Source: Carcharhinus amblyrhynchos
Taxonomy: Eukaryota
NCBI GenBank assembly: GCA_965287045.1
Contig: OZ336876.1
Location: forward strand, 38,812,001-38,876,000
Reading direction: 5' to 3'
Length of the DNA: 64,000 nt
In this document: piece by piece, positions 1 through 64,000 of the stretch
Layout of the letters: every line of letters begins with the position of its first letter
Numbering within the stretch: the first letter of the stretch is position 1
Made by a program: the position numbers and the translations under genes
The notes under the pieces: generated by a model
Database searches by the model: none
What the model was told of the DNA's origin: nothing
The model's input: only the letters and a program-made list of their open reading frames with translations

Positions 1-759
1 TATGGCTAACGCACTAAATGAGAAGAGGGGCATCAGTCTACATGTGGACTCCACAATGTATTTTTTCTTTGTTTGCTCTTGAGCCCAACTTCCTACATTA
101 ATATTTGTTATTGTATACTTTCTTTTGACCCTCCAGTTTCTCTCCAGCCTTCATTAATTCCAAAGTTGGGTGTCAACCTTCCCTTGGCTTCCTGTGTGAT
201 TTTGGTCTTGCTCCTCCACCTCCTAGCTGTTTCCTTGCAGCTTTTCCTGCAGCCTTCCCTGCTCCACAAAAAATGCTTTTTTTAGTTCTCCCAGGCTCAA
301 AGTCCCATTCCTGCCCCTTTCTCCGACTTATCCTTTTCTGGTATATGTCAGCCTCTGCCATTTTTCTTTGCCACATTAAGTTCCTCTCCATTTAAACAGT
401 GTGAACGCTGCAGGAATTCTCCTCATTCTTCAATGACATTTCACCTTTTTTATTAGGATGCAATAAGGTGCACTTAGTTCTCCCGAGAGGAGAAAGAGCT
501 TCAGAGTGAGACAGAGATTAGTACATGTAGACAAAAATAAGTAACTCAAGACATAAACAAGTTGGGGACAGAGAGCGAAATTGGGCAGCAGAGGGAAATT
601 AGAGAAGTGTATAAGACAGAATCAAAGAATCATAAATGTACATAGTAGAGGGGAAGACTATTATGTATATCTGTGATGACACTTTGTAAAGCATAAAAAG
701 TCCCTCCTATTCATTAGTTTTAAATAGTTATCCACTTTTTAAAATTTCCCATGGTTTTT

Positions 760-1150
760 ATATCCACAATGCTAGGAACAGTAGGACTGGATAATTCGTG
801 TCTGGAGAAATGGAGAAAATAGGCAGCGGAGTTCAGATTTCTGGGGCATTCGAACCAGTTCTGGGCAGGAGAAACCTGGACAAGAGACAGTGAGTCACAA
901 CTCTACAGGATCTTGATGAATGTACCAACAGGGAGTTTAACTAATGTTATGAAGGAGAGTTTAGGCAAGTTTGGCAAAGGGTGGGGCACCAGGGTGAAGT
1001 ACTGGTGGGGAGGTCCAGAGAACTTGGAGCAACAAATAGCAATAAAATTTTAAAGGAGGGTTGCAGAAACCGTGGGTGTATATAACAAGTCTTCAGTGGT
1101 GACGGGATAAGTTTGGAAGGCACTTAGTCCTTGCCTTTAAATAATAGAGT
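760..1150 (+). mobile_element. Highly degraded CR1 LINE fragments (ORF1 esterase end plus ORF2 scraps)
   Basis: gagttcagatttctggggcattcgaaccagttctgggc resembles the CR1 ORF1 C-terminal GFRFLGHW motif; compare GFHFMGHWHQYW at ~35756. Confidence 0.55.
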
Positions 1151-1399
1151 ACTGCGCCTCTATTTTAAGTTCTTGGAGTGCTGGGGCTGGTGGGGAGGTG
1201 GTTGGAATGCCGGGGAGGGGATAGGTAAAAAGAAAGCAGCACCTCTCACCTTTTTAACCCAAACAATGCATTGCTAAAATATTTCCTGGTTTCCTGACCA
1301 ATAATCCTGAACAGGCATGAGTCACTTAATTCTACTATTTAAAGGGATATTCCAAACATGAAATTTGATGGATTCCAAGGTTAGGAACAGCACAAATTG

Positions 1400-1625
1400 A
1401 CTGAACAGAATACCAAAGGCATCCAAAGGCTAGTTTTGTTTTAATGACGCCTCCTCGGATATAGTGCTGGGACTGCGGGGGCAAACAGCAAGGAAGAAGC
1501 CCACCAGAGAAACAAAGGTGTGACTGGAGGTTTCCTGTGAGGTCAGCAGCAAGAGTGTTCTGCCTCTCTTATAGAGTCAGAGCGGTTTATGATTTAAGTA
1601 GAGCAGGAAAATTGAAAGCAATGGC
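1400..1625 (+). pseudogene. PIF/Harbinger Myb/SANT-like DNA-binding ORF relic
   Basis: Frameshifted translation FNDASSDIVL...RKKPTRETKV*LEVSCEVSSKSV...RFYDLSRAGK resembles the Harbinger Myb/SANT pattern RFSD..L..LL...W.EVA..V.....KRFNDL. Confidence 0.55.
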
Positions 1626-3149
1626 AGCTTCACTTGCATCCTGATTGTGCCAGGCCAAGCCTCTTACACTTCCTCCTTAAGCCTATTCCAGCACATTGCC
1701 ACTCACACCAACTAACCTTACAGCTACACCTTTTCCTCTCTGCCTGTGTACTTCCTCACATCTGCCCTGACACATGTCTTCATTTTTATACAATACCTTG
1801 CCTCTTCCTCATTGTGATCCTTAACACCTCCTCTCCAACCATCTGCTCAACACATCCCATTACTCTCACTCCAGGTCTCAGAGTTTTCCTATCCAGATAA
1901 GTAATTCAAGTCAAGAAATGTTCTGCTTTGTCCCACCTGCCTTTGTGTAAAGGCCCTGATTGCCATGATCTCCCCCTCCCCCTTACCACCGGGCTGGCAT
2001 GTGCAGGATAGAATTGGGCCCATCGCAAGCAGAACATAAATGGCAGAGTGCTGAGATAGCCTGGTTAAAAGCCTGCCCTGGTTCTGTGGGCTTCATCCCA
2101 GCTGCATTGTGAATCTGACACCCTCTAGCCCTCACCCCTCTCTCTCCATGCCAGCAGTGCTAAACCATGCCAACCGCTGCCCTGATCTATTGTAATCTTC
2201 ATGCCAACATAAGGATCTTTCACCCCCCCTTCATCCAGTGAACAAAACCAATGAGCCATACAATAACAAGGGCATGTGTGGGACTGTTCAGAAAATAAAA
2301 TACTCCTTCACAAATGTTTTTTTTAAACGCTGAAGTTACTACAATCTTCTATTGGCATCAGTCAGAAAGACCATTAAAGTAACAATGACAGAACTTTCAA
2401 ATACTTCACACCACTTAATTTTGTGCGTATAAACATTGAGACATTGGCAAAGGCAAATGAGATCACACGCAGGACTATTTTTATGACCACTGTCAATCAG
2501 AATGAGGTATTGCCGAGCTAAATCCGGACAGGATTGTGCTCAGCCCCAGCTGAGTAACTCCTATTGATCCACTGCCTGCGTTCTGCTTCACCCAAAGAAA
2601 AGCTTAATTTCTGATTCCTAGGTTTTGAATGCAATTAATTTTCAATCAATCAAGCAAAGGCAAAGTTCTCTCCAGCTGTCCAAAGAGAACCCTACTGAGA
2701 TAATTGTGTTGAGAGTCTGGGTTCTCAGCCAAGCCCCATTGTAAACGTCCTTGGTTAATGTCACATTGCAGCAGCATGTAGATGAGAAGTAGGAGGGGGC
2801 CATGGATCGATCCATAGGTAATAGTGACAGGGTGGGAATTGAATCTTATCCTTCATTTGGAATTGTTTCTCTTTCTTAGTGACTGTAAATTAGCATTGTC
2901 TCCACTCCCCAGCAGTACACATTATCCTTATTTTTCCCTTCTTGTGTACATCACTCAAGCTCAGATTAAAACGCTCGCTTCACTTGTTCAGCCTTGTTAA
3001 TTGAAATTTGATTTTTTTTTAGGTTAGGGCAGTTTTGATATTGCCAATTCTGTTAAACTGACTTTCAGATTTCAAATTGCCTTTATCAGCAATGGAACTG
3101 ACTACCCCAGAGAGCTTCCTTCAATTTTTATGCTATTAGATCCTCCATA

Positions 3150-3900
3150 GATATTTTCACAATTTCAGTAACATCAACCACTCAGGATACTACTTGGAGA
3201 GCTTTTCTTTTTATCTGTTTTAACTCATGCTGCCCTCCATCTACTTGCAAGAGAGCAAGCCCAAGGGCATAACAAAAGCATTCCCTTGTGATCTGTGTAC
3301 ACAAGCGTTTCTTCAATCTCTCTGAAAGTGCACCAAGTGCTTACTTGATAAAATGAGGCCAGATACAAATCATGAAGCTGCTCCACTTCCCAACATGAAA
3401 CCCATAAAGAGTACCAGTTGTAATCAAAATTGACTTATCCCACGCAGCTTCATTTCACTTTCTGTATATGGAGGAAATTAACCTTGCCAATACATGTTAC
3501 ATTGCTGGATTGTCTTTCTTGCATCTTCTGAATGATTTTATTTCCTGTGCAGCTATTGGCAGCATAAAACTGGGCACCCTGCATTTTCTCGTTCAATCTA
3601 AAGTGCAGCCTCCAACCATTCCCTGTGGTTTTTCCCCAGTCTCATTCAGTAAGTATGACCACACCCCAACATGGAGCATAGTATCCAACCTAACTTGGCA
3701 GTCAACCCAGCTAAGTGCAAAATAATAGAATTGTCTCAACAGGGGACAATCCGTAGAATGTTAAGATGTCTGTTCTTGTCTTCAGCATGATGGCTCAGAC
3801 ACTTCTTCTGAATTTTAATCTATATGTTGAACCATGTTGTCCCTTGTATTTAACCTCCTGAGAGACAAGGTTAGTTCAGTAGTATGAGGTTTTAATATAC
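3150..3900 (-). mobile_element. Possible very old Gypsy RT-RNase H relic
   Basis: Minus-strand fragments in the expected order: LEAA-LRLNEK-like (~3590), EAAWDKSILITT (~3440), EETLVYTDHK (~3300, RNase H YTDH motif); many disruptions. Confidence 0.35.
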
Positions 3901-4234
3901 TACAGCAACCTACTACTGTGACAACATACTGGAAATCCCAAAAGATGACCCTGTTATATAAATGCAATTTATTGTTGGTGTCCCAATTTTAGAAAATAAA
4001 TATACACCGGTCACAGTCCCAGAACTGTCGGTATTAGAATAGCAGTGACAGTAGAATTTCCAACAATTTTCCTTTTTCTCATGTGTTCAAAGAATATGCT
4101 AAGAATGCTGACACTGTCAGGGATGTAAGCAATACAGGGACTGTCGTCAGATGTAGCAAGACCATAAAAAGTACTATTGCAGCCTACTCATCAAATCTAA
4201 TCACCTTTCCACCACCTCGACTCTCGATCACAAC

Positions 4235-4480
4235 ATCCAAAAACAGCATCAGTTCCCATGTGAACACTGACGACACCACTCTCTACCTCCCCACCACCTT
4301 CCCACACTGTCTCCAACTTGTCAGATTGCTTGTCTGACATCCAGTGCTGGATAAGCAGAAACTTTCTCCATTTAAATCTTGGGAAGGCCAATGTTGTTGC
4401 CAACACAAACTTAATTCCCTAACTACTGCCTCCAACCGTCACCTTGGTATCTAAGCTGAACCGGACTCTCTGCAAATTTT
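4235..4480 (+). mobile_element. L2 LINE reverse transcriptase fragment
   Basis: ISSHVNTDDTTLYL then LSDCLSDIQCWISRNFLHLNLGKA resembles L2 RT FHxYADDTQLYL...CLSDIxxWMxxNFLxLNxxKT. Confidence 0.75.
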
Positions 4481-4484
4481 GCAC

Positions 4485-7400
4485 GGCCCATGATTTGGCT
4501 ATGGTGGCACAGTTGAAGATCAAGAGCACGCAGAGGCAGGGATGTTCCAGGAAGCCTGCATGCGGGGAGATACTGGAAGCCAGGACTGTTAGGTTCTTGG
4601 CCGATGTGTCCCTAGGTCCAGTCATTCCAGATGGAATTATGGAACTGCAAAGGCAGAGACGTGAGCATTAGGAAGGGATGACAGCAGCCCTCCTCAGTCT
4701 GTAAGGCCAACTGGAGAAGTCCCATCATCATCTATTCGAGGATATGGTGCCATGACTCCAGCGCAACCAGGCAAACACTGCAAGGGTGGCATCCGTGATG
4801 GAGACTTTGCGCAGGACGTGCACACTATGGCTGATGTCTGCACCATGATTCAGCTCATGAACTTCATGTCTGAGTCTATGAGCCACATGGTGCAGGCGCT
4901 AGTGGAAATTCACAAATGCCTGTGCCAGAGGACAGGGGGTTTCTGGACTGACTCCTGCTGTCCCTCTATCTCAAGGAGGAGGAACACTAGAACTACAAGG
5001 CATCTGAGGGATGAGGATCATCTGGGACACAACACTGGGCCTTCCAGGAGACTCATCTGACTCCTTGTTTCCCCCCTCCCTGCCCAAATTCCCTGTGAAC
5101 AACACACTTCCGGTTCCACGCGCCGAGGAAGGCAACCCTGTAAGGTCCAGACCCACTAGGGTACGCCCACCCGAGTTTATCTCTGGCAACAGGGTTTGGA
5201 AGTCAGCAGGCCTCTCTAACCTCAGCTGTGGGTCCTGGGGATGCACGGGTTGTGCAAGGGTAAGGAGGGATAGGAAGTTATAGGCATGGGTGAAAGTAGG
5301 CATAAGTGTAGAAAGTTCACCTCCGTATATAGTTATAGAATAAATATTGACTCACAGAGCCTCCATTGTGTCATCTGTGGTTGAAAACCATGCTTCATCC
5401 CTGATGAGTGTGAAAATGGCTGTGCTGTCTCTCCTGCACTGAAGAACCAAAGACGCTTAGCTGCAAGCAACTCCTCCCCAACCCCGGGAACCTTTTCCAC
5501 ATGCCTGTTCATTGAATGGACATCCCTTCAGCTGAATGCCTCCCGTATCCCATTTTCAAGATGAGAGAATTTCAATGGAGCAAAATTGCACATGTGCGCC
5601 AGAGGCCAAGGGGCCGTTGAAATGCTGAGAGCCTGCCCACCTCGGGTGAAAACTGAAGAGCCTAGCACTTACCCCAAAGGGGCCTACAGTTCCTGATGCT
5701 CATAAACAGCTCATGAAGCACACCATGTGCCCGTTCATACAGCTCCCTAGTCAGACAGGAGACAGACATATCGCTGAGGATGAGAGGAGGGTTGCTGTGT
5801 CCTCACAGCAATTCATCATCATTCTCCTGCAGTGTCAGGCCAATTGCTTCGGTCCCTTGCCCATCTCCTCCTGTTCCAGGTAGTCTCCCCTCCTATGCAC
5901 TGAGTTATGGAGTGCAACAGACTACAATAATGCAGTAAAGTCGCTGGGGCTGTATTGTAGAGCACCTCCTGGCCAGTCCAGGCAGCAGAACCACATCTTC
6001 AGCAGTGCAATGGCCTTCTCCACCAGCACGTCCGTTGCAGCATGAACCTCATTGTCACTGCTGGTGTTTGTAGCATCCACACTGGTGCCATCGGCCACTC
6101 TGAGTGGGTGCCCCTTGTCCTTGAGGAACCACCCCTCCAGCCAGCACTTTCCCTGAAAGATCGCTGTTATATGCGAATAACCCAAAAATTGACTGCATGA
6201 CACACATTATGTTATTGCAGAAGAGTTATGCATTGAGAAAGTGGAACCCCTTGCAGTTCATAAATGGGACTAATTGCTGGCATGCTGACTTAAGGACATA
6301 AAGTGCAGTCAATGATACCTTGCACCTATGGCATCCTTGCTATGAGGGCAAAGCCTATGACCCTGGCTTCCTGGTTCACCTGATCCTGTTCTAAGTTAAT
6401 AATCATTTCTGCCCTTGCACATAGGGCATCTGTGGCCTCCCAGATACATTTGTAAGTGGCAGACTGGGAGGTGCCACAGATGTTCCCTGTGTTGCCTTGG
6501 AAAGAGCCGCTGTTGGAAAAGTTTAGTGCGGATGTGAGATTAAGGGCCACAGGCACTGGGTGCTCTCCAGTTCCATGGAGTGTCAACTCATGCAGTACAT
6601 GGAGAGGTGGTCCATCATCCCCCAGAGCAGACGCAGCCTTCTCCAGCACTGAGGCTCAGACATCTGAAGATATGAGCACCTTTGCTGGAGGATTCTAGGC
6701 CAGTACAATATCCAAGGTTGATTCTGTTCTCTTACTCCCTGGACAGTTACAAGCCTCTGGTCCTGGCCACATGCAGCAGCACATCATTGTCTCTGCTGCT
6801 AGTCAATTACAATTAGTAGAAAGGTCAATTCCACAAGCTCCATGATTTTCCTGAATCATGCACTGAAAGAGGGTGCGCACCACAGTGAGCGCTGGGGAGT
6901 CCGACAACAGCCCTACCCTCATCTCTCCATGCCTCTGTGACTTCTACCCAAGTGCTTCCTATTCACTGAGTGAATATCTGCTCTCCCTCTCAACATCCAC
7001 TCCGACACAGCAGCCACATCCCCACATTATTTCCCCAGTAAACCACCTGGGTGCATTTTGCTGACCCTCCATTTTTTGCATGACATCTGACCTTTCCACT
7101 CATCCCCCACCCACTCCCCCAACCATATGGCGAGAGTGGCCCTGAGCTGCACTTCTGTGTCCCCAGCGTTCTCCCTGGTGCCCCCTGAGTGTTGGACAGG
7201 CTGAGAAGAAATGGCTTCTCACCTCCGATATCCTCTTGGAAGTGAAGGTGCCAGGTTCATGGTTATGTAGAGCTGCTGCTCATGAATAAATGTTATACAT
7301 TTGATGTGGGGTCAAATCTGGAGTGAGTGCTCCACAATGAGATACCAATGTATTAAAATTAGATTCCTGGCAGCATGTTTCACATCACTCCGCCGGAGGG

Positions 7401-7512
7401 CCTGCTGTAAAATTGCAAATCGCTGACGGCAATCGCGTTTTTTGAAAATGCTCTGGATTTTGAGCGCTCTTCCATTTTCGCGCATGAGGAGACTGGGCTC
7501 AATATTCCACCC
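4485..7512. mobile_element. Decayed PIF/Harbinger DNA transposon (transposase on -, probable second-ORF remnant on +, TIR-like end near 7512)
   Basis: HARBI1-like transposase relic at 5760-6720; convergent plus-strand GC-richer segment 4490-5340 ending near AATAAA; end ...aatattccaccc resembles other putative TIR ends in this window (10611). Confidence 0.65.
5760..6720 (-). pseudogene. Harbinger (HARBI1-like) DDE transposase pseudogene
   Basis: QQRCSYLQMSEPQCWRRLRL; HPVPVALNLTSALNFSNSGSFQG..CGTSQS; P*VQGIIDCT; GWFLKDKGHPLR; NEVHAAT.VLVEKAIALLKMWFCCLD.PGGALQYSP; frameshifts and stops. Confidence 0.9.
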
Positions 7513-8124
7513 TGATTTCTCGACTATTTTATGATCTTCTTATTACTTGAAGTATAAAGCATATATTTTGACGGTAGAAGGAAAGAGATTATTTTTACAA
7601 ATGCTTTACAAGATATTAATCACATTTGGCGAATGATTTAGTCCAACGCTAGTACAGTACTAATGAATTGGGTAGGAACTAACAATGCATCAAAATGTGT
7701 ACCTGCAATTAATCTGTCCTGGAGCAATCTAGCCCAGTGCTAACTTCCAAATTTCAATTTTGGAAGTGGCTTCCTCTCTTGACACTCTTGGTTAATTTAT
7801 TGATGAAAAGAAAATCAGAATGTATGTGATTTGTCATTATGACTCACACGTATCTGTTTAATGTACATATCTCTGTGTGTATTTTTACATTAGAGAGCTC
7901 AAAAATATTGGTAACATTATGAAGGGGGTCCTATTCAGTAATAAGGAAGGTGATATGCTGAGGTCCATCTCGAAGGGTCATCAAGAGGATCAAGGTTGTT
8001 GGCTGATGTGTGACGTACATTGCCTGTGCAAAGGGGTATCTCACCCTGGCTATCCAAAGGAATACAGCAAGATCAAACCTGCTCTTAATGGGTTTATTTT
8101 GCTTATTTCAGGTTCCAAAATCTG

Positions 8125-9041
8125 ACTAGAATGGAGATAGCAGGTGATTTGAATGGCCAGCTGCCTCTATAAAACATGCCTGCTTAACATGCCCTGCCTC
8201 CTATTCCACTGGAACCCCCTCCCCTTCCCAACCCCTCAAACAAAATGGGAAGTGCCATGTTCAGGAGCAAGACTCAGGACTTGGGAGTTGCGTGCCACTA
8301 CTGGGGGAGGGGCACCCCAATCTCAGAATATATTGAGACATCCCTCCCTCCACCCAAGGACATCAGGATCCCATTCCTCTTCGGCTGTATGTAGACCCCT
8401 CCACCCCCCAGCAAAACCACCGTCATGATCCACCCTTTCACAGTCATGTATCAGAGCCCCTACACAGCCCCCATTCAGGCTCTATCCCTTTGACACACTG
8501 GAGGTGCCCAATTGTTACCACTAGGCTGTCCAGTAGTCACTGTCAGGCAATGCCAGTGTGTCCTTTGGGCACCAGTGTGCCAGGTGGGCACTACTCTAAA
8601 CACCATCCAGCCACGTCCCCAACCACCCAGGACTTCAGTGGCTTCCAAACCACCTGGTGTGACCAATGTATCAAGCCTTTGCTAGTGGAGACCTGCAGTG
8701 ATTCTCACTGTTATTGTGCTGCACCTGAAGGTCAGTGAATTCTGTGCGCTGGGACTGAAACAGGCTCTGCGTAATTAATTGCTACTTTAGCTATATTAAT
8801 TGGACTCTCGCCCTTTCTGGACATGATCTGGTTCGAGCCATTAGGAAGAGATCGGGACAATTGCAGCCTTTTTGGTGCTGGGTGCGAAATGGATTTTTAG
8901 GTCCGCACGCTATTCTCCAGGACCCTCCAGTGCGATCTAACAGCACTGCAGGGTTGGAGAATTTCCTGATTAGGTTTCCAGGATGCATGGCTGTTTTTTG
9001 CTGTGAAAGAGAAGCTTTCTGTCATGGCAAAAATCTGGGCC
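8125..9041. mobile_element. Non-coding, probably Harbinger-derived non-autonomous element
   Basis: C-rich non-coding interior ending aaaatctgggccc, similar to putative TIR ends elsewhere in the window. Confidence 0.4.
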
Positions 9042-9444
9042 CATTTGGGTCTTCGCTAATCCTGCCTCTTTCCCCAGTAGATTCTTTAAATTGCTTTCCC
9101 GCTCAGGCTACAGGTCGAATTGTCATTGGAATCCGATCTACATATTGAGAGAAGGATCCCACTGATCTCCCGTCTGAATCCTTCCTGCCTGCTCACAGAG
9201 CAGGTTAGAATTGACTGTGATAAGGGAATAAGACATCAGCAGGTGTTAAGTCACCAGAATGCTTTTAGTGGCCTCTCCATTCATTTTCTGTCAGAAGCCC
9301 AGGATTAGAACTGTATTGTATTTCTAAAAATACTTTACTGTTCAAATGAGCGTTATTTTTATCAGCAGTGATTGCTAGCACCAACATCAGGTGCCAGAAA
9401 ACTGCAGCAATATAAAGTAATTACTAACCATGGTCTTATGTGTC

Positions 9445-10803
9445 CAAACCCGAGCAGCCTACTAGAACAGGTCAAAGGCTGGGAATACTGCAGTGAGTAA
9501 CTCGCCTCCTGACCCCTTCAAAACCATCTACAAAACACAAGTCAGGAGTGGGACGGAATACTCCCCACTTTCCAGGGTGAGTGCAGCTCCAACAATGCTC
9601 AAAAAGCTCAATACCATCCAGGATAAAGCAATCTGCTTTATTGTTGCCCCTTCCACAAATATTCAATTTCTCCACCATTGATGAATTGTGGCAGCATTGT
9701 ATACCATCTATAAGATGCACTGCAGGAACTGACCAAGGTTCCTTAGGCAGCATATTCCAAACCCAGAACCACTACCATCTAGAAGGACAAGAGCAGTAGA
9801 TGTCTGGGAACACCACCGCTTGGAGTTCCTCTCCAATTCACTCACCATCCTGACTTGGAATTATACTTGGGAGGGGGGGAGTTGGGGGGGGTTGGTATGT
9901 ATTTCCAGCATCGTCAGGTGCAGAACTGAATAAGTTATTTAAATTGGGATTTGCATTCCATTAGTGGGCCCAGGACTGAAGTCTCCAGGACTGCGAGCCA
10001 TCCCCCAGTCTGCCAGGAGTGTTTCACTCCAGCGAGGTGCTAGCAAATCACTAGTGAGAAGTCAGCTGCCCAACCCCACTGGGGCATAGAGGCCCTCCTG
10101 GAGTTTTGGGGTAGGGGGAAGGTGCCCCTTGAGTATTGTCAGCTTGTCCCCCGGCACTGCCCAAGGGACAAAGTGGCAATGCTCTGGGGGCACATTGTCA
10201 CTTCTCAAAGGGATGGAGCTAGAGGGGTGGGGCGTAATGGGAGGGGGTCGGGGCTGGCCTGGACAAGCCCAGGAGGCCATCGATCAGGAGTGGAGGGGTC
10301 AGAGGGGCAGCATTGCAGGGTCATGGGGCTGGCCAGAGATCGGGAAGCCCACAGTGCAGGGTTACGGCACACGCGCCAATCTCAGCGCTGGCAAATTGGC
10401 ACATGCGCAGTGGCTCACCCAGTATTATGCTGCCGGCCTCAAATGTGAATAGGCTGCACCCTCTGATCTTTCAGCATGATTCACGGTAGGGCTCTCTGTG
10501 GTACACACACAGTGCGGGAGATTCATATTGAAAATCCTGTTGTTAAAGGCAATGGGATTTATCGCAGTTTTTATTCAGCATTTGGAATTTTTTTTTAGGA
10601 GAATTCCACCCGAAACTGTTCCTTAAATGGATCAAAATCCTAGAACTCCCTCCCAAAAGCACTGTGGAGCTACCTACACCTCCGGGACTGCAGTGGTTTG
10701 AGGAGGCAGCTCACCACCATATTCTCAAGGGCAATTAGTGATGGGCAATAAATGCTGGCCTAGCTTGTAACACCCACATCCCATAAAAAGAAATAAAAAA
10801 AAA
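9445..10803 (+). mobile_element. CR1/L2-group LINE 3' fragment split by an inserted element
   Basis: RT C-terminus TIYKTQVRSGTEYSPL...KLNTIQDKA (9493-9681); 3' end caagggcaattagtgatgggcaataaatgctggcc plus A-rich tail resumes at ~10612. Confidence 0.8.
9868..10611. mobile_element. GC-rich non-autonomous (MITE-like) element nested in a LINE
   Basis: Interrupts LINE sequence; ends ggagaattccaccc like 7512; no coding similarity. Confidence 0.5.
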
Positions 10804-11539
10804 GATTCAGTGTTGACTTTGGAAGAGATTTGTGCCTTTATATAAAAATTTTTCAGCAGATGCTAGGATTATATTTAATACTTTCCAGTTGATGACATGT
10901 CATCTTGTCTGCCAAGTACCAAGAAGGAGAAAAGTGAAGCGAATATGAGCTTTATAGCTGGATAACAGTTGGCAGTGCCCTGGAGAATTGGAATCGTTTT
11001 ATTGGAACAAATCTACATCTAAATTTTAATTTAAATTTGAATAATGTACCTTCAGGATGCCATCAAACTATTTTGTGTGGAAGGCGACATTTTATGTCTT
11101 ATGGCATTTTGTGACTTTTACACATGGAAAATAGATTCAGTTTAATGAAGTTTGTTCCATACATTTTTCATAATTTGAAAAGCATATTTATGAAATTGAA
11201 CCAAGCTTATTGAGAACATTCTCTTTTCAAATCCTGATCTGTTTTTAATTGCCCCTATCTGGTGGAAACCGAGTTGGAGTGAAATTGGAGGGTGGAAGGG
11301 TGGACTGTCTTGCAGCTAAAATATGCCAGTCTCTTACCCGCTCTGATTTTATTGCCTTCTTGCTTTGTCCCGACCTTAGCCTGTACTATTGTATCGGTGA
11401 ACAGGGCACCCCCAGGAAATCCATAAAGCCATACTTTGAATATGCAGAGCAAATCTAATTATGTCAACAGGATGCGATCTATAATTTTAGTTGAAGCCCT
11501 ATGTGGCTGAACAGGAATGATGATACAAAACCAAGACAG

Positions 11540-12209
11540 CATGGTGTGTAGCTTGGAGTAAAGGTGTTCCCAGTGTCTGCTGCTCCTGTTCTTCTATGAG
11601 GTATTAGTCGCAGGTTTGGAAAGTGCTTTTTAAAGGAGATTCTTGAGTTGTTGTAGTGTATCTTGTGTATGGTGCACGCAGTGTGGTAGTGCTGGGGGAA
11701 GTGGATGTTGAAGGTGGTGCCAATCAAGCGGGATGCATTGACCGCTGGGTGGTGTTGTGCTTCTTGAGTGTTGTTGGAGCTGCAGTCATCCAGGCAAGTG
11801 TTGAGCATTCCTGACTTGTACCTTATAAATGGTGGATAGACTTTTGGATGTCAGGAGGTGAGTTACTCACCGAAGAATTCACAACCTCTGTAGCTGTGAT
11901 ATATTGAGTTGATTTATTGTCACATTTATTAGTATACAGTGAAAAGTATTGTTTCTTGCTTGCTATACTGACAAAGCATACCATACATAGAGAAGGAAAG
12001 GAGAGTGCAGAATGTAATGTTACAGCCATAGCCAGGCTATAACATCAATATTATGTTAATTATTACTAATATGAGGTGGGTCCATTTAAAAGTCTGATGG
12101 CAGCTGGAAAGAAGCTGTTCTTCAGTTGGTTGGTACATGACCTATCTATATAGCTGACCCAGTTAAGTTTCTGGGCAATGGTAACCCCAGGATGTACATA
12201 GGGGGAATT
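11540..12209 (-). mobile_element. CR1/L2-group LINE fragment with Rex1 3' fragment (~11908-12145) inserted; host resumes after 14060
   Basis: Reverse complement matches the 9445-9860 family; Rex1 tail gatttattgtcacat matches 15320-15540. Confidence 0.75.
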
Positions 12210-14061
12210 AGGATAGCAAGAGTTTTTATAAATATATAAAAAGGAAGAGGCTGGCTAGGGTGAACATTGGTCCCTTAGAGGATGAGAAGGGGGACTTAGT
12301 GGTAGGGGATGGGGATATGGCAGAAGTCTTGAATAACTTTTTTGTTTCGGTCTTCACGGAGGAGGATGTGAATAATTTGCCGGATGTTAGAGATGGAAAG
12401 GTGGTAGGACTGGAGGGTCTCCATGACATTACTGTTACTAGAGAGGTGGTGCTCGACGGACTGGAGGGGCTGATTGTGGACAAGTCCCCAGGACCGGATG
12501 GAATGCATCCAAGGGTCCTGAAAGAAATGGCGGAGGTGATAGTGGATGCCTTGGTGGTTATTTTCCAGACGTCGCTGGATTCCGGGGAAGTGCCGGAAGA
12601 TTGGAAAACGGCTAATGTTACGCCGTTGTTTAAGAAGGGTGCCAGGCAAAAGGCGGGGAATTATAGGCCGGTTAGTTTAACGTCTGTTGTAGGTAAAATG
12701 TTAGAATCCGTCATCAAGGAGGAAATAGCGAGGCATCTTGAGGGGAACTGCTTGATAGAGCAGACGCAGCACGGTTTCCTTAAAGGGAAGTCGTGTCTGA
12801 CAAATTTACTGGAGTTCTATGAGGATGTGTCTAGGGCGGTGGATAGAGGAGAGCCGGTGGATGTGGTCTTTCTGGATTTTCAGAAGGCGTTTGACAAGGT
12901 ACCTCACAAGAGGTTATTACAGAAGGTCAGGGGGCATGGAGTTGAGGGTAGGGTGTTAGCGTGGATAGAGGACTGGTTGTCAAATAGGAGGCAGAGAGTG
13001 GGGGTCAATGGGTGCTATTCGGATTGGTGGATGGTGACTAGTGGAGTGCCCCAGGGGTCGGTGCTGGGGCCTCAGCTATTTACCATTTATATAGATGATC
13101 TGGAGGAGGGAACCGAGTGCAGGGTGTAGAAATTTGCTGATGACACCAAAATTGGTGGAAAGACAAATTGTGCAGAGGGTGGGGAGAGTCTACAGAAGGA
13201 TCTAGATAGGCTGGGCGAATGGGCCAGGAAATGGCAAATGGAATTTAATGTTGGCAAGTGCGAGGTGGTCCACTTTGGTAGGAAGGATTATTACTTACGT
13301 GGAGAAAAACTGCAGCAGGTGATGGTGCAGAGGGACCTCGGGGTCCTTGTGCATGAGTCGCAAAAACCCAGCTTGCAGGTGCAGCAGGTGGTCAGGAAGG
13401 CGAATGGGATGCTGGCCTTCATCGCGAGGGGGATTGAATATAAAAGTAGGGAGGTCTTGCTGCGGCTGTACAGGGCATTGGTGAGGCCGCAGCTGGAGTA
13501 CTGTGTGCAGTTTTGGGCGCCGTACTTACGCAAGGATATTTTGGCCTTGGAGGGAGTGCAGAGGAGGTTTACTAGGCTGTTGCCGGAGTTGAGGGGGTTG
13601 AGCTATGAGGAGAGGCTGAATAGATTAGGCTTGTACTCATTAGAGTTTAGAAGAATGAGGGGAGATCTCATTGAGATGTATAAGATGATGAATGGGATGG
13701 ATAGGATAGAGGTGGAGAGACTCTTCCCGCTCAGAAAGGACAGTAGGACTAGGGGGCATAGCCTCAAGATAAAGGGGGGGCGGTTTAGAACAGAGTTGAG
13801 GAGGAACTTCTTCACTCAAAGGGTGGTGAATCTCTGGAATTCTCTGCCCGTTGAAGTGGTGGAGGCTGCCTCGCTAAATATTTTTAAGACGCGGGTTGAT
13901 GGGTTTTTGATGAGAGACGGGATTAAGGGTTATGGGGAGAGGGCGGGAATGTGGAACTGAGCCACGACAGATCAGCCATGATCTTATTGAATGGCGGGGC
14001 AGGCTCGAAGGGCTAGTTGGCCTACTCCTGCTCCTATTTCTTACGTTCTTATGTTCTTATG
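12210..14061 (+). mobile_element. Young 5'-truncated CR1 (HER1-like) LINE, ORF2 RT with one premature stop
   Basis: [47 protein letters not shown] (TAG at 13127-13129), ORF end 13960, (TTCTTATG)n tail. Confidence 0.97.
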
Positions 14062-14439
14062 AATGTCAAGGAGAGATGGTTATTGGCACTTTTGTTGTCC
14101 AAGTCTTTTTGCATATGGACATTGGATTACTTAAATGTCTGAGAAGTCACATAGAAACCAAGAGAAGGCATAGTCCATTTGACCCTTTGCGTTTGCCCCA
14201 CCATTCAATATGAGAATGATTGATCCTCTATTATCTCCACTTTTACATATGATGGAGGGAAGGTCACTTATGAATTAGCTGAAGATGGTTGGGCCTCGGC
14301 TATGATTCTGAAAAGCTCTTACAGCAATATTCTGCTAAACATTGTTCATTGTTATGGGCAGGCCTACATAATTTGGGAGAGCAGCCAAAAATCAGCCGAA
14401 TTTTCCTGCCCCACCCACAACACTGTCCACTGCTGGTGG

Positions 14440-14785
14440 CACAGGAAAGCCCCACCCTAGGCTTTATTTCTAAAGCGATAGAATTGAAAAGAATGGAAAT
14501 TATGCTGAACCGGTATCGAACTTGATTAGGCCACAAACTTGGATTACCTGTGTGCAGTTCCAATTGTTATAATTATAGAATGGATATAGCAGCATTGGAG
14601 AAGGTAGAGAGAAGATTTACAAGGATGATACCAGAAATATGTGGACATACATATCATGAAAGCATTGTCACGCAGCATCTCTTTGCTCTTGTAAAAAGGC
14701 TGACTGGTGACCTAATAGACGTATTTAAAATTATGAATATTTTGATTGACAGTGCAGATTTAATGTTTTCTCATGTGTATTGCTG
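14440..14785 (+). mobile_element. Degraded CR1 RT C-terminal fragment
   Basis: DIAALEKVERRFTRMIPE...GDLIDVFKIM. Confidence 0.8.
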
Positions 14786-14789
14786 AAGA

Positions 14790-15310
14790 AAGAGGCATGT
14801 TGAAGCTTTAAGTCTTACACTCAGGACATTGCAATAAATCAATTTATATTGTATGAGAAGAGAGTACTGATTGGTTGGAGAAGGCACTGTATGGAGGTGT
14901 TGCCACGGAGAACACACCACTTGATGGCGACTAGCTGACAGATTTGATTTGATAGTTAACTGCCAAGCATTGATTGAAATTTAAATCAGGCAACTTGATC
15001 CCGATTAGTCAAGTCATTTCTCTGAAGAATGAGTCAGCCAAAAGCTTTCACTTCTATTTAAATGAAACAGGTGCAATGTGTGTACCTGGTATTTCTGTCT
15101 GCAAAGAACAGGGCCCTGTCTGTTAACATATCTGACTTTCAGAACACACAAATGCATTACACTGTGAGCTTGACTGACAATCTTAAATTGATTGTCAGCA
15201 TAATTCTAAACACAGAAAGGATTATTTAGCAAACATTGCCTAATCGCAATATCACAATCAATCATCTTCTGATTTGATATATATTGGTGTTTTACCCTTC
15301 TACTGATATT
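14790..15310 (-). mobile_element. Penelope-like element 3' fragment (GIY-YIG C-terminus)
   Basis: Minus strand LLNNPFCV*NYADNQFKIVSQAHSVMHLCVLKV..VNRQGPVLCRQK..HTLHLF resembles the PLE endonuclease C-terminus. Confidence 0.65.
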
Positions 15311-15312
15311 CT

Positions 15313-17390
15313 TGATTTGATTTATTTATTATTGTCACGTGTTAGTATACAGTGAAAAATATTGTTTCTTGCGTGCTATACAGGCAAAACATATAGTTCA
15401 TTGGGAAGGAAAAAAGAGAGTGGAGAATGTAGTGTTACAGTCATAGCTAGAGAAAGATCAACTTAATGCAACGTAAGTCCATTCAGAAGTCTGACAGTTG
15501 CAGGGAAGAAGCTGTTCTTGAGTCGGTTGGTATGCGACCTCAGGCTTTTGTATCTTTTTCCCAACAGAAGAAGGTGGAAGAGAATATGTCCGGGGTGTAT
15601 GGGGTCCTTAATTATGCTGGCTGCTTTGGCGAGGCAGGGGTAAATGTAGACAGAATCAATGGATGGGAGGCTGATTTGCGTGATGGATTGGGCTATATTC
15701 ACGACATTTTGTAGTTCCTTGCGATCTTGGGCAGAACAGGAGCCATACCATGCTGTGGTGCAGCCCGAAAGAATGCTTTTTATGATGCATTTGTAAAAGT
15801 TGCTGAGAGTCGTGGCTGACATGCCAAAGTTCCTTAGTGTTCTGAGAAAGTAGAGATGTTGGTGGGCTTTCTTAATTATAGTGTCAATATGGGAGGACCA
15901 CGACAGGTTGTTGATGATCTGGACACCTAAAAACCTGAAGCTCTTAACCCTTTCTACTTTGTCCTTGTTGATATAGACAGGAGCATGTTTTCCTCTCGAC
16001 TTTCTGAGGTCGATGACAATCTCCATCGTTTTGTTGATGTTGAGGAAGAGAGTATTGTCGCCGTACCAGTTCTACAGATTCTCTATATCTTCCCTGTACC
16101 ATTTCTCATCATTGTTTGAGATCCAACCCACTATGGTGGCATCGTCAGCAAAATTGAAAATCGGGTTGGAGGGGAATTTGACCACACAGTCATAGGTATA
16201 TAAGGAGTATAGTAGGGGGCTGAGAACACAGCCTTGTGGGGCATCGGTGCTGAAGATGATCGTGGAGGAGTTCTTGTTGCCTATCCTTACTGATTGTGGC
16301 CTGTGAATTAGGAAGTTCTGCATGCAGTCACAGAAGGAGGTGCTGAGGCCCAGGCCACAGAGTTTGGAGATGAGTTTCCTCGGAATAATGATGTTGAAGG
16401 CTGAGCTGTAATCAATAAATAGGAGTCTGACACAGGTATCTTTGTTATCTAGGCATTCCAGAGTTGAGTGCAGGGCTAGGAAAATGGCATCTGCTGTGGA
16501 CCTGTTGCAGCGGTAGGCAAACTGTAGTGGATCCAGGTAGTCTGGGAGGCTGGAATTGATTCATGCCATGACTAGCCTTTCAAAGCACTTCATAATGAAG
16601 GATGTCAGAGCCACTGGCAGATCGTCATTAAGGGGACACTGCATGGTTTTTCTTAGGTACCGAGATGATGGTCATCTTCTTGAAGCAGATAGGGACCTGA
16701 GATTGTTGTAAAGAGAGGTTGAAGACGTCTGCAAATACCCCTGCCAGTTGATCCGCGCAGGACCTGAGTGCTCATCCGGGTACCCCTTCCGGGCCAATTG
16801 CTTTCTGTAGGTTGACCTATGAGAAAGCCGCTCTGAAATCTGCGGTGGTGACTCTGGATTCATCCAAGGCTTCTAGGGTGGAGGACGTGCTGTCACTGAA
16901 GTCTTGCCCAAAACGGGCATAGAATGCATTGAGCTCATCATGGAGGGATAGGTTGGAGCTGGCGATTTGACATGCCTTCATCTTGTAGCCTGTTCTGTCT
17001 TGCAGACCTTGCCATAGTCGGCGGGGGTCGATGTGGCTAGCCTGCGATTCCAGCTTGGTTTGGTATTGTCTTTTGGCATTTTTGATGGATCTCCTTAGAT
17101 TGTATCTGGCTTTATTGTATAGGTCAGTGTTGCCTGACTTGAACGTTTCCAACCTGGATTTCAGCAAACAGTGGATATCCCTGTTCATTCATGGTTTCCG
17201 ACTTGGGAACGTATGGTTTTGCTTCTTTGGCACACAATCTTCTACACACTTACAAATGACGTCAGTTACTGTAGTGGCAGTCTCGTTCAGGCTGGTCACA
17301 GAGTTCTTAAATACTGACTAGTCCACTGAGTCCAAGCAGTCCCATAGGAGATCATCCGATTCCTCAGACCAACATTGCATGACTTTCTTT
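15313..17390 (-). mobile_element. Rex1/Babar LINE, 5'-truncated, decayed RT
   Basis: [54 protein letters not shown]; (TCAAA)n-type tail at ~15313. Confidence 0.93.
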
Positions 17391-17564
17391 GATGGAATGT
17401 GGAACTAGTTTTAAAGGGATAGTTAAAAGTGAATCCAGTGATGCATTTAAGGGAAAGCTAAGTATGAGGGGGAATGGAATGAATGATCATGATGGTAGAT
17501 TTGGATGTGAAAAGATAGGAAGAGGCAGCAGGGACTGTTTGGCCGGAATGATTATTAATTAACT

Positions 17565-17862
17565 AGTTGCCCAAAGACAATTGAGAGTCAACCACATTGC
17601 TGTGGGTCTGGAGTCACATGTAGGCCAGATCAGGTAAGGATGACAGATTTCCTTCCCTAAAGGACATTAGCAAACCAGATGGGGGGTTTTCCGACAATCG
17701 GCAATGGTTTCATGGTCCTCAGTAGATTCTCAGTTCCAGATTTTTTTTATTGAATTCAAATTCTACCATCTGCCATGGTGGGATTTGAGTCCAGGTCGTC
17801 AGAACATTCGCTGAGTTTCTGGATTAATAGTCGACTGATAATACCACTAGGCCATCACCTCC
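17565..17862 (-). mobile_element. tRNA-derived SINE
   Basis: Same body as the plus-strand copy at 39380-39762 (tagggaaggaaatctgccatccttacctggtctgg); tRNA box-B-like segment. Confidence 0.75.
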
Positions 17863-17967
17863 TCTGTAGATATTTTAATTTGTTTTAATGACTATGTTCT
17901 GATAGCACAGGAAATAAGCCAACAGAATCATTTTGAACAATGCAATAAAATAATGAACAAACAGAAA

Positions 17968-18404
17968 GAAAGATTTATACTTATATAGCACCTTTCTTGA
18001 CATCCCAAAGTGCTTGACAGTCAATGAAGTAATTTGTTTTTGAAGTGTAGCTGCTGCTGTAATACAGGAAACGCAGTAGTCAATTTTCACACAGTAAGCT
18101 GCCACGCACAGCAATGCAATCTATCTTTACGGTGTCAGCTGAGGGATAAGTAATGACCACGACATTAGTGATAACTTCCCTGCTGTTTTTTATAATAATG
18201 CCACTGGATCTTTTATATCAACCAATAAGACCCTGGTTTAACATCTTATCTGAACGAAGACACTACTGACAGCATGGCATCTTTTCAGTACTGGACTGCA
18301 ATCCCACCCTTGATTGATTGTTCTCAGGTCCTGGAGTGGGGCTTTAACTCCCAACCTTCTGATTCAGAAGCAAAAGCTTTACCAATTTAACCAAAGCTGA
18401 CACT
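17968..18404 (-). mobile_element. DeuSINE (SacSINE1/AmnSINE1-like)
   Basis: Minus strand tRNA-like head, Deu-domain-like cagataagatgttaaaccagggtc...gatccagtggca, tail gcactttgggatg...aggtgctatataag. Confidence 0.75.
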
Positions 18405-18651
18405 TAAATCGTTGTGTGTTTATAAACCGCATTTGTGAAGCTTGCATTAAGCGTCATGCATGGCCTTGTGGACTCTAATGATACCAGGAGTTGGGCTAGG
18501 AAGCATGTGAAAACCCCCTATAATGCACATCTTTATTATTCCTATCAAATCTAATCAATCATGCTGAACTGACCACAAAAGAAAAATTGAGCATTGGTGC
18601 TGAAAACACCAACTCAATACAGGACATTGTAATCACCGCTTCGTCAATGAT

Positions 18652-20020
18652 CATTTATTGTCACATGTATTAACGTACGGTGAAAATTATTGTTTCTTGT
18701 GCGCTACACAGACAGAGCATACCATTCATAGAGAAGGAAGCAAGAGAGTGCAGAATGTTGTGTTACAGTCAACGTTAGGGTGTAGAGAAAGATCAACTTA
18801 ATGCAAGGTAAATCCATTCAGAAGTCTGACATCAGCAGGGAAGAAGCTGTTCTTGAGTTGATTGGTATGTGACCTCAGACTTTATCTTTTTCCCGGTGGA
18901 AGAGAGATTGTCTGGAGTGCGTGGGGACCTTAATTATGCTGGCTTAATTAGTGGGAAGTGTAGACAGAGTCAATGGATGGGAGGTCGGTTTGCGTGATGG
19001 ATTGGGCTACATTCACAACCTTTTGTAATTCCTTGCATTCTTGGGCAGAGCATGAGCCATACCAAGCTGTGATATAACCAGAAAGAATGCTTTTTTGGTG
19101 CATCTGTAAAAGTTGGTGAGAGTCGTAGCTGACATGCCCAATTTCCTTAGCCTTCTGTGAAAGTAGAAGACTATAATGTCAGCATGAGGAGACTAGGACA
19201 GATTGTTGGTGATCTGGACATCTAAAAACTTGAAGCTTTCGACCCTTTATACTTCGTCCCCGTTGATGTAGAGAGGGGTGTGTTCACCTTTATGCTTCCT
19301 GAAGTCGATGACAATCTCTTTCATTTTGTTGACATGGAGAGAGAGATTATTGTTGCCACACCAGTTCACCAGATTCTCTATCTCATTCCTGTATTATGTC
19401 TCATCATTGTTTGAGATCCGACCCACTATGGTGGTGTTATCAGCAAACTTGAAAATCGAATTGGAGGGAAATTTGGCCACACAGTCATTGGTATATATGG
19501 AGTATAGTAGGGGGCTGCAAACACAACCTCATGGAGCACCAATGCTGAGGATGATCGTGCAGGAGGAGTTGTTGCCTATCTTTATTGATTGTGGTCTGTG
19601 AGTTAGGAACTTCAGGATCCAGTCACAGAGGGAGGTGCCGAGGTCCAGGCCACAGAGTTTGGAGATGAGCTTCATGGGAATAATAGTGTTGAAGGCTGAG
19701 TTGTAGTCAATAAATAGGAAGCTGACATAGGTGTCCTTATTATCTAGGTGTTCCAGGTTGAGTGCAGGGCTAGGGAGATGGTATCTGCTGTGGAGCTGTT
19801 GCGGCGGTAGGCAAACTGTGGTGGATCCAGGTAGTCCGGAAGGCTGGAATTGATTCGTGCCATGACTAACCTATTGGAGCACTTCATGATAATGGATGTC
19901 AGAGCCACCAGTCGATAGTCACTTAGGCATGCCGATTGGTATTTCTTAGGTACCAGGATGATGGTCATCTTCTTGAAGCAGATAGGGACCTCAGATTGTT
20001 GTAAAGTGGGGTTGAAAATG
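18652..20020 (-). mobile_element. Rex1/Babar LINE, truncated and decayed
   Basis: Collinear with 15313-16720; DYRLVALTSIIMKC...[11 protein letters not shown]. Confidence 0.92.
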
Positions 20021-20635
20021 GCACGTACCATCTATGATTATTTATAATTTGTTATATTTTATTTTAAGTACAGTTCCCACAATGATACCATTCATGTTTA
20101 TCCTGGGCAACTGATTAAATTGGCTGTATGGCACTAAGTATTTACCACCTCTGCTGAACTCAATAACATGCTTATCAAGTATTATGTGCGATAGCTATTT
20201 CCAGCAATAATATGTCAGAGGATTCTTTCAACAAACACTGCTGCTTCACTCAATATAAGCTTCTATCCCACGTCCATCTTCTGTCAACTGCTTGAGAGTT
20301 TGTTTCTATCTCCTTTTTCTTTCTTGCTGTACTCCCTCACTCAATTACATTAAAGCTCACTGCTGCAGTTTCTTAAAGACACATGGGTTAATGTAGCCAA
20401 TTTAAGCAGTTTTTCTTCTGATATGTTCAAAGAGCAAAAATGCAATGATAAAAATGTAATGGGTGCATTTTAAAATTTTGAATACATGCCTCTTGGTTTG
20501 AATCTTCCTCCTGAAGACTTGTATGAACAAGAATGATTAGCTGGACTACATTTGCTAACTTGGAACCAGAGGTGGCACTTTTATTGCAAGTGCTTAGACT
20601 CCTTACTTTTCTTGCTCTTCTATCGAACAAGCACA

Positions 20636-20722
20636 GAGGGTGGCGACTAGGGGATTTTCACAGTAACTTCATTGCAATGTGAATGTAAGCCTATTTGTGA
20701 CACTGATTAGTAAATAAATAAA
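20636..20722 (+). mobile_element. SINE 3' tail (HE1-type, tail variant 2)
   Basis: gtggcgactaggggattttcacagtaacttcattgc, repeated at 30009, 39085 and 48547 and on the minus strand at 52110-52200 and 57155-57230. Confidence 0.8.
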
Positions 20723-21289
20723 TCTCTCCCTCCCATCTGATCACCAAAATCTCTGTGATTGTCCCTTTACTTTTGGGCATGCAAGAAGGGCTTTGAGGTG
20801 ACTTTACCACCTGTGTGTGACTCGGTTTGCTTTTTCAAAAGTTATTCTGTGAGCAGTGTATTTATTGCTTCTCCTTAGCTATGTTAGAGACATGGTGGTC
20901 AGACTTTTCTTCAATCCCTGATCTTGACCGAGTGACAATGAAAGAATAGCAGCACTTCAAGACATAATATTATATGATTTGGAGGGGAACTTGCAGGCGA
21001 TGTTCTTACGTGATTGCTATTCTGTACTTCCTCAGTGTTAGAGGTCACATGTTCAGGTGGTGCTGTTGAAATAATCTTGATGAGTGGCTGTAGTGCATCA
21101 TGAATATAATGTATACAACAGCGTAGATCTGGGGAGTGGATATTGATTCTTATGGCAGGAGCATCAATCAACAAAACTACTTTATTCTGGATGCATCAGA
21201 CTTTTGTTGCAGCTGTAGTATTCCGCCAGATCCCAGATGTGAGTTATGTTGAATGCAGAGATGGCTCCTGCCCTAACCAAGACAGCTAG

Positions 21290-22392
21290 AAACAACAATG
21301 TTGTGAATGTAGCCTAGTCTATCATGCAAACCAGCTTCCCACCCATTGAACGTACACATCCTGCTCCCTCAGAAAAGCAGCCAGTGTAATCAAGGACTCC
21401 ACACACCCGAGACATACTCACTTCCACCTTCTTCCATTGGGAAAAAAATACGTAAGTCTGAGATCAGGTATCAACCAACTCAAGAACAGTTATTTCCCTG
21501 CTGCTATTGGGCTTTTGAACGGACCTACCTTATATTAAATTGATTTCTCTCTGCACCCTAGCTATGACTGTAACGGTATATTCTGTGGTAAGTAGTCTCA
21601 CAACACCAGGTTAAAGTCCAACAGGTTAAAGTCCAACAGCTTTCAGAGCATTGCCCCTTCATCAAGTGAGTGAAGAGTTCAGTTCACAAACAGGGCATAT
21701 ATAGACACAAACTCAATTACAAGATAATGGTTGGAAAACGAGTCTTTACAGGTAATCAAGTCTTTACAGGTATAGACAATGTGAGTGGAGAGAGGGTTAA
21801 TCACAGGTTAAAGAGATGTGAATTGTCTCCAGCCAGGATAGTTAGTAAGATTTTACAAGTCCAGGCAAGTTGTGGAGATTACAGATTATGTGACATGAAC
21901 CCAAGATCCCAGTTGAGGCCATCCTCGTGTGTGAAACTTGGCTATCAGTTTCTGCTTAGCAATTCTGCATTGTTGTGGGTCGTGAAGGCCACCTTGGAGA
22001 ACACTTACCCGAAGATCAGAGGCTGTTTGACTGCTGGTGTGTTCCCCGACTGGAAGGGAACACTTCTGCCTGGTGATTGTTGAGCGGTGTCCATACATCA
22101 ATTGTCGTAGTGTCTGCATGGTCTCCCCAATGTACCATGCCGTGGGACACCCTTTCCTGCAGCATGTTAGGTAGACGATGTTGGCCAAGTTGCAAGAGTG
22201 TGTACCATGTACCTGGTAGATGGTGTTCTTATATGAGACGATCTGGCACGTCTTGCAGAGGTTGCTGTGGCAGGGTTGTGTGGTGTCGTGGTCACTGTTC
22301 TCCTGAAGGCTGGGTAATTTGTTGCATACAATGGTCTGTGTACAAATCTTTTCACTGTTTACCAATACATGTGACAATAATAAATCAAATTA
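21290..22392 (+). mobile_element. Rex1 3' fragment split by a Penelope insertion
   Basis: Rex1 3' end 21290-21585; tail ttttcactgt...gtgacaataataaatcaaat resumes at ~22348. Confidence 0.8.
21586..22345 (-). mobile_element. Penelope-like element 3' part: GIY-YIG endonuclease plus terminal repeat
   Basis: PCHSNLCKTCQ..HSCNLANIVYLTCCRKGCPTAWYIGETMQTLRQ..GHRSTI..LPVGEH; terminal repeat shared with 41718 and 51611. Confidence 0.9.
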
Positions 22393-24319
22393 AAAAAAGA
22401 TAGGAGCTACTCACTGCCAAGTGCCCAATCTCTCATCTTTTCTCATGGCTATGTTGCTAATCTTTTGATAGGCTTCTGGTCAGTGATTACCATTGAGATG
22501 TCAATGGGGAAACTCAAATCATATTGGCATCATTGATGGTGTCAGAGATGAGACTGGGTCACAAGTTAATAGATGTCCTCTACTTTATCAATATTGAGCT
22601 GAGAAACTCTTTTTTTTCCCCTTTTTTCATTTGTACCATATCTATTGTACTATTTTCAGCATGGAAATATTCCTTTCACAATTCATTGTGTGTGGAACTT
22701 GGGGCACAGACAGGTGCCATCTCTTATTAAATTATTCACATCTATAGCATGAGCACAACTACTTGGTGCTGATGGCAAACATTCCTAAAGCATTGTGTAC
22801 ATTTTGTTTTAGGCCAGTGAAAATGTCACTCGTGAAATACACTTGGTGTCAGCATATAATATCAAGGCTTTCATTTCAATTATCACCATTGATAAGTGAC
22901 TTCCACTCATTTGACTTTGAATTCATTTTCAATTCAAGCCTTAGGAAACCCTCCATTTATCTTCCCATGAACACTAAATTATTGCTGCAGTAATTTTCAA
23001 TCTATTGGAATTGTATCAGACTGCAGTCTTTCAATATCACAGCTGACTTATTCTGCACAACATGCATTTAATTCATGCTTGTAGAATATGTCAATTTTTA
23101 ATCATTATGATATTTGTTTCATTATAAGTGGCATCAGTGATGAATTTAGACAAAATAAATCCTTTAATCTGTCGACAAAAAAGTCTTATTTTTATCAGCA
23201 CCGTGACATTTACTTTCCACCCCATCACAGTTGAACTGCTATTCATGGCTGCCTTAAAAGCCATCTCGAGTTATTTTTTTCCCAGGGGGATCTTACAAGC
23301 TCAGCTTGCTTTTCCAGATTGCTTTTTGGATGACTTCTGTCTAGTTTTAAGAGCTTTAGATTATCATGTTCTACCCCAACTGTGGTGCAATTACCCCCTT
23401 TATATTGAAGCAGAATTACATTGTCAGAAGAACATGAGAGGTAAACTTTCCCTGAACAGAGCACTTTTGAATCATCACTGGCATTATATAAGCCAATTTC
23501 AAATCCTCTATTTGCTGAAAGATACAACAATATAACTTTCTGACATCTTTAGGGAAAGTTCATTTGGATTTTTGGCCTTTCCAATCATTTGTTCCCTCAA
23601 AGAGCATTTAGCTGACTGGATTAGTAATTAATTTAAGAATTCCAGAGAATTAATTGAATCAAATGAAAAATAGCATGTTGTGCAAGGGGAAATAATTAAT
23701 ATTGTGTGGCTGCTAACATTAATGCATTTCCTCTTATGTTGATTTTGAACTCTCTCTGCCTGTTTTGTTTTATGATTGGTCATAATTGATTGGAACACAA
23801 AAGTTTGTGCTGTTAACACAACATTAAACACCTGCTGAATGGTCAATAACAACATAAATTGAATGTTTTTTCCATTATCATGGAAATAGTGCACATCAAT
23901 TTTTACACCATCAAAAATTAAAAACATAAATATTCCTGTTTCTTTTGAGACTTAAAAAAAATTTGCAAGAAGAACATTTTTAACTCCTCAACTACTGCAG
24001 CACATTTTACTTCACGTGCCATGCAATCATGTTCATGTGGAGTGGGGCATAACCAGTACCAAATTCAATAAGGTCAGTTACCAGCTTTTAGTGATATGCG
24101 TTCCAGAACACACACACATCTTCCACTGTTCCTCATCTCTCACCATTTTTATGGCCTCAAACTCGCCCTTGGAACCCAGCTATCATACTTTTATACGTAC
24201 ACTTGGTCTGTTCATGTTGCTTTGATAACTTGCGCTTGTTCCCTGTTTAACTTGAACTTTGCACAGGGGACAAGGTGAACAGAGGCCCACTGATACCACC
24301 CACTAAAGCCAAACAGAAG

Positions 24320-24720
24320 AGAAGGTGACAATTCATCCGTCACATCCATTCCACCACCATTCAATCAAATCATTGCTGATCTCCATCTTAACTCTACTTA
24401 CTCGCTTTTACTCCATATGCCTTGTCACACTTACCCCACAAAAAAAACTATTAGGCTCAGCATCACAGCCTCCCGGGAAGAGAGTTCCACATTTCCATAA
24501 TCCTTCTTGTGAAAATGCTTTTTGGTTTCACTCCTAAATGACTTAGTTCTAAATTTAAGATGATGTTTTCTTTTTTTCTGTATTCCCCAACCAGATGAAA
24601 TAATTTCACTGTAAATTTACCCTATTGAATTAAAACCTCACTTAGATTATTCCATAATCTTCAAAGCACAGGCCCAGTTTATTCAACCTAGCCTCATAAT
24701 TTAAGTCTTGGTTTTGGTAT
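24320..24720 (-). mobile_element. Degraded CR1 3' fragment
   Basis: Similar to the reverse complement of CR1 3' ends (ccaccattcaatc...agagttccacat...). Confidence 0.65.
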
Positions 24721-24759
24721 GAATTTCTAAATTACTTGACGGCTGAGGCAACTTAAAGC

Positions 24760-25790
24760 ACAGCTGATAATAGCAGAGTGATTGAAATCAGGACAGTTCG
24801 AGAGGGCAGAATTAAAAGACTGTATATATCTTGGTGGAGCACAAGATTGTAATGATCCAGAGGGCCCTGGAAAGGTTTGAAAACAAGGATGGAAATCTTA
24901 AAATCAAGGCATTGCTTAATCGGGAACTAGTGTAAGTTAATGATCACAGGGGTGATGAGTGAACAGGGCATTGTGTGTATAAGGGCATGGGAAGTAGAAG
25001 GCAGAGAGGGGGATCCAGCCAGGAATATATGCAAGTAGTCAAATGCACAGGTAACAAAAGTAAAGTGTGTATGAGATTTTCAACAATAGTTGAGTTGAAA
25101 CAGTTGATGAAGTGTGGCAGTGTTATGGAGGTAGAAATGAGCAATATTAATGATGGTGTAGATATATTGTCAGAGGTTGATCTCTGAGGTAAGGGCTACA
25201 CCAAGACTGTAACTTAGAATCCCTATACTGCAGAAGAAGGCCATTCAGTCCATTGAGTCTGCACCGACCACAATCCCATCCAGGCCCTATTCCTGTAATC
25301 CCACATATTTACCTTGCTAATCTCCCTGATATTAGGGTCAATTTAGCATGGCCAAACAACCTAGCCCACACATCTGTGGACTATGGGAGGAAACCAGAAC
25401 ACTCGGAGGAAACCCACCCAGACATGGAGAGAACATGCAGACTCCACACAGTCAGTGACCCGAGGCCAGAATTGAACCCAGGTCCCTGACACTCTGAGGC
25501 AGCAATGCTAACCACTATGCTACCGTGCCGTCCATCGTTCATTGGTTTAGCCTTAAACGTTTGTCAGGAAGGAGGATGGCTTCGCTGGCTAGGGAAAGTA
25601 CTTTATAGTCGGAAACAAAGGCAGTAGTTTTGGTCTTCCAAATTTCATTTGAAGGGAATTTCTTCTCATCCAGATCAGACAAGCAGTGTGACAATTTAAA
25701 GATGGTGGAAGGGTCATCAGATGTGGTGATGAGGCGGTGCCAAATGTTGTCAGTGAAATCAACCTTTCGATGATGTTGCTAATTAGGACA
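24760..25790 (-). mobile_element. Old L2-like LINE relic interrupted by an HE1 SINE
   Basis: Typical L2 3' text (ttaaaatcaaggcattgcttaatcgggaactagtgtaag); resumes after the SINE at ~25535. Confidence 0.55.
25213..25532 (-). mobile_element. HE1-type (V-SINE) tRNA-derived SINE
   Basis: Minus strand ggcacggtagcatagtggttagcattgctgcctca (box A), ctgggttcaattc (box B), V-domain-like core and CR1-type tail. Confidence 0.88.
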
Positions 25791-25839
25791 ATTTATAGAT
25801 CAGAAAAAGGAGGGAGCCAAGGATGGTTATTTGGGGGAC

Positions 25840-26720
25840 TCTATCCATGGCTAAATAAGGACGTTAAGGATGGTATCAAATTGAAAAAAAGACATACAAT
25901 GCGACAAAGATTAGTGATAGACTACAAGTCTGGAAAAACTTAGAAACCAGAAAAGCAGGATTAAAAAATGATAAAGGGAGGAGGATGATAGAAAACCAGC
26001 AAGAAAAATTAAACCAGACAGCAAAAGCTTTTACAAGTATATAAAAAGGAAAAAGAAAGTCACTAAAGCAAGCGTTGGTCCTTAGAGGATGGGTCTGGTG
26101 AATTAATAATGGGAAACCAGGAAATGAATAAGACTTTGATCAAGTGTTTTGTATTCACCTCCACTGTGGAAAACACAAAAATCAACCCAAAAATAGTAGA
26201 AAAGCAGAGGACAAAGGCAGGGAAGAATATAAAACAATCTAAAGGGAAAGTACGAGGACAATTTATTGGACTAAAGGTGCCTCAGACCTGATGGCCTGCA
26301 CCTTATGATCATAAAGGAAGTGGTTGCAGGGAAAACAATCTTCCCAAATTTCCTAGATTCTGGAAACATCCCGAAGAGTTGGAAAACCACAAACACTAAA
26401 AATGAATACAGTAGCCGGTATGCCTTTATGTCACTGTAGCACTGATCTTTAAACCAACTGAATGGGAGAATACAGTAAGAAACAAAAATGAGATAGAAGA
26501 CAACATATCTATTCAGGAAATAAAGGAAATGGAAGGCAGGAAACTGTAGGTCAAATATCCTAACGTGTCATCGGGAAAATGCTGGAATCTATCATTAACA
26601 AGGTGGTAGCAGATATTTAGAAAAATCATAGTATAATCAGGCAAAGTAAACATGGTTTTATGAAAGGGAAATTGTATCTGACAAATTTATTGAAGTTCTT
26701 TGAGGGTGGATAAAGGGCAA
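25840..26720 (+). mobile_element. Degraded CR1 ORF2 fragment
   Basis: Collinear with 62760-63513: [30 protein letters not shown]. Confidence 0.8.
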
Positions 26721-27560
26721 CCAGTAAAGTAAGTAACTCTCCTGTTTCTCTGAGAGAGTTTCTTTCATGATTGCATGTTTGAACCTTGTGACATTGAGCT
26801 GCTTTTGGGCCTTTATGCTCTGGGGCATTGAAGGGGAAAGATATTGATGTTTGATTTTGAAATGATAAGATAATTGTGAGTCTAGCAGTCAGCACTACAC
26901 ATGGCTTTCATTACACGCATATGCTGCTTATCCCTTTGCCTTGATTTGATGACCATGTATAGATTAGGGGAGTATCCAAGGCATTTTGTCGTGACTGTGG
27001 AGACAGAAAGCTATGTTGGTGATTAAGAACACATGTTCGGCACACATCTTCAGCAAGAGGAGACCATTGATATTACTGCTACCAACCTAGATTTTCCACT
27101 GACCCCTCCCCACCCTGGTGATCAGCATCAATACTTCCAAGAATGATTAGCTTGTTTGACTTTGGCAAGGAAGAATCAAGGAGTGGATTTTTTTTTCTGA
27201 CTTCTTCAGAGTTGATTATGGTCAAGATGTACACACAAACTGCCTGTTGTTGCACAAGGGGAGTTTAGGCATGCTCAGACAATCATTAATACACTTAGTG
27301 TAAGTTAGCTTGCTGACAAGGTGATTAGTAACGGCAAGGCCTCCGCCAGCCTCATGACAATTTTCTTTTCCACGGCCGTTCCAAAACAAAATATATAAGT
27401 TGCACTGATTTCCTTGAGTTGACTCTCCTCAGGTGGATGGGTCTAATTAAGATCCATAATCTGGAGGTTGTACCTGGCCAGTTCTCTGCTAGCAGGATCT
27501 GGGCTCCTCTCAGGTCTGTTGGACATAGCACACATCCTCTGCACCAATGGTGGACAGTGT
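26720..27560 (-). mobile_element. RTE (BovB-like) LINE endonuclease relic
   Basis: Minus strand FWNGRGKE, LLLKMCAEHVFLIT, RQRDKQHMRVMKAMCSADC*THNYLII resemble RTE APE motifs (FFWSGR; LLLxxCAEHxLxIT; RRDRQDVRVTKAMCGAECWTDHRLI). Confidence 0.7.
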
Positions 27561-28611
27561 TATTTTTAGTTTTTATTTTGAGATTGATTGTGATTCCTCC
27601 AATTCAGCTCCCTTGTGTAGTCACCATTCCTATTGTTACATAAAATCCAACCCTACATATCCCAAAATGTCGGAGGATAAATTTTCCCTTCATAAGTTTG
27701 GCAGAAGAACCAAAGAGGATTTTATGGGGTCTTTTTTGCCAAACTTAGAATGGACAAGTTAGGAATTTCCCACCAGATGAAAAGGGTTTACTCCATGATG
27801 ATCACACCTTCAGTGATCTAGGCTCTACATTCTGAAGTTCAGTCACCTAAGGCCAGAATTTAACCTGGGTGCCTGGCTCTGAGAGACAGCAGTGCTAATC
27901 ACTGTGCCACCATGCTGCTCTGAGACAACCTGGAGAACATCAGGCTGTTTTCACATTCTGATGCATCATTCAGAATCTCAGTAGATAACAGGCAAAGCAT
28001 ATCAGCATGGCAGCTTTAGTCATATGAAAGCTTATTCAGGTGGCAATTCTACAGGCAGAGTTCAGTTGTGTAGGAAAATGAATTAGGAACCAAATGAAGT
28101 AAATATTCATTCCAAATTCTAACTGACACTCAATCCTAGAATTTAATGTTTGATGCAATCCTGTTTGGTATTTGCTCCTTTAATTTCTTCTGTTGAGTTA
28201 GCACGAGTGTTCCATGTGCAGTATTGATTCAGTATTAAATGACCACAGATCTGGTACTTGTATTGCACTAGGCAGTAGACAATTGCTTACTGTCACCTCC
28301 ACTCTTGAGAGCTCTTGGACTTGCAGCAAACTTCACTTATTGATTTCCATCAAGTGGGGCACCACTTTCCATAAATGAAACGCATTACAACAAAGTCAAA
28401 CTACTGATTTACTGCTAAATATAACCAGAAATTAAAACTAACTAACTCGACTGTTTTGATTCCCGTGACTACTTCAATAATTCCTTAAAAGTGAAAAAAT
28501 TCTTAAGTGGGTTTGTGTGACCAACATGAGTAATGAAGCTGAGAACAATCTTCAGGGATTATGCCATAGAAAAAGTTAAAGGCATTTTCTTCTTTGATGA
28601 GTAACCCTGCC

Positions 28612-29120
28612 TTACGAACATACGAATTTGGTGCGGAGTAGGCCGTTCAACCCCATGAGTCTTCACCACCATTCTGATTTTAACCTCAACTCCACATTCC
28701 CATCTACTCCCAATATCCTATTGTCCCCTTGCTTATCAAGAATTTATCCATCTCTAACTTTAAAATGTTCAAAGACTCTCCTTCCATTACCTTTTGAGGA
28801 ACAAGAGTTTCAAAGACTCACGACCCTCTGAGAAAAAATAATTCTCGTCATCTCTGTTTCAAATGGATGACCCCTTATTTTTAAAGAGCGATCCATAATT
28901 CTAGATCCTCCCACAAGAAGGAACATGCTGTCCACATCCACGCTGTCAAAACTTGTCAGTTCTTATGTTTCAATCAAGTTTATTCTAACCTCCAGCAGAT
29001 AGAAGCCTAGCCTATTCAAATTTTCCTCATTAGATAACCTTCCTTTTCCAAGCATTAGTCTCGCAAACCTTCTCTGAACTGCTTCCAATGCATTCACATC
29101 TATCCTTAAATAAGAAGGAA
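28612..29120 (-). mobile_element. Degraded CR1 3' fragment
   Basis: Tail (acgaacatacgaa) and reverse complement of the CR1 3' region. Confidence 0.8.
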
Positions 29121-29489
29121 ACCTGTGGCAGGGGTGTGCCATCAGCAGGACCAGAAGCTCCTACCAGCATGAACAACCGGAGAATTCCGGCCATCATCTT
29201 CAAGCAGTTTTCTAATTGTGTCATTCCGATCCTTTAATGATTAATCCATTGCTACGTTTAGTTTCTCTTTGCTCTTGCACTACCCACTCATGTATTAAGT
29301 ATACTTTTCTCCTGCTGCCCTTTCGGTCTCCCGTATTCATTTTTTTTCTCCTGGCTAATTTAAATTTATTCATCCAAGTCTTGATTTTTTTTTCTCCCCT
29401 CTGCTCCAATTCCCGTAGAGTCCACTAATTTTTACAGCCAAATTTGAACGTCCAGTTCATAGCTAAAAGAATGACATAGCTTCGTGCTG

Positions 29490-29935
29490 GTGATGTCAGG
29501 TATGCAGGCCATACATTCCTGGGATGGGGGGACTGCCTTGTGAGGAGAGATTTGGGAGTTTAGCAGAATGACGGGTGATCTCATTGAGACCAACAAAATA
29601 CTTAAAGGGATAGATAGCGCAGATGCAGGTAAGCTATTTCCCTTGGTTGGGGAGCTTAGAACCAGGGAACACAGATTCAAAATAAGGGGAAAGTCACTTA
29701 GGACTGAACTGAGTAGAGATTCTTTATTCAGATGGTTGTGAACCTTTGGAATTTTCTACCCCGGGAGGTGTGAAAGTTCAGTTTCAAGTAGAGATTGACA
29801 GATTTATAAATGCCAATAATGTAAATGAAGAGTGTGGATTGGGGGTAAAAACACTGAAGTGGATTATCAGCCATGATCATATTGAATGGCAGGGCAGACT
29901 TGATGGGCTGAATGGCCTACTCCTGCTCCTGTGCT
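29490..29935 (+). mobile_element. Degraded CR1 3' fragment, followed by a SINE tail at 29940-30085
   Basis: EFSRMTGDLIETNKILKGID; atcagccatgatcatattgaatggc 3' UTR. Confidence 0.82.
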
Positions 29936-30129
29936 CTGAAAGACGTTCTGGTTAGGTGCATTAGCCATGTTAAATTCTCCCTCAGTGTACCCGAACAGGC
30001 GCCAGAGTGTGGCAAGTAGGGAATTTTCACAGTAACTTCATTGCAGTGTTAATGTAAGCCTACTTGTGACACTAAAACTTTTAAAAAAGACCAATAATGT
30101 TCTTCTTATAGTCTGTAACTTCTAAATTG

Positions 30130-30750
30130 TGACCTGTAAACATGCAGGCCAATTCTGGCTTTTCCTTGAGTGCGGAAAACAATTGATAGGACACAGTTAA
30201 TCTTTCAGTCCCATTACGACAACTCCCTGAATTTCATTAACAGGAAAAGATTTCATTTGGTCAATGTTTAACTAGCTCAAGTGACTCAGGAAACTGTCAT
30301 GAGACAATCCTACATACTAATCCTCTTGCTTCAAACCCATGTATCAAAGTAGTTGATTTGTGACCAGAGACATTCCCTGCAGTCATGGATAATAAATCCA
30401 AGATGGGATCTGCAAACAGAGGAGGACAGGAAATATAATGAAGCCCATGGGACTACAAGAAGAGCACTCGAACAAACCATTGGCAGTCTGAGGTCTCATA
30501 TCAGGTAGCTGAACAAATCTGATGGAACACTGCAGTGCAGCCCAACAACTAATACGCTGAAAAAATATCGCGATGCAATAAGAATAGTTATGATTTTGTA
30601 AAGCCAAAGAGGACAATGATAAATGGAGAGAAATGCAGCCCTCAATCCTCACAGCAGCATTAAATTGCAGGAAGGAAGTAAAGTGAAGGTGCAGAGGCAG
30701 AGGAGTTTTTAAAGAGGGCAGAAGAGTCCCAAATATTTTGGATACTTTTG
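30130..30750 (+). pseudogene. Second Harbinger (HARBI1-like) transposase relic
   Basis: INRKRFHLVNV*L; LICDQRHSLQSWIINP..LQTEEDRKYNEAHGTTRRALEQTIGSLRSHIR*LNKSDGTLQCSP. Confidence 0.8.
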
Positions 30751-32167
30751 TACTGAGGAATTCAAACTGTACTGAGGCTTGTGGCAAGGAAATCTCTGAT
30801 TCCATTTTGAGGGAGGAGGAACACAAGGTCCATCCTCTTTCTCTCTCTCCATCAAGAAATCTAAGTTGATTGCTGCCACTTCTACTGGCGTTTCCTGCAA
30901 TCAGTCAAGATAGCAGGAGCATCCAGCAGCCTTCTCCCCAGGGAAACAGAGGGGGAAACCTCAGCTCGGGGCAGGGATTCAGCAGTAAGCCCTTCCACCT
31001 GATTTTTGTCCCAGGCTGCATGGAAGTAGATAGAATTTACGGCAGAGAAACAGGACCTTTAGCTCAACTGATTTGTGCAAGTGTTTATGCACTTTACCTG
31101 ATCTAAACTGATCGGCGTATTTTTATCTACTTCTTCCCACCTAATTTGTGATGGGATCATAAAAGGAAATCCAGTTGAATTAATTATATCCAGGGGTCAT
31201 CAAGATGCTGAAATTTGCTTTGGATGTTTTGGCTTACGATTAGTAGTAAATATTAAAATGGAGAAAATAGAGTACAATTACCTCAGTAGTTATTCACTAT
31301 ATTTATGGTTTAATGGATGCATGAGTAGCTTTAATGGTTCTATGCATGATGATTTCACCAGTTGAGTTATAACTGATGCTGTCTGACCAGTGATGGCTTG
31401 TCATTGATGGTGCTAATTTATACAATTCATTCTAATCTGCGCAGTCCTATTGTGCAATCTCTTATTTATGAGGTAATGAATACATGTGTCTATATGTTTG
31501 TGCACAATAAAGCTGACTACAGTTACAAATGGGTTTCTACACGTGAGCATTTGTGCCTCCAGCAAAGCCCCAGATCAGAAATGAGCTCTGTCGTGAGTTT
31601 TAGTGCTCAGAATTGATGTCACTAAGGTCTGTAGCATGTCAAATTCTATTGAATGGATTTTGTGATATTAATATCTTGCCTGAGTTAGGCACAGCTTTTA
31701 TTCACGCTGCCCTTTTCTATTCTGCTAAAGCTGAGAGTTTTTTTTCAACATGCAATCCTGGCTATCAATGGAGGTTTTTCTTTGTGACATTTCTTAGTTT
31801 CCACCTGATTGTGAATTCAGGCTTGGGTCTCTGGGTCCAAGCTCCCTCTTCCTCTCCTGGCCATGCTCTACCTTCTTCAACTCTTCCTGCTTATCCATCC
31901 ATTTTAACATTTTGTTGTTCTTGTCACCCTCCCTCACCCCTCCCCACTCCCCTCTGCCCCACCCTGCCCCCCTCACCTCCCCTCCCCCAACCTAGCCTCC
32001 GCTTTAAGGATCTTCACTCCTGTTATGGTTGAAATATTGAAGGGCAAGTTGAAGGGCAATGGCTTCAAACACCCATTTTAAAACAAACAAAAAACACAAT
32101 TTTTTTCCCAAACTAAAGCAGAGTTATAATCAAGTTCCAATCTCAGTGCAATACAAAGAGCTGGAAC

Positions 32168-32316
32168 GAAAGCAAAATACTGTGGGTGCTGGGTTCTGAA
32201 GCAAAAGTAGAAAACACTGGAAAATGAGGTCATCCAGACTCGAAACATTGGCTCTATTCTCTCTCCACAGATGAGGTCAGACTTGCTGAGATTTTCCTGC
32301 ATTTTCTGTTTTTGTG
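32168..32316. mobile_element. Short fold-back Penelope-type terminal-repeat element with 15-bp TSD
   Basis: Flanked by acaaagagctggaac (32153-32167) and acaaagagcaggaac (32317-32331); related to 34379-34479 and 34787-34922. Confidence 0.7.
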
Positions 32317-32556
32317 ACAAAGAGCAGGAACACTCTATACCTTCATTGATACATTTGTAGTAAAATACAAGACATGCAAACATTTTTCAAAGATCTGTCC
32401 AGCAACAAGACCTCAAAAATAAGAGGGAAACCAAATGTATCCTCGCAACTAAAGTCTACACTCAGTATTAAAGGGGAAACAAATTTTAGAGTGGTAACTA
32501 CAAGAAAACCATCATGGCAGCAGAATGGCAGAGAGAGGGCAATTCTCAACAAGGTA

Positions 32557-32673
32557 CCAAGGGCAACAAGAGACTTCAGAAAGAGGGTAACTCCACTGAG
32601 AGCAATAAGAGACTCCAGAGTGAGGGAAACTTCACGAAGGGCAACAAGAAACCTTGAAGAAAGACAACTCTGC
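32557..32673 (+). repeat. Degenerate 39-bp tandem repeat, about 3 units
   Basis: ccaagggcaacaagagacttcagaaagagggtaactcca / ctgagagcaataagagactccagagtgagggaaacttca / cgaagggcaacaagaaaccttgaagaaagacaactctgc. Confidence 0.7.
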
Positions 32674-32777
32674 CAAAAGCACCAATATAGAGGACAGGCA
32701 GCAAAAAAAAACCAGAGTGAGAGGAGCCAAAGATCTTAGGGAGGAGGCAAGAAATTACCCTGAAGAGAGGGCAACAA

Positions 32778-34378
32778 GATTTGATTTGATTTATTAGCAT
32801 ACAGTGAAAGGTATAGTTTTTTGTGTGCTATACAGACAAAGCATACAGTTCATAGAGAATGAAACAAGAGAGTGCAGAATGTAGCGTTACAGCCATAGCT
32901 AGGGTGTAGAGAAAGATCAACTTAATACCAGGTAGGTTCATTCAAAAATCTGAAGACAGAAGCTATTCTTGAGTCGATTGGTATGTGACATCAGACTTTT
33001 GTATTTTTTTCCTAACAGAAGAAGGTGGAAGAGAGAATGTCTGGGGTGTGTGGGATCCTCAATTAGGTTGGCTGCTTTGCCAAAGCGGTAGTAAGCGTAG
33101 AGAGTCAACAGATGGGAAGCTGGTTTGCGTGATGGACCTTTTGTACATTCATGACCTTTTGTAGTTCCTTGCGATCTTGGACAGAGCAGGAGCTGTACCA
33201 AGCTGTGATACAACCAGAAAGAATGCTTTCTATGGTGCAACTGTAAAAGTTGGTGAGAGTTGTAGCTGACATGCCAAATTTCCTTCGTCTTCTGAGAAAG
33301 TAGAGGCGTTGGTGGTCTTTCTTAACTATAGTGTCGGCATGGAGGAACCAGGACAGGTTGTTGGTGATTTGGAAACCTAAAAACCTTTGAAGCTCTTGAC
33401 ACTTTCTACTTCATCCCTGTTAATGTAGATAGGGGCATGTTCTCCTTTACACTTCCTGAAGTCGATGAAACCTCCTTTGTTTCATTGACATTGAGGGAGA
33501 GATTATTGTCGCCACACCTGTTCACCGGATTCTCTATCTCAGTTCTGTACCATGTCTTATCACTGTTTGAGATCTGAGCCAGTATGGTGCTGTCATCAGC
33601 AAACTTGAAAATTAAGTTGGAAGGAAACTTGGCCACACAGTCACAGGTATATGAGGGGTATAGTAGGGGGCTGAGAACATAGCCTTGTGGAACACTAGTG
33701 TTGAGGATGATCATGGAGGAGGTGTTGGTACCTGTCCTTATTGATTGTGGTTTTTGGGTTAAGAAGTTCAGGATCCAGTCGCAGAGGGAGGAGCCGAGGC
33801 CCAGGCCACGGAGTTTGGAGATGAGTTTCGTAGGAATAATGATGTTGAAGGTTGAGCTGTAATCAATAAATAGGAATCTGACATAGGTGCCTTTGTTATC
33901 TAGGTGTTCCAGGGTTGAGTGCAGGGCCAGAGAGATAGCATCTGCTGTGGACCTGTTGCAGCGGTTGATGAACTCTAGTGGATCCAGGCAGTCTGGGAGC
34001 CTGGAATTAATTTGTGCCGTGACTAGCCTTTCGAAGCACTTCATACTCATTGGAGTTCAGAAGAATGAGGGGAGATCTTATAGAAACATATAAGATTATG
34101 AAGGGAATAGATAAGATAGAAGCAGGGAAGTTGTTTTCACTGGCAGGTGAAACTAGAACTAGGAGGCAGGGCCTCAAAATAAGGGGGTGCAGGTTTAGGA
34201 CTGAGTTGAGAAGGAAATTCTTCACACATCTGTGGGATTCCCTGCCCAGTGAAGCAGTTGAGGACACTTCATTGAATGTTTTTAAGGCAAGGATAGATAC
34301 ATTTTTGAACAGTAAAGAATTATGTTTATGTCCTTATAATGATGGATGTCAGAACCACCAGATGGTAGTCATCAAGGC
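32778..34378 (-). mobile_element. Rex1/Babar LINE with nested CR1 fragment
   Basis: ORF 33406-34050 [35 protein letters not shown]; Rex1 resumes at ~34336. Confidence 0.92.
34048..34335 (+). mobile_element. CR1 3' fragment inserted in Rex1
   Basis: [21 protein letters not shown]...RFRTELRR. Confidence 0.88.
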
Positions 34379-34479
34379 ACCAAAAGAGAAAATGTTGGAA
34401 AATCTGAGTAAATCTGGTAGCATCTGTAAGGAGAGAAAAGAGCTGACATTTTGAGTCCAGATGACCCATTGTCAAAGCT
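34379..34479 (-). mobile_element. Penelope-type terminal repeat fragment (family 2)
   Basis: Near-duplicate of 34820-34922; contains a decayed hammerhead-like motif. Confidence 0.65.
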
Positions 34480-34786
34480 CATTAAGACATGTTTCTTGGC
34501 TTTTCTTTGAGACCCCAAAGTGATGGCAACAACAAACAGTTGAAAGAACAAATGCAATGAGTGACAATTCAGCCACATGTAGAAATGAAGACTATCTTAA
34601 ACAGCAGCATGGAAACGCAACAGAAGAAACATGGGGAAGCTGTATTGAATTACAGAAAAGCTCAAGATGAGAGAAGCAAACTGGATAATGAAAAGGGAAG
34701 CCTGTTGAAAGATCTCCCCATGTTACAAGAATTCCCTAGGTCAAAGATTTTCCTTTGGATGATTATATATATGTTATATATATATA

Positions 34787-34922
34787 AAGAGCAAATTACT
34801 GCAGATGCTGGAATCTGAAACCAAAAGAGAAAATGCTGGAAAATTTCAGCAGGCCTGGCAGCATCTGTATGGAGAGAAAAGAGCTGGTGTTTCAAATCCA
34901 CAGGACCCTTTGTCAAAGCTCA
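34787..34922 (-). mobile_element. Penelope-type terminal repeat fragment (family 2) next to an AT microsatellite
   Basis: aattactgcagatgctggaatctgaaac...ccctttgtcaaagct; (AT)n at 34762-34786. Confidence 0.65.
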
Positions 34923-35175
34923 GTTTAACTTCACTCTGAACAAATACAGAATCAGTTGGCAGAGAAGACTCAGCAATGTTCCATATTCCTGGAGGAAGCT
35001 AAAAGCCACAAGAAACAGACTGAAGGGCTGAAGAAGCAGCTGAATGGCATAGAGGAGGCATTGAAAGGAAAAGCTGTAGAATTTTCCAAGCTGCACACAG
35101 ATAAGAAAGCTGTGAGTAGCACAATTACAGAATTGACTTCAGTTAAGGCTTCACCAGAGACAGGCCAAACCTGAA

Positions 35176-35328
35176 ACACAGGGAGCAAGTACCTCATACC
35201 TGTTGGACAAGGTCAAGAGCTGAAGCTCCTCAGTTCCTGAAGGCAGGTAGGGGGACTCTGAGTTCAGGAACTGAGAAGCCTCAGCTCTTGACCTTGTCCA
35301 ACGGGTATGAGGTACTTGCTCCCTGTGT
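35176..35328. repeat. 66-bp inverted repeat at the 5' end of the CR1
   Basis: Arms 35176-35241 and 35263-35328, 3 mismatches, 21-bp spacer. Confidence 0.92.
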
Positions 35329-36199
35329 GGATGTAGGGAGAATGAGCTAGCCAACCACTGCACTGTGGTACAGGAGGCCATTCAAGAGGGGGAAGCAAAA
35401 AGACAAGTTGTAGTGATAGGGGTCTCTGTAATTCGGGGGATTGATAGCATCCTTTGTAAGCCAGATCGTGAGTTCCACATGGTACGTGTTGCCTGCCCCA
35501 TGCTAGGGTGAGGGACATCTCTGACCGGCTTGAAAGAATATTGGAGTGGGAAGAGGAGAATCTAGTTGTTGTGGCCCACTTTGGGACAAACAACTTAGAC
35601 AAGAGGACCTGTTTGGGGATTATCAGGCATTAGGAACTAAATTAAAGGACTGGTCCTCAATCTCCGGATTACTACCCGAGCCACGTGCAAATAGGCATAG
35701 GATTGAGGAAATTAGGGAAGTAAACACGTGGCTACAGAAATGGTGCGGGAAAGAGGGGTTCCATTTCATGGGGCATTGGCATCAGTATTGGAACAGGAGG
35801 CATCTGTACCATTGGGGTGGTCTTCACCTAAACCAATCTGGGACCAGTGTTTGAGTGAAAAGGACTTTAAACTAGCAAGGTGGGGGGAAGGGAAGGGTAA
35901 AGCTACGGGAAATATAAATGTTAATGGAAAGCAAGGCAGCAAGTTAGCATGTCGGGAGAAGATTTTAATTACATCGAAAATCAGGAAAAAGATTAAAAGG
36001 AAGGAGAACTCAGAGGAAATGTTATTAATGGAGGTCCTAAAATTCAAACAGAAGATACAAAAACTAGCAAAAGGGCACAGTATCTGAATGTTCATAGCAT
36101 TCAAAACAAGGTAAATGAGTTGGTGGCTCAAATCATCGTGAATGAGTATGATTTGGTGGCCATTACTGAGACTTGGTTGCAGGATGGTCACGACTGGGA

Positions 36200-36330
36200 G
36201 TTAAATATCCAGGGGCATCCGACTGTTCAGAGGGACCGAAGAAGGTAAGGATTAAATAAGGTAAGGATTAAGTAAGGATTAAGGTTAAATATCCAGGGGC
36301 ATCCGACTGTTCAGAGGGACCGAAGAAGGT
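36200..36330 (+). repeat. Perfect 47-bp direct duplication with repetitive filler
   Basis: 36200-36246 is identical to 36284-36330; spacer built from taaggatta-like units. Confidence 0.92.
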
Positions 36331-39300
36331 GTAGCTCTGATATTTAAGGATGACATCAGGGCAGTAGTGAGAACTGATATAGGTTCCACGGAAAACAAGG
36401 CTGAATCCATTTGGGTGGAAATTAGAAATAGTAAGGAGTAAATAGTAAATAGGTGTCGTCTGTAGGCCACCAAAACGATAGCATCATGGGGTGTGAAATA
36501 AATAAAAAATATCTGATGCATATAAAACTGGCACAGCAATTATCATGGGGGATTTTAATCTACTTGTCGATTGGTCAAGCCAGGTCAGTCAAGGCAGTCT
36601 TGAGGAGGAGTTCATAGAATGTATCCGAGATAGCTTCTTGGAACAGTGTGTCATGGAACCTACAAGGGAGCAAGCTATTCTAGATGTGGTCCTGTGTAAT
36701 GAGACAGGAATAATTAATGATCTCACAGTTAGGGATCCTCTCAGAGGGAATGATCACAGTATGGTTGAATTTAAAATACAGATGGAGCGTGAGAAGGTAA
36801 AATTCAATGCCTGTGTCTTCACATTTTCACAGTGCTCAGCAGAAGTATATACCAGTGATAAGGAAGGACTGTAGGAAAAGAGATAACCAGCCATGGATAT
36901 GTAAGGAAATAAAGGAGGATATCAAATTGAATGAAAATGTATATAAAGTGGCAAAAGATTAATGGGTAACTAGAGGATTGGGAAATCTTTGAAGGTCAAC
37001 AGAATGCCATGAAAAAAGCTATAAAAAGTAAGAGATTATGAGAGTAAACTAGCTCAGAATATAAAAACAGTTGCAAAAGTTTCTACAAATATATAAAACA
37101 AAAAAAGAGTGGCTATCATAAACATTGGTCCTTTTTAGAGGACGAGAAGTGGGATTTAATAATGGGAAATGAGGAATTGGCTGAGGCATTGAACAGGTAT
37201 TTTGTGTTGGTCTTCACAGTGGAAAACATAAATAATATGCTAAAAATTGATGACAAAAAGGCTATGGCAGGTGAGGACCTAGAAACCATCGTTATCAATA
37301 AAAGGGTGGTGTTGGGCAAGCTAATTGGGCTAAATGTAGACAAGTCTCCTGGCCTGATATCTTGCATCAAAGGGTACTAAAAGAGATGGCGGGGGAAACA
37401 ACAAACGCACCAGTGGTAATTTACCAAAATTCACTGGACTCTGGGGTGGTTTCTGCAGATTGGAAAACAGCAAATGTGATGCCACTATTTAAAAAAAGCA
37501 GGTGGACAAAAAGCAGGTAACTATAGGCTAGAGAGCTTAACTTCAAAAGTAGGGAAAATGCTTGAATCTATCATCAAGGAAGAAATAGCGAGACATCTGG
37601 ATAGAAATTGTCCAATTGGGAAAACACAACATGGGTTCATGAAGGACAGGTCATGTTTAACTAATTTGGTGGAATTCTTTGAGAACATTACATGCGTCGT
37701 GGATAATAGGAAACCTGTGTATGTGGTGTATCTGGATTTCCAGAAGGCATTTGACAAGATGCAGCACCAAAAACTGCTGCATAAGATAAAGGTGCATGGT
37801 GTTACGGGCAATGTATTAACATGGATAGAGGATTGGTTAACTAACAGAAAGCAGAGAGAGGGGATAAATGGGTGTTTTTCTGGTTGGCAACCAGTGGCTA
37901 GTGGTGTGCCTCAGGGATCAATGCTGGGACCACAGTTGTTTGCGATAGATGACTTGAGTTGGGGACCAATTGTAGTGTGTCAAAATTCATAGATGACGCA
38001 AAGGTGCGTGGCAGAGCAAAGTATGCAGAGGACGTTGAAGGTTTGCAAAGGATATAGGTAGCCTAAGTGAGTGGGCAAGGATCTGGCAGATGGAGTACAA
38101 TGTTGGTAAATGTGAGGTCATCTATTTTGGTGGGAATAACAGCAAAATGGACTATTATTTAAATAGTAAAAATTTACAGCATGCTGCTGTGCAAAGGGAC
38201 CTGGGTGTCCTTGTGCAGGAATCACAAAAAGTTGGTTTGCAGGTGCAGCAGATAATTAAGAAGGCAAATAGAATTTTATCTTTCATTGCTAGAGGGATGG
38301 AGTTTAAAAACAGCGAGGTTATGTTGCAGTTGTATAAGGTTCTGGTAAGGCCACTCCTGGAGTACTGTGTACAGTTTTGGCCTCCTTACTTGAGGAAGGA
38401 TATACCAGCACTGGAAGCGGTACAAAGGAAATTCACTAGATTGATTCTGGAGTTGAGAGGGTTGGCTTATGGGGAGAGACTGAGTTGACTGGGGCTACAC
38501 TCATTGGAATTCAGAAGAATGAGGGGGGACCTTATAGAAACATATAAAATAGGAGCAGGGAAGTTGTTTCCACTGCCAGGTGAAACTAGAACTAGGGGAC
38601 ATGACCTCAAAATAAAGGGGAGCAGATTTCGGACTGAGTTGAGGAGAAACTTTTTCAACCAAATGGTTGTGAATCTGTGGAATTCCCTCCTCAGTGAAGC
38701 AGTTGAAGCTACCTCTTTGAATGTTTTTAAGGCAAAGATGGATATATTTTTGAACAGTAAAGGAATTAAGGATTATGGTGAGCAGGTGGGTAAGTGGAGC
38801 TGAGTCCACAAAAAGATCAGCCATGATCTTATTGAATGTCGAAGCAGGTTCCTAGTTCTTATGTTCTTATTAAATAAAGGATAAGGGCAAAAGACAAAGT
38901 GCTGTTGCAGATATAGAGAGAAAAGAATGAAGTAATTTCATAAAATGTAAATCAAACACTGAAGAGGAAGGCATGAGAAGAAGAAAAAGCTGAGCTGAAA
39001 GAATGGAACTATCAGCTTAGACGTGCTGGTTAGGTGTATTGGCTGTGCTAAATTCCCCCTCAGTTATTCGAACAGTGTCAGAAGGTGGCGACTAGGGGAT
39101 TTTCACAGTAACCTCATTGCAGTGTTAATGTAAGCCTATTTGTGACACTAATAAATAAACTTAAAACTAACAAAAAATTTTCAAAATATAACGGCAAACA
39201 AGTATTTGGCTGACAATGTAAAACAAGTGAAATATTTTCACTGCACACTAATACATGTGACAATAATAAATCAAATCAAGTGGAAATGAAGATCCCATTG

Positions 39301-39379
39301 GTGTCACATCAATGTCCAGCAAGATCACGTGGACACCACAGAAGAAGAAAATTATTTTTCGCTCGAGGAATGAATGATA

Positions 39380-39762
39380 GTATTGTGCTTCACTATTAAT
39401 CCAAAAACTTAGCCAATATTCTGGGGACCTGGGTTCGAATCCTGCCATGACAAGTGGTGGAATTTGTATTCAATAAAAAATATCTGGAATGAAAACTTTA
39501 CTGATGACCATGAAACCATTGTCGATTGTTGGAAAAACCCATCTGGTTCACTGATATCCTCTAGGGAAGGAAATCTGCCATCCTTACCTGGTCTGGCTTA
39601 CATGTGGTTGACTCTCAACTGCCCTCTGAAATGGCCAAGCCACTCAGTTGTATCAGCGTTTCAAGAAGGTAGCTCACCACCACCTTCTCAAAGGCAACTA
39701 GGGATGGGCAAAAAATGCTGGCCAGCCAGCGACGCCCATGACCATGAATGATTGAAAAAAAC
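39380..39762 (+). mobile_element. tRNA-derived SINE sharing its 3' tail with a CR1/L2-group LINE
   Basis: gggttcgaatcc box B; tail aaggcaactagggatgggcaaaaaatgctggccagcc matches the LINE 3' end at 10700-10800. Confidence 0.82.
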
Positions 39763-40011
39763 AAATCCATAGTGTTCAAAAAAAACAGAGAGAAACACAA
39801 TTCATAGGAGCAAAGAGTGAATCAAATGGACATAGATAGAAAAGTACTAGAGGCACAGAGAACTGCTACCATTCCTCCAAATGTGATAGACTGAGATATA
39901 GAAGGACTGTCAAGCCTCAAGACCATTTGATTTCATAAAATCAGACACTTGAGATGGGAGATCCAGGATAGCAAGTAAAAATTGTATACTCTATAAAAGA
40001 AAGTTTCCTTT

Positions 40012-40352
40012 AGAGGGTGGCATAGTGGTACCTCACAGCACCAGGGACCTGGGTTTGATTCTGGCCTTGGGCAACTGTCTGGGTGGAGTTTGCATGTTCT
40101 CCTCATGTCTGTGTTTCCTCTGGATGCCCTGGTTTCCTTCCGCAGTCCAAAGATTTGCAGGTTAGATGAATTAACCATGCTAAATCTCCCCTTAGTGTCC
40201 AAAGATCTGTAGCTTAGGGGGAATTAGCCATGATAAATGCATGGGGTTACAGGAATAGGGTGAAGGGGACGGCCTGGGTGGGAATCTCTTTTGGAGAGTT
40301 GGTGTCTATTATACGGGCTCTCCCTGCACTGTAGGGATTCTATGGCTCTATG
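40012..40352 (+). mobile_element. HE1-type SINE
   Basis: gggtggcatagtgg...gggtttgattc, V-domain-like core, tail gcactgtagggattctatgg. Confidence 0.85.
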
Positions 40353-41677
40353 GTAAGAAAGGGGGATGTTGTGAAATTGCCTGCATGCCATTGTAATATA
40401 AAAGTGCTCAGCGGAGCAAGGGTTAACATGAGACTGGGGAAATCATACTGCCTACTATATAATGTATAGAGTCACATGATAAGAAACTGGAGGAACAGTC
40501 TTGACAGAACCTCCAAGTATGCTGCCTACCTGCGTAGAAGTAGCATCGTGCATGACTATACCTTGGATCTCTGAATAGTCCGATACTACCAGTAAATGTT
40601 TCATGCTTAAATATACAAGTATCAACATCTCTTCATTGATACATCCAAACAACCCATAATACAACATACAGTGGCAATGGATAGTACCCATATTATAACA
40701 AATATTATCCATTCACTTTTATCTGGGATGTGCTATCAACAGCGGCTGTTGGGAATAAAAGTTCAGTTGTTGAAAAAACATGAGAAGATTTATAACCCAT
40801 TCAGGCAACAGGAACATTTAATATGGATCATTGAGCTTGTTCTTTCCACATTGCCACACTATTTCATTTGCTGCCATGTGAAACCTTCAAAGAAACTGGA
40901 GCTGTGATGTCTGAATCAGCAATGATCTGCTTTACTATGGTTCATAGCTCAGATTTGTCCTGGGAGTCAGCGATTGTTTGGTCGCAGGTTTGTAAAGTGG
41001 GAGCTGTTTAAGATCTGTTGAAGTTTATTTTGATTGACAATGTTGGAACCTGGATCTACCTGCACTGAGTCTAAGGATAGCATGGTGTTGTTGGACCTGC
41101 AATCTCGCAGCTTATTGCTCTCATTTTATTTTGGATTTAACTCTGGCATTTTGGGAAAATAATTTTGCTACTTAATTTTTATTTCACAATTGTTACTTGC
41201 AAGTACTTACAATTTTAAGAGGGGAACAAAGCAGCATGTTATACTTCTGTTTAAACTCTTGACAAGCCAGCTTAAATAAGGATAATTATACCTTGGAAGA
41301 TGCTATGAGTGAGAGTATACAAATGCTCAGTACGTTCATTTTAAATTCCTCCCTCTGCTGTTGTAAAACAGGTGTTAGCCCATTTAAAACAAACAAACTA
41401 ACAAGCCAGTTAAAATAGTGAAAAGAGCACACTTGTTACAAGATTGTAAATAGTTCTTATATTCTTATGTGACATTACTCAGGATCATCTTATATTTATG
41501 GGTTCCGGAAAATCTAAAGCAAAACTTTGACGTTTTGCTCACTTATTTATCACCCATTTCAGTACATATTGAATCAATGGGAGTGTGATAAATGGTCATA
41601 TTTTGAGATTACCATGCTTCAAGATTTCAACGTGGCAGCTGGAGAATTTGAATAAAGTCCCGACAGTGCAGAAGTAG

Positions 41678-41887
41678 TGATGATGTGGAGATGCCAGCAT
41701 TGGACTGGGGTAAGCACAGTAAGAAGTCTCGCAACACCAGTTTAAAGTCCAACAGGTTTATTTGGCAACACGAGCTTTCAGAGTGCTGCCACTACATCAC
41801 TCACCCAATGAAGGAGCAAAGCTCCAAAAGCTCGTGCTACCAAATAAACCTGTTAGACTTTAACCTGATGTTGTGAGACTTCTTTCT
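41678..41887. mobile_element. Fold-back non-autonomous Penelope-derived element with 12-bp TSD, nested in SINEs
   Basis: TSD gtgcagaagtag at 41666-41677 and 41888-41899; inverted arms around ~41795; same family as 51611. Confidence 0.85.
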
Positions 41888-42689
41888 GTGCAGAAGTAGG
41901 CCATTCAGCCCATCAAGTATGCATCAACCACAATCCCACCCAGCCCCTATCCCCATAGCCCCACATATTTACACTGCTAGTCCCCTGACACTAAGTGGCA
42001 ATTTAGCACGGCCAATCAACCCAATCCGCACACCTTTGGACTGAAGAACCAAGTAACTGAAGAACCAAATAATAAATCTGGAATAAAGAACTGGCATCAG
42101 TAAAATAAACCCATGAAGGTGTCATTTTATCATAAAGTCCAACTGGAACAAATCATCTTTAGGGAAGGAAACCTGCCATGCTTTTACAGAGTTGGCTGGA
42201 TTATATGTGAGAGCGGGTTCCCAGTACCTAAATGTAAATGTTGGGAGCCAGCCCGCCTCCGCTTGGCTTGAGGGATCTACTTTGATTTTTCGTGCGACAG
42301 CCCCAAGCAGAGCTTGCGTTTGTCTCCAGGAAGAAGATCCATTTCTCCAGGAGCAGGACTCGTCTCAAAGAGCTGCCAGCTGATCAGGTGGATAGCAGCT
42401 CTTTGCCAAGCCAGGGTTGATGGCCAATATTCTCAGGACAGCTGGGACAGAAAGCAAGTGTGAAAGCCTGAAACTGGGATCTATCTGGGGTTGGTTGGCA
42501 GGCCCCAGCGAGGGAGGGCTGTTTGAACAGGATGGACATGGTGGACGGACATGAGACTCATGTGTGGAGAGGGTTTTAATTGGCCTAGAGATCCAGAAAG
42601 GAGACAACCTTCCTCTTCACTAACCAGCAACTCGTAGGTTTAAACCTACTGGGCTTCATTCTGGCCAATCAAGTGGGCTGCTTTGACCT

Positions 42690-43260
42690 GGATGCAAAGT
42701 GTCAAGATTCTTAGCTGCACTCATCCAAGAAAGTGGAGAGTGTTCCAATGCACTCCTGATTGTGACTTGTTAATGATGGACAGGTTCTGGGGAGTCAGGA
42801 GGGGAGTTACTCAACCCAGAACGTCTAGCCTCTGATCTGCTCTTGTAATCATAGTATTTATGTGACCCAGTTCTGTTGAGTATCAGGTCAATGGTAACCC
42901 CTAATGATGGTGATAGTGGGGGATTCAGTGCTGGTGATGCCATTGAATGTCAAAGGGCAATGGTTAGATGGTCTCTTATTGGAGATCCTCATTACTGGCA
43001 CTTATGCAGCATGGATGTTACTTGCTTCATTGACCTCATCCTTAACAACCAACCCGTCAGAAACACATCTGTGTATGATGGTATTAATAGGAGCGCCCAA
43101 CATACAATCCTGTGATGCGTTGTGGGACACTAGCACAACACAAAATGGGATTGATTAAGAACAGAGCTAGGTGCTCAAAGCTAGACACTCGTGCAATGTT
43201 GTGTGCCATCAGCAGCAGCAAAGTTGTATTCCAATTGTAATCTATAATTTCTTTGCCGAG
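42690..43260. mobile_element. Old CR1/L2-group LINE fragments (minus, then plus)
   Basis: 42690-43020 matches 11760-12200 plus 14060 onward; 43020 onward resembles EN LDLILTN. Confidence 0.6.
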
Positions 43261-43819
43261 TAAATCTGCCACTTCTGCTTTTTCATTAAGCAAGACCAAT
43301 CCGACCCAGTCAATTAGCACCCAATCAGTCTACTCTCAATCACCAGGAAAATGATAGAGTTGTCAACAGTGACAAACAGGCTTACTATTAAGGATGAAAA
43401 AAGAGCTGATAATGGGATTAGTAAAGAAAAAGGAGGTCATCGAGTTGTAAGTGACAACAACAGAATCATTAACTGCACTCTGCCATCCAGAAATATTGGA
43501 CAGTGCTAAGGATATAAAGTGTCTTTTAGGGAAATAAATTTTTCTGGATATTTAGTTTGTCATTTAATCACTTTTGTCTTCCATTCAGTCATAGAGCTTT
43601 TCTTTTTCACTTTTGAACCATCCCTCCCCCATTCCCCACCTTTACGTTTTTAAAAACTTGTTACATCTTTAACCTTTGTCAGTTGTGATGAAAGATCATC
43701 AACCTGAAATGTTACTTCCTGTCAATGCTGGCAGGACTGTAAACTATTTTCCCTTTTTTTTAAAATTTCAGATTTCCCAGAATCTGGAGTATTTTGCTTT
43801 TGTTGGCATGCAGGCAGAT

Positions 43820-44815
43820 ATTTGTTTAAGGCCAATCATCTTGGACACTGGAAATCATTGCAGGGATCCTTTTACACCCTATCCTTTTGTTATTTTCTGT
43901 TGTCACAAAAGCAGAAGTTGGCTCTTTGCTGATGATTGCATAATGTTCAGCTTCATTGGCAATTCACAGCTAAATAAGATGTTTGCATTTGCAAGTAACA
44001 AAACCCAGACAACATCCAGGCTTAAATTGATCAGTGGCATTTTCACCACAGGCAAGTCAGGCAATGATTACTTTGAATGAAGAAGAGCACAATCACCTCA
44101 GTTTGCCACTCAATGGCAATATCATCACCAAATCCTTGATAATTAACACTCTGGACAGGTCATCGTAGACCAAATTCTCAATATGAATATGGTGGTTACT
44201 GGAGCAGGTCAGCGTCTGGGTGTTTGGTGGCCAGTCGTTCATCTCCTGACTCTCTGAAGCTTCTCCAGCACCTAGAGTGTACAAATCAGGAGCGTGGAGA
44301 AATACTCTCTCATTGCCTCGATGGGTACGACTTCAGCAACATCCAAATAGCTTGACATTATCTAGGACAAAACAGTATGCTTGGCTTCCGCCCCACCAAT
44401 GTTTCAAATATCCACTCCATCCATCGCTGTGGCTGCAGTGTTTACTTCAACAGGCTGCACTCAAGCAGATTGCAACTCTTTCAGCAACACATGAGTTTCA
44501 TTACCTCAAGGAACAAACGCAGTACGGGCACGAGTACGCAACTCCCTCCTAATCCACCCCTGCCACACTCATTGGTCCCTCTCTTCCATGTCCTCTAAAT
44601 TATGCACCTAAATTATGGACATATACTTCTGTCCCTTCATTGTAGCTGAGTCAAATTTTTGGAACTCCTAATACAACACCGGGAAAACATCTTCATCATA
44701 TGAACCACAGTGGTTTGAAAAGATGACTTACAACCATCTTCTCAAGGGCAACCTGGAACGGGGCAATAACTGTTGTCTTTGCCAATGGCAACCATAACGC
44801 TAAAAAGAAAAAAAT
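43820..44815 (+). mobile_element. Old CR1/L2-group LINE 3' fragment
   Basis: LFADDCIMF RT motif; YKSGA..EYS; tail ctcaagggcaac...aaaaagaaaaaaa. Confidence 0.75.
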
Positions 44816-47800
44816 CTTTAGAAAATGTAGTTGCAAGAGTCACTAAGATATAAATTGAGGTTGTAACTGCAAAGCAAAATAATGCAAAGTCTCCTATTTC
44901 ATAGTTCTTCTTTCCATTCATTTCAAAGGGAAAAAAATACAGTTAATTTACTAAAAGTGAATGCATGGATGGAACAAATTAATTTAGAAATCAAATTGCT
45001 AAAGCCATTGATATTATTAAAGATATGACTTTGAATAATTGAGAAAAAGCACACTAACCCTTAAGGCATATCATATCACTTAAGCATCCGCAGTTTCAAT
45101 AAAAAAATGTCTATATATATGTGCAGATTTACATTGGATATCTGCACAGTAATATATAAATCCACATGGTAAAAAATGAGAACTCTTATCAATAAGTGGC
45201 AGCTGTAAATAATATGCTTCCTTTTTTAATTGACTCCATGGCTAGCCTTTCACTAACAGGCATTCAAGGAAAAAAACTGCTGTCACATAACCCATGCTTA
45301 AAATTGTTATAGAATTTTAAAATGGATTGTATAATACTAAAACTCTGTTGCAGTTTTACAGATTTTATTATAATTAGACAGACCATCAATGGCAGAATCA
45401 GGACTTCTAAAAATGCTTGTTTTTATGAGTTTGCTCAGAATCTATGATCCTTTCTGTATATTACGTCTGAGATAAAAGTATTCATAAAACCAAAAATGTA
45501 CATCTGCTAAAATGAGTAGACAGATTAAAAGTGACAGTGACCTGTAAAGATTTGGACTGCTCATTATTTACAGTAAAATTGTAAGAATATCTCAGTTGGG
45601 GGTGGGGGGGGGAATGGGATAAATTTTCAATGGGAGGCAACATTATGTTGGTAGTTGACGGGCCATGCAGTCCACGTATGTGATGGCTCCAATGAGGAAC
45701 GATTGGGGCTGCACTAAATATTTTGGGTAAGATATGAGCGCTCACTGAGAATAGATGTTCAAAATTGGGTAGCCAGATTGGGGATGGGGGTTGGGGTAGA
45801 GGTGGGCTACCAGGAGTTAGACCAAGAAGAATCAGGGACACTATAACAGCTCCTCTGTGCAGCAAAATTAGAAGTCAGGCTGAAGAAGTGTGCGAGACAG
45901 TCTAGGAGAGGAGATGAGTGGGTTTGTGGTCACTGAGTGATTGGGAGTGGTAATTTAAGTGTTTTGTGGAGCCTTTGATCATTCTGTCAACAAATCCAAG
46001 CTCTCTTTGGTTTTGTTATAGCCTAACAGTACAGATCATAACTTTAGACATTAATACCCTTCGAATGATGTGAGGGGTAACCCAGGGGTGTGGGGGGTGT
46101 GCTGTTCTGATCCTAATTTATAATAGATATTGACATTTTCCAAAGTGAAGCTGCCCTTGTGAAGGGGGCCAAAGGATTTTCAACACTGTCAACTTTGTTG
46201 AGGAGTGATCCAGCACGAGAGCAGGGTCTCCAGAGTTTCTTCAACTTGGCAGGAATTTCCAAAACAAATGTTTGGAAACTACTGTTCTCAATTGTTCTTT
46301 CTCCAGTGAATACATCTTGTTGCTCTCACCAAAGTTGCTGCAAAGCATTTTATGTCCTTTCAAAGACAAATGTGCACATAAACAGGTTGGTTCCCTGATT
46401 AGGTTCTCCCAGAGAACTTGGAGCAGGAAATCACAGGCCTATAGTTTGTGATTTTCTGTCTATTAAGACAGCAAAGAGAACATTTCTTTTTGTTGTTAGA
46501 CCTTAGAATGCTTTGCCACAGGGAGTAGTTGAGGCATTGACCATTGCATCTTTTAAGAGAAGAACAGATAATTATTTGAAGCTGAGGAAGATACAAGACT
46601 ATGGGGAGAAAGCAGGATAATGTACTTAGTTTTGGATTGCTTTAATAAAGAGCTAGAGCAGACATAAAAAGCTGAAAGGCCTCTTTTGTGCTGTAAAATT
46701 CTATGGTTCCATCACTGTGATGAGCTAACTATTCTTTGAGGAACATAATAGAGCTGTGTATTTTGTAAATGTTATTCCAGGAGACACATTGTCCAAATCT
46801 GACATACCAACTTGGGATACATTTGATTTGGAGCTTACTTCCTAATTTATAAACTAAAAGCTCTTGATTTGTCTAGAAACAAGCATTTGGAGAAGACAGG
46901 ACCCAGTATCAATCCTGGCTCCTTTGTTCTTCATCAGTCTCCTTTTCTGTGCCTCTAATATGACCTATGCCATGGTTCCCATTAAGCTGCACTCCATCTA
47001 ATTATCACCATCGTTAGCTCTCAGTCCCATTTGCTCTCCCTGGCTCTCTTGTCCCTCTGTGCATTGTAATGTCCTAGTCCTTTCACTTGCCACCATGTCC
47101 TGCTCCAGATCCTAATTGTTTTCCTTGATATCTTGTGCATTTTGCCTCTTGCCATGTATTAATCAAGCTCGGGTCTTTTGCCTATAACGCAGTTAGTCTC
47201 TTTAGCAGTCTCACTCCATTGGGATTAGATTTTACTCTGTTACCACCAGAAATATATTATTCTTTATAACCACTCTATGCCAATCTTAAGTTTGTTAAAT
47301 ATTTACAAAGCTTTTGAAAGGATTAAAAATCACAAGTTTAAAAATCACATAAGCTGCAAGCTGAACCTCAGTCACGCAGGAAAAACTATGTGCAAATTTT
47401 GATTAAAGTAAATCCAGATAACGCTCAAGGATTACCTCATCGAATGATGTGCAGCTGCGGCTCCTGCCTGCCCATCAGAACAAGAAACAATGGAAAGGGA
47501 GGTTGAGATACCATTGGTCAGAGATATTGTTATCATTTCTTGATATAGTATGCACAGGTTTTAATTGGACATCATACCCTTATGTATGCATGATGTAATT
47601 ATAACTGTGATTGGACAATGATAACTCCTGTTATTGGTATGTGCTAATTACTTTTAATCAAAGCTAAGTCTTTAATTACCTTTGTATTTCTGAATTTTTC
47701 ATTCTGAATGCCCTGAATGAACATTCAAGGTCCTGCAGCTGGATATAGTAAAGTTCATCTTGAATTCCGTTACTTTATTTGGCTACTTTAGGAAAGTTAT

Positions 47801-47912
47801 AGTTTTTAAATGCAACAAGAAAACCATTGTAATGGCTTTATTTGTAAATTTTAATATATCTGAAGACTGGACTGGTTGTAGGAGAGAAAATTATGTGTAG
47901 ACGTAATTTAAA

Positions 47913-48205
47913 ATCATAGAACCCCTGCAGTACAGAAGGAGACATTTGGCCCATCGAGCCTGTACCAACCACAATCCCACCCAGGCCTTATTCCCACAAC
48001 CCCACATATTTATCCTGCCAATCCCTCTAACACTAGGGTCAATTTATCATGGCCAATCAATCTAATCTGCACATCTTTGGACTGTGGGAGGAAACTGGAG
48101 CATCCGGAGGAAACCCACACAGACTCGGGCAGAAAGTGCAAACTCCACACAGTCAGTGACCCAAGGCTGGAATTGAACCTGCGTTCCACGTGCTGTGAGG
48201 CTGAG
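47913..48205 (-). mobile_element. HE1-type SINE
   Basis: Matches 25213-25532. Confidence 0.85.
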
Positions 48206-48366
48206 AGTTCCAAAGTCTGAGAGAAAAGAAATTTCTCCCATCTCTGAACAATCAGGGCAACCCCTAATTTTAGTTCTAGACTCACCTACAAGAGGAAATA
48301 TCTTTTCAAAGTCCACCTTGTCAAGACCATTCAGGATCTTATATCCTGTCAGACATAGAGGTTTCA

Positions 48367-48627
48367 GAGGGTTGGCACAGTGGTTAGCACTGCTGCCTCA
48401 CAGCACCAGGGACCTGGGTTCAATTCCTGGCTTGGATCACTATTTGTGTGGAATTTGCATGTTCTCCCTGTGTCTGCGTGGGTTTTCTCCCACAGTCTTA
48501 ATGATGTGTTGGTTAGGTGCATTGACCCAAACAGGCACTAGACTTTGGCGACTAGGAGAATTTCACAGCAACTTCGTTGCGATGTTAATGTAAGTCTTAC
48601 TTGGTGCCTAATAAATAAACTTTACTT
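48367..48627 (+). mobile_element. HE1-type SINE, tail variant 2
   Basis: ggcacagtggttagcactgctgcctcacagc, gggttcaattcc, tail cctaataaataaacttt. Confidence 0.87.
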
Positions 48628-49504
48628 TAGGTAGGAAACAAGGGAAATGAGGAGAAAGAGAATTAAACCACGTTGAAATTTAATGCTTGACTGTGTTGCA
48701 GAGCTGTAAGAAACTTATTGAGATACATGAAATACGACCCGCACATTCCTATGCTTGCGCCATTAATACTCTGGTAGAGGAACGGACCTCATTATACCCA
48801 CCCCGCTGTGATCCCTGAGATAGACTTTGTATCCGGATGTATTCTGGGTGAAAGTGACATTGGCGATACTAGCACTGTGAATGATCTGAACGAGTCATAA
48901 TGGCTTTTAGAAAACCAAGCATTCACATGGATGGTTTGGTGCTGGTGGCCACACTAACTTGGCCTTCAGAATAATAACTGTTCCTGTTCATAAACCAGTA
49001 AAGCCACACGGGCACCTTGAATACTCCTTTGAGAAATCCTGCTATTCTGAATGATCCCATTGTCTCTCATACCAGGATCTCTCATCAACAGGGAATCAAT
49101 GGGGAAAGGCATTGATTCATGGCATAAGTGAGAAAAACAACAATCATGTTAATGGACAACTAACTGAGATGAGATGCTGGGGAATAGCCTGAAGTTGCTG
49201 GATAGAATTCTGTGTAATTTTGATGCTAGTAGCAGTTCTGTGGGTGTCGTAGAGATGATGTACAGATAACATAACATAAAACCATTTTATGCAACAGATG
49301 TTTGGAATTTAGAATGCACTGCCTGATGGAATGCCGGAATGCATTCAAGAGGGAATTGAAAAGGGGAAAATTGCAGGGATTTGGGGAAAGAGGAAGGGAA
49401 TTGACTTTATACTCTTTGGAAGAACAAGCACAGACTTGATGGGTAAATGCATTCCCTCTGCTTTTCAAAATATTGGTGGCTAATAAAACAGCTGATAGAA
49501 CTGC

Positions 49505-50109
49505 GAGGACAATTTTGCCAAAAAGGTTCTAAGTCCCGAACGAGTGTGAAAATGGTACAGTTTCAGATCTGTTTATTCCGTGAGACCACAAGTCCAATTT
49601 TATGTCATTCTGTGAAAAAACAATGTTTCTTATTTGTCTGCTTCCTGCCAGCAGGGGGAGATGGCAGGGCCTAAACCAGAAAGCCGGCAGCTCACAGTAG
49701 AGGGCATAACCACGCATGCATAGATCTGTCTGTTCTGTGCAACAAAACAGAGAGACCTGTCAGTCACCTTCCACCCTGGAAAGTGACCTCTCCCCACTCC
49801 ACGGTCACTGGCCTCCTTGGCTGATCAGCCTCCCACTCACCCCTGGTTGATCGTCTCCCCATGCTGGCCCAATAAGGCCGCTAAGGCAAGTGAACTTGGA
49901 CAATTGCGTCCAAGGCTCACTAATAATATTTAAATCCACACTTAAATGGATTTAAATATTATAATCAGCCTCGTGCCCTTCCCAGATATCCGGGCCAGTA
50001 AGACCACAATACGCAAGAAATTGAGCATTAAACCGATTTTTTGCCTTTCTTGCAATCTTATTGCCTCGCCATACCCATTGACTGACAGAATGAGACTGTA
50101 ATATCGCCC
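49505..50109. mobile_element. Probable Harbinger-derived non-autonomous element
   Basis: Ends ggacaattttgcc and gtaatatcgccc are loosely inverted; internal palindrome atatttaaatcca..tggatttaaatat. Confidence 0.4.
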
Positions 50110-50614
50110 TCACCGAGCCTTAAAACCTCTTCATCATGTGCACTTTGCCCTTCCTTTCCACTGCTGAGTTTCTCTAAGCCCTGGAATTCTATGCACGATG
50201 TGTTAACTTCAAAAGAATGTTAAAATGAATTGACAATCCCCCATATTTCCATGTGACCATGATGTTAAATGCCAAGTTGCCTGTGCGACGCCACAAAGAG
50301 ATTTCTTCTGTATAGTCAAACGTACCTCAGTTAAACTTGGACGTGGACAAGTTGGAGCCAGTTTGCAGTTTGCTTCGGTTTTGTTCTTATATTAAATCCC
50401 ACCCATTATCCTTAGGGGTTAAAGTGCACCCTCCCCCCCTCCACCCCTCCCTCCAACGTACCCACCATTGTCTTTCAAGGGGGTCGCTAGCTAGAATTTT
50501 ACTGGCCCACTTGCAACGGGAATCGGAGTGGGTGATGGGTGGAGCATGAGAAGGTCCATTGACTTTAGAAGGGATTTCATGGTTTCCAGACAAGCGAAGC
50601 CATAAAATCCTGCC

Positions 50615-50890
50615 GGTTAAATCAGTGCTGTCTGCACTCTCAGGTGGAATGAAAAATATCCAATGTTTGGAAAAGAGCAGGGGGGAATGACCTGGTCAAC
50701 ATTTTTCCTTCAACGTCATAAAATGGATAATTCAGTTTTTGTCACGTTGTTGTCCTTTGGACTCCTTTTCATGAATTCTATATCCCTTCCTTATGACAAT
50801 GATTGATTTTTAAAAGTATTGCAATGACTGCAAAGCACTTTGGGATCGCTTTTCGTTGTGAGAAGTGCTTTATAAATAAAAGTTCTTTTT
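50615..50890 (+). mobile_element. DeuSINE (SacSINE1-like) 3' part
   Basis: ctctcaggtgga...gaaaagagcaggggg; tail aaagcactttgggat...gtgctttataaat; homologous to 17968-18404. Confidence 0.65.
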
Positions 50891-51610
50891 TTCCTTTCAA
50901 GCTTTCATTATTGCAGCCATCCAGCCCAATCCATCTTCTCTTCTCAGTCTGTATAGTTACTGGCTAGCGTTTTTGAAATGTACTAATAATGACTAAGAGT
51001 TTCAGACTCTTCCATCCAAGTTTTAGTTGACTGTTCCTTCTTTGTAAGTCAGTTGACCTCTCACGCTTTTCTGTTCTTTTCCTGCCCACTGCTGAGGACT
51101 TGCGATTGCATCACAGCATCAATGCTCAGTTGGGAGCTTGACTCATCTTTTCATTCTACTTTTCTGTGCAAGGCACTGCCTATGTATTTTTATCAGTAGC
51201 AATATTGATTTTAGTAGCAATTCATAGCCTAGTGTTGTTTCTGGCTGTTTCCTGGGAGCACAACACAGTAAGATAGTGGATTTGGTAGGGCCTGAAGATT
51301 GATTTGTACTGATTGATGTGAAAAAATGCCAGTACTTGGAGTGAAATGCTTTTTTAGTGAGCATTTAGTATTCCTGAGTTCAGTATGTCAGATGCAGGAT
51401 ATATTTCCATCAATACTAGACTGTTTTAAACGCAATTATGGGTTCATTAAACCCAATGTGCAAATATAAAAATGTTCATTTCCATATCATCCTTCAGGTG
51501 TTTGAGTCACTGTCAGTTCAATAGTTTTGAACTTACACTCACTAAGAGCTGCGAGGGAATCCTTGCAGCTTGTTTTCATCACACCAATTTGAGCTGCATT
51601 TGCATACAAA

Positions 51611-52022
51611 GTAAGAAGTCTGACAGCACCAGGTTTAAGTCCAACTGATTTATTTGATATTAAACTCACAAGCTTTCGGTGTTTCTCCCTTTGTCAGGTG
51701 AATGGAGAGTTCTGGCCTCAGACAGAGCATATAAAGCACAGTTTACAGATTAGTGATTAGAATGCGAGTCTTTACAACTAACCTGACTAACTAACAACTA
51801 ACTAAAGATTCGCATTCTAATCAGTAACCTGTAAACTGTCTGTGCTTTATATGCTCTGGCTGAGGCCAGAACTCTTCATTCACCTGACGAAGGGAGAAAC
51901 CCCGAAAGCTTGTGAGTTTACTATCGAATAAATCGGTTGGACTTCAACCTATTGTTGTCAGACTTCTTACTGTGTTTACCCCAGTCCAATGCCGGCATCT
52001 CCACATCATGACTACTATCGAC
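51611..52022. mobile_element. Fold-back non-autonomous Penelope-derived element with ~165-bp inverted arms and 12-bp TSD
   Basis: Arms 51610-51774 and 51803-51971; TSD tttgcatacaaa at 51599-51610 and 52023-52034; arms homologous to the PLE terminus at 21586-21750. Confidence 0.9.
51881..51914 (+). ncRNA. Minimal type I hammerhead ribozyme motif (Penelope-type)
   Basis: cac-CTGACGA-a-ggg(agaaac)ccc-GAAA-gc-TT-gtg: both core boxes, helix II, palindromic AAGCTT, helix I cac/gtg. Confidence 0.72.
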
Positions 52023-52111
52023 TTTGCATACAAAACCAGGAGTGAGAAGGCTGTGTTCTGCTGGGGTATCATTGTTTGTGGTGTTTGGCATTATTGTTTT
52101 CTGAAAGTGTT

Positions 52112-52410
52112 AAGTTTAAGTATTAGTGTCACAAGCAGACTTACATTTAACACTACGATGAAGTTACTGTGAAAATCCCCGAGTCACTACACGCCAGCAT
52201 CTATTTGGGTACACTGAGGGAGAATTTATCATGGCCAATGCACCTAAACCAGCGTGGCTTTTGGATTGTGGGAGGAATCCAGAGCACCCGGAGGAAAACC
52301 CACACAGATACAGAGAGAACGTGAAGATTGCACACAGACAGTGACCCAAGCTGAGAATTGAACCTGGGTCCCTGGTGCTTTGAGGCAGTAATGCTAACCA
52401 CTGTGCCACA
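52112..52410 (-). mobile_element. HE1-type SINE, tail variant 2
   Basis: Reverse complement of the 48367-48627 family. Confidence 0.87.
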
Positions 52411-54239
52411 ATTAAGAAGACAAATAACTGAAACAGTTTAAAAAAAAGACCAGCAGCAATCCAGCTCTATTAGTTAAACAATCCCAGGCAAAATAAACTA
52501 CAAAATGTCACAGTTGGTGCAAGTGTGGAGCCCGCAGGTAGGTCAGGATGAAATTAGCAAAATATTTCATTTACTATTCACACTCTTTTTAACTTGTATA
52601 AGAATAAATATTTAAACAGACACTCCAAATAATTAGTTTAAAAGGAATGGGCAGTCAAACTAAACTCATTAGAAAATCTGAAAAGGTGACATTGTGGTGA
52701 ACGCAGAATAAAAGCTCTGAGGGTGAATAAAGAATAAGCAATTTGTGTTTTTTTTAACTAAAGCTGTCTATAGGACATGATAATGACATTCCTACAATGT
52801 ATGGAGAACATTTCTCCAACCCAACTTTAAGAAGCTCAACAAGGGAGAGGTAACAATTAGTTTAGTAATTGAAATGAACCAGAGCAGATAACAGAAGTAA
52901 CAATAGTGGAACATCTAAGTAACAGTGATCATAATATGAATTGGTGAAAGATAATAACTGAGAAATACTTGTATAGAGGAGCTGATTTTGAGAGGGCTGA
53001 GTAGAACATGGGAAAATAAAATGGACAACAATTTTGGCAAATGATTATGTAGAGCATAAAAAGTGTCCAACAGAGTTTATCAACAGAAAAATTAAGAATG
53101 GACTAACAAGTAATAAGATACCATGAGTGCAATTGAATCCAGCCTGCTGAAGTGGGCAAGGTGTTAGGAAGACTCCGAGCATTGCAGAGGGGGCCGAACA
53201 TTCCCCCTCCTAGCAGAAGGAAAATATGCCCAGACTTAGTTAGCAACATGACAGGGCCGAGGCATGCAATGCACCTATTTGTGCCAGGAAGACTCATTAA
53301 TGAGCTACTTTTTTACAATTTTTATCGAGCACATTGTGATTTGATGGTACTGGCAATGTAATGTAAGTCACATGGTTCACTGGTGCCCGCAGAAACCCAC
53401 TGTGTTGGTAGTTTTTGAGTAGCTTGCCCGACCTGACCTGTATTTCTTGTTGGAGTTGACATCCATTTGATTGAGTTCCAGGCCAGATTTTGTATCCATG
53501 TAAAAATATCTTGAGCTGAAAGGGTCTGGAGTGCAATGCTGAGTGGCAGAGCTTCTCACAGGAAGCTCTCGTCTGAGAAGCAGAGGACACAGACACTTCA
53601 AGTAGCGTCACACAAGAGAAGAGCAGAGGGACAGATTCTTAAAATGCCAGCCTCCAGTCAGGTCAACCTGACAATTCTGAGAGATTTAACAATGGGAGTC
53701 AATTATTCTGCATTCACAACAGCTAGAAATGCTGCACAATAAAGCAAAAGACAAAACAGCAAGCTACTCTTCTGACAGAAGTCACTGGAGGCAGCACAAG
53801 GCCAGGCAGCCATATAGCAAGTGATCGCCAGGTGGAGGCATTCAATGTTACCTGCAGTTTGCTGGACAAAGATGATTTACTTGCAGATGACAAAGACTCT
53901 CTCTCGGGAAGCTGTGACCAACCAATTCACCTTCATTTCATCATCCGCTGGATGATGAATACCTCACACTCTCCGCCACATGGCCTGATCTCCTTCATTC
54001 ATTTGGTAAATGGATATGGTACAATAATAATGCTTTTTTTCCTTTTCATTCACATGTTTTAAGTCAGTCCGCCTTGTGTCCAATGAAGGGCATACACGCG
54101 ATGGGTCATACTGGGGTTGCTCTTGGTTGTTCGAGATTGGCCTAGTGCTTCATGTCGTTAGTGTGTGCCTATACTGGACCAGATACTGGGCAAGACGACA
54201 GCTCAGTGACTATTGCTGATTGCAGTGCAGACACATGGA

Positions 54240-54920
54240 TTTAGGCCGGTGTCTGTGGGAGTTTGCGCATTCTCCCTGTGCTTGCGTGGGTTTTCTCCGG
54301 GTGCTCCGATTTCCTCCCACACCCCAAAGATGTGCTGTTAGGCTGATTGGCAGGAATAAATTGTCTCTAAATCAGTTTCCCTCAATCTGGATGGCCATAA
54401 AACATTAGACAAGGGTCGTGGGTGGAGACGGGGACTGGTGGTGCTGAGATGGCGGCGCAGGCTCATTGGACCGAAGGGCCTGTTTCCCGGGCTGTTTTTG
54501 TTCTTTGCTCTTCTTTGTTCTTTATCCCACTTCCAGGCTCTCATCCTCTTTCCACAACCACTCCCCAGTCTTTCCTTATCCAATCTCTCCTCATCACTAA
54601 CGTCTGTGATTCTCAAGTCCCAAATTCTGCCCTCTGATTGTTCCCCTCCAGCCCCAATAGCATCTTCTCTGACCGCTTCTTGCCTGATAACCATTCTCAC
54701 CTTCATCCAAAGAGTGGTGAGAATGTGGAACTTACTATTAGATGGAGTAGTTGATGTGAATAATCTGGATGCATTTAAAGGGAAGGTTCAATAAGCATAT
54801 GAAGGAGGATGAGAAAGAAGGATATGTTTATTGGGATAGATGGGGATGGATGGGAAGAGACTGAAGCATAAATACCAGGATGCGCAGATTGGGTTGAATG
54901 GCCTGTTCCTGTGTCATCTA
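54240..54920 (+). mobile_element. Old V-SINE-like fragment followed by a CR1 3' fragment
   Basis: gtgggagtttgcgcattctccctgtg core; FIQRVVRMWNLL..AFKGK at 54700-54790. Confidence 0.65.
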
Positions 54921-56371
54921 TTTTTGTATTTTTATGCTTCCAAAATAATGCTATGAAAAGTATGAGTGGAAATGAATTTCTTCTGAAGTCTTTACCATTA
55001 TGGGAGGTGAATGTTCCTCGGGATTCTCCTGCTTCCCTGTATAACTTTGACTGATGAGACATGGAAACCATGGGAAAATGGCAGAATAATTCTTCCACCA
55101 AAATTACAGTGAAGAAGCTGAAGAAACATTTGCAAGCTGACATTGTGGAAGGTATGTACAGAGGATTACAATTGAGATAATTTGGGTAAATGCTTGAAGC
55201 TTTTATATGAGTCCTCAAAACAATTTAGCTTAATTTAATTTCTCGTCCAACTATCAGCTCCACAGGCACAAAATTGTTTCAGACAATTTGGTGATCATGA
55301 GTTTTTCAGAAGAAATGACGGTTGAGTTTTAAAGGATCTGTGGCTAGTAAATTTGAAACATTGAATAACGTGGTTAGGTAATAGTAAAACAGGACAGCTT
55401 TTGTTACGGAACCGCCTCTTCAGTCCATGGTTCACCTCTAATCAGAATGTCTCTTTTCAATAATAAATGCATTTTGGTTGGTAAAATGGAGCAGAAATAA
55501 ATTGTCAAGAGACGGCATTACATTTCTTGAAATTGTGCGACACATGTCCAAATAATAAGAACTGCTGGACCTATAACAATGATCCCCATGGCAACATCAA
55601 AGGAAGTTTAATCAAGCAATTAAATTTTGTGCCAGTTTGAGGAGATATTGCTCTTTTAAATGTGATTTTGAATGATTTGCTTTGGAATATAATTAGCTGT
55701 GCCTTTGTGGCCATTTTCTGCAAAGATTTTTCTTTGATGGAAATTGAAGCTATTAAGCACATCTGTGAGTGTATCAAACACCCAGAGGTCAAATGCAGCT
55801 TTGTGTGACAAAAATAATGCATATTTATGTTATTGGTGAAAAGATTAAAAATGGTATGACTTGATAAATCCTGATAATGAGCAAAAATCTGATTTTGAAG
55901 AATATTTCCCAACAAAGCCACCTTCAAACATTAAAATTAGCCAATATGTAAGCATTATTTCTAGTATCATCTTGAACATAACTGAAGTAGCAATCAAACA
56001 CACTCCTCTATTCATGGGAAGGCTTGACATATTCATTTGTACAAACAATGAAGAGAAAATACACTTTCAACCCTACTTAGCTCTTTCAAACTCAAAACCT
56101 GGGTTTTCAGTGACACTTATTGATATTCACTTTCTTTGATGCTAATCGAATTTGAGTTTTTTGTCAATGTAGTTACTAATCTTTTTAGTTTTGTGTACTC
56201 ATTCGCTGGTTACTTTTGTCTATTGCAAATTGAAACTTGGGTAGGGTTTGCAGGTTAGAAGGTTTGTTTTAATCTAACATTTATCACACCACCCCACATT
56301 TGATCCCTTCCTTTCATCATTTAGTTTATTACCTTATCTAAACAACTCACCGGTTTTCTGGCGAGTTGTCA

Positions 56372-57105
56372 GAATGCGGATTACAGGGTCAATGGCAGGG
56401 TTCTGAGGAATGTGGAGGAACAGAGAGATCTTGGGGTTCATATCCACAGATCTCTGAAGGTTGCCGCTCAAGTGGATAGAGCCGTGAAGAAGGCTTATAG
56501 TGTGTTAGCATTTATTAACAGGGGGTTTGAGTTTAAGAGCCATGGGGTTATGCTGCAACCATACTGGACCTTGGCAAGACCACATTTGGAATATTGTGTG
56601 CAGTTTTGGTCACCTCACTATAAGAAGGATATGGAAGCATTGGAGAGAGTGCAGAGGAGATTCACCAGGATGCTGCCTGGTTTTGAGGGTAGCTCTTATG
56701 AGGAAAGGTTGAGAGAGCTGGGGCTTTTCTCTTTAGAGAGGTGGAGGATGAGAGGCAACTTAATAGAGGTTTATAAATGATGAGGGGGATAGATAAAGTG
56801 GATGTTCAGAGACTATTTTCTCGGGTGGATGTAGCTGTTACTAAGGGGCATAACTATAAGGTTCATGGTGGGAGATACAGGAGGGATGTCCGAGGTAGTT
56901 TCTTTACTCAGAGTGGTTGGGGTGTAGAATGCACTGCCTGCTGTGATAGTGGAGTCGGACACTTTAGGAACTTTCAAGCGGTTATTGGATAGGCACATGG
57001 AGCACGCCAGAATGATAGGGAGTGGGATAGCTTGATCTTGGGTTCGGACATAGCTCAGCACAACATCGAGGGCCGAAGGGCCTGTACTGTTCTATGTTCT
57101 ATGTT
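56372..57105 (+). mobile_element. 5'-truncated CR1 LINE of a different subfamily, (TTCTATG)n tail
   Basis: EQRDLGVHIHRSLK..RPHLEYCVQFWSP..LERVQRRFTRMLP; tail gttctatgttctatg. Confidence 0.92.
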
Positions 57106-57154
57106 GTATAACTAGAATGTTTGAGGGGGTTTTAAAATAAATAGTGAGAAAGTA

Positions 57155-57398
57155 AAAGTTTATTTATTAGTCGCAAGTGAGGCTTACATTAGCACTGCAA
57201 TGAAGTTACTGTGAAATTCCCCTAGTCGCTACACTTCGGCGCCTGTTCGGGTCAAAGCACCTAACTAGTGCGTCTTTCAGAATGTGGGAGGAAATCCAAG
57301 CTGAAGCATGGAGAATGTGCAAAGTCCACACAGTGACCCAAGCTGGGAATTGAACCCGAGTCCCTGATGCTGTGAGGCAGCAGTGCTAACCACTGTGT
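57155..57398 (-). mobile_element. HE1-type SINE, tail variant 2
   Basis: Matches 52112-52410. Confidence 0.85.
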
Positions 57399-57554
57399 CG
57401 AGGGTATGGGATCAAGTGTGGGAAGGTGGGATAAATTACAGAGACAGGGCCAGGCAAAAGAGTAAGGTTGCAAGAAAGGAAATGATAATCAGAGTGATAA
57501 TCAGAGCCAACAGATAAGGCTAAGGGTCACAACAATAGTTAAAGGACAGGATAA

Positions 57555-58815
57555 AAGTCTCTGTATCTAAATACTTAGATCATAGATGGCAAAGCAGATG
57601 AGTTGAGAGTGCAAATAGAAATAAATATACATGATCTGATAGCCATTACAGAAACATTGCTGCAAGGTGACATTGGCTGGTACCTGAATACTCAAGGGTA
57701 CATGTTATTTCAAAATGAGAGGAACCAGGAAAAGATAAAAGGGTAGCTCTGTTAACTACAGATGACACTAGTGCATTTGAGAGCAATGACCTTCATTCTA
57801 AAGATCAAGATGTTGAATTAGCTTGGAAAGAAATAAGAAATGATAAATGTAGAAAGTCATTTATGCGCTCCCTATTAGTAACTACAATGGGAAGGGTGGA
57901 ATAAACAGAAGTGATAAACACTGGTGATTTTAATCTACATATAGTTTTAATGGATCAGATTGGCAAAGACAGCCCGGAAGATGAGTTCCTCAAGAGTTTT
58001 GGTTGGTTTCTTAGAGCAGCACATTCTAGTCAACCATAGAGCAGGCTGGTCTAAATCTGGCAATGTGCAACAAAACAGGATTTATTAAAGATGTTCTAGG
58101 TAGCAGTGATTGTAACATAACTGAATTTTGCGTACAATTTGAGGGAGTAGGCATAAATGGGTCATATTCAGGTTGATAAGATACAATCGGTGGAGTGCCA
58201 CAGGAATTGGTGTCGGGACTTCAATTATCTATAATTTATATCAATGACTTGGATGAAGGGACTGAATGTATAGTTGATAGCTTTGCCAATGACACAAAAA
58301 TAGGTAGGAAAATAAATCGTGAAGAGGACATAAGTGGTCTGCTAAGGAATATAAATATGTTAAGTAAGTGGACAAAATTTTGATTGATGGAGCATAATGT
58401 AGGAAAATGTCCGCTATGGCAGGAATAATGAAAAAATAATACATTTCCAAAATGGATCCTGAGGTAGCTTGACAGAATGGATGCTGAATGTATGTTTCCA
58501 CTTGTGGGAAATGTGAGAACTAGGTGACACATTTAAAAATGAGGGGTCTCCAATTTAAGATGGAGATAAGGAAGCACTTTTTTTCTGTGTTGTGAATCTG
58601 TGGAATTCTCTTCCTCAGCAAGTGTTGAGACAGGGTAATGGAACATTTTTAAGTCAGAGATAGATAGATTGACTAACAAGGGAATCATGGGTATCAGGCC
58701 TAGGTAGGACATTGGCATTGAGGCCACAATCTGATCAGCCATGATGTATTGACTGGCAAAGCAGACTTGATGGGCTAAATGGCCAATTCCTGCTCCTAAT
58801 TTGTATGTTCTTATA
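57555..58815 (+). mobile_element. Old, internally deleted CR1 (EN and RT remnants plus tail)
   Basis: LIAITETL EN motif; VPQELVSGLQL.IIYINDL..FANDTK; tail ttgtatgttcttat. Confidence 0.82.
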
Positions 58816-59999
58816 TAAAGCCAATAGGCCACTTCTATTCTAAAATAAAAGTTAAATGCTGCAGATGTTGGAGATCTGAAATAGAAAGTTATTCAGTTTT
58901 CCAGTGTTTTCTGATTTTACTTCAGTCCTCTTCTATGTTTTGTATTTGTGGGTGTGGTAATAAGCAGATTTTTTAAAAAATAAATTCTACTAAATGTAGA
59001 AAGTGGACAATTAAATAAGTTCGCTGAATTTTAAGTGGTACAAAGTGTTGTTATGCTGTATATTAGCATCTAATTATGTTGGAGTACTAGTATTGTGTAG
59101 AATAATTTCATCCCAGCAGAGATTAAAGAACAAAGGTGAAGGTGACATTGAACAAGATGAGTGCTGCCCCCTGAACCAAATAATGTATTCCATGATGCAT
59201 TGGGGATATTTGCAATGTTGGGAAGTCGTATAAAATGGGCAATATCCGATCATCTGCTGATTATACAACATTCCTGATTTTGATTGGCATGTATGATGGG
59301 TATCTGATCTTCATCGTCCATTTAACAATATTGCCCACAATCAAAATTAACCACATCACTTTTTCAAATCCACATACCTAAACTGCTGAGGAAGATGTTT
59401 GAGCTCAGCAGAAATTGCGTGCGAGTACAAGCTGTTTTACACAGAATGGCGTTACCTGTGCGCAGACAGCACTTATGAAATTATTTTCTTCACTTCATTA
59501 ATGTCAATGGAAAACTGCTTATGAGTAGGAAGTGAAAATCACCATTTTATATCTAAATTTCCCATAATATTAGTGAACAGTACAAAACATAGAAGAACAT
59601 GAAATTCCTAGAATCTACATGGATAAAAATATTGAGGATTCTTTGTTCAGTTTGTTATCACCATAAACACTGTAGCCATCACTGCCACTGACCGGTCACA
59701 GAAGAAAGTATTACAATACATTGTGTTATATTATTTTGCAGATCTGCTAGAATAAAGTATTTCTCATACTTTCAATGGGGGAGCAATACTTGCAGGAGGC
59801 ACATCATTTTAAACTGTGGGCACAGAACCCATGCTGTTTTGCTCATTCAAGTAAATGAATGAAAAAAAAATTCCTTATGATTTCTTGCAATGCATCCCTT
59901 GGGAATGCTGGGAGTGCTAGACTGAGGAATTGGTCTGATGGTTTTGATTGCATATTAAGTTGTCTACTATAATCTCTGTGCTGGTGACCTCCTTAATAC

Positions 60000-60860
60000 A
60001 CCCATGGGCATAAAACTGGCTGACAGAACACTTTACCAGTACTAGCTTGGAAAATGCCTAATACATGAAAATTGAGAGTCAAATTGACTTTGACTGCTGA
60101 GAAATGTGAAGCTGCTGTCCCTGTTCTAGGAATGAGAGGTTTTGGAGATTTACTCAGTATTGAAGTGTCCTTGATCGAAGTACTGTCTTCCACAGTCGTT
60201 CTGGTATTGTCAAGTTCTCAGGAATGTCTCGGTCTCAGCTTGGTGCGGACTCTTGGTTGACTATGTTCCTGGAAAATTGTTTCTAATTGCGAAAAGTTGA
60301 TCAGCGTGTCTTCTCCACATTACATCATTCTGAGTTTTCATATGTTGGAGATTGGTTCTCTCTGTACTAATATGATGGCAGTTATCCAATTCTCATTTGT
60401 GGTATAGTTCCTTGCCAATAATTCCTGTCTTTTTTGAAGAATATGATGTTTAGCCTTGTTCTTGCATCACAAAACCTGACTTTGCCATTTCCTCTTAACA
60501 ACTGTTTTTGTCTTAGCAGACTTCAGCAAATCAAATGCTGAGTGTAACTGACATTTCACTATTAGTAATGTCAGAGTTGTTGAATGTGCTACATTGGATG
60601 TGTTGTATTCCTTAACATTGGTGGAATGATGATCCTCATTCCCCACAATCACCCTAGATGGATATTTTGAGCCTTCGGATAACATATGGCTTCCACTTGG
60701 GTTTGTTCCCATGGTTTTTCCAAGAATCACTATGCCCATAACCCTGTGGCTGTGGTGGATCATTTCGGGTATATCCCTTCACTTGTCCTGTGTTGACAGG
60801 AGTTTTATCACCGTTTTCAAAACGGAAAATATTACAGTTGAACTATTCGTTGACAATTCA
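60000..60860 (-). mobile_element. Gypsy LTR retrotransposon integrase relic
   Basis: Minus strand MIHHSH..MGIV, KPWEQ, LARNYTTNENWITAII...VMWRRHADQL resemble Gypsy integrase N- and C-terminal motifs. Confidence 0.65.
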
Positions 60861-61113
60861 TGAGGAGAGATAATCTGGAGAGCCCAACAGCATTCCCATG
60901 GAGATTTTTATATTATGTCATGTATGTTTGTGCTGACAACAGCAATGTCCATCTCAGCATCCAGCTCACTGCTAGCTCCTTCAGAGGTTACATGTGGAGG
61001 CCTGGCATTGATGCCATCATCGAGAGTCTGGTCAAGCATTGTGAACAGTGCCAAGTACAATAAAGATTGCCTGCTGCTTGGCCAGCCATAGTACAAATCC
61101 ATATTAATTATGT

Positions 61114-62200
61114 TAAGAACATAAGAAATAGGAGCAGGAGTAGGCCATCTAGCCCTTCGAGCCTGCCCCACCATTCAATAAGATCATGGCTGTTCTGTCG
61201 CTGCTCAGTTCCACTTTCCCGCCCTCTCCCCATAACCCTTAATCCCCTCTCTTATCAAAAACCCATCAACCCGCGTCTTAAAAATATTTAGCGAGGCAGC
61301 CTCCACCACTTCAACGGGCAGAGAATTCCAGAGATTCACCACCCTTTGAGTGAAGAAGTTCCTCCTCAACTCCGTTCTAAACCGCCCCCCTTTTATCTTG
61401 AGGCTGTGCCCCCTAGTCCTACTGTCTTTTTTGAGCGGGAAGAGTCTTTCCACCTCTATCCTATCCATCCCATTCATCATCTTATAAGTCTCAATGAGAT
61501 CTCCCTTCATTCTTCTAAACTCTAACGAGTACAAGCCCAGTTTATTCAGCCTCTCTTCATAGCTCAACCCCCTCAACTCCGGTATCAGCCTAGTAAACCT
61601 CCTCTGCACTCCCTCCAAGGCCAAAATATCTTTGCGCAGGTGCGGTGCCCAAAACTGCACACAGTACTCCAGCTGCGGCCTCACCAATGCCCTATACAGC
61701 TGCAGCAAGACCTCCCTACTTTTATATTCAATCCCCCTCGCTATGAAGGCCAGCATCCCATTCGCCTTCCTGACCACCTGCTGCACCTGCAAGCTGGGTT
61801 TTTGCGACTCATGCACAAGGACCCCGAGGTCCCTCTGCACCGTCGCCTGCTGCAGTTTTTCGCACCGTAAGTAATAGTCCTTCCTACCATTCTTCCTACC
61901 AAAGTGGACCACCTCACACTTGCCAACATTAAATTCCATTTGCCATTTCCTGGCCCATTCGCCCAGCCTATCTAGATCCTTCTGCAGACTCTCCACACCC
62001 TCCGCACAATTTGCCGTTCCCCCAATCTTGGTGTCATCAGCAAATTTCGACACCCTACACTTGGTTTCCTCCTCCAGATCATCTATATAAATGGTAAAAA
62101 GCTGAGGCCCCAGCACCGACCCCTGAGGCACTCCACTAGTCACCATCTGCCAATCCGAATAGCACCCGTTGACCCCCACTCTCTGCCTCCTATTTGACAA
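61114..62200 (-). mobile_element. Young CR1 LINE 3' segment (intact 331-aa RT C-half plus tail)
   Basis: ORF 61205-62200 [15 protein letters not shown]; tail on - at 61114; nearly identical to 12977-14061. Confidence 0.97.
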
Positions 62201-63513
62201 AGACGCTGGCGGGTGTCGTCTATAGGCCCCCGAATAATGATCTGGAGATGGGGCGGGCTGTTAACGCGCAAATAAGTGCGGCGTGCAGGAATGGGACGGC
62301 CGTAGTTATGGGGGATTTCAATCTGCATATTGATTGGTCGACCCATGTTGGACGCGGGGGGCTCGAGGAAGAGTTCTTGGAATGCTGCCGGGATAGTTTC
62401 CTCGAACAGTGTGTGTTGGAGCCGACGAGGGAGCGAGCTATCTTGGATCTGGTGCTATGTAATGAGGCGGGTAGAATTAGGGACCTTGTGGTGAAGGATC
62501 CTCTTGGGGAGAGTGATCATTGTATGGTGGAGTTTCTGGTGCAGATGGAGGAGGAGAAAGTGGGTTCCCGGACACGCGTCCTTTGTTTGAATAGAGGGGA
62601 GTACGGTAGGATGAGAGAAGAATTAGCGAATGTGGACTGGGGGAGCGCGTTGGAGGGAGGGTCTGTTGAGGAGCAGTGGAGGATCTTTAAGGAGATCTTT
62701 CTTGGTGCTCAGCGGAAATTTATTCCGATGGTCAAAAAGGATAGTAGGAGGAGAGGTAATAAGCCGTGGATAACGAAGGAGGTGAAGGAAAGTGTTAAAC
62801 TAAAAGCGGAGGGATTTAGAGTAGCTAAGAGTAGTGGGCGAGAAGAGGATTGGGAGAGGTTTAAATGTCAACAAAGATTGACAAAGAAGTTGATAAAGAA
62901 GGGTAGGGGAAACTATGAAGCTGGGCTAGCGCTCAATATAAAAAAGGATAGCAAGAGTTTTTATAAATATATAAAAAGGAAGAGGCTGGCTAGGGTGAAT
63001 GTTGGTCCTTTAGAGGATGAGAAAGGGGACCTCGTGGTAGGGGATGGGGTTATGGCTAAGGTATTGAATAACTTTTTTGTTTCTGTCTTCACGGAGGAGG
63101 ACGTGAATAATTTGCCGGGTGTTAGCAATGGAAAGGTGGTAGGACTGGAGGGTCTTAATGACATTACTGTTACTAGAGAGGCGGTGCTCGACAGACTGGA
63201 GGGGCTGATTGTGGACAAGTCCCCAGGACCGGATGGAATGCATCCGAGGGTTCTGAAAGAAATGGCGGAGGTGATAGTGGATGCCTTGGTGGTTATTTTC
63301 CAGACGTCGCTGGATTCCGGGGAAGTGCCGGATGATTGGAAAATGGCTAATGTTACGCCGTTGTTTAAGAAGGGTGCCAGGCAAAAGGCGGGGAATTATA
63401 GGCTGGTTAGTTTAACGTCTGTGGTAGGTAAAATGTTAGAATCTGTCATTAAGGAGGAAATTGCGAGGCATCTTGAAGGGAATTGCTTGATAGAGCAGAC
63501 GCAGCACGGTTTC
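62199..63513 (+). mobile_element. Inverted 5' segment of the same CR1 (EN C-half, linker, RT N-part), open frame
   Basis: VVYRPP, MGDFN, LDLVL, SDHCMV, KSPGPDG, QHGF; last ~570 bp nearly identical to 12210-12778. Confidence 0.96.
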
Positions 63514-64000
63514 TATTCATGGGCACAATGTCTCTACTCATTGTTGATGCACACTCTAAGTGGATGGATGTTTTTGGGATGTAGTCTTCTACATCACATG
63601 CTATCATTGAAAGATTATACCAATATTTTCCACCCATGGAATACCTGAAGTCATAGTGGCTGTCAATGGCACAGTATGCACAAATGCTGAGTTTCAAAAA
63701 TTCATCTCACTCAATGCTATAAAACACATTAGAACAGCACTTTACCACCTGGCATCCAAAGGACTAGATGAGTGAGCTGTCCAAACTTTTAACCCAGGCT
63801 TAAGAGGCATTTAGGAGGAACCCTGGAAACCAAACTCTTACACTTCCTTCTTGACTAGTGGACCACTCCATGTGCAATGACATGAGTCCCACAGCAAGAT
63901 TGGTACTGAACTGTTGCCTCAGAACGAGATTGAGCCTGTGTTTCCAAGTTTGCTGGGGAGGTTAGAGGCCAGCCAAAGCAGTCAGAAAGCAAGTCATGAT

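Follow-up and report, generated by a model that had tools for sequence, protein, structure and literature searches.

The 64,000-nucleotide stretch of Carcharhinus amblyrhynchos DNA analysed here, which we call the window, carries a 412-bp insertion at positions 51611–52022. It sits between two identical 12-mers, TTTGCATACAAA at 51599–51610 and a perfect copy at 52023–52034, which form its target-site duplication (TSD). Both had been picked out correctly by an initial annotation of this DNA, which took the insertion for a mobile unit of its own with paired hammerhead ribozymes. That annotation also gave the insertion two arms of about 165 bp each. The arms are inverted, as it said, but they are not equal. 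The left arm (51611–51785, minus strand) is an inverted, 5′-truncated copy of the 3′ end (pLTR) of a Penelope-like element (PLE); it has no tail, extends 180 nt into the parent (positions −180 to 0 of our reference copy, L144) and is 88% identical to full-length L144. The right arm (51803–51970, plus strand) is a direct, 5′-truncated pLTR copy, extends 169 nt into the parent and is 89% identical to L144. Arm against arm, the complementarity is 91–92%; over 164 nt the two differ by 14 mismatches and a single 4-nt gap. What had been described as a short CTAA-rich spacer is there and can be refined to a 17-nt filler (51786–51802) in which short CTAA-type stretches of the adjoining arm are copied again, including a 9-nt match to that arm. 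The tail, put at about 50 bp, is one-sided and 52 nt long (51971–52022, plus strand; 26–49 nt in the family as sampled on contig C1). Its last 15 nt (52008–52022, plus strand) are the first five codons of the parent ORF, MTTID, and the ORF of L144 starts identically.

An inverted, 5′-truncated copy, a one-sided tail and a TSD make up the insertion layout of an EN+ PLE, and all are present in these 412 bp. The layout is already published (PMC3846280, PMC8557442 and PMC4209133). In units of this type, such as Pen2a_Av from Adineta vaga (PMC3846280; scheme in PMC8557442, Fig. 2), an inverted 5′-truncated copy likewise lies by a direct pLTR, a one-sided tail runs into the ORF start and a TSD surrounds the whole. 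Their tail is 30–40 nt rather than 52 nt, and, unlike them, our insert has no ORF body because both of its copies are truncated inside the pLTR. The window holds a second fold-back at 41667–41900, older, about 210 bp long and from a related subfamily, with its tail on the left, a 12-bp TSD (GTGCAGAAGTAG) and hammerhead cores decayed in both arms.

The parent element

We looked for the source in the 2.92-Gb genome by a protein search with fragment 21920–22344, working from the best 150 of 45,031 candidates; eight loci with long open frames and six long inverted pairs were fetched. The arm and tail of the insert are 85–92% identical to the pLTRs of the long-ORF copies encoding a reverse transcriptase (RT) and a GIY-YIG endonuclease, which bears out the Penelope origin first proposed. 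L144 runs inverted pLTR, direct pLTR, tail, ORF, pLTR, tail, TSD. The parent ORF matches Pfam RVT_1, an RT domain, and contains the motifs DKG and YIDD, a CX4CxxC linker and VYL..C..C..YIG, in which two cysteines stand between VYL and YIG. Pfam returned no endonuclease match on the long-ORF copies themselves, and a PDB sequence search with the endonuclease region gave 0 matches; PF01541 is present in homologues of the parent ORF, of which the closest with a name are shark proteins. The insert, then, is the pLTR of a one-ORF element with RT followed by a GIY-YIG endonuclease, as in EN+ PLEs. The passages of PMC8557442 on clade assignment give criteria for Neptune and Nematis based on the linker and the endonuclease cysteines. 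In one copy, L142, the linker CHSNLCKTC and the GIY-YIG region VYLIRCKKGCPEAWYIG agree with the CX2-5CxxC and CCHH patterns given there. On these criteria the parent would be placed in Neptune or Nematis.

Four copies (L142, L143, L144, L145) have open frames of 785–921 codons, and long fold-backs such as L147 and L148 show 94–100% mutual identity to L144. Together, the long frames and high identities suggest that the family may have been active recently. The window itself contains a separate 5′-truncated Penelope-like fragment at 21586–22345 (minus strand), comprising the endonuclease end and pLTR, whose family had been named as the mobilising source of the insertion. It is a poor candidate. 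The fragment is 68–70% identical to the insert arms, against 85–92% for the long-ORF copies, and about 76% identical to those copies, and its frame is broken by stops. We rejected it as the direct parent; it is an older, more distant relative.

Two hammerheads on opposite strands

The right arm contains a hammerhead with a complete core at 51878–51917 (plus strand), with a stem I of 6 bp, the core CUGACGA, a bulged A and then GAAA-GC-UU; stem II is 3 bp plus an A·C mismatch. Cleavage is predicted after 51911, the position given originally. The left counterpart (51664–51703, minus strand) reads CUGACAA, having lost G8 (G8>A at 51692). That loss had been spotted, but not that stem II is weakened to 2 bp. 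Judged as minimal type I hammerheads (CUGANGA/GAAA/NUH with stems I and II), the right arm passes and the left arm fails on G8>A.

Taken alone, the core pattern is weak evidence for a hammerhead and close to chance: the window has 2 matches where 0.61 are expected, and 12 of 100 shuffles reach 2. The folding z-score of the right hammerhead is only −0.66. The initial annotation had suggested Rfam models as a check; a scan of 51400–52300 reported no hammerhead family, and generic hairpins were the only matches, all below threshold. We assign a hammerhead because the family keeps the core, in 162 of the 249 hammerheads in fetched loci, and because stem II covaries. Its second pair is G-C in 116, A-U in 107, G-U in 7 and unpaired in 7 of 237 copies, counts that stand for few events and not hundreds because the copies share ancestry. 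This family covariation supports, as first proposed, a minimal type I hammerhead in the right arm, with cleavage activity predicted. One intact and one mutated hammerhead amount to ordinary decay, since both G8>A (32 of 249, the same change as in the left arm) and G12>A (38 of 249) are common in the family; the loss of G8 is common CpG decay, as had been suggested.

The features shared with metazoan PLE pLTR hammerheads, as described in the relevant sections of PMC4209133, are the type I form, a bulged base after A9, the G10.1-C11.1 pair, a palindromic GC at 15.2–16.2 and no helix III. Stem II is shorter here (3–5 bp in the family), and activity is predicted in our case. Across the family stem II comes in no fewer than twelve or so co-existing variants of 3–5 bp, which recombine with flanking variants, a diversity that agrees with the high variability reported for PLE hammerheads.

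The idea that the two hammerheads are functionally paired did not survive. Because one is on the plus strand and the other on the minus strand, no single RNA can contain both as a dimer; any transcript would have one core together with the antisense of the other. Minimal hammerheads require a partner on the same strand and remain weak even then, according to PMC4209133, which also mentions opposite-strand pairs 100–700 bp apart. When two 40-nt copies of our hammerhead were co-folded, the outcome was a stem-swapped dimer, not the helix III of a double hammerhead, a result that carries no weight either way. The other structural prediction, that a transcript would form a long hairpin, fared better. 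With its inverted arms the whole insert has a predicted minimum free energy of −261 kcal/mol, and in the predicted ensemble 97% of the right hammerhead is taken up in pairing with the left half. If the whole insert were transcribed, the intact hammerhead is predicted to be buried in the hairpin. Both hammerheads are passengers from the parent pLTR.

Fold-backs across the genome

A 23-mer from the tail has 23,950 exact matches in the genome, and a subfamily 21-mer has 9,328. We sampled them twice. The first sample took tail sites in order along contig C1 and yielded 78 unique sites, 49 of which are fold-backs, that is, have an inverted arm. These range from 31 to 1,062 bp (median 147), with only one within 340–380 bp, and a TSD of 10–16 bp flanks 43 of them. 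The second sample was family-specific. Of 100 places listed for it, 90 were fetched, giving 89 usable sites and 83 after removal of duplicates, about 20 of them overlapping the contig C1 sample. Here 52 of the 83 are fold-backs, with arms of 24–1,150 nt and a TSD of at least 10 bp in 45; at the other 31 tail sites the fetched DNA shows no inverted arm next to the tail. Arms reach 2.7 kb in selected long copies. The counts exclude segmental duplicates, loci fetched more than once and L294, where the fetched DNA was from the wrong side.

The first 6 Mb of contig C1, the contig's end, is rich in segmental duplications, for many insertions recur there with identical flanks (L032/L044, L033/L039, L034/L040/L051/L055, L036/L042/L052/L056 and L232–L235). 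By eye, many flanks in the tail-anchored samples from this contig resemble pieces of another LINE. Three insertions (L050, L053 and L054) have tail sequence on both arms, the direct arm continuing into the ORF start, and L050 and L053 have common breakpoints.

Searched as a 32-nt string with up to 2 mismatches, the central junction of our insert has a single match in 2.92 Gb, itself; its filler occurs in no other insertion, and this search of the genome found no copy with the same centre but other flanks or TSDs. Family-wide we counted 157 different junctions among about 163 insertions, and the few repeats sit on microhomologies. The initial annotation had named in advance what would tell against its mobile unit, namely fold-backs without a common structure, and this continuum of sizes and junctions is what we found. 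Of 101 junctions, placed from BLAST ends and hence accurate only to within a few bases, 38 overlap at a microhomology, 5 are blunt and 58 have filler, of at least 5 nt in 36. The 412-bp hairpin thus has many thousands of counterparts in the genome, all of them truncated Penelope leftovers.

Arm ends do not pile up at the predicted cut (−58): in the family-specific sample 4 of 104 fall at 50–59 nt. Eighteen of the 104 fall at 60–69 nt, an excess that the variable stem II may have produced as an artefact of alignment. A possible transcription start lies at −101 to −106, where 13 of 84 ends fall in the mixed contig C1 sample and a weak 6 of 104 in the family-specific one. The TATA-like TTTATAT at 51846–51852 lies about 25 nt upstream of pLTR position −103, the region where some arm ends cluster, and could mark a promoter or start site.

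How the palindrome may have formed

How PLEs come by their inverted repeats is called unresolved in the passages of PMC8557442 and PMC3846280 that raise the matter. We consider it very probable that our insert is the doubly 5′-truncated 3′ end of an RT/GIY-YIG PLE, laid down likely in one event with both cut target strands acting as primers. The element's endonuclease would nick the target with a 12-nt stagger, which would become the TSD. Each 3′-OH would then prime a cDNA on RNA uncut at the insert's hammerhead, beginning at either of two sites; the tail would be on one arm only because the two cDNAs begin at different sites. Both copies stopped early, after 169 and 180 nt, as the arms themselves record, and end-joining repair would have linked the two ends, leaving the locally templated filler. 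Such filler may be akin to the products of polymerase-theta repair. The copy has since decayed, as the mismatches between its arms show. As two-strand priming predicts, the 3′ end of the element is found at both ends of the insert, with the two truncated 5′ ends facing each other at its centre. Most probably, the fold-back is a dead end.

Several of these steps have a counterpart in Poseidon PAc of Anolis carolinensis. According to the in vitro data in PMC11167929, the anole protein cuts and extends both strands, two internal starts delimit the tail, and uncut RNA is preferred; shared with our insert are the tail, an internal start at the pLTR–ORF junction and a template hammerhead left uncut. 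The anole element belongs to a different clade: our parent ORF has the CX2-5CxxC linker, absent in Penelope/Poseidon by the clade criteria of PMC8557442, and the sections of PMC11167929 drawn on here do not explain inverted arms.

A further parallel may be L1 twin priming, where both target strands prime and a microhomology joins one cDNA to the other. The 3′ end is not repeated in the inverted part of an L1 copy, whereas here both arms copy the same 3′ end and a palindrome results.

The alternative that deserves the most attention starts from the same dead Penelope stump and differs in how the mirror arm arose, through snap-back self-priming of a single strand followed by trimming of the hairpin centre. 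It has been put forward before, as a hypothesis in a passage of PMC3846280 (Arkhipova et al. 2013), and some of our data are comfortable with it. Certain junctions are palindromic, such as a 64/64 junction on AAGCTT. Arm lengths correlate in both samples (rho 0.74, n=42, contig C1; 0.49, n=52, family-specific), and snap-back copying, too, predicts this correlation and the mostly shared sub-variant. Arm asymmetry is harder for it. Among 52 family-specific fold-backs, the non-tail arm exceeds the tail arm by more than 10 nt in 24 (the reverse holds in 8), and it is the longer in our insert too; copying one way from the tail arm cannot yield this, and copying from the non-tail arm is unable to supply the tail. 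Post-insertion deletions at palindrome centres could produce both asymmetry and microhomology. Scored at 30 non-CpG diagnostic sites in 96 insertions, the arms of one insertion differ in 58 of 1,190 comparisons (4.9%), against 38.8% for shuffled pairs and 2.4% at constant sites. Fewer than three sites are discordant in 87 insertions, which suits snap-back, but at least three are discordant in 9 of the 96, where a null model averages 1.1 such insertions and never exceeds 5 in 5,000 simulations, although discordance could stem from gene conversion and polymorphic sites may be more mutable. In L031 the discordant sites spread across about 270 nt. One junction used in both polarities (169/196) and the mix of overlapping, blunt and filler junctions count for two primers as well. 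Since neither arm is always the longer and the arms of 9 in 96 insertions are discordant, we favour two-strand priming, sometimes on a second template, and regard snap-back as unlikely.

The original proposal, a non-autonomous, self-cleaving fold-back unit copied whole in trans by the Penelope protein, we now find highly improbable. PLE pLTRs can mobilise other sequence in trans, in an account within PMC3846280, a few junctions recur, and the 40 best genome matches to the whole insert are all fold-backs of about 400 bp. That size is explained by their selection for similarity to the query; the unbiased samples show a size continuum, and among 26 insertions of about 400 bp from the best whole-insert matches the centres differ. 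The family has no shared length or centre, and so no amplified unit. The recurrent junctions are microhomologies found in different sub-variants; at the 169/196 junction, also a microhomology, the copies carry different stem II variants and the tail is on the short arm three times and the long arm twice. The opposite strands of the hammerheads and the predicted burial of the intact one tell against the unit as well. The sections of a preprint on non-LTR animal retrozymes (bioRxiv 10.64898/2026.07.22.740005) define these elements by consecutive units on the same strand. Our insert shares with them a non-coding, pLTR-derived nature and a type I hammerhead. Theirs are head-to-tail tandems with same-strand hammerheads and a family consensus unit; ours is head-to-head, with one core per strand and no shared unit, and lacks the two or more consecutive units of a retrozyme. 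As for an assembly artefact or a chance palindrome, the perfect TSD, the diverged arms, thousands of relatives and contigs from three other organisms running from left flank into left arm leave it practically no credence.

If both strands prime, the templates come into question. Six insertions (L031, L010, L015, L189, L195 and L201) have arms with different linked subfamily variants and are candidates for two templates; the arms of our 412-bp insert differ at 1 of 6 diagnostic sites and by the 4-nt gap. We estimate that a second template may have been used in roughly 7–11% of insertions. A bolder and more tentative idea, on balance doubtful, is that the PLE integrase is a two-RNA machine: the two nicked strands would be copied from separate RNA molecules, which would mostly stem from one source element and in that 7–11% from two; if true, it would settle the origin of inverted pLTRs. 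The literature we searched, with most subscription journals, Repbase and Dfam outside its scope, held no shark Penelope palindromes and no two-RNA priming by PLEs.

The insert is real but an ordinary, dead Penelope stump, and such debris should not enter catalogues as a new mobile RNA. The value of the family is as a natural archive of how insertion works: the genome has at least 23,950 tailed ends and several co-existing sub-variants, and arm asymmetry and haplotype can therefore separate two-primer from snap-back models. The contigs of the three other organisms are 2–5% diverged in the flank, and in one of these organisms contigs also span the tail, TSD and right flank; because they enter or cross the insert, the insertion likely predates the split from all three. 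Directly to its right, at 52147–52410, lies a repeat of about 260 bp and very high copy number, which we take to be SINE-like.
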